Shown: piece after piece, positions 1 through 64,000 of the stretch
Layout of the letters: every line of letters starts with the position of its first letter
Numbering within the stretch: position 1 is the first letter of the stretch
DNA from: an uncultured Acidobacteriota bacterium
Lineage (GTDB): Bacteria; Acidobacteriota; Thermoanaerobaculia; UBA5066; Gp7-AA6
Assembly: GCA_963837495.1 (NCBI GenBank)
Contig: CAWINF010000003.1
Location: 398,784-462,783, forward strand
Direction of reading: 5' to 3'
Length of the DNA: 64,000 bases
Position numbers and translations under genes: made by a program
The notes under the pieces: generated by a model
Told to the model about the DNA's origin: nothing
Seen by the model: the letters and a program-made list of their open reading frames with translations, nothing else
Database searches by the model: none

Positions 1-864
1 GTGGACCACGAACCTCGGATCGGCCGTCCAGGCGAAGTCGTGGACGTTCTCGGCGACGTAGCGGTAGGTCGCGACGTTCCCCTTTTTCGACTCGGAGACG
101 CGCTTTCCCGTCGCGCCCACGACGAAGGAGGCCGGCACGGAAAGCGTCACGTCGTAGCGCCCGAAGTCGGCGTAGAACTCGGAGTTGGCGTGGAAGGAGT
201 GGCAATTCCAGCCTCCCATCGCTCGTCCCCGCATCCCGGCCGGCTCGTAGACGCCGGTCTTGGGGAACCACTGGCCGGCGAGATGGAAGTCGCGCACGTA
301 GCCCGTGCGCGCGAAGACCCTGGGCAACTTCGACCGGAAGGAGATCGAAAGCCTGACCTCCCCGTGCGGCGCAACCGGCGTGGCAAGCGGCACCGAGAGG
401 ACTGTCTCGTCGGTCCCCGGGCCGGGGAAGGGATAGCCGTCGGGTTGGAGGAACCTCGCCGAAGGCTTGAGGTCCTCTCCCGCCTCCGTCTTCATCGAGA
501 CGACGTCGATCCATCCCCAGTCCTCCGGTTTCGTGCCTGCCTTGTCGCCGCGAAGCCGGCCGCCCGACTCCCGCGCGAAGATCGAACGGTTGTTCTTGAA
601 GGCGTTCAAATACAGATGGAATCTCAGCTCCGAGACGGCATCGCCGGAGGGATTTCTCCAGATCAGGCTCTCGCGGCCCTGGATCTCGTGCGTCCTGGGA
701 TCGAGATTCGCTTCGAGGGTGTACTCCACAACCGGAGGCGAGACCGGCGTCGCGGCAAGGAGCGAAGGGGCGGACGGGCATGTGGCCAGGACCGCCGCCA
801 CGAGCCAGGCTGCCTTCTTCGAACCTGCCGATCCTCCCGCGCCGGGAAAACGAGATTTCTTCAA
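1..864 (-). CDS. Secreted lipoprotein, possibly the N-terminal beta-domain of an M1-family-like metallopeptidase. The C-terminal end of the gene lies beyond the window start.
   Basis: Reverse-strand translation shows strong GC3 bias and runs uninterrupted to position 1. The N-terminus is MKKSRFPGAGGSAGSKKAAWLVAAVLATC, a signal peptide with lipobox LATC. The segment FHANSEFYADFGRYDVTLSVPASF resembles the M1 aminopeptidase N-domain. The plus-strand ORF 1..966 is its antisense artefact. Start is taken as TTG at 864. Confidence 0.5.
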   Translation of the reverse strand, partial: MKKSRFPGAGGSAGSKKAAWLVAAVLATCPSAPSLLAATPVSPPVVEYTLEANLDPRTHEIQGRESLIWRNPSGDAVSELRFHLYLNAFKNNRSIFARESGGRLRGDKAGTKPEDWGWIDVVSMKTEAGEDLKPSARFLQPDGYPFPGPGTDETVLSVPLATPVAPHGEVRLSISFRSKLPRVFARTGYVRDFHLAGQWFPKTGVYEPAGMRGRAMGGWNCHSFHANSEFYADFGRYDVTLSVPASFVVGATGKRVSESKKGNVATYRYVAENVHDFAWTADPRFVVH

Positions 865-941
865 TGTTTCCAGATTCTCATTCAACGCAGAAGCCGCCGA
901 AGAGTTTCATCCTCGAACCGCCGAGTCAATACAATCCCGCC

Positions 942-1928
942 GTGTCCCGCCGCATCGCGTTCCTGACCGGAGGCACCGGTTTCGTCGGTGGCCACGTTCT
1001 CCGAGCGCTCTGCGCGCAAGGATGGGCGGTGCGCGCGCTCGTACGAACGATGCCGGACTTTCCGCCGGATCTTCCCGTCGAGACCGTGGCCGGGAACCTC
1101 TCGGAGGGGTCCGGTGAGATTCTCCGAGAAGCCCTGCGGGGCTGCGAAGCGATCGTGCACGTGGCGGGGCTGGTCAAGGCGCGCTCGCTCGAGGATTACC
1201 GGGAGGTCAACGTCGCCGGGACGCGGCGCCTCGTCGCCGCGGGAACGGACTCGGCGCGCGAAGCGCTGTTTCTGCTCGTCTCCAGTCAGGCCGCCGCCGG
1301 ACCGGTCCGCGACGGCCGGCCGGTCCGGGAAGACGATGCTCCGCGGCCCGTCTCCTGGTACGGCCTTTCCAAGCTCGAGGCGGAAGAGGAGGTCGCGCGC
1401 GGATGGCGGGGACCCTGGTTCGTCCTGCGGCCAGGAGTCATCTTTGGACCGCGAGATCGCGGTCTCCTGAGGCTCTTCGCGGCGGCTTCCCGAGGCTGGG
1501 TTCCCACGCCCGCGGCAAGGCGCAGGATCCAGATCATCCATTCTTCCCGCGCCGCCGCCGGCATCGCCCGGGCAGCCGCGCGTCCCGACCTGTCCGGCAA
1601 GAGGGGTTTTCTCTGCGACTCGGAACCAATCCGGGTCCGCGACCTCGCGGCGGCGATCGCTCGATTACCGGAGCGCCATGCCCGTCTCGTGCCGGTCCCC
1701 GATCTTCTGGTTCGACTTGCCGGAGCTGTCGAAACGCTCCGGGAGGCCGTCACCGGGCGTTCTCGCCCATTCAACGCGGACAAGGCGCGGGAGATCCTGG
1801 CCGGCGATTGGCTTTGCGAACCGGCTTTGATGCAGAAACATCTTGATCTGCCTCCTCCGTCTCCTCTGGAGGACACCCTGGCCGAGACGTGGAATTGGTA
1901 CAGACGACACCGGTGGCTCTCTTTGTAA
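942..1928 (+). CDS. NAD(P)-dependent epimerase/dehydratase family (SDR); candidate ceramide reductase CerR.
   Basis: N-terminal Rossmann motif (M)SRRIAFLTGGTGFVGGHV and a downstream YxxxK-type SDR region. The listed ORF starts at 780; the likely real start is GTG 942 (alternative ATG 864). It lies immediately upstream of an Spt homolog. Confidence 0.8.
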   Translation: MSRRIAFLTGGTGFVGGHVLRALCAQGWAVRALVRTMPDFPPDLPVETVAGNLSEGSGEILREALRGCEAIVHVAGLVKARSLEDYREVNVAGTRRLVAAGTDSAREALFLLVSSQAAAGPVRDGRPVREDDAPRPVSWYGLSKLEAEEEVARGWRGPWFVLRPGVIFGPRDRGLLRLFAAASRGWVPTPAARRRIQIIHSSRAAAGIARAAARPDLSGKRGFLCDSEPIRVRDLAAAIARLPERHARLVPVPDLLVRLAGAVETLREAVTGRSRPFNADKAREILAGDWLCEPALMQKHLDLPPPSPLEDTLAETWNWYRRHRWLSL

Positions 1929-1980
1929 AATTTGCTAAGATCCCGGGTCCAGGGCTCGACGCTAACTGCTGGGAGGACTG

Positions 1981-3219
1981 ATGAGCAAACCTGCTCCGGC
2001 GGCAAGACTCTTGGACGAAAGTCCAGTCCCTTTCTTCGACAAGTGTTACCGGTACGACGTGGCGGAACGGGTTCGCCAGGCGGGGGTTTATTCCTTCTTC
2101 CGGGTCATCGAGTCGGCCCAGGACCCCGAGGTCTCGATCGGAGGCCGCCGGCTCATCATGCTCGGGTCCAACAACTACCTCGGGCTGACCAACCATCCCC
2201 GGGTCAAGGAGGCAGCCATCGAAGCGATCCGCCGCTATGGCTCCGGGTGCGCGGGATCCCGCTTCCTGAACGGCACTCTCGACCTTCACGTGCTTCTGGA
2301 GGAGCGGCTCGCGGAGTTCACGCGCCAGGAGGCCGCGATCACGTTCGCGACCGGATTCCAGGTCAATCTGGGGGCGATCTCCTGCCTGGTCGGTAAGGGG
2401 GACACGGTCTATCTCGACAAGCAGGATCACGCCTGCATCATCGACGGGGCGCGCCTCTCCTTCGGCGAAGTCCGCAAGTTCCGCCACAACGATCCCGCCG
2501 ACCTGGGGCGTCAGATGCGGCAGGACGGCGCCAGGGGCCGCTTCATCGTGGTGGACGGGGTCTTCTCGATGGAGGGGGACATCGCGCCCCTTCCGGAGAT
2601 CCTGGCCGCGGCCCGCGCATCCGCCGCCGGAGTCATGGTGGACGATGCCCACGGCATCGGCGTGCTCGGACCGACCGGCCGCGGCACCTGCGAGCATTTC
2701 GGCGTGGAGGAGGAAGTGGACCTGATCATGGGCACCTTCTCCAAGTCTCTGGCTTCCGTGGGAGGGTTCATCTCCGGGGACGCCACCATCATCGACTACA
2801 TCAAGCACAAGGCCCGCACCATGATCTTCTCCGCCGCTCCTCCTCCCGCGTCCGTGGCCGCCGCGCTGGCGACCCTGGACATCATCGAGGAGGAGCCCGA
2901 ACGCCGCGCGCAGCTCTGGCAGAACACGCTCTTCTTCCGGGAAGGGTTGAAATCCCTCGGGCTGGACACCGGCAACTCGCAGACCCCCGTCGTTCCGATC
3001 GTCGTGGGAGAGGATGCCCTCGCGCTGGAGATGGTGCAGCGCCTCCACAAAGCCGGAGTCTTCGTCAACTGCGTCCTGTCGCCGGCCACGCCGCCCGGAC
3101 GCGCGCTCATCCGCACGTCGCTCATGGCCACGCACACCCGCGGGCAGCTCGCGCGCGCGCTCGAAGCGATCGAGAACGTCGGGCGGCAGGTCGGTCTCGT
3201 GCGGACCGTCGAGGTGTGA
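1981..3219 (+). CDS. spt: Serine palmitoyltransferase-like alpha-oxoamine synthase (PLP-dependent).
   Basis: Motifs FFRVIESAQD, GSNNYLGLT, GSGCAGSRFLNGTLD and the PLP-lysine motif GTFSKSLAS, plus a LIRTSLMATHT tail. These are recalled from Sphingomonas Spt; the similarity appears closer to Spt than to BioF/Kbl. Confidence 0.8.
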   Translation: MSKPAPAARLLDESPVPFFDKCYRYDVAERVRQAGVYSFFRVIESAQDPEVSIGGRRLIMLGSNNYLGLTNHPRVKEAAIEAIRRYGSGCAGSRFLNGTLDLHVLLEERLAEFTRQEAAITFATGFQVNLGAISCLVGKGDTVYLDKQDHACIIDGARLSFGEVRKFRHNDPADLGRQMRQDGARGRFIVVDGVFSMEGDIAPLPEILAAARASAAGVMVDDAHGIGVLGPTGRGTCEHFGVEEEVDLIMGTFSKSLASVGGFISGDATIIDYIKHKARTMIFSAAPPPASVAAALATLDIIEEEPERRAQLWQNTLFFREGLKSLGLDTGNSQTPVVPIVVGEDALALEMVQRLHKAGVFVNCVLSPATPPGRALIRTSLMATHTRGQLARALEAIENVGRQVGLVRTVEV

Positions 3220-3234
3220 GGGTCTCCTCCGCCG

Positions 3235-4390
3235 GATGACCTCGATCGAGCCGCTTTCACGGTCGAAGCGGGACCTCTCACGTTTCTTCGACGTCGCGGA
3301 TGGGATCTACCGGGGCGATCCCAACTGGGTTCCACCCTTGCGCGACGACCTCGCGAAGGCGTTCTCGGAGAAGAACCCGTTCTTCCGCCATGCGGAGATG
3401 CAGCTTTTCGTGGCGCGCCGCGGCGGGCAAGACGCGGGCAGGATCGCCGCGATCCTGGACCGCCACCACAACGACTTTCACGGGGAGAAGACGGGCTTCT
3501 TCGGGTTCTTCGAATCGCAGAACGACCGGAGCGTGTCGGACTCCCTCCTCGACGCCGCGGCCGGCTGGGCGCGCCATCGCGGCATGGAGACCCTGCGCGG
3601 ACCCGCGAACCCGAGCCTGAACGACGAGGCCGGCCTGCTCGTGGAGGGATTCGACAAGCCGCCCGTCCTGATGATGACCTACAACCCGCGATACTACGTT
3701 GACCTGATCGAGGCGGCGGGGTTTCGAAAAGCGAAGGACCTCCTCGCCTACTGGTTCGAGATCGGGCCGGAGCCGCTCGCGCGCTTCGCCCGAATCAACG
3801 AACGCTTCCGCAAGCGCGCGGCCGACATCGAAGTCCGCAAAGTCTCCAAGCGGAGCCTGATGGCGGATCTCCCGAAAATCCGGGAGGTCTACAACGACGC
3901 CTGGGAGAAGAACTGGGGCTTCGTGCCGATGACCTCAGAGGAGATGGATTTCATGGCCGCCCGGTTGAAGCCGCTCCTCGACGAGAACTTCCTCTTCCTC
4001 GGCGAGACAAGAAGATCCGACGGATCTCTCGAGCCGATCGCCTTCATGCTCTCCCTGCCCGACTACAACGCCGCCATCCAGCCGCTCGGCGGAAGGCTTC
4101 TGCCTTTCGGCTGGCTGAAGTTCCTCCTGGGACTGAAGAGGATCAAGACACTCCGCGTGGTCACGCTCGGCTTGAAGAAGGACTTCCGCATGCGCGGCAT
4201 CCAGTCCCTCATGTTCGAAGAAGGCCTCAGGGCCGCGCTCAAGCGCGGCCTCACCGGCTGCGAGGTCTCCTGGATGCTCGAGGACAACGACCTCGTGCTG
4301 CGGTCCGTCCGCCTGTGGGGCGGGAAACACTACAAGACCTACCGCATGTACGACCGGCCTCTCGAATCACTCCGCGTGAATCGGTCGTAG
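3235..4390 (+). CDS. GNAT-fold N-acyltransferase (~385 aa); candidate bacterial ceramide synthase (bCerS).
   Basis: ATG at 3235 lies 15 nt after the spt stop. The protein has an acyltransferase-like core (YNDAWEKNWGFVPMTSEEMDF...). Assignment rests on synteny with spt and the SDR gene. Confidence 0.65.
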
Positions 4391-5223
4391 AGGCGGTCTC
4401 CCAGGGGGACCGTCACCACGGCGAGGAGCGCGCCCGCGATCACGTCCACGACGTAGTGGTACCGGCAATAGACCGTCGAGAGGACGAGGCAGACCGCAAT
4501 GGGGAGCAGCCACCAGAAGGCGTCGCGCGCGCGCTGAAAGGCCGCGAGGAGTACCACCACGGCGATCATCGTGTGCCCGGAGGGGAAGACGTCGAACTTC
4601 GTTTTCTCCAGCTCATCGAGCGTCGAAGAGATGGCGAGGGAGACGCCGGTCGTCGTGAGCGGCACCGCGTGTCGGGAGGCCAGGGCAACGCGCGGGCCGA
4701 GAGCAGGCAACGCGAAGTATCCGGCGTAGGAAACGACATACGCCAGGGTGAGCGTGAAAATGAAGCGGCGCGCCGCGGGGCGGCTTCTCCTCCAGAGGAC
4801 GACGCCCAGCGCGATCGCGATGAAGTAGTAGGTCAGGTAAGCGACGAAGAAGAAGTCCGTCAAGACGGGACTCACGAAACGCTGAAGCTCGATCGTCGGG
4901 TCCGCGTGGAAGAGCCAGCGGTCCGCCGCGATCAAGAGGTCGTCCCGCGCGCGGGGGCGCGCCGCGGCAATCAGGGGTCCGAGGTTCTCGTAGAGGATGG
5001 GCACGAACGCGATCGGGTAGAAGTTGACGAGCACGCGAAGCGCCGGAGGGAGCCGATCCTCCCTCCGAGCGGCGGCCATCACGATCAGGACGCCCGCCGC
5101 CATGAGGGCGTAGCGCGTCAGGATTCCGGCCGGGTCGGCGACGCGGCCGTCCAGCCACAGCGCGAGCCCGGAAAGGAGGGCCAGAGTCAACAGATTCAGT
5201 GCTTCGAGGGGGCGCGGCTTCAC
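4339..5223 (-). CDS. PAP2-superfamily membrane phosphatase/transferase.
   Basis: Multiple TM segments; PAP2 motifs KxxxxxxRP-like, PSGHT and YCRYHYVVDV. Convergent with the GNAT gene, with a 52-nt 3' overlap. Confidence 0.8.
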   Translation of the reverse strand: MKPRPLEALNLLTLALLSGLALWLDGRVADPAGILTRYALMAAGVLIVMAAARREDRLPPALRVLVNFYPIAFVPILYENLGPLIAAARPRARDDLLIAADRWLFHADPTIELQRFVSPVLTDFFFVAYLTYYFIAIALGVVLWRRSRPAARRFIFTLTLAYVVSYAGYFALPALGPRVALASRHAVPLTTTGVSLAISSTLDELEKTKFDVFPSGHTMIAVVVLLAAFQRARDAFWWLLPIAVCLVLSTVYCRYHYVVDVIAGALLAVVTVPLGDRLYDRFTRSDSRGRSYMR

Positions 5224-5294
5224 GCCGGCATTTATAGCGCGAATCGGGCGGCGCCCCGGCCGGCGGCCCCTGGCGCGATAGAATCGCGGTATTC

Positions 5295-6617
5295 ATGAAG
5301 GCAGCGAAAGCGTCTCTCTTTCTTCCGGCGCTCGCGGGCTGCCTTCTTCTTGCCGGCGCCGCGACGGGGGCGGCGAGCGCCGCTCGCGCCCCCCTCGTCG
5401 TCCTTGGCCGCATCGATACCCCGATCCACCCCGCCGCCGCCAACTACCTGAACAAGCTGATCAAGGGCGCGGAGAAGAACGGCGCCGAGCTCGTCGTGGT
5501 GGGCATCTCGACGCCCGGCGGGCTCCTGACCTCGACCCGCGAGATGGTCTCGGCGATTCTTCTCTCCAGCGTCCCGGTCGCGACGTTCGTGTCGCCGTCC
5601 GGCGCTTCCGCCGCCTCGGCGGGTTTCTTCCTGCTGGAGTCGGGGGACGTCGCGGCGATGGCTCCCGGGACGAACTCGGGGGCCGCGCACCCGGTGGCCG
5701 GAGAAGGCCAGGACCTGCCCAAGACCTTGAACGAGAAGGCGGAGCAGGATGCGCGGGCCTTCATCCGGAGTCTCGCGCGTCAGCGGGGGAGAAACGCCGA
5801 TGCGGCCGAGTCCGCGGTCACGTCCAGCAAGTCCTTCACGGAAACGGAGGCGAAGGGGTCGAACCTCATCGAGGTCGTCGCCCGCGACGTGCCGGACCTG
5901 TTGAACCAGCTCGACGGGCGGACGATCCAGCGCGTCGGCGAGAAGCAAACGACCCTTCACTTGAAGGGCTACCGTCTCGAGACCCGGGAGATGAGCGGGC
6001 TCGAGAAGGTCCTGGGCGTCGTCTCCCACCCCAACGTCGCCTACATTCTCTTCCTGCTCGGGCTCGTGGGCCTCTACTTCGAGATGTCGAGCCCCGGCGC
6101 GGTGCTGCCGGGCGTCGTGGGCGGAATCTCGCTGCTTCTGGCGCTCTACGCGTTCTCGGTTCTTCCCGTCAACCTCGCCGGGCTGGCCCTGATCCTCTTC
6201 GCCGTGCTGCTCTTCATCGCCGAGGTCAAGGCGGCGAGCCACGGCGTTCTGGCCGTCGGCGGGGCGATCGCGCTGGTGGCGGGATCCCTCCTGCTCTTCT
6301 CGGGACGCGGGGACCAGGGCTACCAAGTGGACCTCTCCATCATCCTGCCGGGCGTCGCGTTGACGCTGGCCGTCGTGGGATTCCTGACGTTTCGGACGAT
6401 CTCGCTGCGGCGAATGCCCGTGAGGACAGGGGTGTCCGGCCTGCTCGGGAAGAACGCGCGGGTGGTGCGGTCCGCCGCCGAGCCGGACTCCCCGGGCACG
6501 GTGCTCCTCGAAGGAGAATACTGGGACGCCTATGGAGCCCCCGGCGCCGCCCCGGGCGATACGGTCCGCGTGGTCGGCATGGAAGGGTTGAAACTTCGAG
6601 TTGAACGGAGGACGTGA
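5295..6617 (+). CDS. NfeD-family membrane-bound serine protease (ClpP-like N-domain plus C-terminal OB domain).
   Basis: Signal peptide, ClpP-like region GISTPGG, TM block and a C-terminal beta-barrel tail. Its stop overlaps the start of the SPFH gene (ATGA). Confidence 0.85.
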
Positions 6618-7375
6618 TGCCGCAGGCTCTTCCCGGTTTCGTCTTTGCCGCCCTGGTCCTGCTCCTCTTCCTTTTCAAGTGGATCAACATCCTGAAGGAG
6701 TATGAGCGCGCCGTGACGTTCTGGCTCGGGCGGCTTTCGAAGCAGCCCAAGGGACCGGGTCTCGTCTTGATCTTCTGGCCGGTCGAGACGATGGTCCGGA
6801 TGTCCCTTCGCACGATCGTCCACGACGTGCCGTCGCAGGACATCATCACGAAGGACAACGTCTCGGTGAAGGTGAACGCGGTCGTCTATTTCCGCGTGGT
6901 CCAGCCGGACAAAGCGGTGGTCCAGGTGGAGAACTATCTCTACGCCACCTCGCAGCTCGCCCAGACGACCCTTCGCAGCGTGCTCGGCCAGGCCACGCTG
7001 GACGAGCTTCTGTCGGAGCGGGACAAGCTGAACCTCTCCCTCCAGCAGGTCATCGACGAGCACACGGAACCCTGGGGCATCAAGGTTTCGCTCGTCGAAG
7101 TCAAGCAGGTGGATCTGCCCCCGGAGATGCAGCGCGCGATGGCCAGGCAGGCGGAGGCAGAGCGCGAGAAGCGGGCCAAGATCATCCACGCCGAAGGAGA
7201 GGCCCAGGCGGCCGAGAAGCTCTCCGAGGCGGCCGCGATCATCGGCCGCGAACCGGCCACTCTGCAGCTGCGGTACCTCCAGACGCTCACGGAGCTAGCG
7301 AGCGAGAAGAACTCGACCATCGTCTTCCCGCTGCCGATCGACCTGTTGAAGGCCTTCCTGCCGAAGGACAAGTAG
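6614..7375 (+). CDS. SPFH/band-7 (stomatin-like) protein.
   Basis: N-terminal TM, then a canonical band-7 core ([33 protein letters not shown], coiled-coil [11 protein letters not shown]). Classic nfeD-stomatin operon. Confidence 0.9.
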
Positions 7376-7380
7376 CCCGC

Positions 7381-7992
7381 GTGTCCGAGCCCCGCACTCA
7401 CTACCAGGTCTCCTTCACTTCGCGGCAGGCCGTGCTTCTCTTCGTCCTGGTCCTGGCCGCCCTGACAGGGGCTTTTTTCCTGGGACTCCTGACGGGGCTC
7501 TCGGGGCGCCCCCCGGCGCCAGCCGCGGCGGTTTCCGCGCCGACGCCTCTTCCCACGGCGCTGGCCGCCGTGAAGGCCAATCCGCCGGCCACCGAGCCGC
7601 CGGCCGCACAGGATCAGACTCCGCCGCCCGCCGTGGCCGCCCGGGAACCCGGGAGGACGGAAGGGCTCCAGTTCTTCGAGGACCGCCCGGCGGAACCGAC
7701 GGCCGCACCGGCGCCTTCGTCGGCGAAAGCCCCGGCTCCGGCGAAAGCCGCCGGGGGCTTCTGGGTTCAGATCCTGTCCACGAGATCGGAACGCGAGGCG
7801 AAGTCTCACCGGACGAGCCTCTCCGCGCATGGTTATCGAGCGATCGTCGAGCCCTCGCGCGCCACCGGCGGTCCGATCGTTTACCGGGTACGCGTGGGTC
7901 CCTTCGCGTCGCGCGAGGAGGCTTCGAAGGCCGCGCGAACGCTCGAGCGAAAGGAGAAAGCGAAGCCGTGGATCGTTCCGCCGGGAGAATAG
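7381..7992 (+). CDS. SPOR-domain (septal peptidoglycan-binding) protein.
   Basis: TM anchor, Pro/Ala-rich linker and a C-terminal SPOR domain (FWVQILSTRSEREAKSHRTSLSAHGYRAIVEP...YRVRVGPFASREEASKA). GTG start. Confidence 0.75.
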   Translation: MSEPRTHYQVSFTSRQAVLLFVLVLAALTGAFFLGLLTGLSGRPPAPAAAVSAPTPLPTALAAVKANPPATEPPAAQDQTPPPAVAAREPGRTEGLQFFEDRPAEPTAAPAPSSAKAPAPAKAAGGFWVQILSTRSEREAKSHRTSLSAHGYRAIVEPSRATGGPIVYRVRVGPFASREEASKAARTLERKEKAKPWIVPPGE

Positions 7993-8885
7993 GCACGCTC
8001 CCCATCCGCGCCCCGGAATGGATCCGCGAAAAGCGCCTGCGCCTGGCCGACCTCCACGAGGTCAAGCGCGTGATGCGCGCCGGCTATCTCCACACGGTCT
8101 GCGAGGAGGCGCGATGCCCCAACCGTGGAGAGTGTTTCGTCCGCGGGACCGCGACGTTCCTCCTGCTCGGCGACATCTGCACGAGGGCCTGCGGCTTCTG
8201 CGACATCGCCACGGGACGGCCCCGCCCCGTGGACCCGCTGGAGCCGGCCAGGGTGGCGGCGGCGGCGAGCCGGATGAGCCTGAAGTTCGTCGTCGTGACG
8301 TCGGTGGACCGCGACGACCTGCCTGACGGAGGCGCCGCCCACTTCGCCGGGACGATCCGGGCGCTGCGCGACCTCTCGCCGGTTCCCGGAATCGAGGTGC
8401 TCACGCCCGATTTCCGCGGCCGGCTCGATTCCGTGCGGACCGTCGTCGAAGCGGGGCCCGACGTCTTCAACCACAACGTCGAGACCGTTCCGCGTCTCTA
8501 TTCCCGGGCGCGCCGCGGCTCGAAGCTCGAACGCTCGCTCGCGGTCCTCGCCGAAGCGAAAAGGCTCGACCCGCGGATGACGACGAAGTCGGGCTTGATG
8601 GTGGGTCTGGGAGAGACGGAGCAGGAAGTGCTCGATCTGCTCGGCGGCCTCCGAGCGTCCCAGGTGGAGATCGTCACGATCGGCCAGTACCTGCGCCCCT
8701 CGCGCCAGAACCTGCCCGTCGAGGAGTACGTCGCCCCGGAGATGTTCGACCGCTACCGCGAAGCGGGGGAGAGGATGGGCTTCCGCCATGTCTTCTCCGG
8801 TCCCTTCGTGCGCTCCTCCTATCGCGCCGAAGAAGCCCTCGCCGCCGCCTCTTCTCCCTCTCCCTCCGGGAGAGGGTCGGGGTGA
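7968..8885 (+). CDS. lipA: Lipoyl synthase.
   Basis: Radical-SAM and auxiliary cluster motifs CEEARCPNRGEC and CTRACGFC; aligns with E. coli LipA (RAPEWI..LHTVCEE). Confidence 0.9.
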   Translation: MDRSAGRIGTLPIRAPEWIREKRLRLADLHEVKRVMRAGYLHTVCEEARCPNRGECFVRGTATFLLLGDICTRACGFCDIATGRPRPVDPLEPARVAAAASRMSLKFVVVTSVDRDDLPDGGAAHFAGTIRALRDLSPVPGIEVLTPDFRGRLDSVRTVVEAGPDVFNHNVETVPRLYSRARRGSKLERSLAVLAEAKRLDPRMTTKSGLMVGLGETEQEVLDLLGGLRASQVEIVTIGQYLRPSRQNLPVEEYVAPEMFDRYREAGERMGFRHVFSGPFVRSSYRAEEALAAASSPSPSGRGSG

Positions 8886-10423
8886 GGGGCCAACCCAAGC
8901 CCACACCCTCCTCCTGGAGGACGCTGGCCGCCGGCGTCCTCTCGGGTCTCCTCTACGCCCTGGCCTTCCCGCCGCTCGAGTGGGTGCTCTTGCTGCCGCT
9001 GGCTCTCGTGCCCTGGATGCTCGCGCTCGCGGCGGAAGAAAGCCGTGCCCGCGCCCTCCTCTCCGGGTTCGTCTTCGGCCTCGCCTACTGGTGCGCTTCG
9101 ATCCCGTGGATCTTCTACGTCGTCACGCGTTACGGCGGCCAGTCCGAAGTCATGGGCGTCATCTGCGTGCTCATCCTGGCCGCGATTCTGGCCGAGTGGC
9201 CCGCGGTCGTGGCCTGGGGAGTCGTCTCCTGCGCGAGGGCGGGCTCGTGGAGGCGTTTCGCCGCCTTTCCGTTGCTCTGGATGGCGGCCGAGCACGCGAG
9301 GTCCTTCGTCTATGGAGGGTTCCCCTGGAATCTGACCGGGCACGCTCTCTATCGCCACCCGGTCTGGACGCAGTCCGCGTCCGTGTGGGGCGTTTACGGA
9401 GTCGGCCTCGCCGTCATGGCCACGACGGCCCTTCTGGCGGCATCGATCCGGAAGCGCAGCGCGCGCCCCATCCTGGCGGCCGCGGCCCTGGCGCTCGCCG
9501 CCGGAGGCTGGGGAGCGCTGCGGCTGGCCGCGAAGCCCGAGGGAGGCGCGCCTCTGCCGGTCGCTCTTCTCCAGCCGAACCTTTCGCAGGAGTCCCGCCT
9601 GGCCGCCGGCGGTGAAGCGAGCAACTATCTCGCCGTGATCGAGTCCGCGCGCGCGGCCGCGACTTCGAAGCCGTCGCTCATCGTGATCCCCGAGTCGGCA
9701 TTTCCAACCTACTGGCAGAGGAGCGAGCGGATGCGGCGGGACTTGACCGGGATCGCGCGGGAGAGCGGCGGAGCCGTTTTGTTCAACGACGTCCAGGAGG
9801 AGCCGGACGGGCGCTATTACAACGTGGCGCGCCTCTGCGGACCGGAGGGGCTTCTCGGAAATCCCTATCGCAAGGTCCACCTCGTCCCCTTCGGCGAGTA
9901 CGTTCCGCTGCCCAGGCTCTTCTTCTTCGTGCGGCAGATCTCGACGGAGATCGGGGCTTTCTCCGCGGCGTCGCGCCCGGCGACGATCGGATGGGGGCCG
10001 CTGTCGGTCGGCCTCGGGGTCTGCTATGAGGTTCTGTATCCTTCCCTCGCTCGGGCGGAGGTCGCGCAGGGAGCCAACCTTCTGGCGACGATCTCCAACG
10101 ACTCCTGGTACGGGCGGGCGGGCGCGCAGCCCCAGCACTTCGCGGGAGCCGTCCTGAGGGCGGTCGAGAACCGCCGGTATCTTCTGCGCGCGGCGATCAC
10201 GGGCATCTCGGGCATCGTGGACGAGAAGGGGCGCATCCTCCAGGAGCTGGGAGAGAACCGCTCCGGCATCCTGCGCGGAACCGCCCGGCTTCTCAAGTCT
10301 GAGACCGCCTGGACGCGATGGGGTTACTGGCTGCCCCGTCTGGGCGATGCCGCGGGGCTCGCCGTGCTACTCTTCGGCGCTGTCCGACTCCTCGGCTCTC
10401 GAAAGCCGAGGGGCGGCAGCTGA
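8882..10423 (+). CDS. lnt: Apolipoprotein N-acyltransferase.
   Basis: Multi-TM N-terminus plus a CN-hydrolase domain (IVIPESAF..., GVCYEVLYP, NDSWY). GTGA overlap with lipA. Confidence 0.9.
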   Translation: MRGQPKPTPSSWRTLAAGVLSGLLYALAFPPLEWVLLLPLALVPWMLALAAEESRARALLSGFVFGLAYWCASIPWIFYVVTRYGGQSEVMGVICVLILAAILAEWPAVVAWGVVSCARAGSWRRFAAFPLLWMAAEHARSFVYGGFPWNLTGHALYRHPVWTQSASVWGVYGVGLAVMATTALLAASIRKRSARPILAAAALALAAGGWGALRLAAKPEGGAPLPVALLQPNLSQESRLAAGGEASNYLAVIESARAAATSKPSLIVIPESAFPTYWQRSERMRRDLTGIARESGGAVLFNDVQEEPDGRYYNVARLCGPEGLLGNPYRKVHLVPFGEYVPLPRLFFFVRQISTEIGAFSAASRPATIGWGPLSVGLGVCYEVLYPSLARAEVAQGANLLATISNDSWYGRAGAQPQHFAGAVLRAVENRRYLLRAAITGISGIVDEKGRILQELGENRSGILRGTARLLKSETAWTRWGYWLPRLGDAAGLAVLLFGAVRLLGSRKPRGGS

Positions 10424-10432
10424 GATCATCCA

Positions 10433-11552
10433 ATGACCGAACGCGACGACCTGATCGCCCGCCTCAAAGCCGCCTCGGAGCGACTCCTCTCGCTCCGGGG
10501 CTATCTTTGATCAGGACGCCGCGCGGAGCGCGCTCGAGGGACTGAGGCGCAAGGCCGCCGCACCGGATTTCTGGTCCCGCCCGGAAGAAGCTCAGGAAGT
10601 CCTTCGACAGAGCCGCGCGCACGAGCGCAAGCTCGACACGGCCGGCAGCCTGGACGAGCTCCGCGACGAGCTCGACACCTTCGCCGAGCTGCTCAAAGAA
10701 GGGGAGCCCGCGGAGCCGGACGCCCGGGAGGCGTTGGGAAAAGCCTCGGCGTTCGCCGACGAGCTGGAGCTGTCGGTCAAGATGGGATCGCCCGAGGACC
10801 CCAAGAACGCCTGGCTCATGATCCACGCCGGCGCGGGCGGCACGGAATCGCAGGACTGGGCGGAGATGCTGCTGCGCATGTACCTGCGCTTCTGCGAGCA
10901 GCGCGGGTGGAAGGCCGAGCTGATCGACCGGCAGGACGGCGAGGAAGCGGGCTTGAAGAGCGCGACGCTCCACGTCGTCGGGGACCACGCTTATGGCTAC
11001 CTGAAGGGAGAGATGGGGGTCCATCGCCTGGTGCGCATCTCCCCCTTCGACGCGGCGCAGCGCCGCCACACCTCCTTCGCGTCGATCTACGTCTCGCCGG
11101 AGGTAGACGAGGACATCCAGATCGAGATCGCGGACAAGGACCTGCGCGTGGACACCTACCGCTCGAGCGGCGCCGGAGGCCAGCACGTCAACGTCACGGA
11201 CTCGGCCGTGCGCCTGACGCATCTGCCCACCGGAATCGTCGTGACGTGCCAGAACGAGCGCAGCCAGGGGCGCAACCGCGATCTGGCCATGAGGGTGCTG
11301 CGCGCTCGCCTCTACCAGCGGGCGCTGGACGAGCGACGGGCGGACGAAGAGAAGCTCGTGGGTGATAAGAAATCCATCGAGTGGGGAAGCCAGATCCGAT
11401 CGTACGTGCTCCACCCTTACCGGATGGTCAAGGACCACCGCACCGGGTACGAAACCGGCGACACCGACAAGGTCCTGGACGGCGGCCTGGCTCCCTTCAT
11501 CGAGGCCTACCTGAAGTCCCGGGCCGATTCCGGCCGCGCCGTCGGAGCCTAG
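10433..11552 (+). CDS. prfB: Peptide chain release factor 2, with a programmed +1 frameshift.
   Basis: Frame 0 reads MTERDDLIARLKAASERLLSLRGYL then TGA at 10508. Shifting +1 at CTT (10505-10507) continues as DQDAARSALEGLRRKAAAPDFWSRPEEAQ... through the GGQ-containing RF2 body (SPFDAAQRRHTSF, RSSGAGGQHVN). The site context CGGGGC-TAT-CTT-TGA is near-identical to E. coli. Confidence 0.9.
10495..10511 (+). promoter_or_regulatory. prfB autoregulatory +1 frameshift site (internal SD-like GGGG, then TAT CTT TGA).
   Basis: Sequence cGGGGc TAT CTT TGA t. The in-frame UGA is followed immediately by the RF2 reading frame in +1. Confidence 0.85.
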
Positions 11553-11584
11553 TCTTGGGTCGCGCGGCCCCGCCGCGGAGCTGG

Positions 11585-12133
11585 ATGGACGAGATCCGCG
11601 CCCGTCTCTCCGCTCGTCATCCGCGCGAGCCCGAAATTCCCGGAGAGGAGCTCCGGCGGGCCGGCGTGCTCGTCCCGCTTTTCGTGCGCGACGCCGGTCT
11701 CTGGATTCTCTTTACCCGCCGCACCGAAAGCCTCGAGCATCATCCCGGACAGATCTCGTTTCCCGGAGGATCCGAAGAGCCCGGCGATGAAAGCCTCTTT
11801 GCCACGGCGGTGCGGGAGACGGAGGAGGAACTGGCGGTCGCGCCGTCGGACATCATGGCTCTGGGCTCCCTCTCGCCGATCGTGACGGTCACTCACTTCT
11901 ACGTCGAGCCCTACGTGGCGGCGCTGCCTCAGCCCTACGTCTGGAAGCCCGCGGAGGCGGAGATCGCCGAGGTCATCGAGGTCCCGATCCGGGCCCTCAT
12001 GGACCCCGCGGTCCTCGAGAAGAAGCCAATGCCCGGGCGCGAGGGCCTCATCCTCTTCTACCGTCACGACCGCCACGTCATCTGGGGAGCAACCGCCGCG
12101 ATCCTCTCCGAGCTCCTCGAGGCCCTGAAGTAA
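11585..12133 (+). CDS. NUDIX hydrolase (CoA pyrophosphatase NudL-like).
   Basis: Nudix box GGSEEPGDESLFATAVRETEEELAV. Start taken at ATG 11585 (alternative TTG 11555); the listed ORF starts further upstream in the same frame. Confidence 0.8.
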   Translation: MDEIRARLSARHPREPEIPGEELRRAGVLVPLFVRDAGLWILFTRRTESLEHHPGQISFPGGSEEPGDESLFATAVRETEEELAVAPSDIMALGSLSPIVTVTHFYVEPYVAALPQPYVWKPAEAEIAEVIEVPIRALMDPAVLEKKPMPGREGLILFYRHDRHVIWGATAAILSELLEALK

Positions 12134-12193
12134 GTTGACGATTAGAGAGGATTGATCGATTGAGGACGCCTGATCCTTAAATCCTTCACTCGT

Positions 12194-13078
12194 TCAATGC
12201 GCGTAGGTCTTCTCACCGGCCTCAATGCGGATTCCAAGTCGGTTCTGAGCCGGCGGCAAGGGACATGTCGCGTAAGGCGTGAATACGCAGGGCGGGTTGT
12301 AGGCCTTGTTGAAGTCCAGAACGACGCGCCCGTTCATGTCCGGCGGCGCCGCGTAGAGGAAACGGCCGCCCCCGTAGGTCTCGATGCCGTTTGTCTGGTC
12401 CCCGAAGATCAGGAAGAGGTCCTCGGTTCCCGACTCGGCGACCGCGTCAATTCGAAACTCCCTCCCTCCGAGGCGGAAGACGACCGCGCCCGGAGATTTC
12501 TCCTGTTCGATCGAGCCGAGGATGTTGGGGACGGCGATCGTCTTGCCGGCCGGATAGGCGTCGAAGCGCGCGTCGAACCGCCACTTCAGATCGATGGGGT
12601 AGCTTTCGATGCCGTGGAACGCCAGGAGCGCCGGGCTTCGGCTGTCCTTGACCCGGACGCCGAAGCGTTTCCCTCTCCGGACCAAATAGAAGCTGACGCT
12701 GCCGCGCCGGAGAAGGGTCGGCTCACCCTCCGCGTCGGAACGAAGCGCCATCGTCGCGGCGGGACGCCCGCCAACCGTGAGACCGGCGTCCGGCCAGGCC
12801 CGGAGGGTGACCACTCCTCCCGAGAGATCGAGGGAGCCCAGCGCCTTGCCTCCTTTCGCCTCGGGAAAGACGATGCGGTTGGTCTTCGGATCGACGCCGA
12901 AAGCGTTCTGTCCTTCGTGCAGCCAGAAGAGGCCAACGAGCGTCAACCACCCATCCTCCTTCTTCAGGCTCGCCACCCTCTTCGCTCGCCACGCCTCGAC
13001 GTCCGCCCGCTGCGTCTCGGCCGTGGTCGCAGGCTTCGCAACCCTGCGAGGACTCGGGACCAAAATCGAGCCCATCAT
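12194..13078 (-). CDS. DUF1684-like protein.
   Basis: WRAKRVASLKKEDGWLTLVGLFWLHEGQNAFG matches the DUF1684 signature. The listed 433-aa ORF extends its N-terminus through the tRNA-derived repeat array and is rejected. Likely start is ATG 13078 or GTG 13116. Confidence 0.6.
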   Translation of the reverse strand: MMGSILVPSPRRVAKPATTAETQRADVEAWRAKRVASLKKEDGWLTLVGLFWLHEGQNAFGVDPKTNRIVFPEAKGGKALGSLDLSGGVVTLRAWPDAGLTVGGRPAATMALRSDAEGEPTLLRRGSVSFYLVRRGKRFGVRVKDSRSPALLAFHGIESYPIDLKWRFDARFDAYPAGKTIAVPNILGSIEQEKSPGAVVFRLGGREFRIDAVAESGTEDLFLIFGDQTNGIETYGGGRFLYAAPPDMNGRVVLDFNKAYNPPCVFTPYATCPLPPAQNRLGIRIEAGEKTYAH

Positions 13079-13149
13079 CAGAAAAGAGAATGCGCCGAGC
13101 CAAGGCCAATGCCAGCGACCGTTCACGCATCCGATTCTAGGCCACGGTC

Positions 13150-13616
13150 CTCGGCTCATGGAAGCCAGCCGTGTCCGGACACGGCTCGTGGAGAGATCTC
13201 GATCGACAGAGGAGAGTTGGTGGCCCCAACGAGACTCGAACCCGTGCCGCGGCCTCCGGGGGGCTCGGGGGGCACCACGTGCCCCCCGCTCATGGAGCCA
13301 GCCGTGTCCGGACACGGCTCGTGAAGAGATCTCGATCGACAGAGGAGAACTGGTGGCCCCAACGGGACTCGAACCCGTGCCGCGGCCTCCGGGGGGCTCG
13401 GGGGGCATCACGTGCCCCCCGCTCATGGAGCCAGCCGTGTCCGGACACGGCTCGTGGAGAGATCTCGATCGACAGAGGAGAACTGGTGGCCCCAACGGGA
13501 CTCGAACCCGTGCCGCGGCCTCCGGGGGGCTCGGGGGGCACCACGTGCCCCCCGCTCATGGAGCCAGCCGTGTTCGGACACGGCTCGTGGAGAGATCTCG
13601 ATCGACAGAGGAGAAC
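13150..13616 (-). repeat. Tandem array of tRNA-Glu-derived units, period 133 bp. Three perfect units start (plus-strand coordinates) at 13218, 13351 and 13484; a partial unit covers 13150-13217.
   Basis: On the minus strand each unit ends with the exact tRNA-Glu T-arm and acceptor 3' strand plus CCA (ggccgcggcacgggttcgagtcccgttggggccacca). This is preceded by two perfect GC hairpins (GGGGGGCAC..GUGCCCCCC and AGCCGUGUCC/GGACACGGCU) and a palindromic GATCGAGATCTC segment. Confidence 0.85.
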
Positions 13617-13691
13617 TGGTGGCCCCAACGGGACTCGAACCCGTGCCGCGGCCTTGAAAGAGCCGTGTCCTAACCACTAGACGATGGGGCC
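13617..13691 (-). tRNA. tRNA-Glu(UUC).
   Basis: Minus strand GGCCCCATCGTCTAGTGGTTAGGACACGGCTCTTTCAAGGCCGCGGCACGGGTTCGAGTCCCGTTGGGGCCACCA. It has a full cloverleaf, anticodon loop CTTTCAA and an encoded CCA. Confidence 0.9.
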
Positions 13692-13854
13692 CGAAAAAAC
13701 GATAGCACGCATGTCATATTGAGCCGAACTGCGAGGGACTCGAACCCGTGCCGCGGCCTCCGGGGGGCTCGGGGGGCCACATGGCCCCCCGCTCAAATCA
13801 GCCAGGCGTGTCGGCTCCGCAGGAGCCGTGTCCTAACCACTAGACGATGGGGCC
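13692..13854 (-). ncRNA. tRNA-Glu-like pseudo-tRNA or structured RNA unit (163 nt).
   Basis: Intact tRNA-Glu 5' half (GGCCCCATCGTCTAGTGGTTAGGACACGGCT). The anticodon loop is replaced by a 7-bp stem with a UGC triloop. A ~60-nt GC-hairpin insertion and a T-arm follow, but the acceptor 3' strand is non-complementary. It ends GCGUGCUAUCGUUUUUUCG. Confidence 0.5.
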
Positions 13855-14018
13855 CGAAAAAACGATAGCACGCATGTCATATTGAGCCGAACTGCGAGGG
13901 ACTCGAACCCGTGCCGCGGCCTCCGGGGGGCTCGGGGGGCCACATGGCCCCCCGCTCAAATCGGCCAGCCGTGTCGGCCGCGTAGCGGCCGTGTCCTAAC
14001 CACCTAGACGATGGGGCC
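13855..14018 (-). ncRNA. Second tRNA-Glu-like pseudo-unit (164 nt), paralogous to 13692-13854.
   Basis: Same architecture. The replaced anticodon arm differs by compensatory pairs (CGGCUCC-UGC-GGAGCCG versus CGGCCGC-UAC-GCGGCCG). Confidence 0.5.
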
Positions 14019-14110
14019 TCGGACCGAGAAAAACGATAGCACGGGGATCTCATTCCGCGCCGAGCAGCGCGGGACTCGAACCGGTACCGCCGGCGCCGGT
14101 GAGCCCCTCA
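14019..14110 (-). repeat. Partial third tRNA-like unit (T-arm-like GGTTCGAGTCC, CUAUCGUUUUUC spacer and GC hairpins).
   Basis: Contains gcgggactcgaaccggtacc and the perfect palindrome ccctctcccgccgggagaggg. Confidence 0.4.
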
Positions 14111-14146
14111 CCCCGACCCTCTCCCGCCGGGAGAGGGAGAAGGGCG

Positions 14147-14179
14147 CTAAAAACAGAAGTGCCGGCTTGCGCCGGCACT
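14147..14179 (-). terminator. Rho-independent terminator for the small secreted-protein gene.
   Basis: Minus-strand hairpin AGUGCCGGC-GCAA-GCCGGCACU followed by UCUGUUUUU, about 25 nt after the stop at 14204. Confidence 0.7.
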
Positions 14180-14203
14180 CGATGATCCGTGATCGGCGGA
14201 GTC

Positions 14204-14515
14204 TTACTTCGAGGGGGCCTTGGTGGGCTCGGGCTTGGCGGGCTCGGTTTCCATCTTCGTCTCGGTGCTCTTCTTGGTGGTGGTCTTGCCCTTCTTGGTC
14301 ACCTTCTTGTGGGCCTTCTTCTTGGTGGTCATCTTCTTGCCCGGTTCCTTGGTCTCAGTCGTGGTCGAGGTGCTCGTGGACTGGGAGCCGGTGACCGGGT
14401 TCGTCGACTTCTTCGACTCCGTCGAGGACTTGGTTTCCGTGGTCTGCGCGAAGACGCCGGTCGGGAAGGCCAGCGCCACCGCCAGGGCCACGAACTTCAA
14501 CAGGGACTTCTTCAT
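14204..14515 (-). CDS. Small secreted Ser/Thr/Lys-rich low-complexity protein (103 aa).
   Basis: Strong RBS AAAGGAGAG 7 nt upstream of the ATG. Signal peptide MKKSLLKFVALAVALAFPTGVFA and a downstream terminator. Confidence 0.75.
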   Translation of the reverse strand: MKKSLLKFVALAVALAFPTGVFAQTTETKSSTESKKSTNPVTGSQSTSTSTTTETKEPGKKMTTKKKAHKKVTKKGKTTTKKSTETKMETEPAKPEPTKAPSK

Positions 14516-14723
14516 CTTTTCTCTCCTTTTCGGCGCGGGGCACTACGCACCGCGTCACTCACAGGCAGGGACTCTAGATCTCTGCGAGTGAACCCAACAT
14601 GAACGCGGGAACGGCCTTTCGAGGAGTCTCGAACTCATTGAGACTATTGGTCTTGTGCCGCAGCGCTCCAGCGTCCAGAGAGGAACTTTCAGACTCGGCT
14701 TCGCCTCCTCAAACCTGTGAGAT

Positions 14724-17700
14724 TCACGCGCCGGCGGCGCTGCCGGGACCGGCAAGCCTGCCCCGGGGATCCAGAAAGGAGTAGAGGGCGGGCAGCACGA
14801 GAAGAACGAGAGGGCCGGACAGGAGGAATCCTCCGATGACGGCGATCGCGAGCGGTTGCTGGAGCTGCGCGCCCTCGCCCAGCGCGAACGCCAGCGGGGC
14901 GAGAGCGAAGACACTCGCAAGGACCGTCATCGCGACGGGCCGCAGCCGCCGGCGAGCCGCGGCTCTCCACGCCTGCGCGGGAACGAGGCCCTCGCGCAGG
15001 GACTTCCGCGCCTCATGAATGACGAAGATGGCGTTCTCGCCGACGATTCCGACCATCATGATCGCGCCGACGAAGCTGGAGATGTTGAGCGTCATTCCCG
15101 TCAGCAGGAGGAGGCCGAAGACACCGGCCAGGACCGCCAGCGCGATAACACTCGTGACCAGCGGAGCCCTCCAATCCCCGAACTCGAAGAGAAGGACGAC
15201 GGAGACCAGGACGAGTCCCGCGATCAACACGAGCAGGAGTCCCTTGAACGAGGCCTGTTGCTGCTCGTAGATCCCTCCGAATCGGATCTCCATGCCCGGA
15301 GGCAGGTCGAGCCTCGTCTGGAGCGCGGTGCGGATCTCCGAGATGGCGCCTCCCAGGTCACGGCCGGAGAGGCGGGCGGTCACTCCGAGGAACGTCTTCA
15401 AATTCTCGCGGTCGATCTCCGCCTCGGGGGGACCGGTCGAGAGCGTGGCGATGGTCGAGAGCGGCACGAGCGCGCCCGAAGGAGTCCGGATCTTGAGCTG
15501 GTCCAGGCCCGCCGGAGCATTCTCGAAGACGCGAATGTCATAGACGCGTTCGCCGACACGGAGTGTTCCGGCGACGGTTCCCGTGACGGCCGGCTCCACG
15601 ACGGCATGAAGGTCTTCCGTCGTGAGCCCGAACCGCGACGCCTCTTCTCCCGCGGCGGAGCCAGACGTCGCGGCTTCGCGAAAGCGAGGCCGAACGTTCA
15701 GGGCGGGGCCGGCGATGACGACTCCATCGAAGACGTCCTCAACGCCTCGGACCGAGGAGATGATCCGGGCGGCTTCGCGCGCCTTGCGCTGGAGCAGCGC
15801 CTGGTCCTCTCCGAAGATCTTGATGTCGATGGGCTGAGGCGCGCCACCGGTCAGGTCTCCGATGTTGTCCTCGATGAGCTGCCCGAAGTCTGTGCGGAGG
15901 GCGGGCTCGACCGCCGCCAGCCGCGCGCGAAGGTCGTCGATGATGGCGCCGGCGGGGCGCCGGGCCTTACGAGGCTTCAACTTGATCACGTAGTCGCCGC
16001 GGTTGGGCTCCGTGATGAAGAAGCCGAGCTGGGTGCCGGTGCGGCGGGAGTAACTCTGGACGTCGGGAAGCGATCGGATGATCTTCTCGGCCTCGGAAAG
16101 GATCGTGTCCGTATCGGTTAACGAGGTTCCGGGCGGGGTCCAGTAGTCGAGGATGATCGAGCCCTCGTCCATGGAAGGGAGGAAGTCGCTTCCGATCATC
16201 CGGGAAAGGACATATCCGCCGGCCCACAGAAGGAGAGCGGCCGCGATCGGAAGAACCGGACGCCGAAGAAACAGACCGAGGGCGCGGTCGAGGCGCCGGC
16301 CCCGAGGAGGTCCCTGCCTCTTTGCCGGCGGGAGCGAGGAACCGGCCGCCAGCGGGACCGCGAACACCGCCAGGAAGAATGAAACGACGAGCGCCAGGGC
16401 CATCGTCAGCGCGAGAGGCTTGAAGAACGCGCCGGCGACGCCGGTCAGCAGCGCGAAAGGGACGAAGATGATGATCGTCGAGAGGCTCGATCCGACGAGC
16501 GCCGGCAGCAGGTCTGCCACGCCGCGCCCGGCCGGGTCGTCCGCGCGCTCCTCCCGTTTCCTGTGGATGTTCTCGACGACGACGATCGCGTCGTCGGCGA
16601 TGAGGCCAAGGGCGGCGGCGATCCCTCCGAGAGTCATGAGATTGATGGTCTGTCCCACCGCACCGAGCAGGAGCAACACGACCGCGACGCTCACGGGGAT
16701 GGCGGCGACGGCGATCAGGGTCAGCCGCAGGCTTCGAAGGAACAACAGCAGGACGATTGCGGCCAGAACGACGCCGATGAGGATCGCGTCGCGGGCGCCG
16801 CCGACCGAGCGGGAAACAAACGTCGCCTGGTCGTAGAAAGGCGTCCAGGTGACGTCGCGGGGAATGAGCCCCGGTTTCTCCTTGAAGATTGCCGCGACCC
16901 CCCGCGCGATGTCCACCGTGTTGGCCGCGGGCTGGCGGATCAGGTTGACGAGGACGGCCGGACGTCCGTCGGCCGTCGTCCGGATGTAGGAAACGGCGTC
17001 GCCCGCCGCAACCGTTCCGAGCTCCCCGACGTGCGCCGGGACACCGCCTCCCGGGACCGGCACCGGGATTTGCGCCACTGCGTCGGTTCCAGCGGCGCGT
17101 CCATCCACGAGCGCAAGGTAGAGCTCGTGGTTGGCCTCGGTCAGCCCCGCGGAGAGAATCTGGTTGTTCTTCCTGACCGCCGTGACGACGTCGGCGGAAG
17201 AGAGTCGCCGGCCGGCGAGCGCCTGCGAGTCCAGGCGAACCTGAAACTCGCGCTTGCGGCCTCCCTGGATCTGGACCTCGGAGACACCGGGAATGCGGAT
17301 GAGCTCGGGCTTCAGCACGAACTCGGCCAGGACAAGCAGCTCGGCCTGGCTGCGGGTCGGCGAGGAGAGCGCGTAGCCCAGGATCGGGAAGATCGCGGTG
17401 TTCATCCACTCGACGTCCATTCTCGCGCCGGCGGGAAGGTCCGGTCGGATCCGCTCGACTTCCGCCTGGACGCGCTGAAGGGCCGTCTGCATGTCGGTCC
17501 CCCAGGCAAAGTTGGCGGAGATCTCCGTTGATCCGCGGGATGTCGTCGAGAGGACCCGGAGGATTCCGGGCACGCGAAGAATCGCTTCCTCAAGCGGGCG
17601 CGTCACCGTCGGCATCATCCAGGCGGCCGGCTCTTCGCCGACGTCGGCGATCACTTTCACGAGCGGAAACGTGACCGAAGGGAAGATCGAGGACGGCAGG

Positions 17701-17792
17701 CGCAGGGCCGCGAAGACGCCTCCGGCGACGAGGATCGCGATCAGGAGGAAAACCGCGGCGGGGCGCTCGCGGGACAGGCGCAGGAGGCTCAC
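14724..17792 (-). CDS. RND-family efflux pump inner-membrane transporter (AcrB/CzcA superfamily, 1022 aa).
   Basis: 12-TM RND architecture with two large periplasmic loops and the conserved TM4 motif GLIADDAIVVVENI. Last gene of a tolC-MFP-RND operon. Confidence 0.9.
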   Translation of the reverse strand: MSLLRLSRERPAAVFLLIAILVAGGVFAALRLPSSIFPSVTFPLVKVIADVGEEPAAWMMPTVTRPLEEAILRVPGILRVLSTTSRGSTEISANFAWGTDMQTALQRVQAEVERIRPDLPAGARMDVEWMNTAIFPILGYALSSPTRSQAELLVLAEFVLKPELIRIPGVSEVQIQGGRKREFQVRLDSQALAGRRLSSADVVTAVRKNNQILSAGLTEANHELYLALVDGRAAGTDAVAQIPVPVPGGGVPAHVGELGTVAAGDAVSYIRTTADGRPAVLVNLIRQPAANTVDIARGVAAIFKEKPGLIPRDVTWTPFYDQATFVSRSVGGARDAILIGVVLAAIVLLLFLRSLRLTLIAVAAIPVSVAVVLLLLGAVGQTINLMTLGGIAAALGLIADDAIVVVENIHRKREERADDPAGRGVADLLPALVGSSLSTIIIFVPFALLTGVAGAFFKPLALTMALALVVSFFLAVFAVPLAAGSSLPPAKRQGPPRGRRLDRALGLFLRRPVLPIAAALLLWAGGYVLSRMIGSDFLPSMDEGSIILDYWTPPGTSLTDTDTILSEAEKIIRSLPDVQSYSRRTGTQLGFFITEPNRGDYVIKLKPRKARRPAGAIIDDLRARLAAVEPALRTDFGQLIEDNIGDLTGGAPQPIDIKIFGEDQALLQRKAREAARIISSVRGVEDVFDGVVIAGPALNVRPRFREAATSGSAAGEEASRFGLTTEDLHAVVEPAVTGTVAGTLRVGERVYDIRVFENAPAGLDQLKIRTPSGALVPLSTIATLSTGPPEAEIDRENLKTFLGVTARLSGRDLGGAISEIRTALQTRLDLPPGMEIRFGGIYEQQQASFKGLLLVLIAGLVLVSVVLLFEFGDWRAPLVTSVIALAVLAGVFGLLLLTGMTLNISSFVGAIMMVGIVGENAIFVIHEARKSLREGLVPAQAWRAAARRRLRPVAMTVLASVFALAPLAFALGEGAQLQQPLAIAVIGGFLLSGPLVLLVLPALYSFLDPRGRLAGPGSAAGA

Positions 17793-17796
17793 GCGG

Positions 17797-18774
17797 TCAC
17801 GGCTGCGCTGCGACGAGCTTGCCTTCGGGCAGTCCGACCAGGCCCGAGACGATCACCGCCTGGCCCGGCGCGAGGGGCGGCGAGACGATTTCCGTCCGTC
17901 CTCCCTCTACGACTCCCGTCCGCACGTCGACCCAATGGGCCCGGTTCTGCGTGACGAGCGCGACCCGGGCGACGCCGGTCACGTCGTCTCGGAGAACGGC
18001 CGCGTCGGGCACGACGGTTGTGTCGGGGTGCTCTCCCACGAGGACCCGCGCCGTGCCCACGATCCCCAGAGGCAGCCGGCGGGCCGGCTCGGGCAGATCG
18101 ACACGGACGGAAGCCGTGGAATCGGCGGGGTTCGCCGCGGGAAGCGCCGAGTGGACGGTTCCGGAGATCGCGCGCGTTTCTCCCGCGATCTGGATGGAAG
18201 CCTTCTGCCCGGGCCGGATCCGCGGAAGTTCGGACTGGGCGATGTCGGCCAGGAACACGGTGGACCCGGCGTCGTTGATCGTCAGGATTTCCTGATCTTC
18301 GGAGACGCGATCTCCGGCGCTTGCCGCATGGGACAGGACCATTCCGTCCGAGGACGCCGTCAGCGGCTTGCGGACCAGGTTCTTTTCGGCCAGCGCGACG
18401 GCCCGGCCGGCGTCGCGCCGCTCGGCTTCGCTGGCCGCCTGCCGCAGCATCTCCCGCGCCCCCGAGAGGGCGGCCTCGCTGTCGCGGGCAACGATCGTCC
18501 CGACCTTCTGCCCGCGGCGCACGCGGTCGCCGTCGAAGACGGAGAGCTCCGTCAGGGTTCCGGCGAACGGCGCCCGCAGCTTCTGCTGCGCCAGAGCGGC
18601 CGTCTTGCCCGGTCCCGAGACGAAGAGGGACAAGGACGCCTTCTCGGCCAGTGCGACCCGGACGGGCGTGGGGAGCGCGGGCGTGTTATCCGGGCGGGCC
18701 GCTTCACCCGGCGCGTCGCCCTTCCGGCATCCGACGACGGCGAGAAGCAGGAGCGCAACGGCTTCGCGCTTCAC
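17797..18774 (-). CDS. RND efflux periplasmic adaptor (membrane fusion protein), lipoprotein.
   Basis: Lipobox LLLAVVGC plus HlyD-like beta-barrel and lipoyl regions. 4-nt gap to the RND gene. Confidence 0.85.
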   Translation of the reverse strand: MKREAVALLLLAVVGCRKGDAPGEAARPDNTPALPTPVRVALAEKASLSLFVSGPGKTAALAQQKLRAPFAGTLTELSVFDGDRVRRGQKVGTIVARDSEAALSGAREMLRQAASEAERRDAGRAVALAEKNLVRKPLTASSDGMVLSHAASAGDRVSEDQEILTINDAGSTVFLADIAQSELPRIRPGQKASIQIAGETRAISGTVHSALPAANPADSTASVRVDLPEPARRLPLGIVGTARVLVGEHPDTTVVPDAAVLRDDVTGVARVALVTQNRAHWVDVRTGVVEGGRTEIVSPPLAPGQAVIVSGLVGLPEGKLVAAQP

Positions 18775-20114
18775 GGCGAGCCCCAGCGATCCCCGATCGC
18801 CCGAGCGATCCGGTAGCGCGCGACCGCGTCGGAGAAGCGCACGGCGGCGTCCACCGCGGAAGAGTAGGCGTCGAGGACCTCAAGCGACGTCGCGGCGCCC
18901 CCGCGGTACCGGCTTTCCGCTTCCAGGAAGGCGTCGCGCGCGGCCGGACTCGCGCGGGAGAGGAGGTCGACCTCTCGTCCGAGCGTTTCGATCGCGGAAC
19001 GGGCCTGCGCCCATTTCAAACGGGCGTCCCGCCGCGCGACCTCGACCTTCTGGCGGGCCTGCCTCAGGGCGAGGTCCGCCTGCGCCACGCGCGCGCGCAT
19101 GGCGCCGAAGTCGAAGACCGGCCAGGAGAGCGAGAGCATGAAGGAATAGCCCGCGTCGCGGCGGACACGGTCGAAGAACGTGGCATTGGGATCGCGTTGC
19201 CTCAGGTCGAGCGGGACGAGGCGCGAGGTATCCGATCCCCAGAAGCCGAGGTCCGCCGAGAGATCGAGGTGAGGCCGGCGTTCGGCGCGAGCGCCCGAGA
19301 GGGCCGCGTCCGCCGCGCTCGCTTCGGCGCGGGCGGCGGAAACCTCCGGCACCTCCTCCCAGGCGCCCGCTGACGCTGCCGGAACGGCGGCCGGCACGGG
19401 AAGCGGCGCGATCTCGAGGAGAGCGCGCGGTTCTCGCCCCATCAGGTCGTTCAGCTCCAGGCGGGCGTCGTCCGCGCGCTTCTCGGCTTCCAGGACGCTC
19501 GCCTGCTCGGACGCGAAGCGAACGTCCGTCTTCATGAGGTCCGAGGCGACGGCCTGCCCCGAGGCCTGGCGGCTCTTGAGCGACGTGCGATAGCTCTCCA
19601 GCCGCGCGATGCCCTCGCGCCGCGCGGCGATCTCTTCCCGCGCGGCGAGAAGCTCGTTGTAGCGGCTGATCACCTCGAGCTCGAGATCTTTTTCTTCGAT
19701 GCGGTAGCGCCCCCGCGCCGCGTCGAGCTCGGCGTCGGCCCTCGCAACGGCGGCGCGGCGAGCCCCTCCGTCGTAGACAGGCTGCCGCCCGACGGCCTGC
19801 AAGCGAAATTCGCCCAGATTGGTCACGACGGGGTCGTACCCGGAAGGGGGCGCATACACGAAGTCCCCCTCCACGGCGACCTTGAGCCAGCGCTCGGCCC
19901 GCGCCTCGGTCCGCTTCTCCCGGGCGATCGCGACGTCGAAGGCGGGAAGCGGGAGCCGCGCGTTGGAGGCCCGCGCCTCCCGCACGGCCTCTTCGAGCGT
20001 CACCGGCGCCTGAGCCTCGGCGGCGCATGCGATGGCCGCGCCGAGCAGGAGAGCCAGGCGGCCGGCGGCGGCGAACGTGTCCGCGGAGCGCGATCGTTTG
20101 TTCACCGGACGCAT
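18771..20114 (-). CDS. TolC-like outer membrane efflux protein.
   Basis: Signal peptide and a two-repeat OEP architecture. 4-nt overlap with the MFP gene. Confidence 0.85.
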   Translation of the reverse strand: MRPVNKRSRSADTFAAAGRLALLLGAAIACAAEAQAPVTLEEAVREARASNARLPLPAFDVAIAREKRTEARAERWLKVAVEGDFVYAPPSGYDPVVTNLGEFRLQAVGRQPVYDGGARRAAVARADAELDAARGRYRIEEKDLELEVISRYNELLAAREEIAARREGIARLESYRTSLKSRQASGQAVASDLMKTDVRFASEQASVLEAEKRADDARLELNDLMGREPRALLEIAPLPVPAAVPAASAGAWEEVPEVSAARAEASAADAALSGARAERRPHLDLSADLGFWGSDTSRLVPLDLRQRDPNATFFDRVRRDAGYSFMLSLSWPVFDFGAMRARVAQADLALRQARQKVEVARRDARLKWAQARSAIETLGREVDLLSRASPAARDAFLEAESRYRGGAATSLEVLDAYSSAVDAAVRFSDAVARYRIARAIGDRWGSP

Positions 20115-20126
20115 TCTAAGGAATGC
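20111..20126. promoter_or_regulatory. Perfect 16-bp palindrome GCATTCTAAGGAATGC spanning the tolC-like start codon.
   Basis: The ATG of the 18771..20114 gene lies inside the right arm of the palindrome. It is a candidate operator or start-codon-sequestering hairpin. Confidence 0.4.
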
Positions 20127-20193
20127 GGCCCATCGCGGCTCGAATCTCTTGCATCCGGAACGTTCCGTGGACGCGGGAACGCTCAGGCCCGCG

Positions 20194-20346
20194 TCAGTCC
20201 CCTTTCGAAGGCGCGCTCTTCAGACTCGCGTAGAGGGAGTCGTCGGCGATCCGAAGGCCGTGGGCGCGCAGCTGCTGGATCACCGGGTTGACTTCGTCGG
20301 CGACGAGGACGAAGTTCGCCGGTCGTCGCGACGCGCCTTCCGACAC
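20194..20346 (-). CDS. Possible small ORF (50 aa) between the chrB-like and tolC-like genes.
   Basis: GTG start; reads MSEGASRRPANFVLVADEVNPVIQQLRAHGLRIADDSLYASLKSAPSKGD. GC3 bias is consistent with coding. It is below the ORF-track length cut-off and has no recognisable domain. Confidence 0.3.
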   Translation of the reverse strand: MSEGASRRPANFVLVADEVNPVIQQLRAHGLRIADDSLYASLKSAPSKGD

Positions 20347-20350
20347 TGCT

Positions 20351-21379
20351 TCATGATTTTCTCCGCTTTCCTGGAGCCGGTCTCCTCCGGCGGAACGACT
20401 CGTGGAGTCCGTCGAAAAGCGTGATTCCTCGTTCCAGCCGCTCTTCGTCGCTCGGGCAGGCGTTCACGATACCCGCAAGAAGCTGCTCGATCCCGCGAGT
20501 CTCCGGGCGTCCGAACTTCCCGTCCCTCAGGTCGATCTCGTGGACGATCTCCGCGACGGGACCGAGAGCGGGATCGGTGAGCCCGGAGCGGCGGCGGAGC
20601 GTCTCGAACGTGCAGCGGTCGGCCTCGTGGGTGAAGGCGCCGCCGACCATGTCGAAAGTTATCTCGCCGGCGCGCGGAATCTCTCGCCTGGGATCGATGA
20701 ACCGGAAGCGCGCCCGTCTGTCCACGAACCGGCGGATGAGCCAGGCCGTGGCGATCCGGTCCACCTTGATGCCCTTGCGGGTCACCCAGGTCTTGCGGGA
20801 GAGCCGGGTTGTGGATGGCCTCCCCGCGGAAACAGATTCCCGCGCCGCGGCGCGGCGCTCGAGCGTCGCGAGCAGCCGCTCGGCGGCCTCGCGTCCCCTG
20901 GCGCGGAAGAAGTCGATCCGGGAGATTTCGTCGAGGCGTCTGCGCCAGCGGGCCAGACGCGCGGGAAGGTCTTCTTCGAGAGGACCGGCGCCGCTCGCGC
21001 GCTTCGCCCTCCGGCCCCGTTCGCGGAGGGACGCGGCGAGCGCGGCGTAGTCGGCGTCCCGATCCCGGCGGAACCGGTCGACAAGCGCGGCGTTCGTCTC
21101 TTTTCCGAGGAAGTCGGCCTCGCAGACGTAGGCCTCGCCGCCTCCCGCGATCGCCTCCTCCCCGATCCACTGGAAGTCCTCCAGGCAATCTTCCAGGCGG
21201 GGCAGGACGTAAACGGCGTTCTTGAGCGCCACGGCTCCCGCCTTGGCCAGGCGCTGCCGGATCTTCGCGCGCAGGTAGAGCGGCTTCGGCGGGAGCTGGT
21301 GGATCAGCAGGTACCAGCGAGGCGCCCCCTCGCGGCGGCGCCGGCGCCGAGGCTTCGGGCGAGTTCGGTCTTTCATCAC
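20351..21379 (-). CDS. ChrB-like chromate-resistance regulator family protein.
   Basis: N-terminal WYLLIHQLPPKP..LRAKIRQRLAKAGAVALKNAVYVLP matches the ChrB N-domain. C-terminal VDRIATAWLIRRFVD matches the Chrome_Resist domain. Confidence 0.7.
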   Translation of the reverse strand: MMKDRTRPKPRRRRRREGAPRWYLLIHQLPPKPLYLRAKIRQRLAKAGAVALKNAVYVLPRLEDCLEDFQWIGEEAIAGGGEAYVCEADFLGKETNAALVDRFRRDRDADYAALAASLRERGRRAKRASGAGPLEEDLPARLARWRRRLDEISRIDFFRARGREAAERLLATLERRAAARESVSAGRPSTTRLSRKTWVTRKGIKVDRIATAWLIRRFVDRRARFRFIDPRREIPRAGEITFDMVGGAFTHEADRCTFETLRRRSGLTDPALGPVAEIVHEIDLRDGKFGRPETRGIEQLLAGIVNACPSDEERLERGITLFDGLHESFRRRRPAPGKRRKS

Positions 21380-21586
21380 GCCCCATATAGCACTTGATTT
21401 ACAGCTATAGCAATTGCTTTAGGATCGCGATGGAGGGGAGACGCAATGGGACTCTCGGCGGCGGCCTTCCTGCTCCTGGGGGCGCGATCCGCCGAAAGGG
21501 AGGCTGCGCCTCATTTCGCGATACGTTCCGGCAGGCGGCTCGCTCTCCTTCTGAGACGCCGGAAGCCATCCCGTTAGAATGAGGCC

Positions 21587-23617
21587 ATGGGCGATGTGAC
21601 ACCGGCACAGGTCCTCCCCTCCGTCTGCCCGCTCGATTGCCCGGACGCCTGCAGTCTCGAGGTCCGAGTCGAAGACGGTCGGGCCGTCGAGGTCGGAGGG
21701 AGCCGCGTCAATCCCGTCACGGCGGGCTTCATCTGCGCGAAGGTCCGCCGCTTTCCCGAGCACGTCCACGGGCCGCGCCGCGTCCGCCATCCGGGCTTGA
21801 GGGAAGGGCGGAAGGGGGAAGGCCGGTTCCGCCGCGTCTCGTGGGACGAGGCCCTGGATCTCGTCGCTTCCCGCATGAAGGACCTGACGGCGCGGGGAGA
21901 AGGGGAGCGCATTCTTCCTTTCTGCTACGGAGGCTCGAACGGATACCTCTCGCAGAACACGTCGGACGCTCGCCTCTTCAACCGGCTCGGCGCCTCCCGG
22001 CTCGCTCGCACCCTCTGCGCGGCCCCGTCGGGGCGCGCCGCGGCGGGCCTCTATGGCGCGATGCCGGGAACCGCCCTGCAGGACTACAGGCACTCGAAGC
22101 TCGTCGTGCTCTGGGGTGCGAATCCTTCCGTCTCCGGCATCCACCTCGTGCCCTACGTGCTCGAAGCTCAGAGCCGCGGAGCGCTCCTCGCCGTCGTCGA
22201 TCCGCGCCGGACGCGCCTGGCCGAGAGGGCGGATCTGCACGTCGCGCCCCACCCGGGCACGGACCTTCCCCTGGCCCTCGCGGTCATCCGGTGGCTCTTC
22301 GAGAATGGCCGCGCGGACGAAGCCTTCCTCTCAACTCACGCAGTCGGGGCCGACGATCTGCGCCGGAGGGCCGCTCCCTGGACGCTCGACGCCGCGGCGC
22401 GGACGACTCGCGTCCCCGCGGAGCGGATCGAGGCTCTCGCCCGGATCTACGCGGAATCGAGCCCCGCGGCGATCCGTTGCGGCTGGGGGCTCGAACGCAA
22501 CCGCAACGGCGGCTCGGCAGTCGCCGCCGTTCTGGCTCTGCCCGCGGTGGCCGGGAAGTTCGGTGTGCGCGGCGGCGGATACACGATGAGCAACTCCAGG
22601 ACCTGGGACCTCGACGCGCTGGCGGCGGCGGGCGAGTTGCGCGCGCCCTCGACGCGCGAGGTCAACATGAATCTTCTCGGCGAGACTCTCGTCAGCCCCA
22701 ACGGATCTCCCGTCGATCTCCTCTTCGTCTACAACTGCAACCCGCTCGCGACGGTCCCCAACCAGGAGAAGGTGCGCGCGGGACTCTCGCGCGAGGATCT
22801 CTTCACCGTCGTCTTCGATCCCGTGATGACGGACACGGCGCTCTATGCCGACGTCGTGCTCCCCGCGACGACCTTTCTCGAGAGAGACGAGATGTCCCGC
22901 GGATACGGCGCGATGGTGCTTCAGGAGGGAAGGCCCGTCATACCGCCGGTCGGCGAGTCGCGGCCCAACCACGAGGTGTTCGCCGAGCTGACGCGCCGCG
23001 CCGGTCTCTCACGTCCGGACGACCCGGAGTCGGCGAAGGAGATGAAGCAGGCGATCCTGCGAACCAGCCCTTCGGGCGAGGCGATCCGGCGAGCCCTCGA
23101 TTCGCAAGGGGTCGCTTTTCCGGGCGGCAATCCCGCGCCCGTCCAGTTCGTGGACACCTTCCCGCTCACGGCCGACGGCAGGATTCACCTTGTGCCCGAG
23201 GCCCTGGACCGCGAGGCTCCCGACGGTCTCTACGCCTATCGCCCCGATCCCGAGAGCTCCCGATATCCGCTCGCGCTGATCTCGCCGGCCAGCGACCGCA
23301 CGATCAGCTCGACCCTCGGGGAGCTGCACGAAGAGCAGGTTCCGCTCGAGATGGCTCCGCGGGACGCGGAAGCCCGAGGCGTCGGCGACGGGGATCGGGT
23401 CCGGGTCTTCAACGGCTTCGGAGAGGTTCGATGCCTCTCCCGCAGGAACCCCGCTCTGCGCGAGGGGGTGGTCCTGCTCCCCAAGGGTCTCTGGCGACAC
23501 AACACGCTGTCGGGAACGGGCGCCACGGCGCTGGCGCCCGACACTCTGACGGACCTCGGCGCCGGCGCCTGCTTCAACGACGCCCGAGTCGAGGTCGAGC
23601 GTTTGCCCGGGCAATGA
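21587..23617 (+). CDS. Molybdopterin (bis-MGD) oxidoreductase, MopB superfamily, single-subunit cytoplasmic type.
   Basis: N-terminal Fe-S motif CPLDCPDACSL..FICAKV, followed by MopB catalytic and MGD-binding domains and a C-terminal molybdopterin dinucleotide-binding barrel. Confidence 0.85.
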   Translation: MGDVTPAQVLPSVCPLDCPDACSLEVRVEDGRAVEVGGSRVNPVTAGFICAKVRRFPEHVHGPRRVRHPGLREGRKGEGRFRRVSWDEALDLVASRMKDLTARGEGERILPFCYGGSNGYLSQNTSDARLFNRLGASRLARTLCAAPSGRAAAGLYGAMPGTALQDYRHSKLVVLWGANPSVSGIHLVPYVLEAQSRGALLAVVDPRRTRLAERADLHVAPHPGTDLPLALAVIRWLFENGRADEAFLSTHAVGADDLRRRAAPWTLDAAARTTRVPAERIEALARIYAESSPAAIRCGWGLERNRNGGSAVAAVLALPAVAGKFGVRGGGYTMSNSRTWDLDALAAAGELRAPSTREVNMNLLGETLVSPNGSPVDLLFVYNCNPLATVPNQEKVRAGLSREDLFTVVFDPVMTDTALYADVVLPATTFLERDEMSRGYGAMVLQEGRPVIPPVGESRPNHEVFAELTRRAGLSRPDDPESAKEMKQAILRTSPSGEAIRRALDSQGVAFPGGNPAPVQFVDTFPLTADGRIHLVPEALDREAPDGLYAYRPDPESSRYPLALISPASDRTISSTLGELHEEQVPLEMAPRDAEARGVGDGDRVRVFNGFGEVRCLSRRNPALREGVVLLPKGLWRHNTLSGTGATALAPDTLTDLGAGACFNDARVEVERLPGQ

Positions 23618-24531
23618 CCGTCGGCGCGGCCGCCGATGCGGAGCCCGCGGAGAAGGAGAGAAAGACGCGCAAGCGCCGTCTGCGGGGCGCGATTGCCGTC
23701 ACTGTCGCGATCCTGCTCGTCGAGGTCGCGGGAGGACTCGTCGCGCACAGCCTCGCGCTCCTGGCGGACGCGGCGCACATGTTCGCCGACATCGCGGCTC
23801 TCCTTCTGGCCTATGCCGGCCTGACGCTCGCGGGCCGCGCGCCGACGGGAAGGCACACCTTCGGCCTCTACCGGGCCGAGATCCTGGCGGCCTTCGTCAA
23901 CGCCCAGATCCTCCTCCTCGTGGCCCTTTACGTCGGCTACGAAGCGGTCCGGCGTTTCCGGAATCCGGTCGAGATCCACACCGGCCTCATGTTCGGGATC
24001 GCCGCCGCGGCTCTGGGCGGCAACGTCCTTTCGGCCCTGCTCCTCTCCAGGGGCAGCGCCACGAGCCTGAACATGCGCGCCGCGTATCTCGAGGTCGTCA
24101 CCGACATGCTCGGCTCGCTCGCCGTGATCGCGGCCGCCATCACGATCCCTCTGACGGGTTGGCGCTGGCTGGATGCGGCGGTCTCCGCCGGCGTCGCTCT
24201 CTTCATCCTGCCGCGCGCAGCCCGACTGCTCCGGCAGTCCGCCCACATCCTGCTCGAAGGGTCTCCCGGCGAGATCGACCTTCTCTCCCTGCGGCAGGAG
24301 ATCCTGGCTCTGCCGGGGGTCGAAGAGCTTCACGACCTGCACTGCTGGACTCTGACGTCCGGCCTGCACTCGGCAAGCGTCCACATCCGCGCGTCGTCGG
24401 AGAGCAGCCGCGTCGAGGTGCTGGCGGCGGTCCAGAAATTGCTCCGGGAAGAGGCCGGGGTAGACCATGCCACGATCCAACTGGAATGGGGGTCCGAGAT
24501 GACGTGCGCCTCGAGCCGGAGGCACGCATGA
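23614..24531 (+). CDS. Cation diffusion facilitator (CzcD-like Zn/Co/Cd efflux).
   Basis: Six TM segments with HSLALLADAAHMFAD and the ZT_dimer C-domain. ATGA overlap with the upstream gene. The listed 964-aa ORF is a frame artefact; only this C-terminal part is real. Confidence 0.85.
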   Translation: MTVGAAADAEPAEKERKTRKRRLRGAIAVTVAILLVEVAGGLVAHSLALLADAAHMFADIAALLLAYAGLTLAGRAPTGRHTFGLYRAEILAAFVNAQILLLVALYVGYEAVRRFRNPVEIHTGLMFGIAAAALGGNVLSALLLSRGSATSLNMRAAYLEVVTDMLGSLAVIAAAITIPLTGWRWLDAAVSAGVALFILPRAARLLRQSAHILLEGSPGEIDLLSLRQEILALPGVEELHDLHCWTLTSGLHSASVHIRASSESSRVEVLAAVQKLLREEAGVDHATIQLEWGSEMTCASSRRHA

Positions 24532-24541
24532 AGGAGTCAGC

Positions 24542-25174
24542 ATGAGAGTCATTGCCGGGATTCTGATAGGGCTGTTGCTCGTTTTCGTCGCGGTCGGAAT
24601 CATCGTCTGGACCGGGTCCTACAACGTTGCGGCGACGAACCCTCCGGGCCGGTTTGAAAAGAAGTTCGCCGCGTTTGCCCTGGACCGTTCCATCCAGAAG
24701 CGGGCGCCGGTCCGGACCAACCCGTTTTCGAAGCCGGAGGACATCCGGGCCGGCCTCGCGCACTACAAGGAGAACTGTCTGGACTGCCACGGGGCGCCCG
24801 GCGTCGAGGAGTCCGAGTTCGGCCAGGGCTTGAACCCCCCCGCGCCCGATCTCACGCTCCCCTCCGTGCAGAGGATGTACGACGGCGAGCTCTTCTGGAT
24901 CGTTTCCAACGGGATCCGCATGACCGGCATGCCCGCGTTTTCCCCAACTCACAAGGAAGAGGAAATCTGGAAGATCGCGGCTTTCGTCCGCCACCTGCCC
25001 GAGGTCACCAGGGAAGAGCAGCAGATCCTGAGGGCCGGCCACGGAGAAGAGGCGGGCCATCACGAGGCGGCCGAGTCCGGAGGCAAGCCGGAGGGAAAAG
25101 AGGAAGAGAACCCCGCTGCCGGAGAAACTCCTTCGCCGACGCGCCCGCCGGGAACCGAGCCCCACAAGGATTGA
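24542..25174 (+). CDS. Membrane-anchored monoheme c-type cytochrome.
   Basis: N-terminal TM, CLDCHG heme-binding motif and a Met ligand region (MTGMPAF). Acidic, His-rich C-terminal tail. RBS AAGGAG. Confidence 0.75.
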   Translation: MRVIAGILIGLLLVFVAVGIIVWTGSYNVAATNPPGRFEKKFAAFALDRSIQKRAPVRTNPFSKPEDIRAGLAHYKENCLDCHGAPGVEESEFGQGLNPPAPDLTLPSVQRMYDGELFWIVSNGIRMTGMPAFSPTHKEEEIWKIAAFVRHLPEVTREEQQILRAGHGEEAGHHEAAESGGKPEGKEEENPAAGETPSPTRPPGTEPHKD

Positions 25175-25521
25175 GGGCTCCGAGGCTATCTGGAGGTTCT
25201 GATCCTGATGCTCGCCGCCGCCACCTGCGCGGCCCGAGGGCATGGCCCGAGACCGGGTTTCCGTTCAGGAGGCAACGCTCGGCTTCGTTCGCAACGTCCC
25301 AGACTGCGCCTTCGCGACAGAGCGACGGCAGGTCTTCCTGTCAAGGCCAGCCGTCGCGCGCCGACGAGGGAGGCGACCCCGACGCCGGGGCGGCTTGTCA
25401 GGCATAGTCCACTGACTCCGCCTCACTTCGCACCAGCAGGGAAACTCGATTCATTCGTGACGGTGCCTCTCATTGTAGGGATCTAGCCGCTCGGCCCGCC
25501 GCTCATCCGCTGGCACCCGGC

Positions 25522-26385
25522 TCAGCCTCCGACGAGGTTGAGGATCCTCTGAAGGATCTGGATCGCGCCCTGCCAGTCCTGCCACACTTCGGGGAAGGCC
25601 CTGCTCCGGCGCATGCGCCGGTCCGTCCGCCGGGCGCTGTCCAGGAGACGGCTGGCCTCCGCCCGGATCTGCCGGCGGTCGCTCGCCCCCGAATCGACGG
25701 TCCGGCGGAAGGCCACGACCTGGTCGTGGAAGTCGCGGATGGACTGGAAGAACTCCCGGCGATAGGGGCCCCGGCCGGCCACGCGTTGCGCAAGCCCGTG
25801 CGCCCGGCCCGCCCGGTCCTCGAGCTCGCGCGCGAGACCCGCGAGCTCTCCGGATTCGCGACGACCCGGCGGGTTGCGTCTCTCGCCATACTCGTCGCGG
25901 CCCGGGCCGGCGGGAGCGAGATCGATCACGCCTTCTCCGGATTGACTCACTCTCATCATCCGGCGCAGGATCTCCACGACCTCGTTCCAGTCACTCAAGG
26001 TGTTGTCGTCCGCGAAGCGGGAACGGCGGACCCGCTCCTGCACATCCTGCGCGCTCCGCAACAGTCCCCGCAGGTCATCGTCCACCGGCCAGGGCGCCCC
26101 CCTGTAGTTGGCCATGCGCTCGTCGAATCTCCTCGCGCTTCGCTCGAATTCGGCGATCGAGGCGAGCAGGCTCCTGTCGCGCCGGGAGATCCAGGATTCT
26201 CGCCGCTGTGCCTGGTCGTTGGCATGACCGGCGCGTTCGTCCAGGCTCCGGGAGAGCTGGCGCAGCTCCCGATACGCCGGCTCGGAAAGCGCCGCGGCGG
26301 CCCGCTGAGCCTCCAGCGCCGAGGCCGCAATCATCCAGGAAGCCGCGCACGCGATCGAAAACAGGGCGAGACTTCGATTTGTCAT
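25522..26385 (-). CDS. Secreted alpha-helical protein with two internally homologous halves (hypothetical).
   Basis: Signal peptide; two ~75-aa repeats (ERAGHANDQAQRR... and DRAGRAHGLAQRV...). Arg/Glu-rich. Could be a periplasmic Spy/CpxP/ZraP-like helical chaperone, but no diagnostic motif is seen. Confidence 0.55.
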   Translation of the reverse strand: MTNRSLALFSIACAASWMIAASALEAQRAAAALSEPAYRELRQLSRSLDERAGHANDQAQRRESWISRRDRSLLASIAEFERSARRFDERMANYRGAPWPVDDDLRGLLRSAQDVQERVRRSRFADDNTLSDWNEVVEILRRMMRVSQSGEGVIDLAPAGPGRDEYGERRNPPGRRESGELAGLARELEDRAGRAHGLAQRVAGRGPYRREFFQSIRDFHDQVVAFRRTVDSGASDRRQIRAEASRLLDSARRTDRRMRRSRAFPEVWQDWQGAIQILQRILNLVGG

Positions 26386-26389
26386 CTTC

Positions 26390-27160
26390 TCAGTGTACGG
26401 CTTTCTTGCGGAATTGGCGGAGGCCGGCGATCAGGAACGCCGCGTCGAAGCCGATCAGGGCGCCGAGGATCGCCGGAATGGAGAGATGCGGAAACTGGGG
26501 CACGAGAGCGCTGCGCAGACCCTCGCTGGAATACACGACGGGATTGATGAGGACGGCCTTCTGCAGGAAAGAGAACCGCGCCAGGGCGCTCCACGGGTAG
26601 TACGTACAGCCGAAGAAAATCATGGGGGCGAGAACGAGCGAGAACATCAGACCGATCTGCGTCTGCCCGATCGAGCATCCCAGCGTCAATCCGAGCGAGG
26701 AAGAGAGGAACGCGATCAGCAGGCAGAGCGCCGCGAAGAGGAGAGGGTGGGGGAGCCGCAGGTCCACTCCCTTCCCCATGACGAGCCAGGCGGAAGGGAG
26801 GACGACGAGACCGGCGACGAGCGCCTGGATCATGCCGGCCAGGATCTTCTCCACGGCCACCCACTCGATCTCGATGGGAGCGAGCAGGCGGTCCTCGATT
26901 TCCTTGCTGAACTGGAACTCGGAGATGAGCGGCATGGCGACGGCCTGGATGCCGGAGAGAAACATCGAGAGCGCCATGATGCCCGGCAAGAGCAGGCTCT
27001 TGTATTGCAGCGGCATGTAGCCGCTCGCCGTCATCACGCGCCCGAAGATGAAGACGAGGAGCATCGGCTGCAGGAGCGTCTGGAGCAGGAGGGGGATGAA
27101 GTTGCGCCTCGCGACGCGCGCGTCGCGCCCGAGCAGAGCGAGGAAGGTCTTCGCGTTCAT
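26390..27160 (-). CDS. ABC-2 type transporter permease.
   Basis: Six TM segments with the ABC-2 signature region. Start is ATG 27160. The listed 318-aa ORF is extended artificially through the MITE copy. Confidence 0.8.
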   Translation of the reverse strand: MNAKTFLALLGRDARVARRNFIPLLLQTLLQPMLLVFIFGRVMTASGYMPLQYKSLLLPGIMALSMFLSGIQAVAMPLISEFQFSKEIEDRLLAPIEIEWVAVEKILAGMIQALVAGLVVLPSAWLVMGKGVDLRLPHPLLFAALCLLIAFLSSSLGLTLGCSIGQTQIGLMFSLVLAPMIFFGCTYYPWSALARFSFLQKAVLINPVVYSSEGLRSALVPQFPHLSIPAILGALIGFDAAFLIAGLRQFRKKAVH

Positions 27161-27167
27161 GCGGCCC

Positions 27168-27328
27168 TTGTCATCCTGAGTGAAGCGAAGGATCTGCTCC
27201 GGCTCTGGCGTCAGAGCGGATCCCTCGTCGCTTCGCTCGCGCCGTCGCCATAGCGGCCTTCCGCCTTCGCCGGAGAGCCGTAGCCGCTTCGGCGGAGGCT
27301 CTGGCGCGTCGGCGACCTCGGGATGACA
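27168..27328. mobile_element. MITE-like element copy 1 (TIR TTGTCATCCTGAG / CTCGGGATGACA), 161 bp.
   Basis: Shares termini and internal modules (GCGAAGGATCTGC, GGCTCTGGCGCGTCGGCGAC, CGCTTCGCTCGCGCCGTCGCCATAGCGGC) with the copies at 39478 and 63286. It sits exactly between the ABC ATPase stop and the permease start. Confidence 0.75.
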
Positions 27329-27346
27329 GGATGGAGTGGAGCACAC

Positions 27347-28372
27347 CTAGTCCCGCAGGCTCCGCCCCGTGTGGTGGAGGAAGAGGTTCTCGAGCGACGG
27401 CTCGGAAATGTGGACGTCGGAAATGTCGGCGCCGGCCTGCGTGGCTGCGGCGACGGCGGGCGGCACCAGCGGGCCGCCGCGGTCGGCGTAGAGGTCGGCT
27501 CCGTTCTCGCCGATGGGGCGCACCTCTGTGACACCCGGGAGGCGCGCGAGCGTCTCGAGCAGCTGCGGGGAGCGCGGATGGAACTGCAGGCGGATGACGA
27601 AGCCGCCGGGGATCGAGCTTTTCAGCTCCGCCGGCGTGCCGAGCGCGATGATCCGGCCGTGGTCCACGATGGCGACTCGCCGGCACAGTTCGTCCGCCTC
27701 CTCCATGTTGTGCGTGGTCAGGACGATCGTCCGGCCCCGAGCGTTGTACTCGCGCACGATCTCCCAGAGGAGAAGCCGCGTCTGAGGATCGAGTCCCGCC
27801 GAGGGCTCGTCCAGGAAGAGAACCTCCGGGTCGTGCATCATGGCGCGCGCGATCGAGAGCCGCTGCATCGTTCCTCCCGAGAGGACCCGCGGGAGCTGAT
27901 CGGCGCGCTCGGTCAATTGAAACCGCGCCAGCAGCTCCTCGGCGCGGCGCGACCGCTCCGCCGCAGGCAGCCGGAAATAGGCGCCGTGAAAGGTCAGGAT
28001 CTCCCGGACGGTCAGCGAGAAGTCCAGGTTCGGCCGCTGCGGAACGACACCGATCAAAGGCTTGACCGCGACCGGCCGCTGCCAGACGTCGTGGTCGCCG
28101 ATCCAGGCGCGTCCTCCGGTCGGACGGATCCGCGTGGTCAGGATGCCGACCGTCGTGGACTTGCCGGCGCCGTTGGGCCCCAGGAGCCCGAAGATCTCCC
28201 CGGGCCGGACCTCGAGCGTGAGGCCGGCCAGGGCCGTGATCTCGATCTTCTCCTTCTTTCCCTTCGAGCGCGCCGGCGCCCGCGAGAGCGAGAAGGCCCC
28301 GGCCATCGTCGCCGCCGGTGGGGCGGACGTGTAGACCTTGCGCAGGTCCTCGGTCCGAATCGACAGCGGCAC
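27347..28372 (-). CDS. ABC transporter ATP-binding protein (ABC-2/DrrA-like).
   Basis: Walker A GPNGAGKST, signature LSGGTMQRLSIA and Walker B LFLDEP, plus a C-terminal accessory domain. Confidence 0.85.
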   Translation of the reverse strand: MPLSIRTEDLRKVYTSAPPAATMAGAFSLSRAPARSKGKKEKIEITALAGLTLEVRPGEIFGLLGPNGAGKSTTVGILTTRIRPTGGRAWIGDHDVWQRPVAVKPLIGVVPQRPNLDFSLTVREILTFHGAYFRLPAAERSRRAEELLARFQLTERADQLPRVLSGGTMQRLSIARAMMHDPEVLFLDEPSAGLDPQTRLLLWEIVREYNARGRTIVLTTHNMEEADELCRRVAIVDHGRIIALGTPAELKSSIPGGFVIRLQFHPRSPQLLETLARLPGVTEVRPIGENGADLYADRGGPLVPPAVAAATQAGADISDVHISEPSLENLFLHHTGRSLRD

Positions 28373-28415
28373 GGAATCGTAAGATATATCGGGTGGCCAG
28401 GGCCGGGCTTCCCGG

Positions 28416-29745
28416 TCAAAGACTCGCGTTCTTCACCACATCCCCGACCGAGACCCCGCCGCGGTAGTTGCCGAGAAAAGTCAGGCCGGGCCAGCGCGCT
28501 TCGGCCCGCGCCAGGGTTTCCATGCGCCCGACGTGACCGGCCACGTACTGGGGGATCGAACGCGAATACCGCGTGATGGAAACACAGCGCGGCTGCTCCC
28601 GCGCTTCCAGCGCCGCGGCCGTGTCCCTTGCCGCAATCGCCGTCAGCTCCTGATCAGACAGCGCCGCGGCCTCCGGATCGCGCGCGCCGCCGAGGAAGAC
28701 GGTGACCAGCGCCTGGCCGTCGGGAGAACGGCCGGAGAAGAGACTGGAGCTCCAGACCGCTCCAAGAATCCGGCGGGCCTCCTGCGGGACGACGAGATGG
28801 CCGAATCCCTGAAGCGGGCGGGTAAGCGCCGCCAGCGGAATTCTGACGTGGACCACCGCGAGAAACGGATGAGGGATCCCCCCGAGCGCGTCCGCCGCGT
28901 CCGGGGCGAAGGGACGCACGAGGCGCTTCGCCTCCCACGCCGGCGCCGCGAGGACCACCCTGTCGGCCCGGCGTTCGCCTCGCGATGTGGCGAGCCTCCA
29001 TCCGCCCTCGCCTCGCGGCGAAAGCTCCTCGACGCGCGTGGCCGTCTCGATCCGGCCTCCCAGGCTCGCGGCGAGAGAGCGGGGGAGGGTCTCGAGCCCC
29101 TCGCGGAAGGAGAGGAGGCCGCGCGGGAGGGTGCGGTCTCGCGGCGTCTTCTTGCGTTCGGCGAGAGCCCCGCGCAGGATGCTGCCGTGCTCGCGGTCCC
29201 AGCGGGCCAGGCTCGGGAAGGCCGCCGCGATCGAGACCTCGCGGGAGGAGCCGGCGAATATGCCCCCGACGAACGGCTCGACGAATCGGTCGGCGATCTC
29301 TTCCCCGAGACGGCGCGTGAAGAAGGCATGCACGCTCTCTTCGGCGTCCGCGCCCCGGCGCGCGAAAGGCTCGGCGAAGAGACGCAGTTTCCCCCGCGCG
29401 GAGAGAAGCGGAGTCCGCGCGAGGCTTCCCGGACCCATGGGCAGAGCGCGAAGCTTTCCTTTCCATTCCACGTACCGGGGCAGCCGCGGGTCGGCGAGCA
29501 GGGCTTCGTCACGCAGACCCAGCTCTCCGACGAGGTTCCAGAGTTCGGTCGTCGGGCGGACGGTATTGGGACCGAGCTCCAGAAGGAACCCGTCCTTGAT
29601 CTCGGTGCGGACGGCCCCGCCCGCGCGGGCGGACGTCTCCAGCAGCAGCACGTCTTCTCCTCGCCGCTGCAGCGCCCGGGCGCGCACCAGCCCCGACATC
29701 CCGGCGCCGACGACGATCGTGCTGGCCGAGCTCATGCGCTCCAGA
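28416..29745 (-). CDS. hemY: Protoporphyrinogen/coproporphyrinogen oxidase, FAD-dependent HemY type.
   Basis: Start at MSSASTIVVGAGMSGL (dinucleotide-binding motif). The listed ORF is N-terminally over-extended. Confidence 0.85.
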
Positions 29746-30715
29746 AATCCCTTTGCGCAAGGATGATGTCCTCGAGCGCCCGCAGGAACGTGGGGCGGCT
29801 GTTCAGTCCAGCGGTCCTGCGGAAGTGGGCGATCCCGACCCTCTTCGCCTCTTCGCCGAAGAGCTGATCGATTTCGTAGAGAGTCTCGACGTGATCCGTC
29901 ACGAAGGCGATGGGGACCGCCAGGACCTGCTTTTCGCCTTTTCGCCCGAGCTCGCCGAGGACATCGAGCGTGGCCGGGCCCAGCCACTCGATGGGGCCCA
30001 GCTTGGACTGATAAGCCAGAGTCCAGGGACTCTCTCCGCCCGCCTTCTCGTGGATCGCCCGCACGCTCGCCTCGATCTCCTTCTGGTAGGGATCGCCTTC
30101 CCGCGTCACGAGCTTCCTCGGAATCGAGTGCGCCGAAAAGAGCAGGCGCACGGCCTCGGGGCGCGGGTCGGGAAACCTGGCGATCTCCTCGCGGATCGCC
30201 TCGGCGTGAGCCTCGACGAAGAGGGGATGCGTCGGCCAGGAGCCGACCTCGAAGACCCGCGCTTCGGGGGCGTATCGCCGCACCGCTTCCCGGGCACGCT
30301 CGAGCGCTCCCTTGGTGGTCGTCAACGAGTAATGGGGGTAGAGGGGCAGCGAGAGGAATCGCCGCACTCCGGCGGCGGCGAGCTCCGCGACGACATCCTC
30401 GACAAGCGGCGAAGAGCAGTTCATCGCGGCACGAGCGATCGCTTCCTTTCCGCGCTGGCGCAGGGACTGCTCGACACCGAGGGCCTGTTCCTCGGTGAGT
30501 CTCCGTATCGGAGATCCTCCACCGATCGAGGCGTAGAGCTTCCGCGACGTGCTCGTTCGCGTTATCGCGATGGCGGCGGCAATCCCTTTTCTCAGAATCG
30601 CGGGGCGGACCCGAATGACGTCGGGATCCGAGAAGAGCCGGTAAAGAAAGCGGGGAACCTCGTCAAGATTCTCCGGGCCGCCCAGCTGCAGGAACAGGAT
30701 CGCCCGGTCCGTCAT
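29732..30715 (-). CDS. hemH: Ferrochelatase.
   Basis: ILFLQLGGPE, the HxxPxxxxE region and conserved HSIP are present. 14-nt overlap with the hemY start. Confidence 0.9.
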   Translation of the reverse strand: MTDRAILFLQLGGPENLDEVPRFLYRLFSDPDVIRVRPAILRKGIAAAIAITRTSTSRKLYASIGGGSPIRRLTEEQALGVEQSLRQRGKEAIARAAMNCSSPLVEDVVAELAAAGVRRFLSLPLYPHYSLTTTKGALERAREAVRRYAPEARVFEVGSWPTHPLFVEAHAEAIREEIARFPDPRPEAVRLLFSAHSIPRKLVTREGDPYQKEIEASVRAIHEKAGGESPWTLAYQSKLGPIEWLGPATLDVLGELGRKGEKQVLAVPIAFVTDHVETLYEIDQLFGEEAKRVGIAHFRRTAGLNSRPTFLRALEDIILAQRDFWSA

Positions 30716-30721
30716 GAGATG

Positions 30722-30749
30722 AGCCGTGAGGCGTGAGGCGTGAGGCGTG
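30722..30749. repeat. Heptamer tandem repeat (GTGAGGC)x4 with a partly complementary GCCTGAC x2 stretch downstream.
   Basis: Direct reading of gccgtgaggcgtgaggcgtgaggcgtgaggcg ... cacgcctgacgcctgacgg in the hemN-hemH intergenic spacer. Confidence 0.8.
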
Positions 30750-30807
30750 AGGCGAAGCAGCGGTTGAATGTCCTGGTGGCCACGCCTGACGCCTGACGGT
30801 TGACGGC

Positions 30808-32190
30808 TCAGAGCGTCCGGGAGAAGACCGGCTTCTCCGGGGCCGCGGCGAGATAGGCGTCGAACGGCATCGCGAGGTTGCGCAGGAAGACGCGCCCCAC
30901 CGTCGTCGCCCGGATCTCGTCCTTCCCGAGGACGACCAGGCCGTCGGCGGCCGCAGGTCCGAGTTTCTCCAGAGCGCCGGCGAAATACTCGTCGAACCGG
31001 ATCCCGTACGCCGCCTCGATCTCGGACTTGACGATCACGCCGTGGCAGAGGAGGTTCTGGATCACGGTCCGGCGCAGCAGGTCGTCTTCCGAAAGCCGGA
31101 ACCCTCGGAACGTGGCCGCGCCGTGAGCCGCGACGTCCCGCTGGTACGGGCCGAGGTCCCGGCGGCTCTGGACGTAGGTGCGCCCGATCCCGCCGATCGC
31201 GCTCATCCCGAAGCCGATCAGGTCCGTCCCGGCCTTCGTCGTGTAGCCCTGGAAGTTCCGGTGGAGGGTCCTGTCCGTCCGCGCCCGCGCAAGCTCGTCG
31301 GTGGGCCGGGCGAAGTGATCCATGCCGATGTACTCGAAGCCGGCCCGCGTGAAGCGCTCGAGCGCCGTGCGGAAGATCTCGAACTTCGTGCGCTCGTCGG
31401 GCAGATGCGGCTGCAGCACGCTCTGGTGCTTCTTCATCCAGGGGACGTTGGCGTAGGAATAGACGGCCAGGCGGTCCGGGCCGATCACGAGGACCTTGTC
31501 GATCGTCTCGGAGAAGCTCTCGGCCGTCTGAAATGGCAGTCCGAAGATCAAGTCCATGTTGACGCTGGGGAAGCCGAGGGCGCGGGCCTGTTCGATGAGC
31601 CGGCGGGTGTCGTCGTACGGCTGAACGCGGTTGACCGCGACCTGGACCCGAGGCTCGAAATCCTGCACGCCCATGGAGAGCCGGTTGAACCCGAGTCTGG
31701 CGAGCGTCAGGAGGTGTTCCCGCGTCGTGACGCGCGGATCCACCTCGACGCCCATCTCGACGTCGGGCGCGAAACGGAAACGGTCCCGGAACTTTCGCCC
31801 CAGCCGCCGGAGGCGCTCCGGCGTGAAGTAGGTCGGAGTCCCCCCGCCCAGATGAAACTGGGTGACCGGCCGGTCCGCTCCGACCCGGTCGGCGACCCAG
31901 TCGATCTCCTTCTCGAGGACGTCGAGGTACGACTCCTCGAGCGCGTGCTGCGTGCCCGTGATGACGACGGTGCAGCCGCAGAAGTAGCAGAGCTTTTCGC
32001 AGAAGGGCAGGTGCACGTAGAGCGAGAGCGGCGCGGGTCTCTGCGCGGCCGAGCTATCTTCCAGCACCCGTGAGTAGTCGGAGGGAGTGAAGTCCTCCGT
32101 CCACACCGGCGCCGTCGGGTACGACGTGTACCGCGGCCCCGGCACGTTGTACCGATGGAGCAACTCCAGAGAGACTTCGCTGACGTTCAA
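30808..32190 (-). CDS. hemN: Oxygen-independent coproporphyrinogen III oxidase (radical SAM).
   Basis: LYVHLPFCEKLCYFCGC and the N-terminal HRYNVPGPRYTSYPTA motif. Putative TTG start overlaps the hemE stop (TTGA). The listed ORF is over-extended. Confidence 0.8.
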   Translation of the reverse strand: MNVSEVSLELLHRYNVPGPRYTSYPTAPVWTEDFTPSDYSRVLEDSSAAQRPAPLSLYVHLPFCEKLCYFCGCTVVITGTQHALEESYLDVLEKEIDWVADRVGADRPVTQFHLGGGTPTYFTPERLRRLGRKFRDRFRFAPDVEMGVEVDPRVTTREHLLTLARLGFNRLSMGVQDFEPRVQVAVNRVQPYDDTRRLIEQARALGFPSVNMDLIFGLPFQTAESFSETIDKVLVIGPDRLAVYSYANVPWMKKHQSVLQPHLPDERTKFEIFRTALERFTRAGFEYIGMDHFARPTDELARARTDRTLHRNFQGYTTKAGTDLIGFGMSAIGGIGRTYVQSRRDLGPYQRDVAAHGAATFRGFRLSEDDLLRRTVIQNLLCHGVIVKSEIEAAYGIRFDEYFAGALEKLGPAAADGLVVLGKDEIRATTVGRVFLRNLAMPFDAYLAAAPEKPVFSRTL

Positions 32191-33308
32191 GCCCGCGTCT
32201 CCGCTGGCGCCGCGGCCGGCAGGACCCCGGGCTCCCGCGCCGCGTCGAAGAACGCCTGCGCGCACTCGACCGGCGTCTGCGGCAGGACGCCGTGCCCCAG
32301 GTTGACGATGTGGGCGCGGCCGCCCGTGTCGGCCACGATGTCCCGCGTTCGCTTCGCGACATCCTCCTCGGGGCCGAGCAGGGCGCCCGGGTCGAGGTTC
32401 CCCTGGAGAGAAAGACCCGGCACCCGGCGCCGCGCCTCGGAGAGGGGCACGCGCCAATCGACGGACAGGACGTCCGCCCCCGACTCGCCCATCGCCTCGA
32501 GCAGGTGGGCGCAACCGTTGACGAAGAGGATGACCGGCGGATCTTCTTCCTTCACACGAGGACCCTTTTCCTCCGGCGCTGCGGGGCGCAGACGCGGAGC
32601 ACGCCGGATTCCTCCGATCGCGCGGGCGGTCGCCGGCAAGGCCCACTCGCGATAGTCCCTGGCCGTCAGCTCACCCGCCCATGTGTCGAAGATCTGGACG
32701 GCCCGCGCTCCCGACTCGATCTGAAAGGAGAGCACCTCTCCGACGACGTCGGCAAGGAGGTTGAGCAGGCGTCGAAGAGCTCTGGGGTCCCGTCCCATCA
32801 TCTGCTTGATCGCGGCGAAGGACTTCGAGCCCCCTCCTTCGACGAGATAGGAAGCCAGGGTCCACGGCGCTCCGGCGAAACCGAGCACCGCCGCTTTCTC
32901 CCCGACCTCTCGCGAAAGTGTCGACAGGATCTGACCGGTGAAGGCGATCTCTGCGGAAGGATCGAAGCTGTGCAGGCGGTTGACGTCCTCCAGGGTCCGC
33001 ACCGGCTCGGGGAGGTCCGGCCCTCCGTCCCCGAACTCGACGCGCGCTCCCATGGCCGCCACCGGGACGAGGATGTCCGAGAAGAAGATGACGCCGTCAG
33101 GCTGGAATCGCCGGAAGGGCTGAAGGGACACCTCCGCGGCCAGCTCGGGAGTACGGCAGAGTTCCAGAAACGAGACCTTGCGGCGCACCTCCCTGTACTC
33201 CGGGAGGTAACGCCCCGCCTGCCGCATCATCCACACAGGCGGACGATCCACCGGCCGCCCGAAGGAGGCGTCCAGAAAACGCGCGGCGGAGGGGGAGGAG
33301 CGGGTCAT
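32187..33308 (-). CDS. hemE: Uroporphyrinogen decarboxylase.
   Basis: PVWMMRQAGRYLPEY N-terminal signature, with a ~25-aa Pro/Glu-rich insertion. Confidence 0.9.
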   Translation of the reverse strand: MTRSSPSAARFLDASFGRPVDRPPVWMMRQAGRYLPEYREVRRKVSFLELCRTPELAAEVSLQPFRRFQPDGVIFFSDILVPVAAMGARVEFGDGGPDLPEPVRTLEDVNRLHSFDPSAEIAFTGQILSTLSREVGEKAAVLGFAGAPWTLASYLVEGGGSKSFAAIKQMMGRDPRALRRLLNLLADVVGEVLSFQIESGARAVQIFDTWAGELTARDYREWALPATARAIGGIRRAPRLRPAAPEEKGPRVKEEDPPVILFVNGCAHLLEAMGESGADVLSVDWRVPLSEARRRVPGLSLQGNLDPGALLGPEEDVAKRTRDIVADTGGRAHIVNLGHGVLPQTPVECAQAFFDAAREPGVLPAAAPAETRA

Positions 33309-33399
33309 CGAGCCGTTTGAGCCGGAATGAGCAGTATAGCAGCCGGTGCGGGGGGTTCACTCCCCTTGTCTCGTCACGATAGTATCCGCCGAGCCTAGC

Positions 33400-35718
33400 T
33401 TGATCGGAAGAACCGTCTCCCACTACCGCGTCGAGAAACGCCTGGGCGCAGGCGGGATGGGAGAGGTCTACCTGGCTCGTGACATGGCGCTCGGTCGGGC
33501 GGCGGCGCTGAAGCTCCTCCCGCGAGACCTCGATGCTTCGCTCAAGCCCCGGCTCCTTCGAGAAGGCGAGGCCTCCGCGCGCCTGCAGCATCCCGCGATC
33601 GCGACCTTCTACGAGGCCGGAGAGTCCGAGGGAGTCGCCTTCATCGCGATGGAATACGTCTCGGGACAGACCCTGCGAGACCGCCTGAGGGACGGACCGC
33701 TGCCCGTCCGCCAGGCCGTTTCGATGGCGGCGTGGCTCCTCGAGGCGCTCGGCCACGCTCACGCCGCGGGCATCCTGCATCGCGACATCAAGCCGGAGAA
33801 CGTGATGCTGACCTCCGAGAACTCGGCGAAGCTGCTCGATTTCGGGATCGCGAAAGTGTTCGCTCTCGCCGATCCCGAAGAAGCCACGGGCACCGCGTTG
33901 ACGGGGACGGGAGAAGTCCTCGGGACGGTCGGTTACATGTCGCCCGAGCAGCTGAAGGGGCTGCCTCTGGACGCGCGGTCCGATCTCTTCTCGCTCGGCG
34001 CGATCTTCTACGAGGCGCTCTCCGGCGAGCGCGCCTACCCGGGAAAGACAGCCGGCGAGCGGATCGCCGCGATCCTGACGAGGGATCCGGCGCCCCTGCG
34101 CGGAGCGGATGTGCCGCCGGAGCTTCGAGCGGTCCTCTCGCGGGCGCTCGCCCGCGAGCCCGAGCAGCGCTATCCCTCGGCGGCCAGCTTCCTCTCCGAC
34201 TTGCGACGGGCGACCGCCGGAGAGTTCGTCGCGACTCTGCCCGACACCCTCGCCGTCATGGACTTCGAGAACCTCTCCCGAAACCCCGACGACGACTGGG
34301 TCGGGAGCGGGATCGCCGAAAGCGTCGCCGCAGAGCTGACGCGTGTGGCCGGACTCTCGGTGGTGGCGCGCGAAAAAGCGCTCAAGGTCAAGAAGACGCT
34401 CGCGGCGGCTTCGGACGCACTCGAGCTGGGACACGCGCTGGGCTGCCGCTGGATCCTTTCGGGGAGCTACCAGCGGATGGGACCGGCGCTGCGGGTGACC
34501 TCCAGGCTGACCGAGGTCGCGACCGGCCGCGTCGTCTCCTCCGAGAAGCTCGACGGAAAACTCGACGAGATCTTCCAGATGCAGGACCGCCTCGCGTCCT
34601 CCACGGCCGCCGCTCTGGACCTGGACGTTCCGGCGGCGGCTCCCGCCCGCACTCGGAATCTGGGCGCCTATGAGGCCCATGCACGGGGGAGCCGGTTCTT
34701 CCACCAGCTCGCCAAGGGCACGTTCGAGCAGGCGCGGGAGCTCTTTGAAGAGGCGATCGCCGCCGAACCGGGCCACGCTCCCGCCCTGGCGGGTCTCTCG
34801 GCGGTCCACGCGATGCGCTTCACCTTCATGACGGATCCGGCGGAGCTCGAGAAGTCCATTCACTTCGCGCGGCGCTCGATCGCCGCCGACGGGAGTCTCG
34901 GGGAGCCGCACATCTGGCTCGGCTACTCGCTCTGGCGTCAGGGAAAGCCCGAGGAGGCCTTCGAAGAAGAGCGCAAGGCGACGGAGCTCGCTCCCGCCAA
35001 TCCCTTCGGTCCGTATTTCGCGGGCTGGTGCCGGCTCTCCACCGGCCGGGCGGAGGAGGCCGTTCCGCTCTTTGCCCGCGCGGTGGAAGCGGATGCCGAG
35101 CACGGCTGGAGCTGGCTCGGCCTGGGGCTGTCGTACGTGACGCTTGGACGGTTCGCCGAAGCGCGCTGGAGCCTGGAGCAGGCCGTCGCGCTGGAGCAGA
35201 AGCACTCGCAGAGCCCGACCGCGGGGGTCGGCGGATTCCTCGGGGAGTGCCTGCGCCGGGCGGGGGAGCCGGCGGCCGCGCGCGCCAGCTGCCTCGAAGG
35301 ACTCGAAGCCGTCGAAAAATCCGACCACAAGTACCGCGATACCTTTCGCGCGGTCTGTCTCTGCGTTCTCGCGCGGGCCGCCCTTGACCAGGAAGACCTG
35401 CCGGCGGCGCGGGCCTCGTTCACCCAGGCCATCGCTCACCTGCGGGGCCGCCCCCGGGCCCTCGGGGGCGGCCACCTGCTCGTGCAGGCTCTGGCCGGAC
35501 TCTCGCGCGCCGGAGAGGGAGCCGAGCATTTCGAGGAGGCCATGCGCCTCTTCGATGGCCGCCAGGGCTTCGACTACTCGTATCTCTGGATCTGCTCCGA
35601 CGAGGAGACGCTCTCCGAGCTGTCCCGCGCCGCCACGGCCCTCGGCCGTCCCGAGCCCGGTCTTCCCGGCCCCGGTGGTGCCTGCTCTGGTCGCGGCGCG
35701 AAGAGTCTCCTGAGGTAA
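33400..35718 (+). CDS. Ser/Thr protein kinase with a C-terminal TPR-repeat domain.
   Basis: Kinase subdomains LGAGGMGEVYLA, HRDIKPEN, DFGIAK and SPEQ, then TPR-like helical repeats. Start likely TTG 33400 (listed GTG 33346). Confidence 0.8.
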   Translation: MIGRTVSHYRVEKRLGAGGMGEVYLARDMALGRAAALKLLPRDLDASLKPRLLREGEASARLQHPAIATFYEAGESEGVAFIAMEYVSGQTLRDRLRDGPLPVRQAVSMAAWLLEALGHAHAAGILHRDIKPENVMLTSENSAKLLDFGIAKVFALADPEEATGTALTGTGEVLGTVGYMSPEQLKGLPLDARSDLFSLGAIFYEALSGERAYPGKTAGERIAAILTRDPAPLRGADVPPELRAVLSRALAREPEQRYPSAASFLSDLRRATAGEFVATLPDTLAVMDFENLSRNPDDDWVGSGIAESVAAELTRVAGLSVVAREKALKVKKTLAAASDALELGHALGCRWILSGSYQRMGPALRVTSRLTEVATGRVVSSEKLDGKLDEIFQMQDRLASSTAAALDLDVPAAAPARTRNLGAYEAHARGSRFFHQLAKGTFEQARELFEEAIAAEPGHAPALAGLSAVHAMRFTFMTDPAELEKSIHFARRSIAADGSLGEPHIWLGYSLWRQGKPEEAFEEERKATELAPANPFGPYFAGWCRLSTGRAEEAVPLFARAVEADAEHGWSWLGLGLSYVTLGRFAEARWSLEQAVALEQKHSQSPTAGVGGFLGECLRRAGEPAAARASCLEGLEAVEKSDHKYRDTFRAVCLCVLARAALDQEDLPAARASFTQAIAHLRGRPRALGGGHLLVQALAGLSRAGEGAEHFEEAMRLFDGRQGFDYSYLWICSDEETLSELSRAATALGRPEPGLPGPGGACSGRGAKSLLR

Positions 35719-35768
35719 TCGAAGGAGGAGCCTCGCGCCGGCGGCAGAGCCGCGTCGCCCGCGCAGCG

Positions 35769-38630
<2,862 letters not shown>

Positions 38631-38809
38631 TGAGGCCGGGCCTGGCGCGGCGCTGCCGGGAAGAGAACGATTCTCCGCGGCGTTGTCATGGCGGTTTCCG
38701 AGTCTATGGGGCGCGCTCCGGGCAGGTCAAGATGCATGAGAGGGGCCTGAAAACGCACTCCCGAACCCCCGAGCCGTCATAGATTGGGCCGGAATTGGAG
38801 GAAAACAGG

Positions 38810-39469
38810 ATGAAAAGGAATCTCCGTCTCGTGGCGATCCTCGCCTTGCTGGCCGCGGCGGCCCTGCCTCTCCTCGGCGATACCGAGACCTTCACCTTCG
38901 ACAAGGCGCACACGCTGGTAGGCTTCCGCATCCGGCACTTCGTCTCCAAGGTGGAAGGGCGGTTCAAGGATTTCGAGGGAACGATCTGGATCGACCGCGC
39001 CAACCCGTCCGCCTCGAAGGTCGAGCTGACGATTCAGGCCGCTTCGATCGACACCGCCAGCGAAAACCGGGACAAGGACCTGCGCTCGGAGAACTTTTTC
39101 GATGCCGCGAAGTACCCGACGATCACGTTCAAGAGCACGAAGATCACGCCGAAAGGGAGCGACAGCTACGACGTGACCGGCGAGTTCACCCTGCACGGCG
39201 TCACGAAGACGATCACCGTTCCCGTCAAGCACGGGGGGTTCCTCAGCATCAAGGGGCGAAACGGCATGATCGAGAAAACAGGTTTCGAGATCAACTTCCC
39301 GCTCAACCGGAAGGACTTCGGGATTACCTGGAACCGTCCCCTCGACACGGGCGGCTTCATGCTCTCCGACGACGTGGACATCAACATCCAGGTCGAAGCC
39401 AACAAGCAGATGCCCGACCAGGAAAAGCCTCCCGCGCCCGCCGCCGCGCCGACCCCCGCGAAGGGCTGA
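38810..39469 (+). CDS. YceI-family periplasmic protein.
   Basis: RBS GGAGGA, signal peptide and YceI-like lipocalin core (FDKAHTLVGFRIRHFVSKVEGRF). Confidence 0.85.
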   Translation: MKRNLRLVAILALLAAAALPLLGDTETFTFDKAHTLVGFRIRHFVSKVEGRFKDFEGTIWIDRANPSASKVELTIQAASIDTASENRDKDLRSENFFDAAKYPTITFKSTKITPKGSDSYDVTGEFTLHGVTKTITVPVKHGGFLSIKGRNGMIEKTGFEINFPLNRKDFGITWNRPLDTGGFMLSDDVDINIQVEANKQMPDQEKPPAPAAAPTPAKG

Positions 39470-39477
39470 TCACACGA

Positions 39478-39672
39478 TTGTCATCCTGAGCGCAGCGAAG
39501 GATCTGCCCTTCACGGAGAGAGAGCAGATCCTTCGTCACTTCGCTCGCGCCGTCGCCCTAGCGGCTTTCCGCCTTCGCTGGAGAGCAGTAGCCGCGCGCC
39601 GTCGCCATAGCGGCTTTGGCGCGTCGGCGACTTCGGCGGAGGCTCTGGCGCGTCGGCGACCTCAGGATGACA
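39478..39672. mobile_element. MITE-like element copy 2 (TTGTCATCCTGAG...CTCAGGATGACA), 195 bp with an internal duplication.
   Basis: Same TIRs and internal modules as copy 1. Confidence 0.75.
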
Positions 39673-39715
39673 GGGACGGGGCCGGAGACCCGGCCTGCTA
39701 ACATTGGTCTTCCTG

Positions 39716-40522
39716 ATGGAATCGCACGTTCTCGGCTGGGTCGCCGTGGCTCTCTATCTCGGCGCCGAGGCTTACTCGATCGTCTCCCTCGTCCGGCCGC
39801 GCGTGTCCCCCCTGCCCGGCCATCTGATGGTCGGGGCGGGCCTGGCCCTTCAGTTCGCGGATCTCGAAGCCCGGGCGCGGGCCCTCCATTCGGTTCCCTA
39901 CCGCACGATCGGCGGTTCCCTCTCGCTCTTCGGCTGGATGCTGGGTCTCTCCTATCTCGCGCTCCTCTTCCGCCACCGGGAACGGGCCGTCGGGCCGTTC
40001 CTGATTCCGTTTGTGATTGCCTTCTCGGTCCTGGGTCTGTTGTTGCCGCAGCCCGGCGTGGTCGCGCGCACGGATACGCGCGGCCCCGTCTTCGCCCTGC
40101 ATGTGACCTTCGCGATCCTGGCCTACGCCGCCTTCACCTTTTCCTTCGTGCTGTCGGTCCTGTACCTGATCCAGAAGCGCCAGCTTCGCCGGGTCCAGAC
40201 GGGACTTCTCTTCGCCCGGCTGCCGGCCCTGGACGTCATCGGGAGGATGAACCGGACGAGCGTCTCGATCGGCCTGTCGGTTCTCGGTGTGTCCGTGGTG
40301 CTGGGGAGCATCTGGGCCGAGCGGGTCTGGAGCCGGCTTCCGGACGCCAAATTCGGATTCGCGATCCTGACTCTCGTCATCTACGGGTTTCTTCTCTTCA
40401 AGGACCGGCGGGGGTGGGGGGGCGAGCGCGTGGCGCTGCTCTCGATCCTCGGTTTCGCGATGATCATCTTCTCGTACACGTTCGTCAACCTCTACCTCTC
40501 GACGCAGCACGTCTTCCGATGA
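39716..40522 (+). CDS. hemX: CcsA/HemX-like cytochrome c assembly family membrane protein.
   Basis: Eight TM segments with a Trp-rich WAxxxWG-like region. Its stop overlaps the hemA start, as in the hemAX operons of Firmicutes. Confidence 0.7.
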   Translation: MESHVLGWVAVALYLGAEAYSIVSLVRPRVSPLPGHLMVGAGLALQFADLEARARALHSVPYRTIGGSLSLFGWMLGLSYLALLFRHRERAVGPFLIPFVIAFSVLGLLLPQPGVVARTDTRGPVFALHVTFAILAYAAFTFSFVLSVLYLIQKRQLRRVQTGLLFARLPALDVIGRMNRTSVSIGLSVLGVSVVLGSIWAERVWSRLPDAKFGFAILTLVIYGFLLFKDRRGWGGERVALLSILGFAMIIFSYTFVNLYLSTQHVFR

Positions 40523-41781
40523 GCATCTCTCAGGAGACCCGGCTCGCCCTGCTGGGATGGAGCTTTCGCGGAGCGGGCGTGTCCGTGCGCGAGCGGGTCG
40601 CCTTCACGGCCGACGAGATCCGCGAGGCGCTGACGGGCCTCCTGCAGCGGGGCGTGATCTCCGAGGGGGTCATCGTATCCACCTGCCATCGGAGCGAGAT
40701 CTACAGCTTCGCCTCCGACGAGGTCTCCCGCGACGGTCTGACGCGGTATCTCTCGGAGTGGCGGGGCCTCGACCAGGCCGAATTGGAAGGCTCCTGTTTC
40801 TACCGGGTGGGAGCCGACGCGGTCCATCACCTCTTCCGCGTCGCCGCGGGGCTCGACTCGCTGGCGCTCGGCGAGAGCGAGGTCCTCGGCCAGGTGCGGC
40901 AGGCCCTGAGTCTCGCCCGGGAATCCGGGTCCACCCGGGCGGTGATGCACCGCCTCTTCGAGAGCGCCGTCGCGGCCGGCAAGCGCGTGCGCGCGGAGAC
41001 GGAGATCGCCCGGCATCCGCTCTCCGTTTCGTCCATCGGGTTCGAGCTCGCGATGAAGGTCTTCGGCGACTTGTCCCAGCGCCGGGTGCTGGTCATTGGA
41101 GCGGGGGAGACCGGCTCGCTCTTCGCGCGCCACGCGGTCGAGGCCGGGGTGCGCTCCCCCGTGATCCTCAACCGCACCGCGTCGCGGGCGCAGGAGCTGG
41201 CGGCGAGCGTCAACGGCCGCGCCGCCGCCTGGGAGAGTCTCGCGCAGGAAGTTCCCCTGGCCGACGTCGTCGTCAGCGCGACTTCGAGCCCCCTGCCTCT
41301 CGTCACCCGCGCCCAGGTCGAGGCGGCGATGCGCGACCGGCGCGGCCGCCCGATGTTCTTTCTGGATCTCGCCGTGCCCCGCGACATCGCCCCCGACGTC
41401 TCCGAGGTCTACAACGTCTTTTCCTACTCGATCGACGACCTGGAGGAGGTCGCGCGGGAAAACCGCGCACGGCGGGCGCGGGAGGTTCCGGTGGCCGAAA
41501 AGATCGTCCAGGAAGAGCTGGAGAACTATCTCGCGTGGCTGGGGAACCTCTCGGTCGTGCCGACCGTGACGCAGTGGCGCCACCGGCTGGAAGAGCTGCG
41601 CGATCTCGAGCTCGATCGCGCGCCGGCGGCCGAGCGCGAGCGCCTGCGCAGGCTCCTGGACGCTTTCTCCGCGAGAATCCTGCACGAGCCCATGCGCCGG
41701 ATGAAGGCGGAGTCCGATCCCGCCCGCAAACTGGACCGCGTCGAAGCGGTGCGGCATCTCTTCGATCTGGACAGGGAGTAA
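40519..41781 (+). CDS. hemA: Glutamyl-tRNA reductase.
   Basis: N-terminal catalytic domain with STCHRSEIY (active-site Cys) and NADPH domain VIGAGETG. ATGA overlap with hemX. Confidence 0.9.
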   Translation: MSISQETRLALLGWSFRGAGVSVRERVAFTADEIREALTGLLQRGVISEGVIVSTCHRSEIYSFASDEVSRDGLTRYLSEWRGLDQAELEGSCFYRVGADAVHHLFRVAAGLDSLALGESEVLGQVRQALSLARESGSTRAVMHRLFESAVAAGKRVRAETEIARHPLSVSSIGFELAMKVFGDLSQRRVLVIGAGETGSLFARHAVEAGVRSPVILNRTASRAQELAASVNGRAAAWESLAQEVPLADVVVSATSSPLPLVTRAQVEAAMRDRRGRPMFFLDLAVPRDIAPDVSEVYNVFSYSIDDLEEVARENRARRAREVPVAEKIVQEELENYLAWLGNLSVVPTVTQWRHRLEELRDLELDRAPAAERERLRRLLDAFSARILHEPMRRMKAESDPARKLDRVEAVRHLFDLDRE

Positions 41782-41796
41782 GAGCTCGGCCCGACC

Positions 41797-42702
41797 ATGA
41801 AACTCAGACTGGGAGCGCGAGGGAGCCAGTTATCGCTGGCTCAGGCAAGGCTCGTCACGGAATCCCTGGCGGGGATCGCGGAGGTCGAGCTCGTCGTCGT
41901 CAAGACGACGGGGGACCGTCTCTCGGCCGCCGGCTCTCCGATCGAGTGGAAGGGGGACTTCACGCGCGAGCTGGACGAAGCCCTTCTGGACGAACGGATC
42001 GATTTCGCCGTTCACAGCATGAAGGACGTGCCGACGGATGTTCCCCGGGGACTGGCGCTCGCGGCGGTGCCCGTTCGCGAGGACCCGAGGGACGTCCTGA
42101 TCTCGAAGCCGCGCCGGAAGCTCGAAGAGCTTCCCGCCGGAGCGCGCGTCGGCACGGCCAGCCCGCGGCGAAAGGCCCAACTGCTGGCGGCGCGGCCGGA
42201 CCTGGAGGTGCTGGAGGCGCGGGGAAATGTGGATACCCGAATCGCGCGCCTGGCCGAGGGGCGCTTCGACGCGATCGTGCTGGCGAGCGCGGGGCTGGCG
42301 CGCCTGGGGCGGACCGAGGAGTCCTGCGAGGTCCTGCCCGTGAGCCTCCTCCTGCCGGCGATCGGACAGGGCGCCCTCGCGATCTATGCCCGCGCGCAGG
42401 ATCGGGAGACGCTCGCTCTCCTCGAGGCGCTGGACGACCCCGCGTCGCATCGCGAGGTCGAAGCCGAGCGGAGCCTGCTCGCCACGCTCGAGGCCGGGTG
42501 CAAGGCCCCCGTGGCCGGTCTCGCCCGGGTCGGCGATGGATCCCTCACGCTCTCGGCGGGAGTGTTTTCTCCGGACGGATCGAGCGCGCTGCGCGAGCAG
42601 TCGGGGGGTCCGGCGACAGAGGCGGCCTCGCTCGGCCGCGAGGTCGGGCGCAGACTTCTCGATCGCGGGGCGGCGGCCCTGATCGACGCCGCGAGCCGAT
42701 GA
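41797..42702 (+). CDS. hemC: Porphobilinogen deaminase (hydroxymethylbilane synthase).
   Basis: MKLRLGARGSQLSLAQA N-terminus and dipyrromethane cofactor Cys region. Confidence 0.9.
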   Translation: MKLRLGARGSQLSLAQARLVTESLAGIAEVELVVVKTTGDRLSAAGSPIEWKGDFTRELDEALLDERIDFAVHSMKDVPTDVPRGLALAAVPVREDPRDVLISKPRRKLEELPAGARVGTASPRRKAQLLAARPDLEVLEARGNVDTRIARLAEGRFDAIVLASAGLARLGRTEESCEVLPVSLLLPAIGQGALAIYARAQDRETLALLEALDDPASHREVEAERSLLATLEAGCKAPVAGLARVGDGSLTLSAGVFSPDGSSALREQSGGPATEAASLGREVGRRLLDRGAAALIDAASR

Positions 42703-43445
42703 CCCTGCCGAAAGCCCTCGTCGTGCGTTCGGGGGCCAATCCTTTCGTTTCCCTCGCGCCGAGCGCCCGGATTGAGATCGTCGAGAGGTCGAGCCATTCC
42801 ATCGAGCCCGTCGAGCCGGACGAGTCCCTTCTGGAACCCCTGGCCGACTTCACGATCTTTACCAGCCAGGTCGCCGTGGAGAGGTTCTTCGCGGACCCTC
42901 GCCGAGCTTCTCTCTTCCGCGCCGCGATGGCGGGGGGGGGCGTGACGGCCGTCGGGCCGGTGACGGCGGAGGCGCTCGCGGCCCGGGGAATCAAGGCGGC
43001 CCTCGTGGCCGGCGGCTCGGCCGAGAACATTCTGGAGCGGCTCCCGGGGGATCTCTCCGGGAGGCGATTCCTGCTCCCTTGCGGAGAAGACGCGAACCCC
43101 GAGCTGGCCGAGCGTCTCGGCTCCCGGGGCGCGCACCTTGCCCGCCTGGTTCTCTACCGGAAGATTCCCAGGCCGCGCGATCCCGGCCTCGAGCGCGAGA
43201 TTCTCGAAAGGCCCTTCGCGGCGTTCTGCACGACATCTCCTTCCGCTGCGCGCTGGCTCTTCGAGGGCCTGGGACAGGCCGCCACCCGGCGTCTGCGGGA
43301 GACTCCCGCCGTCGTCCTGGGGCGGTTCACGCGGCGGTTTCTCGAGTCTCACGGCGTCTCGCGCATCGCGGTCACCGGAGAGGCGCGCTTCGCCGAGGCC
43401 GTGGCGCTGCTCGAAACTCTTGCGACCGCGCCCGCGCGGACATAG
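42699..43445 (+). CDS. hemD: Uroporphyrinogen-III synthase.
   Basis: Position in the operon and HemD-like two-domain alpha/beta pattern. ATGA overlap with hemC. The listed 962-aa ORF is an artefact apart from this C-terminal section. Confidence 0.7.
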   Translation: MTLPKALVVRSGANPFVSLAPSARIEIVERSSHSIEPVEPDESLLEPLADFTIFTSQVAVERFFADPRRASLFRAAMAGGGVTAVGPVTAEALAARGIKAALVAGGSAENILERLPGDLSGRRFLLPCGEDANPELAERLGSRGAHLARLVLYRKIPRPRDPGLEREILERPFAAFCTTSPSAARWLFEGLGQAATRRLRETPAVVLGRFTRRFLESHGVSRIAVTGEARFAEAVALLETLATAPART

Positions 43446-43446
43446 A

Positions 43447-44439
43447 TTGCCCTCCGTGACCGGATTTCCCACCCTTCGTCTGAGGCGCCTGCGCCGGTCT
43501 CCCGCTCTGCGCGCGCTCGTGCGCGAGACGCGACTCTCGGCCGACCGCTTCGTCGCGGGGTTCTTCGTGCGTCGCGGAAAGGGGCTTCGCCAGGAGATCT
43601 CTTCTCTGCCCGGCGTCCTGCGCCTCTCGCCGGACGAGGCCGTGGCGGAAGCCCAGGAGCTGGCTTCCCTGGGAGTGCCAGGGGTCATCCTTTTCGGAAT
43701 CCCGGAGAGGAAGGACGAGACGGGCAGCGAGGCCTGGGACGAGGAGGCGGCCGTCCAGGAGACCGTTCGGCGGCTGAAGAAAGAAGTCCCGCAGATCCTG
43801 GTCGTCACGGACGTCTGCCTGGACGAGTACACCTCGCACGGCCACTGCGGCGTGATCCGCGACGGAGAGGTGGACAACGACGCGACGCTGCCGCTGCTCG
43901 CGAAGGCCGCGCTGTCGCAGGCGCGTGCCGGCGTGGACGTGGTCGCGCCCTCGGACATGATGGACGGGCGGGTCGCTGCGATCCGCCGCGCCCTGGACGA
44001 GAACGGCTTCGATCAGATCGCGATCCTCGCCTACTCGGCCAAGAGCGCCTCGGCCTTCTACGGACCGTTTCGCGAGGCCGCGGATTCGTCGCCCAAATTC
44101 GGCGACCGGCGAGGCTATCAGATGGACGCGGCCAATCGGCGGGAGGCGATGCGCGAGATCGCGCTGGACCTGGAAGAGGGGGCCGACGCGGTCATGGTCA
44201 AGCCGGCCCTCGCCTACCTCGACGTGATCCGCGAAGCCCGCGTCCGCTTCGACGCTCCGATCGCCGCGTACAACGTCTCCGGCGAATACGCGATGGTCAA
44301 GGCCGCGGCCGCCAATGGATGGATCGACGAAAAGAGGATCGTCCTGGAGATCCTGACGGGCATCGTGCGCGCCGGGGCGGACTTCGTCCTGACCTATCAC
44401 GCCAGGGACGCCGCCAGGTGGCTCAAGGAAGGAAGTTGA
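43447..44439 (+). CDS. hemB: Porphobilinogen synthase (ALA dehydratase).
   Basis: FPTLRLRRLRR start and active-site lysines (VMVKP). A DxCxDE-type residue set (DVCLDEYTSHGHC) suggests a partially Zn-type site. TTG/GTG start. Confidence 0.9.
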   Translation: MPSVTGFPTLRLRRLRRSPALRALVRETRLSADRFVAGFFVRRGKGLRQEISSLPGVLRLSPDEAVAEAQELASLGVPGVILFGIPERKDETGSEAWDEEAAVQETVRRLKKEVPQILVVTDVCLDEYTSHGHCGVIRDGEVDNDATLPLLAKAALSQARAGVDVVAPSDMMDGRVAAIRRALDENGFDQIAILAYSAKSASAFYGPFREAADSSPKFGDRRGYQMDAANRREAMREIALDLEEGADAVMVKPALAYLDVIREARVRFDAPIAAYNVSGEYAMVKAAAANGWIDEKRIVLEILTGIVRAGADFVLTYHARDAARWLKEGS

Positions 44440-44440
44440 G

Positions 44441-44468
44441 AGTCGAGAGTCGAGAGTCGAGAGACCGG
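44441..44468. repeat. Heptamer tandem repeat (GAGAGTC)x3.5 in the hemB-hemL spacer.
   Basis: Reads ttgagagtcgagagtcgagagtcgagagacc. Confidence 0.8.
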
Positions 44469-44491
44469 GCACGGCGTCCGGCGCCTCGATC

Positions 44492-45844
44492 TTGGTGAAG
44501 CCTCGGAAAGGGAGAGGCGCCGCGCGGAGTGCGGCGCTCTATAAACGCGCTTGCGCGCTTATGCCGGGCGGCGTCTCCTCACCGGTGCGGTCGTTCGCCT
44601 CGGTCGGGGGGGAGCCCTTCTTCGTGCAGTCGGGGCGCGGCGCGCGCGTGCGCGACGCCGACGGGCGCTCGTACATCGACTACGTGCAGTCCTACGGCCC
44701 GCACCTCTTCGGGCACGCTCCGGACTTCGTGCGGAGGGCGGTCGCCGGGGCCCTTCGGCGGGGAACGTCGTTCGGCGCCCCGACGGCGCTCGAGGTGCGA
44801 CTGGCCGAGCGCGTCGTCGCGATGGTGCCCTCGGTCGAGATGGTCCGGTTCGTCAACTCCGGGACCGAGGCGACGATGAGCGCGGTTCGCCTCGCGCGGG
44901 CGGCGACCGGACGCTCGCGCATCGTCAAGACGGAGGGGGGATACCACGGCCACGGAGACGGGTTCCTCGTTTCCGCGGGCTCGGGCGTCGCGACGCTGGG
45001 AATCGCCGGCAGCCCGGGCGTCCCGGCCGAGGTCGCCAGGCTGACCGTCGTGATCCCTTACAACGACACGCCGGCCCTCGAGAAGGCTTTCGAGTGTTTC
45101 CCGGGGGAGATCGCGGCGTTCATCCTCGAGCCGATCGCGGCCAACATCGGGCTCGTGCTGCCCCGCCCGGGGTATCTGGAGGCCGTGGCGGAGATCACCC
45201 GGCGGCAGGGCGCGCTTCTCATCTTCGACGAGGTGATCACCGGTTTTCGCGTGGCGGCGGGAGGGGCGCAGAAACTCTACGGCGTCTCGCCGGACCTGAC
45301 CACTCTCGGGAAGATCCTGGGCGGCGGACTCCCGGTCGGCGCCTACGGGGGGAGACGCGATCTGATGGAGCGGATGGCGCCGTCGGGGCCGGTGTACCAG
45401 GCGGGCACGCTCTCGGGAAACCCGCTGGCGATGAGCGCGGGCATCGCGATGCTCTCGCAGATCGCGCGCCATCCTCCGTACGGAGAGCTCGAGGAGAAAG
45501 GCGCCCTGCTCGAAGAGGGCGTCCGAAAGGCGATCGCGGACACCGGAGTCGCGGACCGTGTGAGCTACGAGCGGATCGGCTCGCTCTCCACGCTCTTCTT
45601 CTCTCCGGGTCCGTCCTCGGATTTCACGTCGGTCAAGGGATGCGACACGGCCGCCTACTCGCGCTTCTTCCACGCGATGCGCAAGCGAGGCGTCTTCCTG
45701 CCCCCCGCGCAGTTCGAGGCCTGGTTCGTGTCCACGGCCCACTCGGAGTCCGACCTGCGCCGCACCGTCCGGGCCGTCGGCGAGAGCCTGGCCGCGGCTT
45801 TCGACCGCGGCGTTCGCTCCGCGAACGGCGGTCGCGAGAGTTGA
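44492..45844 (+). CDS. hemL: Glutamate-1-semialdehyde 2,1-aminomutase.
   Basis: LYKRACALMPGGVSSPVRSF N-terminus; class-III aminotransferase with a PLP lysine. Confidence 0.9.
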   Translation: MVKPRKGRGAARSAALYKRACALMPGGVSSPVRSFASVGGEPFFVQSGRGARVRDADGRSYIDYVQSYGPHLFGHAPDFVRRAVAGALRRGTSFGAPTALEVRLAERVVAMVPSVEMVRFVNSGTEATMSAVRLARAATGRSRIVKTEGGYHGHGDGFLVSAGSGVATLGIAGSPGVPAEVARLTVVIPYNDTPALEKAFECFPGEIAAFILEPIAANIGLVLPRPGYLEAVAEITRRQGALLIFDEVITGFRVAAGGAQKLYGVSPDLTTLGKILGGGLPVGAYGGRRDLMERMAPSGPVYQAGTLSGNPLAMSAGIAMLSQIARHPPYGELEEKGALLEEGVRKAIADTGVADRVSYERIGSLSTLFFSPGPSSDFTSVKGCDTAAYSRFFHAMRKRGVFLPPAQFEAWFVSTAHSESDLRRTVRAVGESLAAAFDRGVRSANGGRES

Positions 45845-45899
45845 AACGAGGGCTTTTGTCTCGGCTGAAAGAGAGATCTCTGTCCCTCCTTCACTTCGC

Positions 45900-47924
45900 C
45901 TAACCCGGAGTGCCTCGGAGGACCTCGAGGCTGCGCTCGAGGGCGTTCTCGGTGCCGAGCAGCAGGAGCTGGTCCTGGGGCTCGAACACGAAGTCGGCGC
46001 CGGGCGTGACGAGGGCGTTGCCGTTGCGCACGGCGGCGAGGAGTATCGTTCCGCCCGAGCCTCGAAGCTCCAGATCCCTCAGGGACCGCCCGACCGCCCG
46101 CCAATCCGGCCCGACAGACACGAACTCGATGCGAGTCCCCCCGAGAGCCTGCTCCAGACGCTCGGCGGCCACGTCGGGCGCGCGGAACTTCCGGAAGCTG
46201 TCCTCGCGTGTGCGGCGGATCTCGTCGGTCTCCGACTCGACCCAGGGAAGAGGAAAGCCCAGCCGACGCAGGGTCCGCCCGGAGATCTCGAGCGAGGTTT
46301 CGAATTCCTCGGCCACGACCTCGTCGGCGCCCAGTCCCGAGAGGCCCGGGATCTCGGCGAGGTAGCGCGTGCGAGCGAGGAGGAAGATGGCCGGCGACAG
46401 GCTGCGGCACAGCGAGAGCGTGTGGCGGGTCGCGCGCGGGTCCGACAGAAGCACGATCGCGGCCCGCGCTCTCTCGATGCCGGCGTGCCTCAGGACGGAC
46501 GCGCTCGTCGTGTCGCCGTACTCGATCGGCGCCCCTTTGGCCCGGCCGGCCCGGACCCGCTCCGGGCTCAGATCGAGCACGCGAAACGGGACCTTCGCCC
46601 GCGCCAGCACGCGGGAAAGAGTCTCGCCCATGTGGCCGAATCCGAAGACGAGGACATGATCTTCGCCCGGGAGCCTTGGCCCGGCCAGAGCGTCCGCGAC
46701 CAATTCGCGGGGACGGCCGATCGGGAACCCGGCTATCCGGTCGCCCACCGCGTGGCCGAGCAGGAACAGAAACGGAGTCGCGGTCATCGAGATGATCGTC
46801 GCCGCCAGCACGACCTGGTAGACCTCCGCCGAGACCAGGTTGGCCGCCCGCCCTTGCGCCAGGATCACGAAGGCGAATTCTCCGATCTGGGCCAGGGAAA
46901 TACCCACGATCGCCGCGACTCGAGGGCCGTAACCCAGCACGAGCACCGGGATCGCGGCCACGACCGCCTTGCCGACGAGAACGAGCGCGAGAGCGGCCGC
47001 GACGGTCGCGGGCCGAGTCGTCAGGATCCGCGCGTCGAACAGCATGCCGACCGACACGAAGAACAGAGCGTTGAAAGCGTCACGGAAGGGAGCGATGTCC
47101 GCCATGGCCTGGTGCCCGAAGTCGGAATCGGAAACGACCAGTCCCGCCAGGAAGGCGCCGATGGCGAGCGAGAGCCCCGCCCGCGCGGTCGCGAGCGCGG
47201 TGCCGAGCACGAGCAGGAGCACGGCCAGGAGGAACAGCTCCTTGCGCCGCGTCGCGGCGACCGCGTGGAGAAGGGGTGGGACCACGAATCGCGCCGCGAA
47301 GAACACGAGGACGACCGCGGCGGCCGCCTTGCCGATGGCGACGCCCGTTTCCAGAAGCGGGATGCCGTGGCGGGCCGCGAGCGGTCCGATGAGCAGCAGG
47401 ATCGGAACCACCATCAGGTCTTCGAAGACGTTGATCCCGACGAGAAACCTCCCGTGCGGCGAGTCAAGCTCGCGGCGCTCGACGAGGAGCTGGAGGATGA
47501 TGACCGTGGAACAGGTGACCACGAGGAACCCGAAGAAGAGGCTCTGGTTCCAGCTGTAGCCGCGCAGGAGCGGAACTGCTGCCGCGAGAAGAGTCACGCC
47601 GCAAAACTGGATGGGCCCGGCGATCCAGACGGCCGAGCCCAGGCGGCGCAGACTCGAGAGGGGAAGCTCGAGGCCGACCGTGAAGAGGAGCAGAACGACG
47701 CCGACCTGCGCCAGAGCCTCGACCGTTCCCACATCCTGCACGAACCCGAGCCCGTGGGGGCCCAGAAGGACGCCCGCCAGAAGGTAGCCGATCAAAGGCG
47801 GCAGGCGCAGCCGGTTCAGGACGTAGGCCGCCGCCAGGGCCGCCAGAAAGACCAGGGCGAGCGGAGCGAGAAAAGCCGGAACGGCCACTGCGGCCATTAT
47901 CGCGGACTCAGGTCCTGCGCTCAT
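45900..47924 (-). CDS. CPA2-family K+/H+ antiporter with TrkA-N/TrkA-C (RCK) domains (KefB/KefC-like).
   Basis: 13-TM Na_H exchanger core and a Rossmann RCK domain (VLVFGFGHMG). Confidence 0.85.
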   Translation of the reverse strand: MSAGPESAIMAAVAVPAFLAPLALVFLAALAAAYVLNRLRLPPLIGYLLAGVLLGPHGLGFVQDVGTVEALAQVGVVLLLFTVGLELPLSSLRRLGSAVWIAGPIQFCGVTLLAAAVPLLRGYSWNQSLFFGFLVVTCSTVIILQLLVERRELDSPHGRFLVGINVFEDLMVVPILLLIGPLAARHGIPLLETGVAIGKAAAAVVLVFFAARFVVPPLLHAVAATRRKELFLLAVLLLVLGTALATARAGLSLAIGAFLAGLVVSDSDFGHQAMADIAPFRDAFNALFFVSVGMLFDARILTTRPATVAAALALVLVGKAVVAAIPVLVLGYGPRVAAIVGISLAQIGEFAFVILAQGRAANLVSAEVYQVVLAATIISMTATPFLFLLGHAVGDRIAGFPIGRPRELVADALAGPRLPGEDHVLVFGFGHMGETLSRVLARAKVPFRVLDLSPERVRAGRAKGAPIEYGDTTSASVLRHAGIERARAAIVLLSDPRATRHTLSLCRSLSPAIFLLARTRYLAEIPGLSGLGADEVVAEEFETSLEISGRTLRRLGFPLPWVESETDEIRRTREDSFRKFRAPDVAAERLEQALGGTRIEFVSVGPDWRAVGRSLRDLELRGSGGTILLAAVRNGNALVTPGADFVFEPQDQLLLLGTENALERSLEVLRGTPG

Positions 47925-47964
47925 CTCTGGTAGCCTGTCGCCGAGCGACAGCGCAAGGGGGCCG

Positions 47965-49512
47965 ATGCCGGGTATGACGACTCAGGCGCGGGCGAGCGAC
48001 AAGCAGTGGTTCGGACACCCGCGCGGCCTCTCCACGCTCTTTTTCACGGAGATGTGGGAGCGCTTCAGCTACTACGGGATGCGGGGCATTCTCCTGCTGT
48101 TCCTCGTCAACGCCGTCGCCACCGGCGGGTTCGGGATGAGCGACAAGACGGCCTCCGCGATCTATGGCCTCTACGTCGGACTGGTGTACCTGATGGCGCT
48201 TCCGGGCGGATGGATCGCCGACAGGATCCTGGGCCAGCGCCGGGCCGTTTTCCTCGGGGGGTGCATCATCGCCGCGGGGCATTTCAGCATGGCGCTGCCG
48301 ACGGTGCCCACCTTCTATCTGGGTCTCTGCCTGATCGTGATCGGGACGGGACTGCTCAAGCCCAACGTCAGCGCGATGGTCGGCGATCTCTATCCCGAGG
48401 GAGGAGCGCGGCGGGACGCCGGGTTCTCGATCTTCTACTCGGGCATCAACACGGGCGCGCTCTTCGGCCCCCTCGTGTGCGGTTTTCTCGGAGAGAGGAT
48501 CAACTGGCACCTGGGCTTCGGCGCCGCGGGAGTCGGGATGGTGTTCGGCCTCGTGCAGTATCGCTTCGGCGGAAAGTACCTGGGCGCCGCGGGGCTTCGG
48601 GCGGCCGAGTCCGGAGACCGGGTCGCTCTGCGCCGGATGTCCATCGCAATCGCGGCGGTCGCGCTCGTGATCGCCCTTCTCGCCGGGCTCATGGTCTTGG
48701 GCATTCTGAAGCTCACCCTCGTCCAGGTGGCCCAGAGCACGGGCTTCTTCATGGCGGTCCTCGCCGTGCTGTATTTCGCCTCCGTGCTTCTGTTCGGCAA
48801 GCTGTCAACTCCGGAGAAGAAGCGGGTCATCCTGATCTTCGTCTTCTTCCTCGCCGCGGTCCTTTTCTGGTCGGGCTACGAGCAGGCCGGGTCCTCCATG
48901 AACCTGTTCGCGGAGCGGCTGACCGACCGCATGATCGGCCATTGGGAGATGCCCGCTTCGTGGCTCCAGTCGGTCAATCCGGTTTTCATCATCGTCTTTG
49001 CGCCGGTGATCGGCGCCCTCTGGGTCTGGCTCAGGTCGCGCGAGCCTTCGACTCCCGCCAAGATGGGCTACGGCCTGGTGCTTCTCGCGGTCGGTTTTCT
49101 CGTGCTCGCCTGGGGCGCGACCTTCACCCGCGGCGGCTCCAAGGTGTCCCCGATGTGGCTGGTCGTAACTTACTTCCTGCACACCGTGGGGGAGCTGTGC
49201 TTGAGCCCCGTCGGTTTGAGCAGCGTCACGAAGCTCGCGCCGCGCCGCCTCGTCGGCCAGTTGATGGGGACCTGGTTCATGGGCACCGCGCTCGGCAATC
49301 TGATCGCCGGCCTTGCCGGCGGCGGGTTCGAAGGCATGTCGGTCGGACAGATGTTTGCCGCCGTCGCGAAGGTCACGGGCGCGGCCGGGCTGGTCCTCCT
49401 TCTCTTCTCGAGGCCGCTCAAGCGGTTGATGGGAGGCGAGCGCGGCGAGATCGTCGACGCCATGCCCGTGGGTTCCGAGGCGGCTACTCGCGAGGAGACG
49501 CAGACTCTCTAA
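47965..49512 (+). CDS. POT/PTR2-family di-/tripeptide:H+ symporter (DtpT-like).
   Basis: ExxERFxYYG motif (EMWERFSYYGMRG) and GGWIADR motif; 14 TM segments. Confidence 0.85.
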   Translation: MPGMTTQARASDKQWFGHPRGLSTLFFTEMWERFSYYGMRGILLLFLVNAVATGGFGMSDKTASAIYGLYVGLVYLMALPGGWIADRILGQRRAVFLGGCIIAAGHFSMALPTVPTFYLGLCLIVIGTGLLKPNVSAMVGDLYPEGGARRDAGFSIFYSGINTGALFGPLVCGFLGERINWHLGFGAAGVGMVFGLVQYRFGGKYLGAAGLRAAESGDRVALRRMSIAIAAVALVIALLAGLMVLGILKLTLVQVAQSTGFFMAVLAVLYFASVLLFGKLSTPEKKRVILIFVFFLAAVLFWSGYEQAGSSMNLFAERLTDRMIGHWEMPASWLQSVNPVFIIVFAPVIGALWVWLRSREPSTPAKMGYGLVLLAVGFLVLAWGATFTRGGSKVSPMWLVVTYFLHTVGELCLSPVGLSSVTKLAPRRLVGQLMGTWFMGTALGNLIAGLAGGGFEGMSVGQMFAAVAKVTGAAGLVLLLFSRPLKRLMGGERGEIVDAMPVGSEAATREETQTL

Positions 49513-49897
49513 TTCGGCACGGGATTTGCGGGTGAAATTCTTCGTGCAACAGGCAGAATTCGACCTTTCGAAACTCGTGGGAAGCAAATCTCTGTCACGT
49601 TCCCTCCTCTCGGTTTGGCTTTGATCGCTAGCCCGATTCCGAGCTGGAACCGCCTTATGTCTTTTGAAGGAAGCGGCTTAGCGGCGTGGAGAAGATACTT
49701 GAAGCGATCGCGGCCAAATTGTGCCAGAATCGGGCACAAGGGTTGCTACTGAAGCACACTGGAAGAGCAATGACACAGGAAAGAAACAACGGCGGGTACC
49801 TCCCAGGGGGAGGTTTGCCTTTTCCAGCGTTTAGAGATCGGGTGTGGAAGAGTGCGGCGGAGTTCTTGGGCAGCAAACCTTGAAGGAGATCCCGAGG

Positions 49898-50692
49898 ATG
49901 AGCAGTGCAGCCGGTCCCCCGCGAGTATCGCGATTCGGATGGAACCTCTCCGGCGTAAAAAGCCCTTCAGGGCGGGCGAAAGCCGACGCTCCCGCCGTGC
50001 TCCTGGCGACCGCCGATGCCGTTCTGCGAGGCCATTGGAAAGCTGTCCTCCAGGAGGGGTATCCCCTTCGGGATGTTTCCGACGGCGCCTGCCTCGACCG
50101 GACGGTCGCGACTCTGACGCCCGATGTCCTCCTGCTCGATCTCGACCTGTTCGGCGTCGGCGGAATTGGCGACGGTCCGATCGTGCAGAGCCTGGCACAG
50201 GGTGCGAAGCTGGTCCTGTTCTCTTCCTCTCCCAACGAGCGGGAAGGGATCCGCGTGCTGAAGGCCGGCGCCAGGGGATATTGCAACAAGAACATCGATC
50301 CGCAGCTTCTTCGAAGGATCGTGGACCGAGTCCATGAGGGAGAGATCTGGGCAGAGCGCAAGCTCATTCCCAAGCTCCTGGAAGAGTACGCCGCGTCGCA
50401 GGACGGTGAGCACCGCAAACAGAGGCGGAAATCCGACAGCCGGCTGACCCTTCTGACGCCGCGCGAGCGCGAGATCGCTTTTCTGATCGGCGCCGGCGCC
50501 AGCAACAAAGAGATCGCGAGCCGGCTTCGTGTCGGCGAAGGTACGGTCAAGGCTCACCTGACCTCGATTTTTCGGAAACTGGGCTTCTCCGACCGTCTCC
50601 AGCTCGGCCTTTTTCTGGTGAACCCGAACTGGGATCTCCAGTACTCGCAGAAGACCCTCTCCGCTCCCTCCGTCGAGCGTCTCAGCTCCTGA
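49898..50692 (+). CDS. LuxR/FixJ-family response regulator (receiver plus HTH_LuxR).
   Basis: RBS AAGGAG. Receiver-like domain (LLLDLDL, KLVLFSSSP) and C-terminal LTPREREIAFLIGAGASNKEIASRLRVGEGTVKAHL. Confidence 0.75.
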   Translation: MSSAAGPPRVSRFGWNLSGVKSPSGRAKADAPAVLLATADAVLRGHWKAVLQEGYPLRDVSDGACLDRTVATLTPDVLLLDLDLFGVGGIGDGPIVQSLAQGAKLVLFSSSPNEREGIRVLKAGARGYCNKNIDPQLLRRIVDRVHEGEIWAERKLIPKLLEEYAASQDGEHRKQRRKSDSRLTLLTPREREIAFLIGAGASNKEIASRLRVGEGTVKAHLTSIFRKLGFSDRLQLGLFLVNPNWDLQYSQKTLSAPSVERLSS

Positions 50693-51282
50693 TCCGGCTC
50701 CGGCTCCGGACGCGAGGCTCTCCCCGGGGGGAGCCCGCCATTCTTTGCCTTTGAACGGCAGGCGATTCCGGTATGCAGGTCCAGGAGATCCTTCCAGAAC
50801 TCACCGCTAACCCGTAGCCCCCTCCCGAGAACCCGGCTCTCCCGGATCCCACCGCGAGGCCGCCGTTTTGGTCGCCTTGTGCGGCCTGAACTCTTCAACC
50901 TCACGCAAGATCTCTGGGCGCGTCCGGCATCGTGAGAGTGTTGGCACTTTCGGGCATCCGATTGGAGTGATTCCCATCACTCCGAAAAATCTGGCGGGAG
51001 TCTCTTGAGCCGAGAGCGCCGGTCAGGCTGTCGTGACGGAGACTCAAAAAGACGGAACGTTCTGGTCGAGGGCCGGCGTCTGCCCGCCGATCTCCCGCCA
51101 ATTTCAGAACGGCTATTCGTAAGCTGAGGTTTTCAGCCTTTGGTTTTGTTCCCGCCGGAGTCCGAAGGTGTCCCCACCCTGGAATAGCTCGGAGTCGGCA
51201 CCCCTGCGCACTTCAGGGCCTGAACCTGCCTGAGATCTAAGAGCGCAAGGACCACCTCCGGAGAAATTGGAGGGTATACCGA

Positions 51283-51330
51283 AGTCCAATGACTAATGTC
51301 CAACGACCAATGTCCAATAGACACGACTCA
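51283..51330 (+). promoter_or_regulatory. Direct ~15-bp repeats GTCCAA(T/C)GAC(T/C)AATG x2.5 upstream of the collagen-like gene.
   Basis: Reads gtccaatgactaatgtccaacgaccaatgtccaatagac in an AT-richer 780-bp intergenic region. Candidate transcription-factor binding array. Confidence 0.35.
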
Positions 51331-51475
51331 GACACGCTGCTCTAATAGTCGCCAACACAGTCGGGTCAGATTATGAAGCAAGAATACAGAATCGCCTTTC
51401 ACTGCATCAGAACGGCTCAGTCCACGAAACACAACTGCTCTTGTCGATAACAACCACAAGACAAAGGAGGCTAGA

Positions 51476-52660
51476 ATGCACCGTATACTTACAGCCGCTT
51501 TCCTTCTTCTATGTTCTACCGGGTTACTCGCGCAGGCGACGACCGAGCAGGCGTCCCGGTCCACCTTTGAGATCCAGGGTTTGAAGGTCAAGACACAGAT
51601 TGATTTCGACGGGGTGGTCCATCGGGCCTTGTATCAGGAGATCGTCCCGTGCCGGTTGGTGGACACTCGCGCGGGCTCGAATTTCGACGCGCCCTACGGC
51701 GGACCGGCGTTTGTCAACGAGACCCGGATATATTCCGTTTCGGGGGTCGGCCCGACCAACCCTTGTGCCATCGGGAACCGCGGCGCGGCAGACCCCGACG
51801 CGCGAACGTTTTCGCAGCCATGGATCGCCCTCAGTGTGATGGTCAAGATCTACAACGCCGAGACGGGCCCGGTCTCCGGCGCCTTCAGGATGCTGGGAGC
51901 CTCGGCGACACCCACGTGGTTTGGCTGGACGGGTGCCGGCGTGCTGGCTGCCCAGCAAGACGCAGTTGTTCTGACCAACGACCAGATTTCAGTTGCTGTT
52001 AACGGCGCGAAGGCCGACGTGACCGTCGATTTGCTCGGCTACTTTGTGGATGACCCGGCCCTTGCCGGCCCGCAGGGGCCCCAGGGTGAGAAAGGGGACA
52101 TTGGAGCCACCGGGCTGCAAGGGCCTGCGGGTCTGGCGGGGCCGCAGGGTGTCAAGGGCGACACGGGCGCGACCGGAACGACCGGGCTGCAAGGGCCTGC
52201 GGGTCCGGCGGGGCCGCAGGGTGTCAAGGGCGACACGGGCGCGATCGGAGCGTCCGGGCCGCAGGGGCCCGAAGGCGCGGCGGGACCGCAGGGTGTGAAG
52301 GGTGATACGGGTGCGGCCGGCGCGCAAGGACCCCAGGGTCTGGCGGGGCCGCAGGGTGTCAAGGGCGACACAGGTGCGGCCGGACCGCAGGGGCCCGAAG
52401 GTCCTGCTGGTCCGCAAGGTGCGAAGGGTGATACCGGAGCAACAGGACCGATTGGGCCGCAGGGGCCGCAAGGTATTCAGGGTCCTCCGGGGCCGCAAGG
52501 CCCTCCCGGCCCCTCTCCGGTCGGGGCCTCTGACTGCACGATACTGGAGCAAATCAAGGGGTGTCTTAGCGACAATGGGGGCTTCGCCAATTTTCGTGAG
52601 TGTACCCTGGCGTTGATTTGTCCGGCACCAGAAGCTCGGATCGTGAAGACGAGAAGTTAA
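51476..52660 (+). CDS. Secreted collagen-like triple-helix repeat protein.
   Basis: RBS AAGGAGG and signal peptide. A ~190-aa N-domain is followed by ~47 uninterrupted GXY triplets ([11 protein letters not shown]...) and a Cys-rich 45-aa C-terminal domain. Confidence 0.8.
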
Positions 52661-52686
52661 AGGCCTCGAGGGAAGTGAAGGTGTGA

Positions 52687-52720
52687 GAGGCGGGGAGAGA
52701 TCCCCGCCTCTGCTTTATTC
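52687..52720 (+). terminator. Rho-independent terminator after the collagen-like gene.
   Basis: Hairpin GAGGCGGGGA-GAGA-UCCCCGCCUC followed by UGCUUUAUUC. Confidence 0.7.
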
Positions 52721-53046
52721 GTCAGCAGGACCAGGGCCGACAATGAGTCGTGCGGGAACCGCGCAGAGTTCAGAGACCGCGCGTTGCTTCTCGCGGGTCA
52801 TGACTCAACCGGGCTGAGGGCGTCCGATTTGCTCGATCGTGATTCCCACCCCGGCCAGAAACCAGAGCCAGTCGCCCAGTCCGCCGCCTCCCTCGGCGAA
52901 GAGCACGACGGACGTGACAACGCGAAACGGGGCGTGCGATGCTCTTCCGAAGGGGTCATCTCAGCAGGTTCTTCATGTCACGCTATCCCCTCGTTTAGCG
53001 TCGATCACCCGGCGGAACTGGCGCGCTCGATGCTTGCTGGAAGAGC

Positions 53047-53694
53047 ATGGCACAGCGCGCACCGATCGAAGGCACGGCTCTCCCGCTCATTCCCGAAAGG
53101 CCGACGCTTCACGGGCTGCGGGAGGCGGCCAGGGACTGCCGCGCCTGTCCGCTCTGGAAGCGAGGCATGCAGACTGTCTTCGGAGAGGGAAAGCGGGGCT
53201 CCCTGGTGGTCCTGGTCGGCGAGCAGCCGGGCGACCGCGAAGACATCGAAGGCCGGCCCTTCGTGGGTCCCGCGGGAAGACTCCTCGACGCCTGCCTGGA
53301 GGAGGCCGGCATCGACCGGTCGAAGGCCTACGTCACCAACGTGGTCAAGCATTTCAAGTGGGAGCCGCGCGGCAAGAAGCGGATCCACCAGAAACCCAAC
53401 GCGGTGGAGATCGGCGCCTGCCGCCCCTGGCTCGACGCGGAGCTTTCTCTCATCAAGCCGAAGGTCCTCGTCTGCCTGGGCGCCACAGCCGCTCAGGCTT
53501 TGCTCGGCTCCTCTTTCCGCGTGACGAAGAGCCGCGGCTCCTTCGTGAAGTCGGCTCTCGCGCCCTTCGTGACTGCCACGGTCCACCCCTCCTCGATTCT
53601 TCGGGCGCCGGACGACGCCGCCCGACGCCTGGCGAAAGAGGCCTTCGTCCAGGACCTTCGAAGAGTCGCAAGCAAGATCTTGGAAGCGCAATGA
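53047..53694 (+). CDS. Uracil-DNA glycosylase superfamily protein, UdgX-like.
   Basis: Motif A GEQPGDRED, R-loop KKRIH (compare UdgX KRRIH with its covalent-linking His) and motif B HPSSILR. Fe-S Cys positions are typical of family 4. Confidence 0.75.
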   Translation: MAQRAPIEGTALPLIPERPTLHGLREAARDCRACPLWKRGMQTVFGEGKRGSLVVLVGEQPGDREDIEGRPFVGPAGRLLDACLEEAGIDRSKAYVTNVVKHFKWEPRGKKRIHQKPNAVEIGACRPWLDAELSLIKPKVLVCLGATAAQALLGSSFRVTKSRGSFVKSALAPFVTATVHPSSILRAPDDAARRLAKEAFVQDLRRVASKILEAQ

Positions 53695-53742
53695 AGGAAA
53701 TGGCGGACCACCGAAAGTGGAGAACGGGAAGCCCGGGAATTG

Positions 53743-53766
53743 GGGGGCTACTTGCGCAGCCCCCCC
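53743..53766. terminator. GC hairpin between convergent genes (udgX-like and the secreted hypothetical).
   Basis: Reads GGGGGGCU-ACUUGCGC-AGCCCCCC; only a weak T tract. Confidence 0.45.
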
Positions 53767-53790
53767 TCCGATTTGCGTGGATCGATTCCG

Positions 53791-55080
53791 CTACCTGTGG
53801 ATTTGGATATTGCCCCCGATCAAGGTATGCGGACCATTCGAGTAGGTTGTCGTCTGGATGCCGAAGGTGTCCATAGTCCCGGGCTCGCCGCAGTCGTCAA
53901 CGTCAACCGTGAAAGGCTCCGAGGTTGTGCCGGTCACCCGGATCACGTCGGCCATTCCCTGGAAGGTCGCATGCGTGTTCGGGCCGCAACTCCCATCGCT
54001 GATGAATAGTCCGCTCATGGAAGTCGCTCTTATGCGGACCCCTGCAGAATGGTCGTTGTACTCCAGGTTCCCTGTCGCCGCGCAGCACCGCACCACGAAG
54101 CCGAAGGTGGCCTGCGAGTTCGGATCAGCCGCACTGGCCGTCAGAGCCGGTGGCGAGAGGAGCTCCCCGAGGGAGGAGAAGACGGGATCGCCCGTGATCT
54201 GGCCCCCGCCCGTGACCCTTCCTGGAGTGGATTCCTGGCCGGTCCTGAAGCTGTTGTCGATGGCAAGGCCGTCAAACTCGTTCTGAACGAACCAGCCGTA
54301 GCGGTTACCGCCCACGGTCGTCCCGATGACGTCGGAGGGATCGCTTAGAACCCACGTGCCGAGCGGGGTGTTCGAGCCCGTCGGCGCAACCGTCAAGGTG
54401 ACGGTGAGGGGGCCCCCAGGCATCCCGCTGAAGGCGTGCTTGAAGGTGTACCAGCCCGACATCGAGATTTGGACCGGGGAATGGCCCGGGTCGGCCGGGT
54501 TCGCTCCGCAGCGTGTCGCGTTGTTGCCGCCTGTCATCACGAACCCGAGCGCGTCCGTTCCCACGTTGAACACGAAGTCGCGCCTGAAGTTCCCGGAGGT
54601 GTCGCTGATCGCCGAAGACCAGTCGAAACGGGTGTCCGGGTGAGCGATCGCGTAGGGCACATCGAGGTAGATGTCGACCCCGGTCGAGTATCCGCCCGGC
54701 GGGAAGGTCGCGCTGTAGCCTCCCCATTTTGTGTACGGTCCCTCGTGGATCGGTTGGGGTCCTCCGCCGGACATGCAGGTATCGGGACTGGGGTCTTTCC
54801 CCAGCCGGGCGTAGTAGTCGCCCGTGGCTGCCGCCACCCCATTCGCATAGGTGCTTGTTGACCCCGATGGGACTCGGGTGATCGTGGCCCCGCTGTTGTT
54901 GAACCACCCCGCGGTGTCCGTCTCGAAACCATTGAAATAAGGCCCTGGCGGCGCATCGGCGGCGGCCGTCGCGCCCACAGCGAACAGGATGGCGAAGACT
55001 GCGAAGAGCCGGGGGGCATAGCGCTTCGCTCTCGTTCTCCGGTTCGCATTGGGCGTGACAGCCGCTGCCCTGACCTCCAT
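53791..55080 (-). CDS. Secreted hypothetical protein (~430 aa), Gly/Thr/Ser-rich.
   Basis: Likely start ATG 55080 gives a signal peptide (RLFAVFAILFAVGATAAA). No recognisable catalytic motif. Alternative upstream start at 55143. Confidence 0.6.
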   Translation of the reverse strand: MEVRAAAVTPNANRRTRAKRYAPRLFAVFAILFAVGATAAADAPPGPYFNGFETDTAGWFNNSGATITRVPSGSTSTYANGVAAATGDYYARLGKDPSPDTCMSGGGPQPIHEGPYTKWGGYSATFPPGGYSTGVDIYLDVPYAIAHPDTRFDWSSAISDTSGNFRRDFVFNVGTDALGFVMTGGNNATRCGANPADPGHSPVQISMSGWYTFKHAFSGMPGGPLTVTLTVAPTGSNTPLGTWVLSDPSDVIGTTVGGNRYGWFVQNEFDGLAIDNSFRTGQESTPGRVTGGGQITGDPVFSSLGELLSPPALTASAADPNSQATFGFVVRCCAATGNLEYNDHSAGVRIRATSMSGLFISDGSCGPNTHATFQGMADVIRVTGTTSEPFTVDVDDCGEPGTMDTFGIQTTTYSNGPHTLIGGNIQIHR

Positions 55081-55277
55081 TCCGGATGCGCCGGCTATTT
55101 CGCGCCGAGCTCCGCGTTCGTGGAATTGCAGAAACCGTTTCATGAGAAACCTCCTTTCAAGCCGTCCCGAAGGTAGGGGCCGGCAGAGGGCGGAGGCAAT
55201 GAGGGGAATCCCTCATTTTAAGGACCCGCGATTCCTCAATCCTGACGAGGGCCGAGACTCTGGTGATCGAAGGAGTT

Positions 55278-55303
55278 GGTGGGTCGCGTGTGACTCGAAC
55301 CCC
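55278..55303 (-). repeat. 26-nt direct repeat of the tRNA-Lys 3' end (att-like remnant).
   Basis: tggtgggtcgcgtgtgactcgaaccc matches tggtgggccgcgtgggactcgaaccc at 60264-60289 with 2 mismatches over 26 nt, in the same orientation. Confidence 0.65.
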
Positions 55304-55600
55304 AACCGACGAGACCGAAGAATGACTTCCGCGATTTCGCACGAATCTCGGATTCGCGTTCTTATCCCTTTTCACCCCTGAACTCGCAACGCTTCGAGCA
55401 CACCCGAAGCCTCTTCGCCGAGGCGTCGGCTCGTCTGCCCGAATCGGGGCCCGGCGGCAGTCAGGGCCGTTCGCGACGCTGCCGCCTCTGAGTCGAGTTG
55501 GGCAACCGGGGGAAGCGAAGCCCCTTCGCCCACAAGCAGAGAGCCCGGAGAATAAGGCGAGAGGGAGGAAACTCCCTCTCGCCTCCAAAGAGCGCGCTTA

Positions 55601-57838
55601 TTACTTGTGAGCCTGATGATTCCCGAACGTTAGATTGGTGACAACAACATCCAAGACCACGTTGCCATCGGCATCTGTGATGGTGTATCTGGCAGTGTCG
55701 TTTGTACCCGGCTCTCCCGCATCGGTAAAGGTCCACGTCGCCGTGGCGCCAGGCACGCCATTGTACCTGCCGGTGCCGACACCTATGTAGGTATCAAAGG
55801 GCGCGGCAGGTGGCGGCGGCGCTATGGCCGGATCGTCGAAGCAAGCAGCCGACACCAGATCAGTCATGTGGAACCTGTTGCCCGCCCAGTTGATCTCAAG
55901 GCTGTTGGGGTGTTTGCTGGCATTACAATGCAGCTCAAATCCATGCGTCACTCTGACGCCGTCAGTAGTGAACACACTGCCTCCACCGGTCATCCGGCCG
56001 CTCGCCGGCGTTGGCGTATTGGTCGGCGTATTCGTCGGGGTATTCGTGGGAGTGTTGGTCGGAGTGTTGGTCGGCGTATTCGTCGGGGTGGGGGTGTTGG
56101 TCGGCGTGTTGGTCGGGGTGTTCGTCGGGGTGGGGGTGTTGGTCGGCGTGTTGGTCGGGGTGTTCGTCGGGGTGTTGGTCGGCGTGTTGGTCGGGGTGTT
56201 GGTCGGGGTGTTCGTCGGCGTGTTGGTCGGCGTGTTGGTCGGCGTGTTGGTCGGCGTATTCGTCGGGGTGTTGGTCGGCGTGTTCGTCGGCGTATTCGTC
56301 GGCGTATTCGTCGGCGTGTTGGTGTTGGTCGGGGTGTTCGTCGGAGTGTCGGTGGGGGTGTTGGTCGGCGTGTTCGTCGGGGTGTTGGTCGGCGTGTTGG
56401 TCGGAGTGTTCGTCGGCGTATTCGTCGGCGTGTTGGTGGGGGTTGGAGTGTTTGTCGGAGTATTTGTCGGCGTATTGGTCGGCGTATTGGTCGGCGTGGG
56501 CGTGCAGGCCAGAACCAGAACCGTGTTCGTGGTGCTGGCCGACACCGGAAGCGGGATACCCCCGCCATTCGTGTCCGTGCCGGTGGCCGCGACTTGATCG
56601 GTGAAGAGAGTGGTCCCGCCCGGATCGCAGGAAGGCGCCGTCTCGTCTATATTGCCACCGCAGGTATCCCCCGGCGTGCCAAGAGGCTGGAGAACAGTCA
56701 CAGGAGTGCCGGCGGGGAATTCGCAGGGGATGGGCACGGGACCGCCGCCAGGAAATGGAACCTCGTTCGTAATGGCAAGGTTGATGACCGTGTTGACCGG
56801 GTCCTGGTTCTGGACCGTGTAGGAGCAAGAGAACGAGGCGCCCGGCGGCTCGACGGAGGGACAGGTCTTGGTTATCCCCAGACCGGTCGTGACATTAACG
56901 GCGTCAATCCCGGCCTTGCCCTTGGTCAGCGTGGTGGTCGTCCGCGACGTGTGGGTGGCCTGACTCGACGACATGCCCGTGGGGCAAGGCGTCAGAGCGC
57001 CCGTGGCGCTGAAGGTCCCCGTGAAATTGGAGTTTCCCTCGCCGCCCGCGCCGCCGGTCAGGAAGGCTTCGAAGCTCGCCGGCTTGCCGGCGAAACCATC
57101 CTGCCCGTCCGCTCCCGTGTTGTTCGCCGCCCTGAGATTGGCGCCCTGGCTCTGCTCCTCGTCCACGGGCTTGACGGCGAGCGCGTTGTAGTCGTTGCCG
57201 AATGAGGTGTAGACCGCGGAGGCCCACTGCCACTTCGCGGTTACCCCGGGCGTGTCGGTGGAAAAGGCCGCCGACCAGGTAACCGAACCGATGCCCCCGG
57301 GCAGACCCCCGGCGGGAACCGGGAAAGCAAGCCCGGAGAGAAAAGCCCTCCCCGAGAGACCGCCGGGGACGATCGTGACCCAGCGATTGTTCGCGGCATC
57401 GAAGCCCGTCGAAGCGACCGTCGCCGCCGGGTCGATGACGACCGTGGCGGCCGGAACGGCCAGGCTGTAGCTCTTGCCGTTGGCGACGAACGAAATCGTC
57501 GAATCATTCAGGAAAATACTCGCCGGCTGGGCCGCGAGTCCATCGACTCGCAGAGCGCTGTTGAACCAGATGACGTTGCCCTCGGCGATCGAAGTCGCGT
57601 TGAAGCCCGATTCGATCGAACTCAACGCCGTGCACGATCTCTCCATCTGGGGGGTGGAGGGCACCGGGGTACCCCTCTGGGGAGAGCTGCCTCTCGCCAG
57701 AGACACCAGCGCGATACCCAGGCACAAGACTCCCAGGCCCGACCAGATGCGCCACCTTCTGCGCGCTCCGGCGGAACTTGCCCAGGCATCGAACCAGGAA
57801 AAACGCGACCCTACGCGACGGCGACGCCCTGAGTCCAT
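55601..57838 (-). CDS. Large secreted protein with an extensive (TPTN)n tetrapeptide-repeat linker.
   Basis: 745 aa with an Arg-rich N-terminus and TM/signal region. The central ~165 aa are TPTNTPTN... encoded by a 12-bp tandem repeat. Flanking domains are Gly/Thr-rich with Cys pairs. Confidence 0.7.
56008..56500. repeat. 12-bp tandem repeat (about 40 units of GTTGGTCGGCGT and variants) encoding (TPTN)n.
   Basis: Direct reading of gttggtcggcgtattggtcggcgtattcgtcgggg... throughout. Confidence 0.9.
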
Positions 57839-58175
57839 AGTCTCCTCCTAGTGCGCGGAGAATATCCGCTGGAAGATGCAAGAGTCAAACTAGACTAAAG
57901 TCGTAGAAGGTGTGGGGAGCAGCTCCAGGATCCAGGCGTTTCGCGAAGGCCGGACTTTTCAGGAAGTCGTCGCTCAGGCTCTCGAGGAGTACCTCCGTAA
58001 GGCAAGAAGGGAAGGCGAACGCCGATGAGAGGCAAAGGCCTCATCCACCGCCCGAATGACTGTAAGGTCTTTATGCTCCTCCGCTTGACGATCTCGTGCG
58101 GTCGAACGCTCAGGCCGCGCGCCAGGCCCGCCGGCGCCGACACGCTCGCAAACCACTCCTGAAACCATTCCTCTT

Positions 58176-59975
58176 CTATCTGAACCCCACGAGGCGTGGG
58201 CGCCGCGGTTGTAGATCGAACGTCACGTACGTTGGCCCGTCTTCGTTCTTCACCACGATCGAGCCGCTCGAGATGTCGATGCTCGTACCGAGCATGCTCG
58301 TCGCGCGCTTCGCATTCACGAGCGTCACCGGAACCCTTCCCTGTGGCATGCTCGACCAGAGCACGACAACAACATCCCTCGGTCCGTCGAGCCGCATCGC
58401 ATGCAGGCTCGTCGGTTCGAGATCGAGGAAACCCTTGAAGACACGCCCTCCGGCGACGTCGCCGAGGGTGCGCACGCTGACGGCAGCGGGTTTGTCCGTG
58501 TAGTCGTTCGCGATCAATCCGTAGTTGTGCTCGGCGTTTGTCGGATCGGTTCCGTCGTCGCGAAGGTCGTAGACGACTGCGAGAGGGAAGCCGAGTGCCC
58601 AGGCGGAAAGGATCTCGCGCACGACGAACGTCGCCTGCGTGGCTCGCGCGGTCGGTGCGTGGCCGTCGCCGCCGAACGACGTCGATGAGTAGCCCCACTC
58701 GGTATCCCAGACCGCGGGCGCGCCGGGGAGGGCGCCGGCGATCGATCGCAGCAGCAGCGTCTCGTCGGTGATCGTCTCGCCGCCGCTCAGGCGATAGGGG
58801 TGCACGCCAATCGCGTCCGCGCCGTCCGCGCCGCCGCCAGCGAGATACCCGCGCACGAACGCGAAGTCGTATCCGGAGACGCCGGTCGTCGAGACTTTCG
58901 CCGACGGATCCCCCGCGTGCACCGCCGCGATCGTGGCGTTCGCGAGCGCGGCGTAGTCCGAAGGGCTCGGCGGTGACATCCAGAAGTATTCCAGGTTCGC
59001 CTCGTTCCAGATCTCGAAGGTGACCCCCTTGCCCGCGAAGTGCGCCGCCGCCGCCTTCGCGTACGCGGCGAACGCGGGGACGGTGGTGGAGACGAACGCG
59101 GCGTCGCCCGTCGGGGGGTAGAGCCGGTTTGTGTAGTCGAGGATGAGGTGCAGCGTCATACCGCGTGCGGCGAGTGAGGCGACGAGCGCGTCGTAGTTCG
59201 AAAAATTGTATATGCCCTTCGTCGACTCGACTGCGCTCCACGCGAAGTCCATGCGCACGCGGGAGAAGCCCATCCCCTTCGCGGCGTCGAGCCCGGCGTC
59301 GTCGCGCGTGAAGTGGATGTTCACGGCGAGGTGGCTCGCGAGGTCGGCCCTTGCCGGCGCCCCGGCGATCATCGGCGTCGTCGAGAGATCGATCGCCGCG
59401 CCGACGGCGCCGATCGCCGCCACCTCGTCGAAGTCGACCGCGCCGACAACCCCTTTCTCCAGCGGGTTCGCGGCCAGAATCGTCACCTGGGTGATCGGGC
59501 CGTGCAGCACGCCGTCATCCGCGCCGCCGAAGTGAACGTCGGGGGCGTCGAGCTCGACGACCTGTCGAAACCACGCGCCGGGATCATCGGCGCCGAAGGG
59601 GCGAGCGAGACCGTATTGGAGCACCTGCACTGTCGAATCGACGACTCGCAGCCACGCATGGATACCCGCAGGCGCCTTGACCCAGAAGGCGACCTCGGCC
59701 GCGTTGACCGGCGTGGGGAGCTTCAACGTCGCGGCGACGTACGCACCGCCGCCGGAAAAATCGTACGCGAGGTGCGCGCCGCTGCCGCTGTGCCCCGTCC
59801 CCCTGGTGAGCGATCCCGTCGCTCCGGGGAACTCGGATCCGTTGGAGAAGATCCACGGCTCCGGCGCTCGCGCGCCCTCGAAGTCGTCCAGCCTCGCCTC
59901 CTGTGCGTGCCCGCGCGAAGGCGTCGCAAAAACGACCGCACCGAAGAGTATGGCGATGCCGAGGTGCTTGCGCAT
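58176..59975 (-). CDS. Secreted clan GH-A glycoside hydrolase (GH5/GH39-like) with an N-terminal beta-sandwich (CBM-like) domain.
   Basis: Signal peptide and acid/base motif FEIWNEANL. A (beta/alpha)8 pattern follows the N-terminal domain. Confidence 0.75.
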   Translation of the reverse strand: MRKHLGIAILFGAVVFATPSRGHAQEARLDDFEGARAPEPWIFSNGSEFPGATGSLTRGTGHSGSGAHLAYDFSGGGAYVAATLKLPTPVNAAEVAFWVKAPAGIHAWLRVVDSTVQVLQYGLARPFGADDPGAWFRQVVELDAPDVHFGGADDGVLHGPITQVTILAANPLEKGVVGAVDFDEVAAIGAVGAAIDLSTTPMIAGAPARADLASHLAVNIHFTRDDAGLDAAKGMGFSRVRMDFAWSAVESTKGIYNFSNYDALVASLAARGMTLHLILDYTNRLYPPTGDAAFVSTTVPAFAAYAKAAAAHFAGKGVTFEIWNEANLEYFWMSPPSPSDYAALANATIAAVHAGDPSAKVSTTGVSGYDFAFVRGYLAGGGADGADAIGVHPYRLSGGETITDETLLLRSIAGALPGAPAVWDTEWGYSSTSFGGDGHAPTARATQATFVVREILSAWALGFPLAVVYDLRDDGTDPTNAEHNYGLIANDYTDKPAAVSVRTLGDVAGGRVFKGFLDLEPTSLHAMRLDGPRDVVVVLWSSMPQGRVPVTLVNAKRATSMLGTSIDISSGSIVVKNEDGPTYVTFDLQPRRPRLVGFR

Positions 59976-59977
59976 GA

Positions 59978-60166
59978 GATCAAGCGGTCTTCCTCTCGCC
60001 CTCGAGCGCTTCGAGCAGGCGCTCGGTGAGCTCGCTCGCGGTGCAAGGCTTCTGGAGGAAGCCCGCGAGGAGCAAACGGCGCAAGTCCGGATCGTCGTCG
60101 ACGACGAAGATCGTGCCGCTCAGAGCTGCGAACGAATCCTTCAGATCGGTCCCGCTCACGACATTG
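59978..60166 (-). pseudogene. Remnant of a response-regulator receiver domain (internally deleted).
   Basis: Reads ...TIFVVDDDPDLRRLLLAGFLQKPCTASELTERLLEALEGERKTA. The N-terminal DDD motif joins directly to the C-terminal KPF-like helix, with the middle of the domain missing. It abuts tRNA-Lys. Confidence 0.4.
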
Positions 60167-60263
60167 TCTCTGATTGCTAGGGTATCAGAGGGCCTCGCCG
60201 CCGCTTCCGGCTGCGGACGAAACCACTAGAAACTTCGAGGACGGATCCTGCTGCTGAGGAAAA

Positions 60264-60340
60264 TGGTGGGCCGCGTGGGACTCGAACCCACGACCACCGG
60301 CTTAAAAGGCCGATGCTCTAACCAACTGAGCTAGCGGCCC
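60264..60340 (-). tRNA. tRNA-Lys(UUU).
   Basis: Minus strand GGGCCGCTAGCTCAGTTGGTTAGAGCATCGGCCTTTTAAGCCGGTGGTCGTGGGTTCGAGTCCCACGCGGCCCACCA; anticodon loop CTTTTAA, encoded CCA. Confidence 0.9.
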
Positions 60341-60375
60341 GGGCTGGCGAAGAAGTATACGCGTCGAGTCGACTC

Positions 60376-61686
60376 TCAGCCCGCGGAGGGGAGGGCGGCG
60401 AGGAATTTCGAGTCGGGGCGGCGAATGGTTTCTTCGCGGCGGGGGCCGGTGGCTATGAAGGCAGCGGAGGCGCCGACGGCGTCTTCGAGGAAGCGGACGT
60501 AGCGGCTGGCGGCGGGAGGAAGGTCTTCGTAGCGCGTCACCGCGGTGGTCTTCGATTTCCAACCGGGAAGGGTCTCGTACACGGGCTCCAGGCGGGCCAC
60601 GTCCTCGACGAGAGGAGGCAAAGTGTCCGTCGACCGGCCGTCGAGGCGGTAGCCGACGCAGACGGGGATCTCGTCGAGGTCGTCGAGCACGTCGAGCTTC
60701 GTGATCGCGATCGCTTCGGCGCCGGAGAGCGCGACGGAGGTTCGGGCGACGACGGCGTCGAACCAGCCGGTGCGGCGGGGACGCCCCGTCGAGGTGCCGT
60801 ACTCGTTGCCGCGCGCGCGGAGGAATTCTCCGGTCGCGTTCGAAAGCTCGGTCGGGAAGGGCCCCGCTCCCACTCGGGTCGTGTAGGCCTTCAAGACGAC
60901 GAGAGAAGCGTCCAGGGCGCGCGGCGAGATCTGCAGTCCCGCTGCGAGGCCGGCCGAGGTGCACGTCGAGGATGTAACGAACGGGTACGTGCCAGCGGAG
61001 ATGTCGAGCATGGCGCCGTGCGCGCCCTCGCCGAGCAGAGTCCCCCCGGAAGCGAGGTGATTTCGCAGGTATCGCCCCGTGTCGGTCACGTAGGGTGCGA
61101 TCCGGGCCGCGGACTTTGCGAGCGAGGCGGCGACCGATCCGGGCGCGGGGACGACGATCTCTCCCAGCGCTGAAAGGAGCGTCCCGGTCTCCGCGGCCAG
61201 AGCCTCGACGCGCCCGATGAGGATCTCGGGCCGGAAGAGATCCGCGACGCGGACGCCGTGGCGCGCGGCGACGGATTCGTAAGCCGGTCCGATTCCCCGC
61301 AACGTCGTACCGAGCTTCGCGTTCCCGGCCGCGCGTTCGCGGGCGCCATCCAGGAGCCGGTGGTAGGGGAGGATGACGTGCGCGCGGTCGGAGAGGAGAA
61401 GGTTGTCGTCGATCGAGATCCCCGCGGCGCGGAGCGCGTCGATCTCGGAGAGAAGCGCCTCCGGATCCACCACAACTCCCGGGCCGATGACCCCCTTGCG
61501 GCCCCGCACAATCCCGGACGGGAGAAGGTGCAGCGCGAAATGGCGGTCGTCGAATTTGACCGTGTGCCCCGCGTTGTGGCCCCCGTGGTATCGCGCGACG
61601 ATGTCGAAGCGGTCCGAGAGAAGGTCTACGACCTTCCCCTTGCCTTCGTCTCCCCATTGACCGCCCAGGACCGCCACGACTCTCAC
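60376..61686 (-). CDS. purA: Adenylosuccinate synthetase.
   Basis: GGQWGDEGKGK P-loop and GHNAGHT motifs; full length. Confidence 0.9.
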   Translation of the reverse strand: MRVVAVLGGQWGDEGKGKVVDLLSDRFDIVARYHGGHNAGHTVKFDDRHFALHLLPSGIVRGRKGVIGPGVVVDPEALLSEIDALRAAGISIDDNLLLSDRAHVILPYHRLLDGARERAAGNAKLGTTLRGIGPAYESVAARHGVRVADLFRPEILIGRVEALAAETGTLLSALGEIVVPAPGSVAASLAKSAARIAPYVTDTGRYLRNHLASGGTLLGEGAHGAMLDISAGTYPFVTSSTCTSAGLAAGLQISPRALDASLVVLKAYTTRVGAGPFPTELSNATGEFLRARGNEYGTSTGRPRRTGWFDAVVARTSVALSGAEAIAITKLDVLDDLDEIPVCVGYRLDGRSTDTLPPLVEDVARLEPVYETLPGWKSKTTAVTRYEDLPPAASRYVRFLEDAVGASAAFIATGPRREETIRRPDSKFLAALPSAG

Positions 61687-61762
61687 GCTGGCCGCCTCTC
61701 TCGAGTTTGGAAGAACGCCGCAAGATAGCAGGCCGCGGGGGTTCTATACAATTCGGCGTCGC

Positions 61763-63280
61763 GTGAAACGTCTCGTCCTGACCGGCGCCGGATTGACGCT
61801 CGAGGATCTCGTGGACGCCGCCGACCGGCGCGCGCGCGCGACACTCGGTCCGTCGGCGCGGCGCGCGATGTCGGCCTCTCGACGCGTCGTGGAGCGGGCT
61901 GTCGCTCGGGGCGCCCGGGTGTACGGAGTCACGACGGGATTCGGGAGGTTCGCCGACGTGACGATTCCGGAGGACCGACTCGAGGAGCTCCAAAGAAACC
62001 TGGTTCGCAGCCACTCGGCGGGCGTCGGGAAGCCCCTTCCGGATCGCGCCGTGAGAGCCATGATCGTCCTGAGGGCAAACGCGCTGGCCAAGGGATTGTC
62101 GGGGATCCGGGCGGGAACGGTCCAGGCGCTCCTCGATATGCTCCACGCCGACGTCCTCCCGGTCGTTCCGGAGCAGGGTTCCGTCGGCGCCTCGGGAGAC
62201 CTCGCGCCGCTGGCGCATCTGGCGCTGGGTCTGATCGGAGAAGGGCACGCGCGGCGGCGAGGGCGCCTCCTGCCGGCCGGACGCGCGTTACGCGACGCCG
62301 GACTGCGACCGGTGGCGCTGGCCGCAAAGGAGGGCCTGGCGCTCGTCAATGGCGTCCAGATGACGGTGGCGGTCGGCGGACTGGCTCTGGCCCGCGCTCT
62401 CTTCCTCGCCCGCGTGGCGGACATCGCGGGCGCCGCCTCGCTCGACGCGGCGCGGGGATCGGATGCCGCGTTCGATGCGCGGGTCCTCTCGGCCCGGCCG
62501 CATCCGGGAGCGATGACCTCGGCGAAGAACTTGAGAAGACTCCTCTCCGCGAGCGCCATCCGCGAGTCCCACCGCGGCTGCGGCAAGATCCAGGACAACT
62601 ACGCCCTGCGCTGCATGCCTCAGGTCCACGGCGCCGCGCGGGACGCCTTCACTCACGCACGCGAAGTCCTCGAGCGGGAGATGAACAGCGCGACGGACAA
62701 TCCTCTCGTCTTCGCCCGCGGCGGACGGATCGTTTCGGGAGGCAACTTTCACGGAGCGCCGGTCGGCCTCGTCCTGGACTACGCGGCCGTCGCGGCCACG
62801 GACCTCGCCTCGATCTCGGAGCGGCGCATCGAGAAGCTCCTGAACCCCGACCTCTCGGAGCTGCCGGCTTTCCTCGTCGAAGAAGGAGGCTTGAACTCGG
62901 GTCTCATGATGGCGCAGGTGACGGCGGCGGCCCTCGTTTCGGAGTGCAAGGGTCTCGCGCACCCGGCCTCGGTGGACTCGATTCCCACCTCGGCCGACAA
63001 GGAAGACCACGTCTCGATGTCCCCCATCGCGGCGCGGAAATTCTCGAAGGTCGTGGAGATTCTCGAGCGAGTCCTGGCGATCGAGCTCCTCGTCGCCTTT
63101 CAGGCGATGGAATTCCTGCGTCCCCTCCGGACGTCCCCGCCGCTCGAGCGCGTCCGGCAGGCGTTGCGCCGCTCCGTCGCGCCCTGGCGGAAGGACCGGG
63201 TCCTGTCCGACGACCTGGAGGCCGCCCACGCCTTCCTCGACAGCGCCGCCTTGAAGCGGCTTGCCGCGGAGCTGGATTAG
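61763..63280 (+). CDS. hutH: Histidine ammonia-lyase.
   Basis: MIO-forming triad GASGDLAPL (ASG); 505 aa. Confidence 0.9.
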   Translation: MKRLVLTGAGLTLEDLVDAADRRARATLGPSARRAMSASRRVVERAVARGARVYGVTTGFGRFADVTIPEDRLEELQRNLVRSHSAGVGKPLPDRAVRAMIVLRANALAKGLSGIRAGTVQALLDMLHADVLPVVPEQGSVGASGDLAPLAHLALGLIGEGHARRRGRLLPAGRALRDAGLRPVALAAKEGLALVNGVQMTVAVGGLALARALFLARVADIAGAASLDAARGSDAAFDARVLSARPHPGAMTSAKNLRRLLSASAIRESHRGCGKIQDNYALRCMPQVHGAARDAFTHAREVLEREMNSATDNPLVFARGGRIVSGGNFHGAPVGLVLDYAAVAATDLASISERRIEKLLNPDLSELPAFLVEEGGLNSGLMMAQVTAAALVSECKGLAHPASVDSIPTSADKEDHVSMSPIAARKFSKVVEILERVLAIELLVAFQAMEFLRPLRTSPPLERVRQALRRSVAPWRKDRVLSDDLEAAHAFLDSAALKRLAAELD

Positions 63281-63285
63281 TGGAT

Positions 63286-63404
63286 TTGTCATCCTGAGGT
63301 CGCCGACGCGCCAGAGCCGCCATGGCGACGGCGCGAGCGAAGCGACGAAGGATCTGCTCGTCTTTTCTCAAGAGGGCAGATCCTTCGCTGCGCTCAGGAT
63401 GACA
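63286..63404. mobile_element. MITE-like element copy 3 (119 bp), with its internal module inverted relative to copies 1 and 2.
   Basis: Termini TTGTCATCCTGAG and CTCAGGATGACA. Internal gtcgccgacgcgccagagcc and cgagcgaagcgacgaaggatctgc are reverse complements of modules in copies 1 and 2. Confidence 0.7.
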
Positions 63405-63460
63405 AGAGGCTCGGGATGACAAGAAAAGGCTCAGGATGACAAGACGAGGCTCGGGATAGC
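63405..63460. repeat. Three extra tandem ~18-bp partial-TIR units (GGCTC[A/G]GGATGACAAGA...).
   Basis: Reads agaggctcgggatgacaagaaaaggctcaggatgacaagacgaggctcgggatagc. Confidence 0.7.
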
Positions 63461-63472
63461 TATACTTTCCCC

Positions 63473-64000
63473 GTGCCGGTCGAGTCTCCTCCCCGCGTCA
63501 TCCGGGCTGCGACGGGTACGGGACTGCGCTGCCGGGGCTGGGCACAGGAAGCGGCCCTGCGGATGCTCGAGAACAACCTGGACCCGGACGTGGCCGAGAA
63601 GCCGGGCGAGCTCATCGTCTACGGCGGAACGGGCAAGGCGGCGCGCAACTGGGAGTGCTTCGACGCGATCGTCGCGACGCTCGAGCGCCTGCGCTCCGAT
63701 GAGACCCTCCTCGTGCAGTCGGGCAAGCCCGTCGGGGTCTTCCGCACGCACGAGGACGCGCCGCGCGTCCTGATCGCCAACGCCATGCTCGTGCCGGCCT
63801 GGGCGACGGCGGACGAGTTCCGGCGCCTGGAAGGAATGGGACTGACGATGTACGGGCAGATGACCGCGGGCTCCTGGATCTACATCGGGAGCCAGGGCAT
63901 CCTGCAGGGAACCTTCGAGACTTTCGCGGCCGCCGCGGCGAAGCACTTCGACGGCAGCCTCGAGGGACGTCTCGTGGTGACGGCCGGCCTGGGCGGGATG
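63473..64000 (+). CDS. hutU: Urocanate hydratase (5' part; continues beyond the window).
   Basis: GTG start. Reads [57 protein letters not shown], the canonical HutU N-terminus. Confidence 0.8.

Follow-up and report, generated by a model that had tools for sequence, protein, structure and literature searches.

The 64,000-nt stretch of soil Acidobacteriota DNA analysed here (the window) contains three short, related elements, one of which separates two genes of an ABC-transporter operon. What are these elements, and how did they come to lie where they do? A first-pass annotation described them as a novel, MITE-like family. Our analysis shows that they are repeats of a widespread, known kind rather than a new transposase-driven MITE. 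We consider it probable (about 0.72) that the three elements are non-autonomous, REPIN-like doublets of the Ssn-related hairpin motif (SRM). Ssn proteins are small GIY-YIG single-strand DNA nucleases that were described in 2025 (Chenal et al., Nat Commun 2025, PMC11893778).

Three copies of one dispersed repeat

Allowing for up to 2 mismatches, we found eight matches to the 13-mer terminus TTGTCATCCTGAG (TTGVCATCCTGAG type) in the window, all of them inside the three elements. Shuffled windows gave a mean of 0.85 matches and a maximum of 3, and eight was reached in 0 of 100 shuffles. The matches form inverted pairs at 27168+/27317−, 39478+/39661− and 63286+/63393−, with extra partial units at 63410− and 63430−. 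Copy 1 extends over 27168–27329, copy 2 over 39478–39673 and copy 3 over 63286–63405, with tandem partial ends of the last running to 63460. The elements are 118–196 nt long and non-coding, their folds are strong (z from −3.4 to −6.4), and stretches of 33–45 nt are 93–100% identical between copies. Apart from the 67% G+C content of the genome, nothing speaks for chance similarity or low-complexity GC-rich sequence. The excess of terminus matches, the identity between copies, and the existence of hundreds of near-identical copies elsewhere lead us to discount that explanation entirely. The three copies with common inverted termini are thus a real dispersed family, as first proposed.

The terminus TTGTCATCCTGAG is the 5ʹ tag of a 25-nt hairpin motif, GTCATCCTGAGCGNAGCGAAGGATC. 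In its canonical layout, the motif has a 5ʹ GTC tag, a 5-bp stem ATCCT/AGGAT, GA/GA, and a central 7-nt segment that in the consensus consists of two G-C pairs and a GNA loop. All three copies have the features of an oriented motif, namely the GTC tag and the ATCCT...AGGAT stem. Each element has one intact motif at one end; the second motif, at the other end, is inverted, and its loop is enlarged by one to three extra nested hairpin modules; between the two arms is a short, hypervariable spacer. Counted over the whole window, there are exactly 3 canonical motifs (0.07 expected by chance) and 4 B modules (0.13 expected), and none lies outside the three elements.

In copy 1, the canonical motif, (T)GTCATCCTGAGTGAAGCGAAGGATC, is on the plus strand at 27169–27194, with 1 mismatch to the consensus and a central segment that reads GTGAAGC. 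Comparison of the copies identifies the second arm (27214–27329, minus strand) as an interrupted inverted motif, made up of the tag CTGTCATCCCGAG (27329–27317), modules B and C (27316–27239), and GAGCGAAGCGACGAGGGATCCGCTC (27238–27214). The canonical motif of copy 2, GTCATCCTGAGCGCAGCGAAGGATC (39480–39504, plus strand), matches the consensus exactly and is identical in the orthologous element of locus L214. The interrupted inverted arm of this copy (39522–39673, minus strand) has its tag at 39673–39661, modules B/C/B at 39660–39547 and the inner arm at 39546–39522. Copy 3 has its interrupted arm on the plus strand (63286–63359), with the tag TTGTCATCCTGAG at 63286–63298, module B at 63299–63334 and the inner arm GAGCGAAGCGACGAAGGATCTGCTC at 63335–63359. 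Its canonical motif with a 3ʹ extension (TTGTCATCCTGAGCGCAGCGAAGGATCTGCCCT, minus strand) occupies 63373–63405 and is 100% complementary to 39478–39510.

These comparisons change the anatomy given in the first-pass annotation, which had the core of copy 3 inverted and the internal modules shuffled. It is the third element as a whole that is reverse-complemented relative to copies 1 and 2, and the modules differ by nested insertions and duplications of extra hairpin modules within one arm. Of the inner inverted pair GCGAAGGATCTGC/GCAGATCCTTCGC that had been listed for the family, copies 2 and 3 have both members, and copy 1 has a degenerate partner, GCGGATCCCTCG. The three extra tandem partial units reported beside copy 3 are there, on the minus strand at 63406–63460 with a period of 17–20 nt. 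They consist of the tag only: two are the partial units CTCGGGATGACAA (63410–63422) and CTCAGGATGACAA (63430–63442), and the third is a degenerate CTCGGGATAGC (63450–63460).

The 25-nt hairpin in other genomes

At least 120 genome contigs and 64 IMG/VR viral stretches contain the exact 25-mer GTCATCCTGAGCGNAGCGAAGGATC. The genome contigs represent more than 10 phyla, among them Acidobacteriota, Chloroflexota, Planctomycetota, Verrucomicrobiota, Nitrospirota, Pseudomonadota, Synergistota, Bacillota, Bacteroidota and Gemmatimonadota. These contigs include isolates (Hymenobacter, Mucilaginibacter and Pedobacter) and MAG contigs longer than 100 kb. An inverted partner lies within 400 nt for 67 of 143 motif matches. 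The variant found in the window has a basic unit of 113–126 nt, with nested modules in longer copies, and its right end, GGCGCGTCGGCGACCTCRGGATGACA, occurs in at least 120 metagenome stretches. When 11- and 13-mers of the motif, from both strands, were searched for in the literature, the only matches were to unrelated primers.

Is the hairpin itself maintained? When 28 basic units are aligned, the arms prove at least 90% conserved, with a hypervariable spacer between them. RNAalifold found almost no covariation among these 28 sequences because the arms are too conserved within the subfamily. The covariation test was therefore based on cross-phylum variants of the 25-mer, which have compensatory changes at all five outer stem pairs; the stems include ATCCT/AGGAT, ATTCT/AGAAT, ATCCC/GGGAT, GTCCT/AGGAC and ATGCT/AGCAT, as well as others. 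Double-sided changes account for 33 cells, as compared to 7.8±2.2 in shuffles (33 was reached in 0 of 500), and 94% of stem cells are paired, as compared to 17–53% when the partner is slid. All four bases occur at the loop centre N. With nearest-neighbour DNA parameters, the isolated 25-mer hairpin has a predicted energy of −2.7 kcal/mol, which is no better than that of shuffles and much weaker than that of the Neisseria NTS hairpin (−8.9 kcal/mol, z=−4.2). Since the predicted energy is weak, the case for a hairpin rests on covariation. Judged by these variants, the 25-nt hairpin is a selected structure.

Several motif matches are within ~100 nt of a contig end, and many contigs with ssn genes are shorter than 2 kb. 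In practice, the repeats break assemblies, and short, spurious ORF calls may have the same cause.

Insertion sites

All three copies are intergenic, as stated in the first-pass annotation, and each is between co-directional genes. Copy 2 lies between a yceI-like gene and a downstream cytochrome c assembly gene. Copy 3 follows a gene for an aromatic-amino-acid lyase and precedes a further ORF, which we take to encode urocanate hydratase. Copy 1 separates a gene for an ABC transporter ATPase (27347–28372, minus strand; PF00005, E=6e-30; orthologues 82–94% identical), with its TAG stop codon at 27349–27347, from the downstream gene for an ABC-2 permease (26390–27160, minus strand; PF01061), with its ATG at 27160–27158. 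This permease start is supported by the fact that all orthologous permeases are 256 aa long. Hence, Pfam assignments and the start codon bear out the earlier statement that copy 1 splits an ABC operon.

Relatives carry the ABC junction in several states. It is empty in L307 (a 10-nt gap, TAG GTGGTCTCGT ATG; 93% amino acid identity) and in L312 (a 2-nt gap), is filled by a plain doublet in L310, and contains unrelated palindromes in L311 and in L308/L309. We conclude that the insert comes and goes and that the site turns over. Alignment with the two empty junctions places the whole copy 1 insert at 27164–27339, with boundaries accurate to about 3 nt, such that the insert includes a pyrimidine-rich leader of ~10 nt per strand outside the 13-nt termini. 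No target-site duplication was seen when filled and empty versions of the ABC junction were compared. The junction states are thus direct comparative evidence that doublets are gained or lost precisely and without target duplication. Furthermore, the flanks of 68 distinct elements have a preference for YCC on both sides. Together, these observations show that gain or loss is precise, occurs at intergenic sites beside a YCC leader, and does not involve target-site duplication.

Individual copies can also persist. Copy 2 has an orthologue in L214 (87% nucleotide identity), which is 117 nt long there and 194 nt here; the window copy has extra internal segments of 49 nt and 29 nt. This copy has been kept at its site between genomes that are 13% apart, and copies may therefore be old and inactive. 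For copy 3, L176 was considered as an empty-site comparison and set aside, since it matches the downstream gene but lacks synteny at the insertion site.

Could the elements nonetheless be classical MITEs, that is, deletion derivatives of an insertion sequence that rely for movement on a DDE transposase supplied in trans, which recognizes the 13-bp terminal inverted repeats? Their size, terminal inverted repeats, non-coding sequence, intergenic position and number of copies would all fit, as would presence and absence at an orthologous site. However, 0 of the 68 distinct elements have a target-site duplication of 2–8 nt, and the number with a 1-nt match (3) is close to the 3.6 expected. There is no recurrent transposase among ORFs within 1.5 kb of the motif at 184 loci, and the only gene found between the termini encodes a ~95-aa GIY-YIG nuclease. 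Moreover, what had been read as a terminal inverted repeat is the tag of a conserved hairpin that is shared across phyla, unlike the ends of insertion sequences, which are IS-specific. We regard a MITE origin as extremely improbable, and the label MITE-like does not hold. The first-pass annotation had reserved a REP-like palindromic family for the case in which the motif occurs only at these three sites and lacks target-site duplications. The absence of duplications stands; the restriction to three sites does not, given at least 120 matches in soil metagenomes.

A GIY-YIG nuclease gene between inverted motifs

We clustered all ORFs within 1.5 kb of the motif at the 184 loci. Just one protein family, a small GIY-YIG family (PF01541), turned up repeatedly near the motif in loci that do not share synteny. 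Clusters of luciferase-like monooxygenases, RlmN-like proteins, response regulators and NRPS proteins were rejected after a Pfam check as ordinary neighbours or cases of shared synteny. Wherever a gene sits between two inverted motifs, it encodes a single-domain GIY-YIG nuclease of 93–100 aa. This arrangement is found at five loci that were retrieved with the motif (L125, L154, L106, L152 and L237), and at all six that were retrieved by protein similarity (L305, L306, L313, L314, L316 and L318). L237, a metagenome contig, also carries an element of the type found in the window. The 64-kb window itself has no ssn-like gene, and a scan of viral contigs with the GIY-YIG alignment found only 2 loci.

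The L237 protein matches a single ORF of N. gonorrhoeae (46% identity, E=4e-27), in a stretch that is unannotated in that record. The ORF is surrounded by canonical NTS repeats. From these flanks, and from its being the sole match in the record, it is taken to be ssnA. We identify the repeats as Ssn-related motifs because the nuclease they flank is 46% identical to this NTS-surrounded gonococcal gene. In Rhizobium, a homologue with 52% identity has CGTCATCCCAGGGCTTGACCCTGGGATCC on its flanks, a sequence that fits the published SRM search pattern. Among Acidobacteriota, Chloroflexota and Cyanobacteriota, the GIY-YIG proteins are 63–69% identical and the 25-mer is near-identical. Searches of PDB and NCBIfam with the GIY-YIG protein gave no match.

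The published pattern, HGTCWYN(0-2)YYVSBRHN(0-5)WNVSBRGN(0-2)RNCYNB, was built from 29 genomes of 4 phyla (PMC11893778). It does not match the window motifs, and its sole match in the window, at 11887 on the minus strand, is at chance level (simulation mean 0.93). We treat this pattern as an operational search tool and not as a definition of the family. Since it misses motifs of the GTCATCCTGAGCGNAGCGAAGGATC type, current SRM censuses probably undercount outside Proteobacteria. That one motif type is common to more than 10 phyla, almost unchanged, goes a step beyond the 2025 description. For the window, the result is mainly one of correct filing, as Ssn-type hairpin motifs rather than a new MITE. 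The termini that had been called novel are a sequence type of the Ssn-related hairpin motifs, a kind that has already been described (PMC11893778).

Which enzyme might move the elements?

An alternative explanation is that the elements are a REP/REPIN family mobilized by RAYT, an IS200/IS605-like Y1 HUH transposase. We took the properties of REPINs and RAYTs from PMC3116915 and PMC3733652. Like REPINs, the elements consist of two inverted hairpin repeats and a variable spacer, lack target-site duplications, lie between co-directional genes, and have mosaic, BIME-like nesting. However, the GTAG (GT[AG]G) tag is absent; the tag here is (T/C)GTCAT, and TGTCAT in the window. A jackhmmer search with E. 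coli RayT, a single-sequence seed of limited sensitivity, found 0 homologues among 16,937 ORFs (2.37 Mb of motif-bearing loci plus the window). By contrast, GIY-YIG genes adjoin the motif in those loci. In addition, a survey from 2013 found CGTC-tagged repeats to lack a dedicated tyrosine transposase (Di Nocera et al. 2013, PMC3733652). We consider mobilization by RAYT very improbable.

What, then, would an Ssn-based route look like? We infer the following way of spread for the SRM doublets. The same inverted motifs flank a 93–100 aa Ssn-family GIY-YIG gene in other genomes, and this would be the autonomous form. By analogy with Neisseria SsnA, the motif would fold into a hairpin once the DNA is single-stranded, and the cognate Ssn would bind the folded motif and nick the motif strand a few nt 5ʹ of the GTCAT tag, in one orientation only. 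Only the Neisseria and Wolbachia homologues are known to cut single-stranded DNA in a strand-specific manner immediately 5ʹ of the motif, leaving dsDNA and RNA intact (PMC11893778). After insertion, an element can be inherited vertically while its internal modules go on changing. Each strand of a doublet has one cleavable motif, and hence a simple, IS608-like single-strand excision does not follow.

Mobilization of repeats by Ssn has been raised as an idea (PMC11893778). We tentatively extend it. It is possible, though we would not favour it, that the unit “hairpin motif – ssn – hairpin motif” is a self-propagating mobile element that moves horizontally across most bacterial phyla with a ~95-aa GIY-YIG single-strand nuclease as its “transposase”. 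The doublets in the window would then be miniature, non-autonomous derivatives, and the arrays of tag-only units at the predicted cut site would be footprints of the reaction. The near-identity of the 25-mer, the 63–69% protein identity, the occurrence on viral contigs, and the filled and empty sites without target-site duplication fit such an element, short of proof. To our knowledge, GIY-YIG single-strand nucleases are not a known class of mobilization enzyme for bacterial transposons. Tag-only units are not peculiar to copy 3: in other phyla, they adjoin 18 of 188 full motifs, as compared to 1 of 188 in the control, and they are on both sides of the ssn-like genes in L237, L305 and L316. 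Their presence in many phyla at the expected nuclease cut site is a concrete clue to how the repeats multiply.

Possible consequences for transcripts

Do the elements function as RNA? No terminator or promoter signal was found around copy 1 and the element is within the ABC operon, so it must be co-transcribed. It is a 162-nt stem-loop between the ATPase and permease cistrons, and the intercistronic RNA has a predicted fold of −93.9 kcal/mol (z=−3.4). The ATPase gene ends with a Shine-Dalgarno-like AGGTGG, the putative ancestral ribosome-binding site of the permease, which is now ~180 nt upstream of it. Copy 1 would thus separate the permease from this site, and this may affect expression, including, as first proposed, the coupling or stability of the permease cistron.

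One could go further and propose that the primary role of the elements is as RNA, with transcribed stem-loops that tune operon expression, by stabilizing the upstream cistron or masking the downstream ribosome-binding site, and with only an incidental link to the nuclease. Consistent with this, all three copies are between co-directional genes and must be transcribed, their folds are strong, and the three different palindromic inserts at the ABC junction of relatives suggest that hairpins are tolerated or favoured there. However, relative to transcription, the canonical motif has the sense orientation in copy 2 and the antisense orientation in the other two copies; the picture is mixed, and three copies do not allow a strand rule to be drawn. 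All kinds of context harbour the 25-mer, among them phage contigs and the regions beside its nuclease gene, two relatives do well with an empty junction, and SsnA does not act on RNA (PMC11893778). Rfam searches, at gathering scores for the whole window and at E≤10 for copy 2, returned only tRNAs and noise, so that a ribozyme or riboswitch of a known class is unlikely. By eye, CUGAGCG...GAA could be read as hammerhead-like; we rejected this reading, as the string departs from the CUGANGA core and has no Rfam match. A primary role as RNA is therefore unlikely in our view. An effect on RNA is compatible with SRM doublets as a side effect.

Comparison with known systems

Bacterial MITEs such as Correia/NEMIS, RUP and Nezha resemble the elements in several respects: they are of similar size, have terminal inverted repeats, do not code for proteins, insert between genes and are transcribed together with them. 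The elements of the window differ in having neither target-site duplications nor a parent insertion sequence with a DDE transposase. With BIMEs, they share a mosaic structure, in which short palindromic units of several kinds alternate in orientation; here, the units are the motif arms and modules B and C, whose number and nesting vary from copy to copy. The units and the associated enzyme are not those of BIMEs.

The similarity to REPINs (Bertels and Rainey 2011, PMC3116915) is closer. In both cases, an inverted pair of hairpins with a spacer forms a non-autonomous unit, the repeats also flank one small nuclease-type gene, target-site duplications are absent, and elements are inherited vertically for long periods at given sites. 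The fold of the enzyme is GIY-YIG here and Y1 HUH in the REPIN-RAYT system. Furthermore, motif and gene are almost unchanged across phyla here, whereas REPIN-RAYT systems are described as lineage-specific and vertically inherited.

CGTC-tagged repeats, including the Rickettsia RPEs, are also similar (PMC3733652). They, too, are short stem-loops in which one end carries an unpaired (C)GTC tag, and most of them lie between genes that are co-directional or convergent. They occur in several phyla, and no tyrosine transposase is associated with them. All canonical motifs in the window are tagged TGTC. Some family members (L212 and L276) have CGTC instead, as do related motifs of Rhizobium, Neisseria and Novosphingobium, and the hairpins on either side of Ssn homologues in Rhizobium and Novosphingobium are CGTC-tagged. 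The 2013 survey reports tagged repeats as a whole from 8 phyla and CGTC repeats from 5, with Acidobacteriota and Chloroflexota not listed among the latter; the window type may be identical to one of its four CGTC families (PMC3733652).

The closest similarity is to published SRMs, which include the NTS/dRS3 repeats of Neisseria (PMC11893778). Like the window motif, these have a 5ʹ (C/T)GTCAT tag that runs straight into a ~20-nt hairpin ending in ATC, and the NTS layout, GTC-ATTCCCGC...GCGGGAAT-C, is that of the window motif; motifs of Rhizobium and Spirosoma are arranged likewise. The stem differs, with ATCCT-GA-GC/GC-GA-AGGAT and a GNA loop in the window type and TTCCCGC/GCGGGAA in the NTS. 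Unlike the published SRMs, the window copies are doublets in which the second motif contains nested extra hairpins. In both cases, the motifs are oriented, with many intergenic copies, and inverted copies flank a ~94-aa, single-domain GIY-YIG gene, which in the published system is that of SsnA (cd10448).

Results

Three short palindromic elements in the window share inverted termini, as the first-pass annotation described. Matches to TTGTCATCCTGAG, allowing up to two mismatches, number eight in the window. All fall within these elements, against a shuffle mean of 0.85, and eight were reached in 0 of 100 shuffles. The placement proposed for copy 1 is borne out by gene coordinates: it occupies 27168–27329, between the TAG of an ABC ATPase gene (27349–27347; PF00005) and the ATG of an ABC-2 permease gene (27160–27158; PF01061). 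Copy 2 (39478–39673) has a YceI-like gene on one side and a cytochrome c assembly gene on the other, and copy 3 (63286–63405) is bordered by an aromatic-amino-acid lyase (hutH-like) gene and by an ORF running off the window, a putative urocanate hydratase. The inversion reported for the core of copy 3 is real and extends further, since the entire element is reverse-complemented relative to copies 1 and 2 along its whole length. All three elements fold much more strongly as DNA than shuffles do (z = -4.1, -5.8 and -6.4, one value per copy), and the intercistronic RNA of copy 1 gave -93.9 kcal/mol (z = -3.4). An Rfam search of the window elements matched no family.

What had been described as a 13-bp terminal inverted repeat forms the first half of a longer unit of 25 nt, GTCATCCTGAGCGNAGCGAAGGATC, present exactly three times in the window, once in each element. 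Exact matches to this canonical motif, with N free, occur in 64 IMG/VR stretches and at least 120 genome contigs. Among the matches listed, the isolates are Hymenobacter glaciei, Mucilaginibacter, Pedobacter and one Rhodospirillaceae strain, and MAG contigs of 0.1–5 Mb belong to Acidobacteriota, Chloroflexota, Planctomycetota, Verrucomicrobiota, Nitrospirota, Pseudomonadota, Synergistota, Bacillota, Bacteroidota and Gemmatimonadota. The labels Patescibacteria, Omnitrophota and Bdellovibrionota occur on shorter MAG contigs, for which binning errors are possible. An inverted partner lies within 400 nt of 67 of 143 motif matches, across a variable spacer. In four related IMG/VR contigs (L002, L040, L043 and L054), such a doublet stands at one conserved position; hence, phages may carry these repeats between hosts.

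The motif can be written as GTC-(ATCCT)-GA-(GC)-GNA-(GC)-GA-(AGGAT)-C, and its hairpin is under selection. Across 45 distinct variants, compensatory changes occur in all five outer stem pairs, with 33 double-change cells against 7.8 ± 2.2 in shuffles (0 of 500). Pairing holds in 94% of cells, against 17–53% with the partner slid, and all four bases occur at the central loop position. At only -2.7 kcal/mol, the nearest-neighbour energy of the 25-mer is no improvement on shuffles, so the structural claim rests on covariation. Unusual stability in DNA is a property of d(GCGNAGC) minihairpins and of tandem sheared G-A pairs.

The right end specific to the window elements, GGCGCGTCGGCGACCTCRGGATGACA, was found in at least 120 soil-metagenome stretches. 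The basic unit of the window-type element is 113–126 nt long and has five parts: the canonical motif; a 3ʹ extension that reads CTGCyC; a loop, hypervariable and 8–25 nt long; an inverted inner arm, GrGCAGATCCyTCGTCGCTNCGCTC; and module B, GCGCCGTCGCCATAGCGGCTyTGGCGCGTCGGCGAC, after which comes the inverted tag CTCrGGATGACA. Copy 3 is this basic unit, copy 1 has an extra hairpin, module C, nested inside B, and copy 2 has C plus a second B. Module B separates ...CCYGAG from GAGCGNAGCGA in the second motif; the second motif is therefore interrupted, leaving one intact motif per element. In 28 elements from different sites the arms are at least 90% conserved and the spacer between them (63360–63372 in copy 3; columns 32–53 of the 28-element alignment) varies strongly in sequence and length. 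Elements lacking the canonical left motif occur on a soil contig, L237 (3460–3490), and at L290 and L282; they adjoin heptamer tandem repeats instead (GTTGTGA x4, or TGATTGG-type).

The elements persist vertically and show modular nesting. At the copy 2 site, a contig syntenic with window positions 36231–40704 (L214; 87% identity) carries an element of 117 nt, compared with 194 nt in the window. The canonical motif is identical in the two, and the window copy has internal additions of 49 nt and 29 nt. Hence, sites can be old while modules change.

For copy 1, we recovered six orthologous ATPase-permease junctions. Two are empty: L312 (82% ATPase amino acid identity to the window) has a 2-nt gap, and L307 (93%) has a 10-nt gap, TAG GTGGTCTCGT ATG. 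L310 (82%) has a plain doublet at this position, and its leader flanks are similar; the window has a doublet with modules B and C. In close relatives, L311 (94%) has an unrelated 103-nt palindromic insert (2044–2146), and L308/L309 (89%) another unrelated palindromic insert of 98 nt (L308 11030–11127); one of these reads GGAAGGCGGAAGG.../...CCGCCTTCCGCC and the other GTCAGTTTTCAGTT.../...AACTGATAACTG. For inserts that form hairpins, this junction appears to be a hotspot. Relative to L307, the copy 1 insert spans about 27164–27339. A single gain followed by losses would give this pattern, and so would repeated gain. Presence and absence at this orthologous site leave no target-site duplication, a feature that the first-pass annotation had suggested looking for. 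In the family as a whole, 0 of 68 elements had one (k ≥ 2). Element flanks show a preference for YCC on both sides, beside TGTCAT.

The repeat family is paired with Ssn-type genes. When every ORF lying up to 1.5 kb from the motif was clustered across 184 loci, one family alone came up repeatedly in the absence of shared synteny, a small GIY-YIG protein (PF01541). Its gene is exactly flanked by two inverted motifs in L125 (Chloroflexota) and also lies between inverted motifs in L154 (an Acidobacteriota chromosome), L106 (Hymenobacter) and L152 (Pedobacter). Soil contig L237 carries both a motif-flanked GIY-YIG gene and a window-type element. Loci retrieved by protein similarity, and hence unbiased regarding the motif, have the same arrangement: L305 and L306 (Thermoanaerobaculia-like), viral contigs L313 and L314, and plasmid loci L316 (Planktothrix) and L318 (Spirosoma). 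The GIY-YIG family comprises at least 6,020 clusters at E ≤ 1e-5. A jackhmmer search seeded with E. coli RayT found no match in 2.37 Mb of motif-bearing loci. On Planktothrix agardhii plasmid p1 (L316), the motif-flanked gene has defence genes as its neighbourhood, with an MmeI-type restriction-modification gene on one side and the DISARM helicase gene drmA on the other.

Queried by tblastn with the L237 protein, the plasmid collection gave matches in two N. gonorrhoeae chromosomes, at one place per record (46% identity, E = 4e-27 pairwise). These records, NZ_CP119142.1 (L315) and NZ_CP119140.1, are 2.17-Mb chromosomes filed as plasmids. The matching ORF, in a stretch unannotated in the record, has canonical copies of the Neisseria repeat NTS all around it, and we take it to be ssnA. 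In Rhizobium, a homologue (52% identity) has CGTCATCCCAGGGCTTGACCCTGGGATCC on its flanks, a fit to the published pattern for Ssn-related motifs (SRMs); a Spirosoma homologue carries the motif type TGTCATCCCGAGGAACGAGGGATC, and a Novosphingobium homologue has a CGTC-tagged hairpin as its motif.

The three extra partial units ascribed to copy 3 lie at 63406–63460; two are good tag-only units and the third is degenerate. Such units are not peculiar to copy 3 but general. Each consists of a truncated motif tag with a 6–14-nt leader; the arrays adjoin full motifs with a period of 17–27 nt, and they recur in many phyla. In other genomes, 18 of 188 full motifs have a truncated tag of like orientation 17–27 nt upstream, whereas the downstream control gave 1 of 188. 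Arrays of 3–6 tags flank the ssn genes of L237 (7363–7500), L305 (9696–9760 and 10368–10432) and L316 (698–760 and 1339–1400).

Other repeats were seen in the window. The tRNA-Glu(ttc) gene (13617–13691) lies between two tandem arrays (13154–14018), one of 133 nt x 3.8 (13154–13654; 97% matches) and one of 163 nt x 2.2 (13660–14018). Judged by eye, each array unit holds a piece resembling a tRNA 3ʹ half (GGGACTCGAACCCGTGCCGCGG...), and the arrays look like repeated partial duplications of a tRNA gene end. ARAGORN called a tRNA-Gly(ccc) within the first array (13484–13565), unsupported by Rfam. Another dispersed palindromic repeat, CTTCTCCCTCTCCCTCCGGGAGAGGGTCGGGGTGAGGGGC, unrelated to the first, forms a 45-nt pair at 8851–8895 and 14098–14142 (91% complementarity), with a partial match on L237 (3590–3640) adjoining a window-type element. 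A 745-aa ORF (55601–57838, minus strand) has no Pfam match and contains ~36 copies of a 12-nt period (repeats at 55967–56500); its repeat region is 75–77% identical to a similar repeat region of soil contig L302. The ORF at 51476–52660 (plus strand) encodes collagen triple-helix repeats (PF01391, E = 4e-24) and is made of 63–72-nt DNA repeats.

Discussion

The repeats in the window are a real family of Ssn-related hairpin repeats arranged in REPIN-like doublets. This is a kind of element already known, and not the novel MITE of the first-pass annotation. Ssn proteins are single-domain GIY-YIG proteins of ~94 aa (cd10448) that bind an oriented hairpin repeat and cut ssDNA just upstream, in one orientation only; dsDNA and RNA are not substrates (Chenal et al. 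2025; PMC11893778). The ssn genes typically lie between inverted SRMs, and repeat copies number hundreds; a likeness to insertion sequences has been remarked, and mobility was not demonstrated (PMC11893778). We propose that a cognate Ssn of this lineage would recognise the 25-mer, that doublets would be non-autonomous derivatives of a motif-ssn-motif unit, and that single-stranded DNA would take part in their spread. The tag arrays are located where Ssn would be expected to cut. IS608-like excision is not directly implied because there is only one cleavable motif per doublet strand.

What does copy 1 mean for the ABC operon? Around the insert we found neither a terminator-like nor a promoter-like site, and copy 1 should therefore be co-transcribed with the operon. 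The AGGTGG that ancestrally preceded the permease start has been moved ~180 nt away by copy 1, and on our reading of the sequence an AAGGG adjoining the end of copy 1 now stands before the permease ATG. Effects on operon expression are possible.

In Neisseria the repeat goes by the name NTS, and in general by SRM (PMC11893778). An earlier class of “CGTC-tagged” repeats has no dedicated transposase (PMC3733652); these repeats and SRMs probably form one superfamily. The wider relevance of our analysis lies in a cross-phylum motif type missed by the published pattern, and in the filled and empty sites. That degenerate pattern, derived from 29 genomes of 4 phyla (PMC11893778), does not match the present motif. 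Ssn homologues carry varied motif types, and the present motif is therefore one sequence type within the SRM family, whose layout GTC-AT...AT-C it shares.

Follow-up and report, generated by a model that had tools for sequence, protein, structure and literature searches.

The window, a 64-kb stretch of DNA that, judged from its relatives, probably comes from a Thermoanaerobaculia-like member of the Acidobacteriota, is ordinary chromosome of 66–70% GC. It carries genes for aconitase, a Ser/Thr kinase, hutH, hemB, hemC, hemH and hemN, a class-III aminotransferase gene that is probably hemL, and tRNAs. One tRNA call, an 82-nt tRNA-Gly(CCC) at 13484-13565 on the minus strand, was made by ARAGORN and falls below the Rfam tRNA gathering score; the adjacent tRNA-Glu was confirmed by both tools. 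The gene of interest, udgX, encodes a standalone UdgX-family uracil-DNA glycosylase (uracil-DNA crosslinking protein), which we describe by comparison with UdgX of M. smegmatis (MsmUdgX). It lies among the following features:

45900-47924, minus strand: Kef-type exchanger
47965-49512, plus strand: POT transporter
49844-50692, plus strand: NarL/LuxR-type response regulator
51476-52660, plus strand: collagen-repeat protein of 394 aa with a signal-peptide-like N-terminus and about 50 Gly-X-Y triplets (Pfam Collagen, E=4e-24)
52686-52711, plus strand: terminator-like hairpin at the 3' end of the collagen-like gene
53019-53037, plus strand: candidate sigma-54-type promoter TGGCGCGCTCGATGCTTGC, with GG at 53020-53021 and GC at 53032-53033 in -24/-12 spacing, 10 nt before the ATG
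53047-53694, plus strand: udgX, with an ATG start, 215 aa plus stop
53137-53148, plus strand, within udgX: CRAC (C31-R-A-C34), putative first two [4Fe-4S] ligands, aligned to MsmUdgX C24/C27
53218-53244, plus strand, within udgX: motif A, GEQPGDRED, placed by exact-coordinate translation and alignment
53338-53388, plus strand, within udgX: motif 3 and R-loop, from N98-V-V-K101-H102 through FKWEPRG to K110-K111-R112-I113-H114, placed by alignments and translation
53350-53352, plus strand, within udgX: H102, putative Fe-S ligand in place of a family-4 Cys, from alignment
53419-53421, plus strand, within udgX: C125, putative Fe-S ligand, from alignment
53584-53604, plus strand, within udgX: motif B, HPSSILR (H180-P-S-S-I-L-R186), placed by exact-coordinate translation and alignment
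53791-55143, minus strand: secreted protein with a post-COAP-1 domain (NF041523, 63 bits)
55601-57838, minus strand: predicted secreted protein of 745 aa
58176-59975, minus strand: GH5-like protein
60264-60340, minus strand: tRNA-Lys, on which ARAGORN and the Rfam tRNA model agree
60376-61686, minus strand: purA

The hairpin that follows the collagen-like gene indicates that udgX forms a transcription unit of its own. Its third-position GC (0.82) is on par with that of the confident genes of the window and, judged from its sequence, the open reading frame is a genuine and intact member of the UdgX family. The flanking genes have peculiarities of their own. In the 745-aa protein, PTNT is repeated in tandem about 45 times, encoded by a 12-nt tandem repeat at about 55967-56500, and the strand opposite this repeat has a spurious 257-aa (GVLV)n ORF. 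The two proteins encoded at 53791-55143 and 55601-57838 have similar-looking C-terminal regions and no homologs in the relatives, and the collagen-repeat gene finds only a weak match there, in one related locus (L015).

We assigned the protein to a family by domain models, sequence comparison and predicted structure. The UDG-superfamily domain PF03167 is the sole Pfam domain in its 215 residues (E=7.6e-34), and the NCBIfam model TIGR03914, "UdgX family uracil-DNA binding protein", matches with 276.2 bits against a cutoff of 189.95 (E=2.1e-82). A phmmer search of the PDB returned MsmUdgX and its mutants as the 24 best matches (E~2e-58), and Smith-Waterman alignment with MsmUdgX gave 52% identity over 197 positions. 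The E-values of the Pfam, NCBIfam and PDB matches put the similarity far beyond chance. An AlphaFold2 model built on 46 homologs reached a mean pLDDT of 87.7 and a pTM of 0.87; the 30 best Foldseek matches of this model in the PDB are all UdgX structures (TM 0.86–0.94, rmsd 1.7–2.3 A, 202–207 columns). Confidence dips only in residue blocks 101-120 (pLDDT 64–73), the R-loop region and least confident part of the model, as expected because this loop is flexible.

The motifs point the same way. The sequence-only reading had described GEQPGDRED, KKRIH and HPSSILR, and translation at exact coordinates recovered all three; the segment FKWEPRGKKRIH is encoded at 53353-53388 on the plus strand, with KKRIH at 53374-53388. 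That reading had also taken KKRIH as the counterpart of the MsmUdgX R-loop KRRIH, and both phmmer and Smith-Waterman place the two column for column, K110-K111-R112-I113-H114 on K105-R106-R107-I108-H109, so that H109 corresponds to H114 and R107 to R112. The family-4-type Fe-S scaffold and motifs A and B likewise align with MsmUdgX in both ligands and motif positions. Motif A has the glutamine that replaces the family-4 A/G (G58-E59-Q60-P61-G62, aligned to residues 51-55 of MsmUdgX). The acidic pair D56/D59 that anchors R107 recurs as D63 and D66, motif B conforms to HPS(S/A)(L/V/I)(L/V)R with its catalytic His and substrate-binding Arg, and a 3 Cys plus 1 His ligand set is present as C31, C34, H102 and C125, which would bind the cluster. 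The earlier proposal of a UdgX-type, probably covalently crosslinking glycosylase is thus strongly supported by the aligned R-loop, motifs and ligands and by the fit of the model, and the family assignment is as firm as sequence data and a structure prediction can make it.

Every residue found critical in mutagenesis or structures of MsmUdgX is identical at the aligned position of the window protein, as follows (MsmUdgX first, window protein second):

Fe-S ligands: C24, C27, H95, C120; C31, C34, H102, C125
Motif A: E52, Q53, D56, D59; E59, Q60, D63, D66
Uracil stacking: F65; F72
Uracil recognition: N91, K94; N98, K101
R-loop anchor and nucleophile: R107, H109; R112, H114
Motif B: H178, R184; H180, R186

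Among 46 homologs of the clade, C31, C34, E59, Q60, D66, F72, K101, H102, R112, H114, C125, H180 and R186 are invariant and N98 is nearly so; D63 falls just below 90% conservation and is N in some. The invariant and nearly invariant residues are therefore under selection. In MsmUdgX, H109 mutants gain turnover, R107S and deletion of the loop are dead, as is C27S, and a His takes the place of one Fe-S Cys (PMC4787834). E52 and H109 form a dyad, Q53 stabilises the R-loop and R184 binds substrate, and R107 with H109 constitutes the signature of the UdgX family (PMC10359453). Tripartite salt bridges among D56, D59 and R107, and the roles of N91-K94, F65 and H178, have been described as well (PMC10776899). 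UdgX is defined biochemically by a uracil-dependent, SDS- and heat-resistant covalent complex with DNA and by the gain of turnover in its His mutant (PMC4787834, PMC10359453); the proteins with biochemistry come from Mycobacterium, Rhodococcus and Bradyrhizobium (PMC10359453).

From this homology we infer the likely chemistry of the window protein. C31, C34, H102 and C125 would bind a [4Fe-4S] cluster that stabilises a family-4-like UDG fold. A uracil in single- or double-stranded DNA would be flipped into the pocket, where F72 would stack on it, N98, supported by K101, would read its edge, and the main chain of E59 together with H180 would contact O2; R186 would help to bind DNA or substrate. 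The extended R-loop would be pinned over the active site through salt bridges of R112 to D66/D63 and through Q60. During cleavage of the glycosidic bond, E59 would activate H114 for an attack on the deoxyribose C1', which would join the protein covalently to the abasic site. The predicted outcome is a single-turnover, SDS-resistant DNA-protein crosslink instead of a free AP site, and the adduct would then be left to other pathways, which for MsmUdgX in E. coli are RecA-dependent. The protein is thus very probably a standalone, chromosomally encoded UdgX, a single-turnover glycosylase that would crosslink to DNA through H114.

How unusual is such a gene? The sequence-only reading held UdgX homologs to be rare outside Actinobacteria, which our searches contradict; the family is widespread among soil bacteria. 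A word-indexed protein search (E<=1e-10) returned at least 8000 proteins, the 120th match still scoring 333 bits, and a scan of one genome per species found the gene in at least 563 genomes (563 of 600 stretches confirmed). When 1.84 billion cluster representatives were searched exhaustively with HMMER, 1188 clusters (at 50% identity) matched with E<=1e-30 and 15582 at 1e-10. The best 80 of the at least 563 loci are mostly from Acidobacteriota (Pyrinomonadaceae, Blastocatellia, Thermoanaerobaculia, Terriglobales and Vicinamibacterales); the others among these 80 come from Verrucomicrobiia, Sorangium, Anaeromyxobacteraceae, Chloroflexi, Gemmatimonadaceae, Rokubacteria, Dormibacterota, Binatia and Actinomycetota. 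Relatives at 73–79% identity already bear the NCBI name "UdgX family uracil-DNA binding protein". The 2015 discovery paper listed proteobacterial homologs (PMC4787834), and the scattered distribution of UdgX explicitly includes Alpha-, Beta- and Gammaproteobacteria (PMC4787834, PMC10776899).

Motif A does read GEQPGDRED, and the arginine in place of K57 is no peculiarity of this protein. Across 134 close homologs, GEQPGDRED occurs in 103 (of 125 sequences with a motif A), KKRIH in 76 and HPSSILR in 111, which makes this combination the consensus of the clade. The six-residue spacing of the loop is found in all 124 close homologs with a detectable loop; in the top 150 representatives from the exhaustive search, it accounts for 117 of 138 and the mycobacterial eight-residue spacing for 12. 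The gene is thus an uncharacterised new member of a known, automatically annotated family.

Upstream of udgX lies a candidate regulatory element. The 28 bases 5' of the ATG read TGGCGCGCTCGATGCTTGCTGGAAGAGC, and the first 19 of these (53019-53037) fit the sigma-54 consensus, TGGCACG-N4-TTGCW, with correct GG-to-GC spacing. At the same offset from the start codon, the element is invariant or nearly so in five related loci (L081, L083, L084, L085 and L001), and variants of it occur in L003, L015, L021 and L012; the remaining upstream DNA is unalignable. The pattern TGGC-N8-TGCT has five copies in the 64 kb against 1.06 expected, and comparison with gene coordinates places four of them inside genes, leaving the udgX upstream copy as the only intergenic one. 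Given the -24/-12 geometry, transcription is predicted to start 0–3 nt before the ATG, which would yield a leaderless or nearly leaderless mRNA. We regard the element, a consensus match backed by conservation, as a candidate promoter. The annotated neighbours of udgX include no sigma-54 activator gene, and a sigma-70 promoter scan of 52500-53900 found nothing. No LexA-type box (GTTC-N7-GTTC-like direct repeats and GAAC-N4-GTTC) was found in a 400-base segment spanning the udgX start, about 385 bases of which lie upstream, and CAAAC-N3-7-GTTTG is absent from the whole window.

What might such a protein be for? To look at its company elsewhere, we clustered the ORFs of the best 80 of the at least 563 related loci and scanned the clusters with HMMs. 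In about 30 of the 80, udgX adjoins a cassette of imuA-like, imuB-like and dnaE2 genes, and in about 24 it stands head to head with an imuA-imuB-dnaE2 operon that encodes a RecA-fold ImuA-like protein, a Y-family ImuB-like protein and DnaE2 (NF004225, 1203 bits against a cutoff of 939). A lexA gene (TIGR00498, 189 bits) follows directly downstream in 19 loci. The linked loci and nearby recA genes are:

L002, L004, L005, L009-L011, L014, L016, L018-L020, L024, L026-L031, L033, L034, L037, L071, L073: cassette-linked, with udgX at about 8001-8630 in most
L036, L038, L042, L053, L054, L055: cassette-linked as well
L036: convergent arrangement
L038, L053: co-directional, downstream
L042: dnaE2 abutting udgX
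L054, L055 (Sorangium): cassette partners about 6 kb from udgX
L012 (12218-13297), L013 (12237-13322), L074 (11427-12767): full-length recA 4–5 kb downstream of udgX in three Thermoanaerobaculia loci

The short divergent spacer between the imuA-like gene and udgX holds, in five loci, an operator-like palindrome, CAAAC-N4-5-GTTTG, often in two copies (L010 at 7908 and 7966, L014 at 7966, L018 at 7967, L024 at 2196 and 2261, L029 at 2910 and 3061). It was not found upstream of lexA in these loci, and we therefore did not assign it as a LexA box. In Terriglobia-type loci (L019, L026, L031, L037), the spacer has a direct repeat, (A/T)TTC-N7-(G/T)TTC, like the alphaproteobacterial LexA box and a candidate for one. 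In the literature library searched, no paper pairs UdgX with dnaE2, and none turned up that treats imuB and uracil-DNA glycosylase as gene neighbours.

These arrangements raise the possibility of a physiological role other than general repair. A crosslinking-competent UdgX could act as a stress or damage-tolerance factor that caps uracil or AP sites in single-stranded DNA for bypass of the ImuA-ImuB-DnaE2 type, much as SRAP/YedK/HMCES proteins do, with the gene rewired to a sigma-54 promoter in the window clade. The varying arrangement of the cassette from lineage to lineage speaks for such a role, as do the bona fide recA genes nearby in Thermoanaerobaculia, the RecA-dependence of MsmUdgX toxicity in E. 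coli (PMC4787834), a 2013 comparative-genomic study that connected DUF4130/radical-SAM/UDG genes to the SOS network (PMC3765255), and the conserved -24/-12 element upstream of the window gene. However, tblastn at 1e-3 found no match to imuA, imuB, dnaE2, lexA or recA anywhere in the 64-kb window, most of the linked loci belong to related Acidobacteriota, so the signal is partly inherited synteny, and the promoter element is a consensus match only. We consider this role possible, if on the whole unlikely. A fuller version, which we infer tentatively and hold to be rather improbable, would make UdgX a dedicated damage-tolerance factor and not a repair glycosylase. Where single-stranded DNA is exposed, it would replace uracils by abasic sites protected under a protein cap, ready for error-prone bypass, and so do alone what UDG and SRAP/HMCES do together. 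The gene would be wired into the lexA/imuA-imuB-dnaE2 locus in many Acidobacteriota; in the window clade it would have left that locus and come under a conserved sigma-54 promoter with a leaderless mRNA. If true, sigma-54 drive in the window clade would couple the capping of uracils to another stress signal.

The covalent UdgX chemistry itself has to be weighed against a conventional, multiple-turnover family-4 (UdgA-type) UDG that resembles UdgX in a few motifs only. The fold is common to both groups, and the protein also passes the broad family-4 model TIGR00758, the only family-4 hallmark it shows, at a far lower score than the UdgX model (147 bits against a cutoff of 125). However, true family-4 UDGs come only next in the PDB search, from 6e-30 (T. 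thermophilus) to 9e-27, some 28 orders of magnitude behind the UdgX structures, and rank lower in Foldseek too (TM 0.73–0.76). Family-4 enzymes have GE(A/G)PG, a P/N at the positions of R107 and H109, and no R-loop (PMC10359453), whereas the window protein has Q60, R112, H114 and the full loop; its fourth Fe-S position is His (H102) where family 4 has Cys, as in UdgX. A family-4 enzyme is, on these grounds, highly improbable.

The gene's position bears on a further alternative. The sequence-only reading had placed udgX in an accessory block, and its flanks are indeed variable and of lower GC (down to 0.60–0.66 at 48–58 kb); udgX itself, however, sits in a conserved syntenic place with no integrase, att repeat or defence gene. 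Relatives whose UdgX is 71–80% identical keep parts of a frame that runs Kef, POT, (regulator), udgX, purA:

L084: Kef, POT and regulator kept
L085: Kef, POT, regulator and purA kept
L021: Kef, POT and purA kept
L003: Kef and POT kept
L015: POT only kept

The genes directly beside udgX vary between genomes, and the collagen-like and secreted-protein genes are not common to the relatives. In L083 (3671-10358; UdgX 86% identical), udgX is followed by a short-chain dehydrogenase, an HTH/antitoxin pair, a phage-type integrase, an AAA_25 protein and many small ORFs, a layout which suggests that the udgX-adjacent region is an integration hot spot in that lineage. For the window, PADLOC gave no defence match for UdgX, PHROG found no phage genes (the matches of the collagen-like neighbour are repeat-driven low complexity), no integrase was present, and no direct repeat derived from tRNA-Lys was found. 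A mobile cargo gene, for instance a defence or toxin gene against uracil-containing phage DNA acquired with the low-GC block, would fit the GC drop, the nearby tRNA-Lys, the lineage-specific neighbours and the integrase-bearing element 2.4 kb downstream of udgX in L083, but it is already largely refuted by the synteny of L084, L085, L003, L021 and L015, and the core-gene-like third-position GC and lack of mobility or defence hallmarks leave it barely credible. Conserved synteny and the absence of any integrase, tRNA repeat, defence or phage gene instead argue that udgX is a stable gene, inherited vertically, in a part of the chromosome that otherwise varies.

As a standalone, probably crosslinking UdgX the window gene is a routine, textbook ortholog that existing annotation models already recognise, and as such it matters little. 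Of the features that had looked special, rarity proved wrong, the motif spelling is clade consensus and the location is only partly as described; the finding is therefore of low interest. The main leads are the adjacency of udgX to the mutasome genes in Acidobacteriota relatives and the conserved sigma-54-type element, which offer concrete, testable hypotheses on the role of UdgX. UdgX proteins serve as reagents for detecting and mapping uracil in DNA and for making covalent DNA-protein conjugates, and for these modest practical uses natural homologs found in other phyla could widen the choice.

Among known systems, the closest is MsmUdgX (MSMEG_0265; PDB 6AIL, 6AJO, 6IO9, 6IOD), likewise a standalone protein of about 210 aa with the same fold. 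The two have in common GEQPG, the D/D pair, the xxRIH loop with its crosslinking His, HPSSxLR and the ligand set of three Cys and one His. Compared with MsmUdgX, the window protein is two residues shorter in the stretch before KxRIH (KHF-N6 as opposed to N8), has a three-residue deletion before motif B and carries the substitutions K57 to R, R106 to K and L182 to I, and its phylum is Acidobacteriota-like rather than Actinomycetota. None of the differing positions is among the residues found critical.

Family-4 UDGs (UdgA; T. thermophilus 1UI0, T. maritima 1L9G) have the alpha/beta UDG fold, the Fe-S scaffold and the GExPG and HPxxxxR framework in common with the window protein, at about 32–37% identity. 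In contrast to UdgX they turn over and use four Cys, with A/G in motif A, P/N in place of R/H and no R-loop (PMC10359453), and at all of these sites the window sequence agrees with UdgX. DUF4130-UdgX-type fusions contain the same UdgX-type (TIGR03914) domain, with GEQPG and xxR(I/L)H; such fusions of 450–500 aa are among the best matches of the exhaustive search, at 51–65% identity. They are usually described with a radical SAM partner, and the window protein differs from them in lacking the N-terminal DUF4130 part of about 250 aa. No DUF4130 or radical SAM domain occurs in the neighbours of udgX; the only radical SAM gene of the window (30808-32646), considered as a partner, was rejected, as it is HemN (546 bits) and 20 kb away.

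With SRAP/YedK/HMCES the likeness is one of function only, in that both they and UdgX form suicide-type covalent adducts at abasic sites. Fold and chemistry are unrelated and there is no homology: in SRAP the N-terminal Cys forms a thiazolidine without any base excision, whereas UdgX uses a His and excises the uracil itself. Both SRAP genes (PMC3765255) and, in the related loci, udgX are nonetheless found beside ImuA-ImuB-DnaE2 cassettes.
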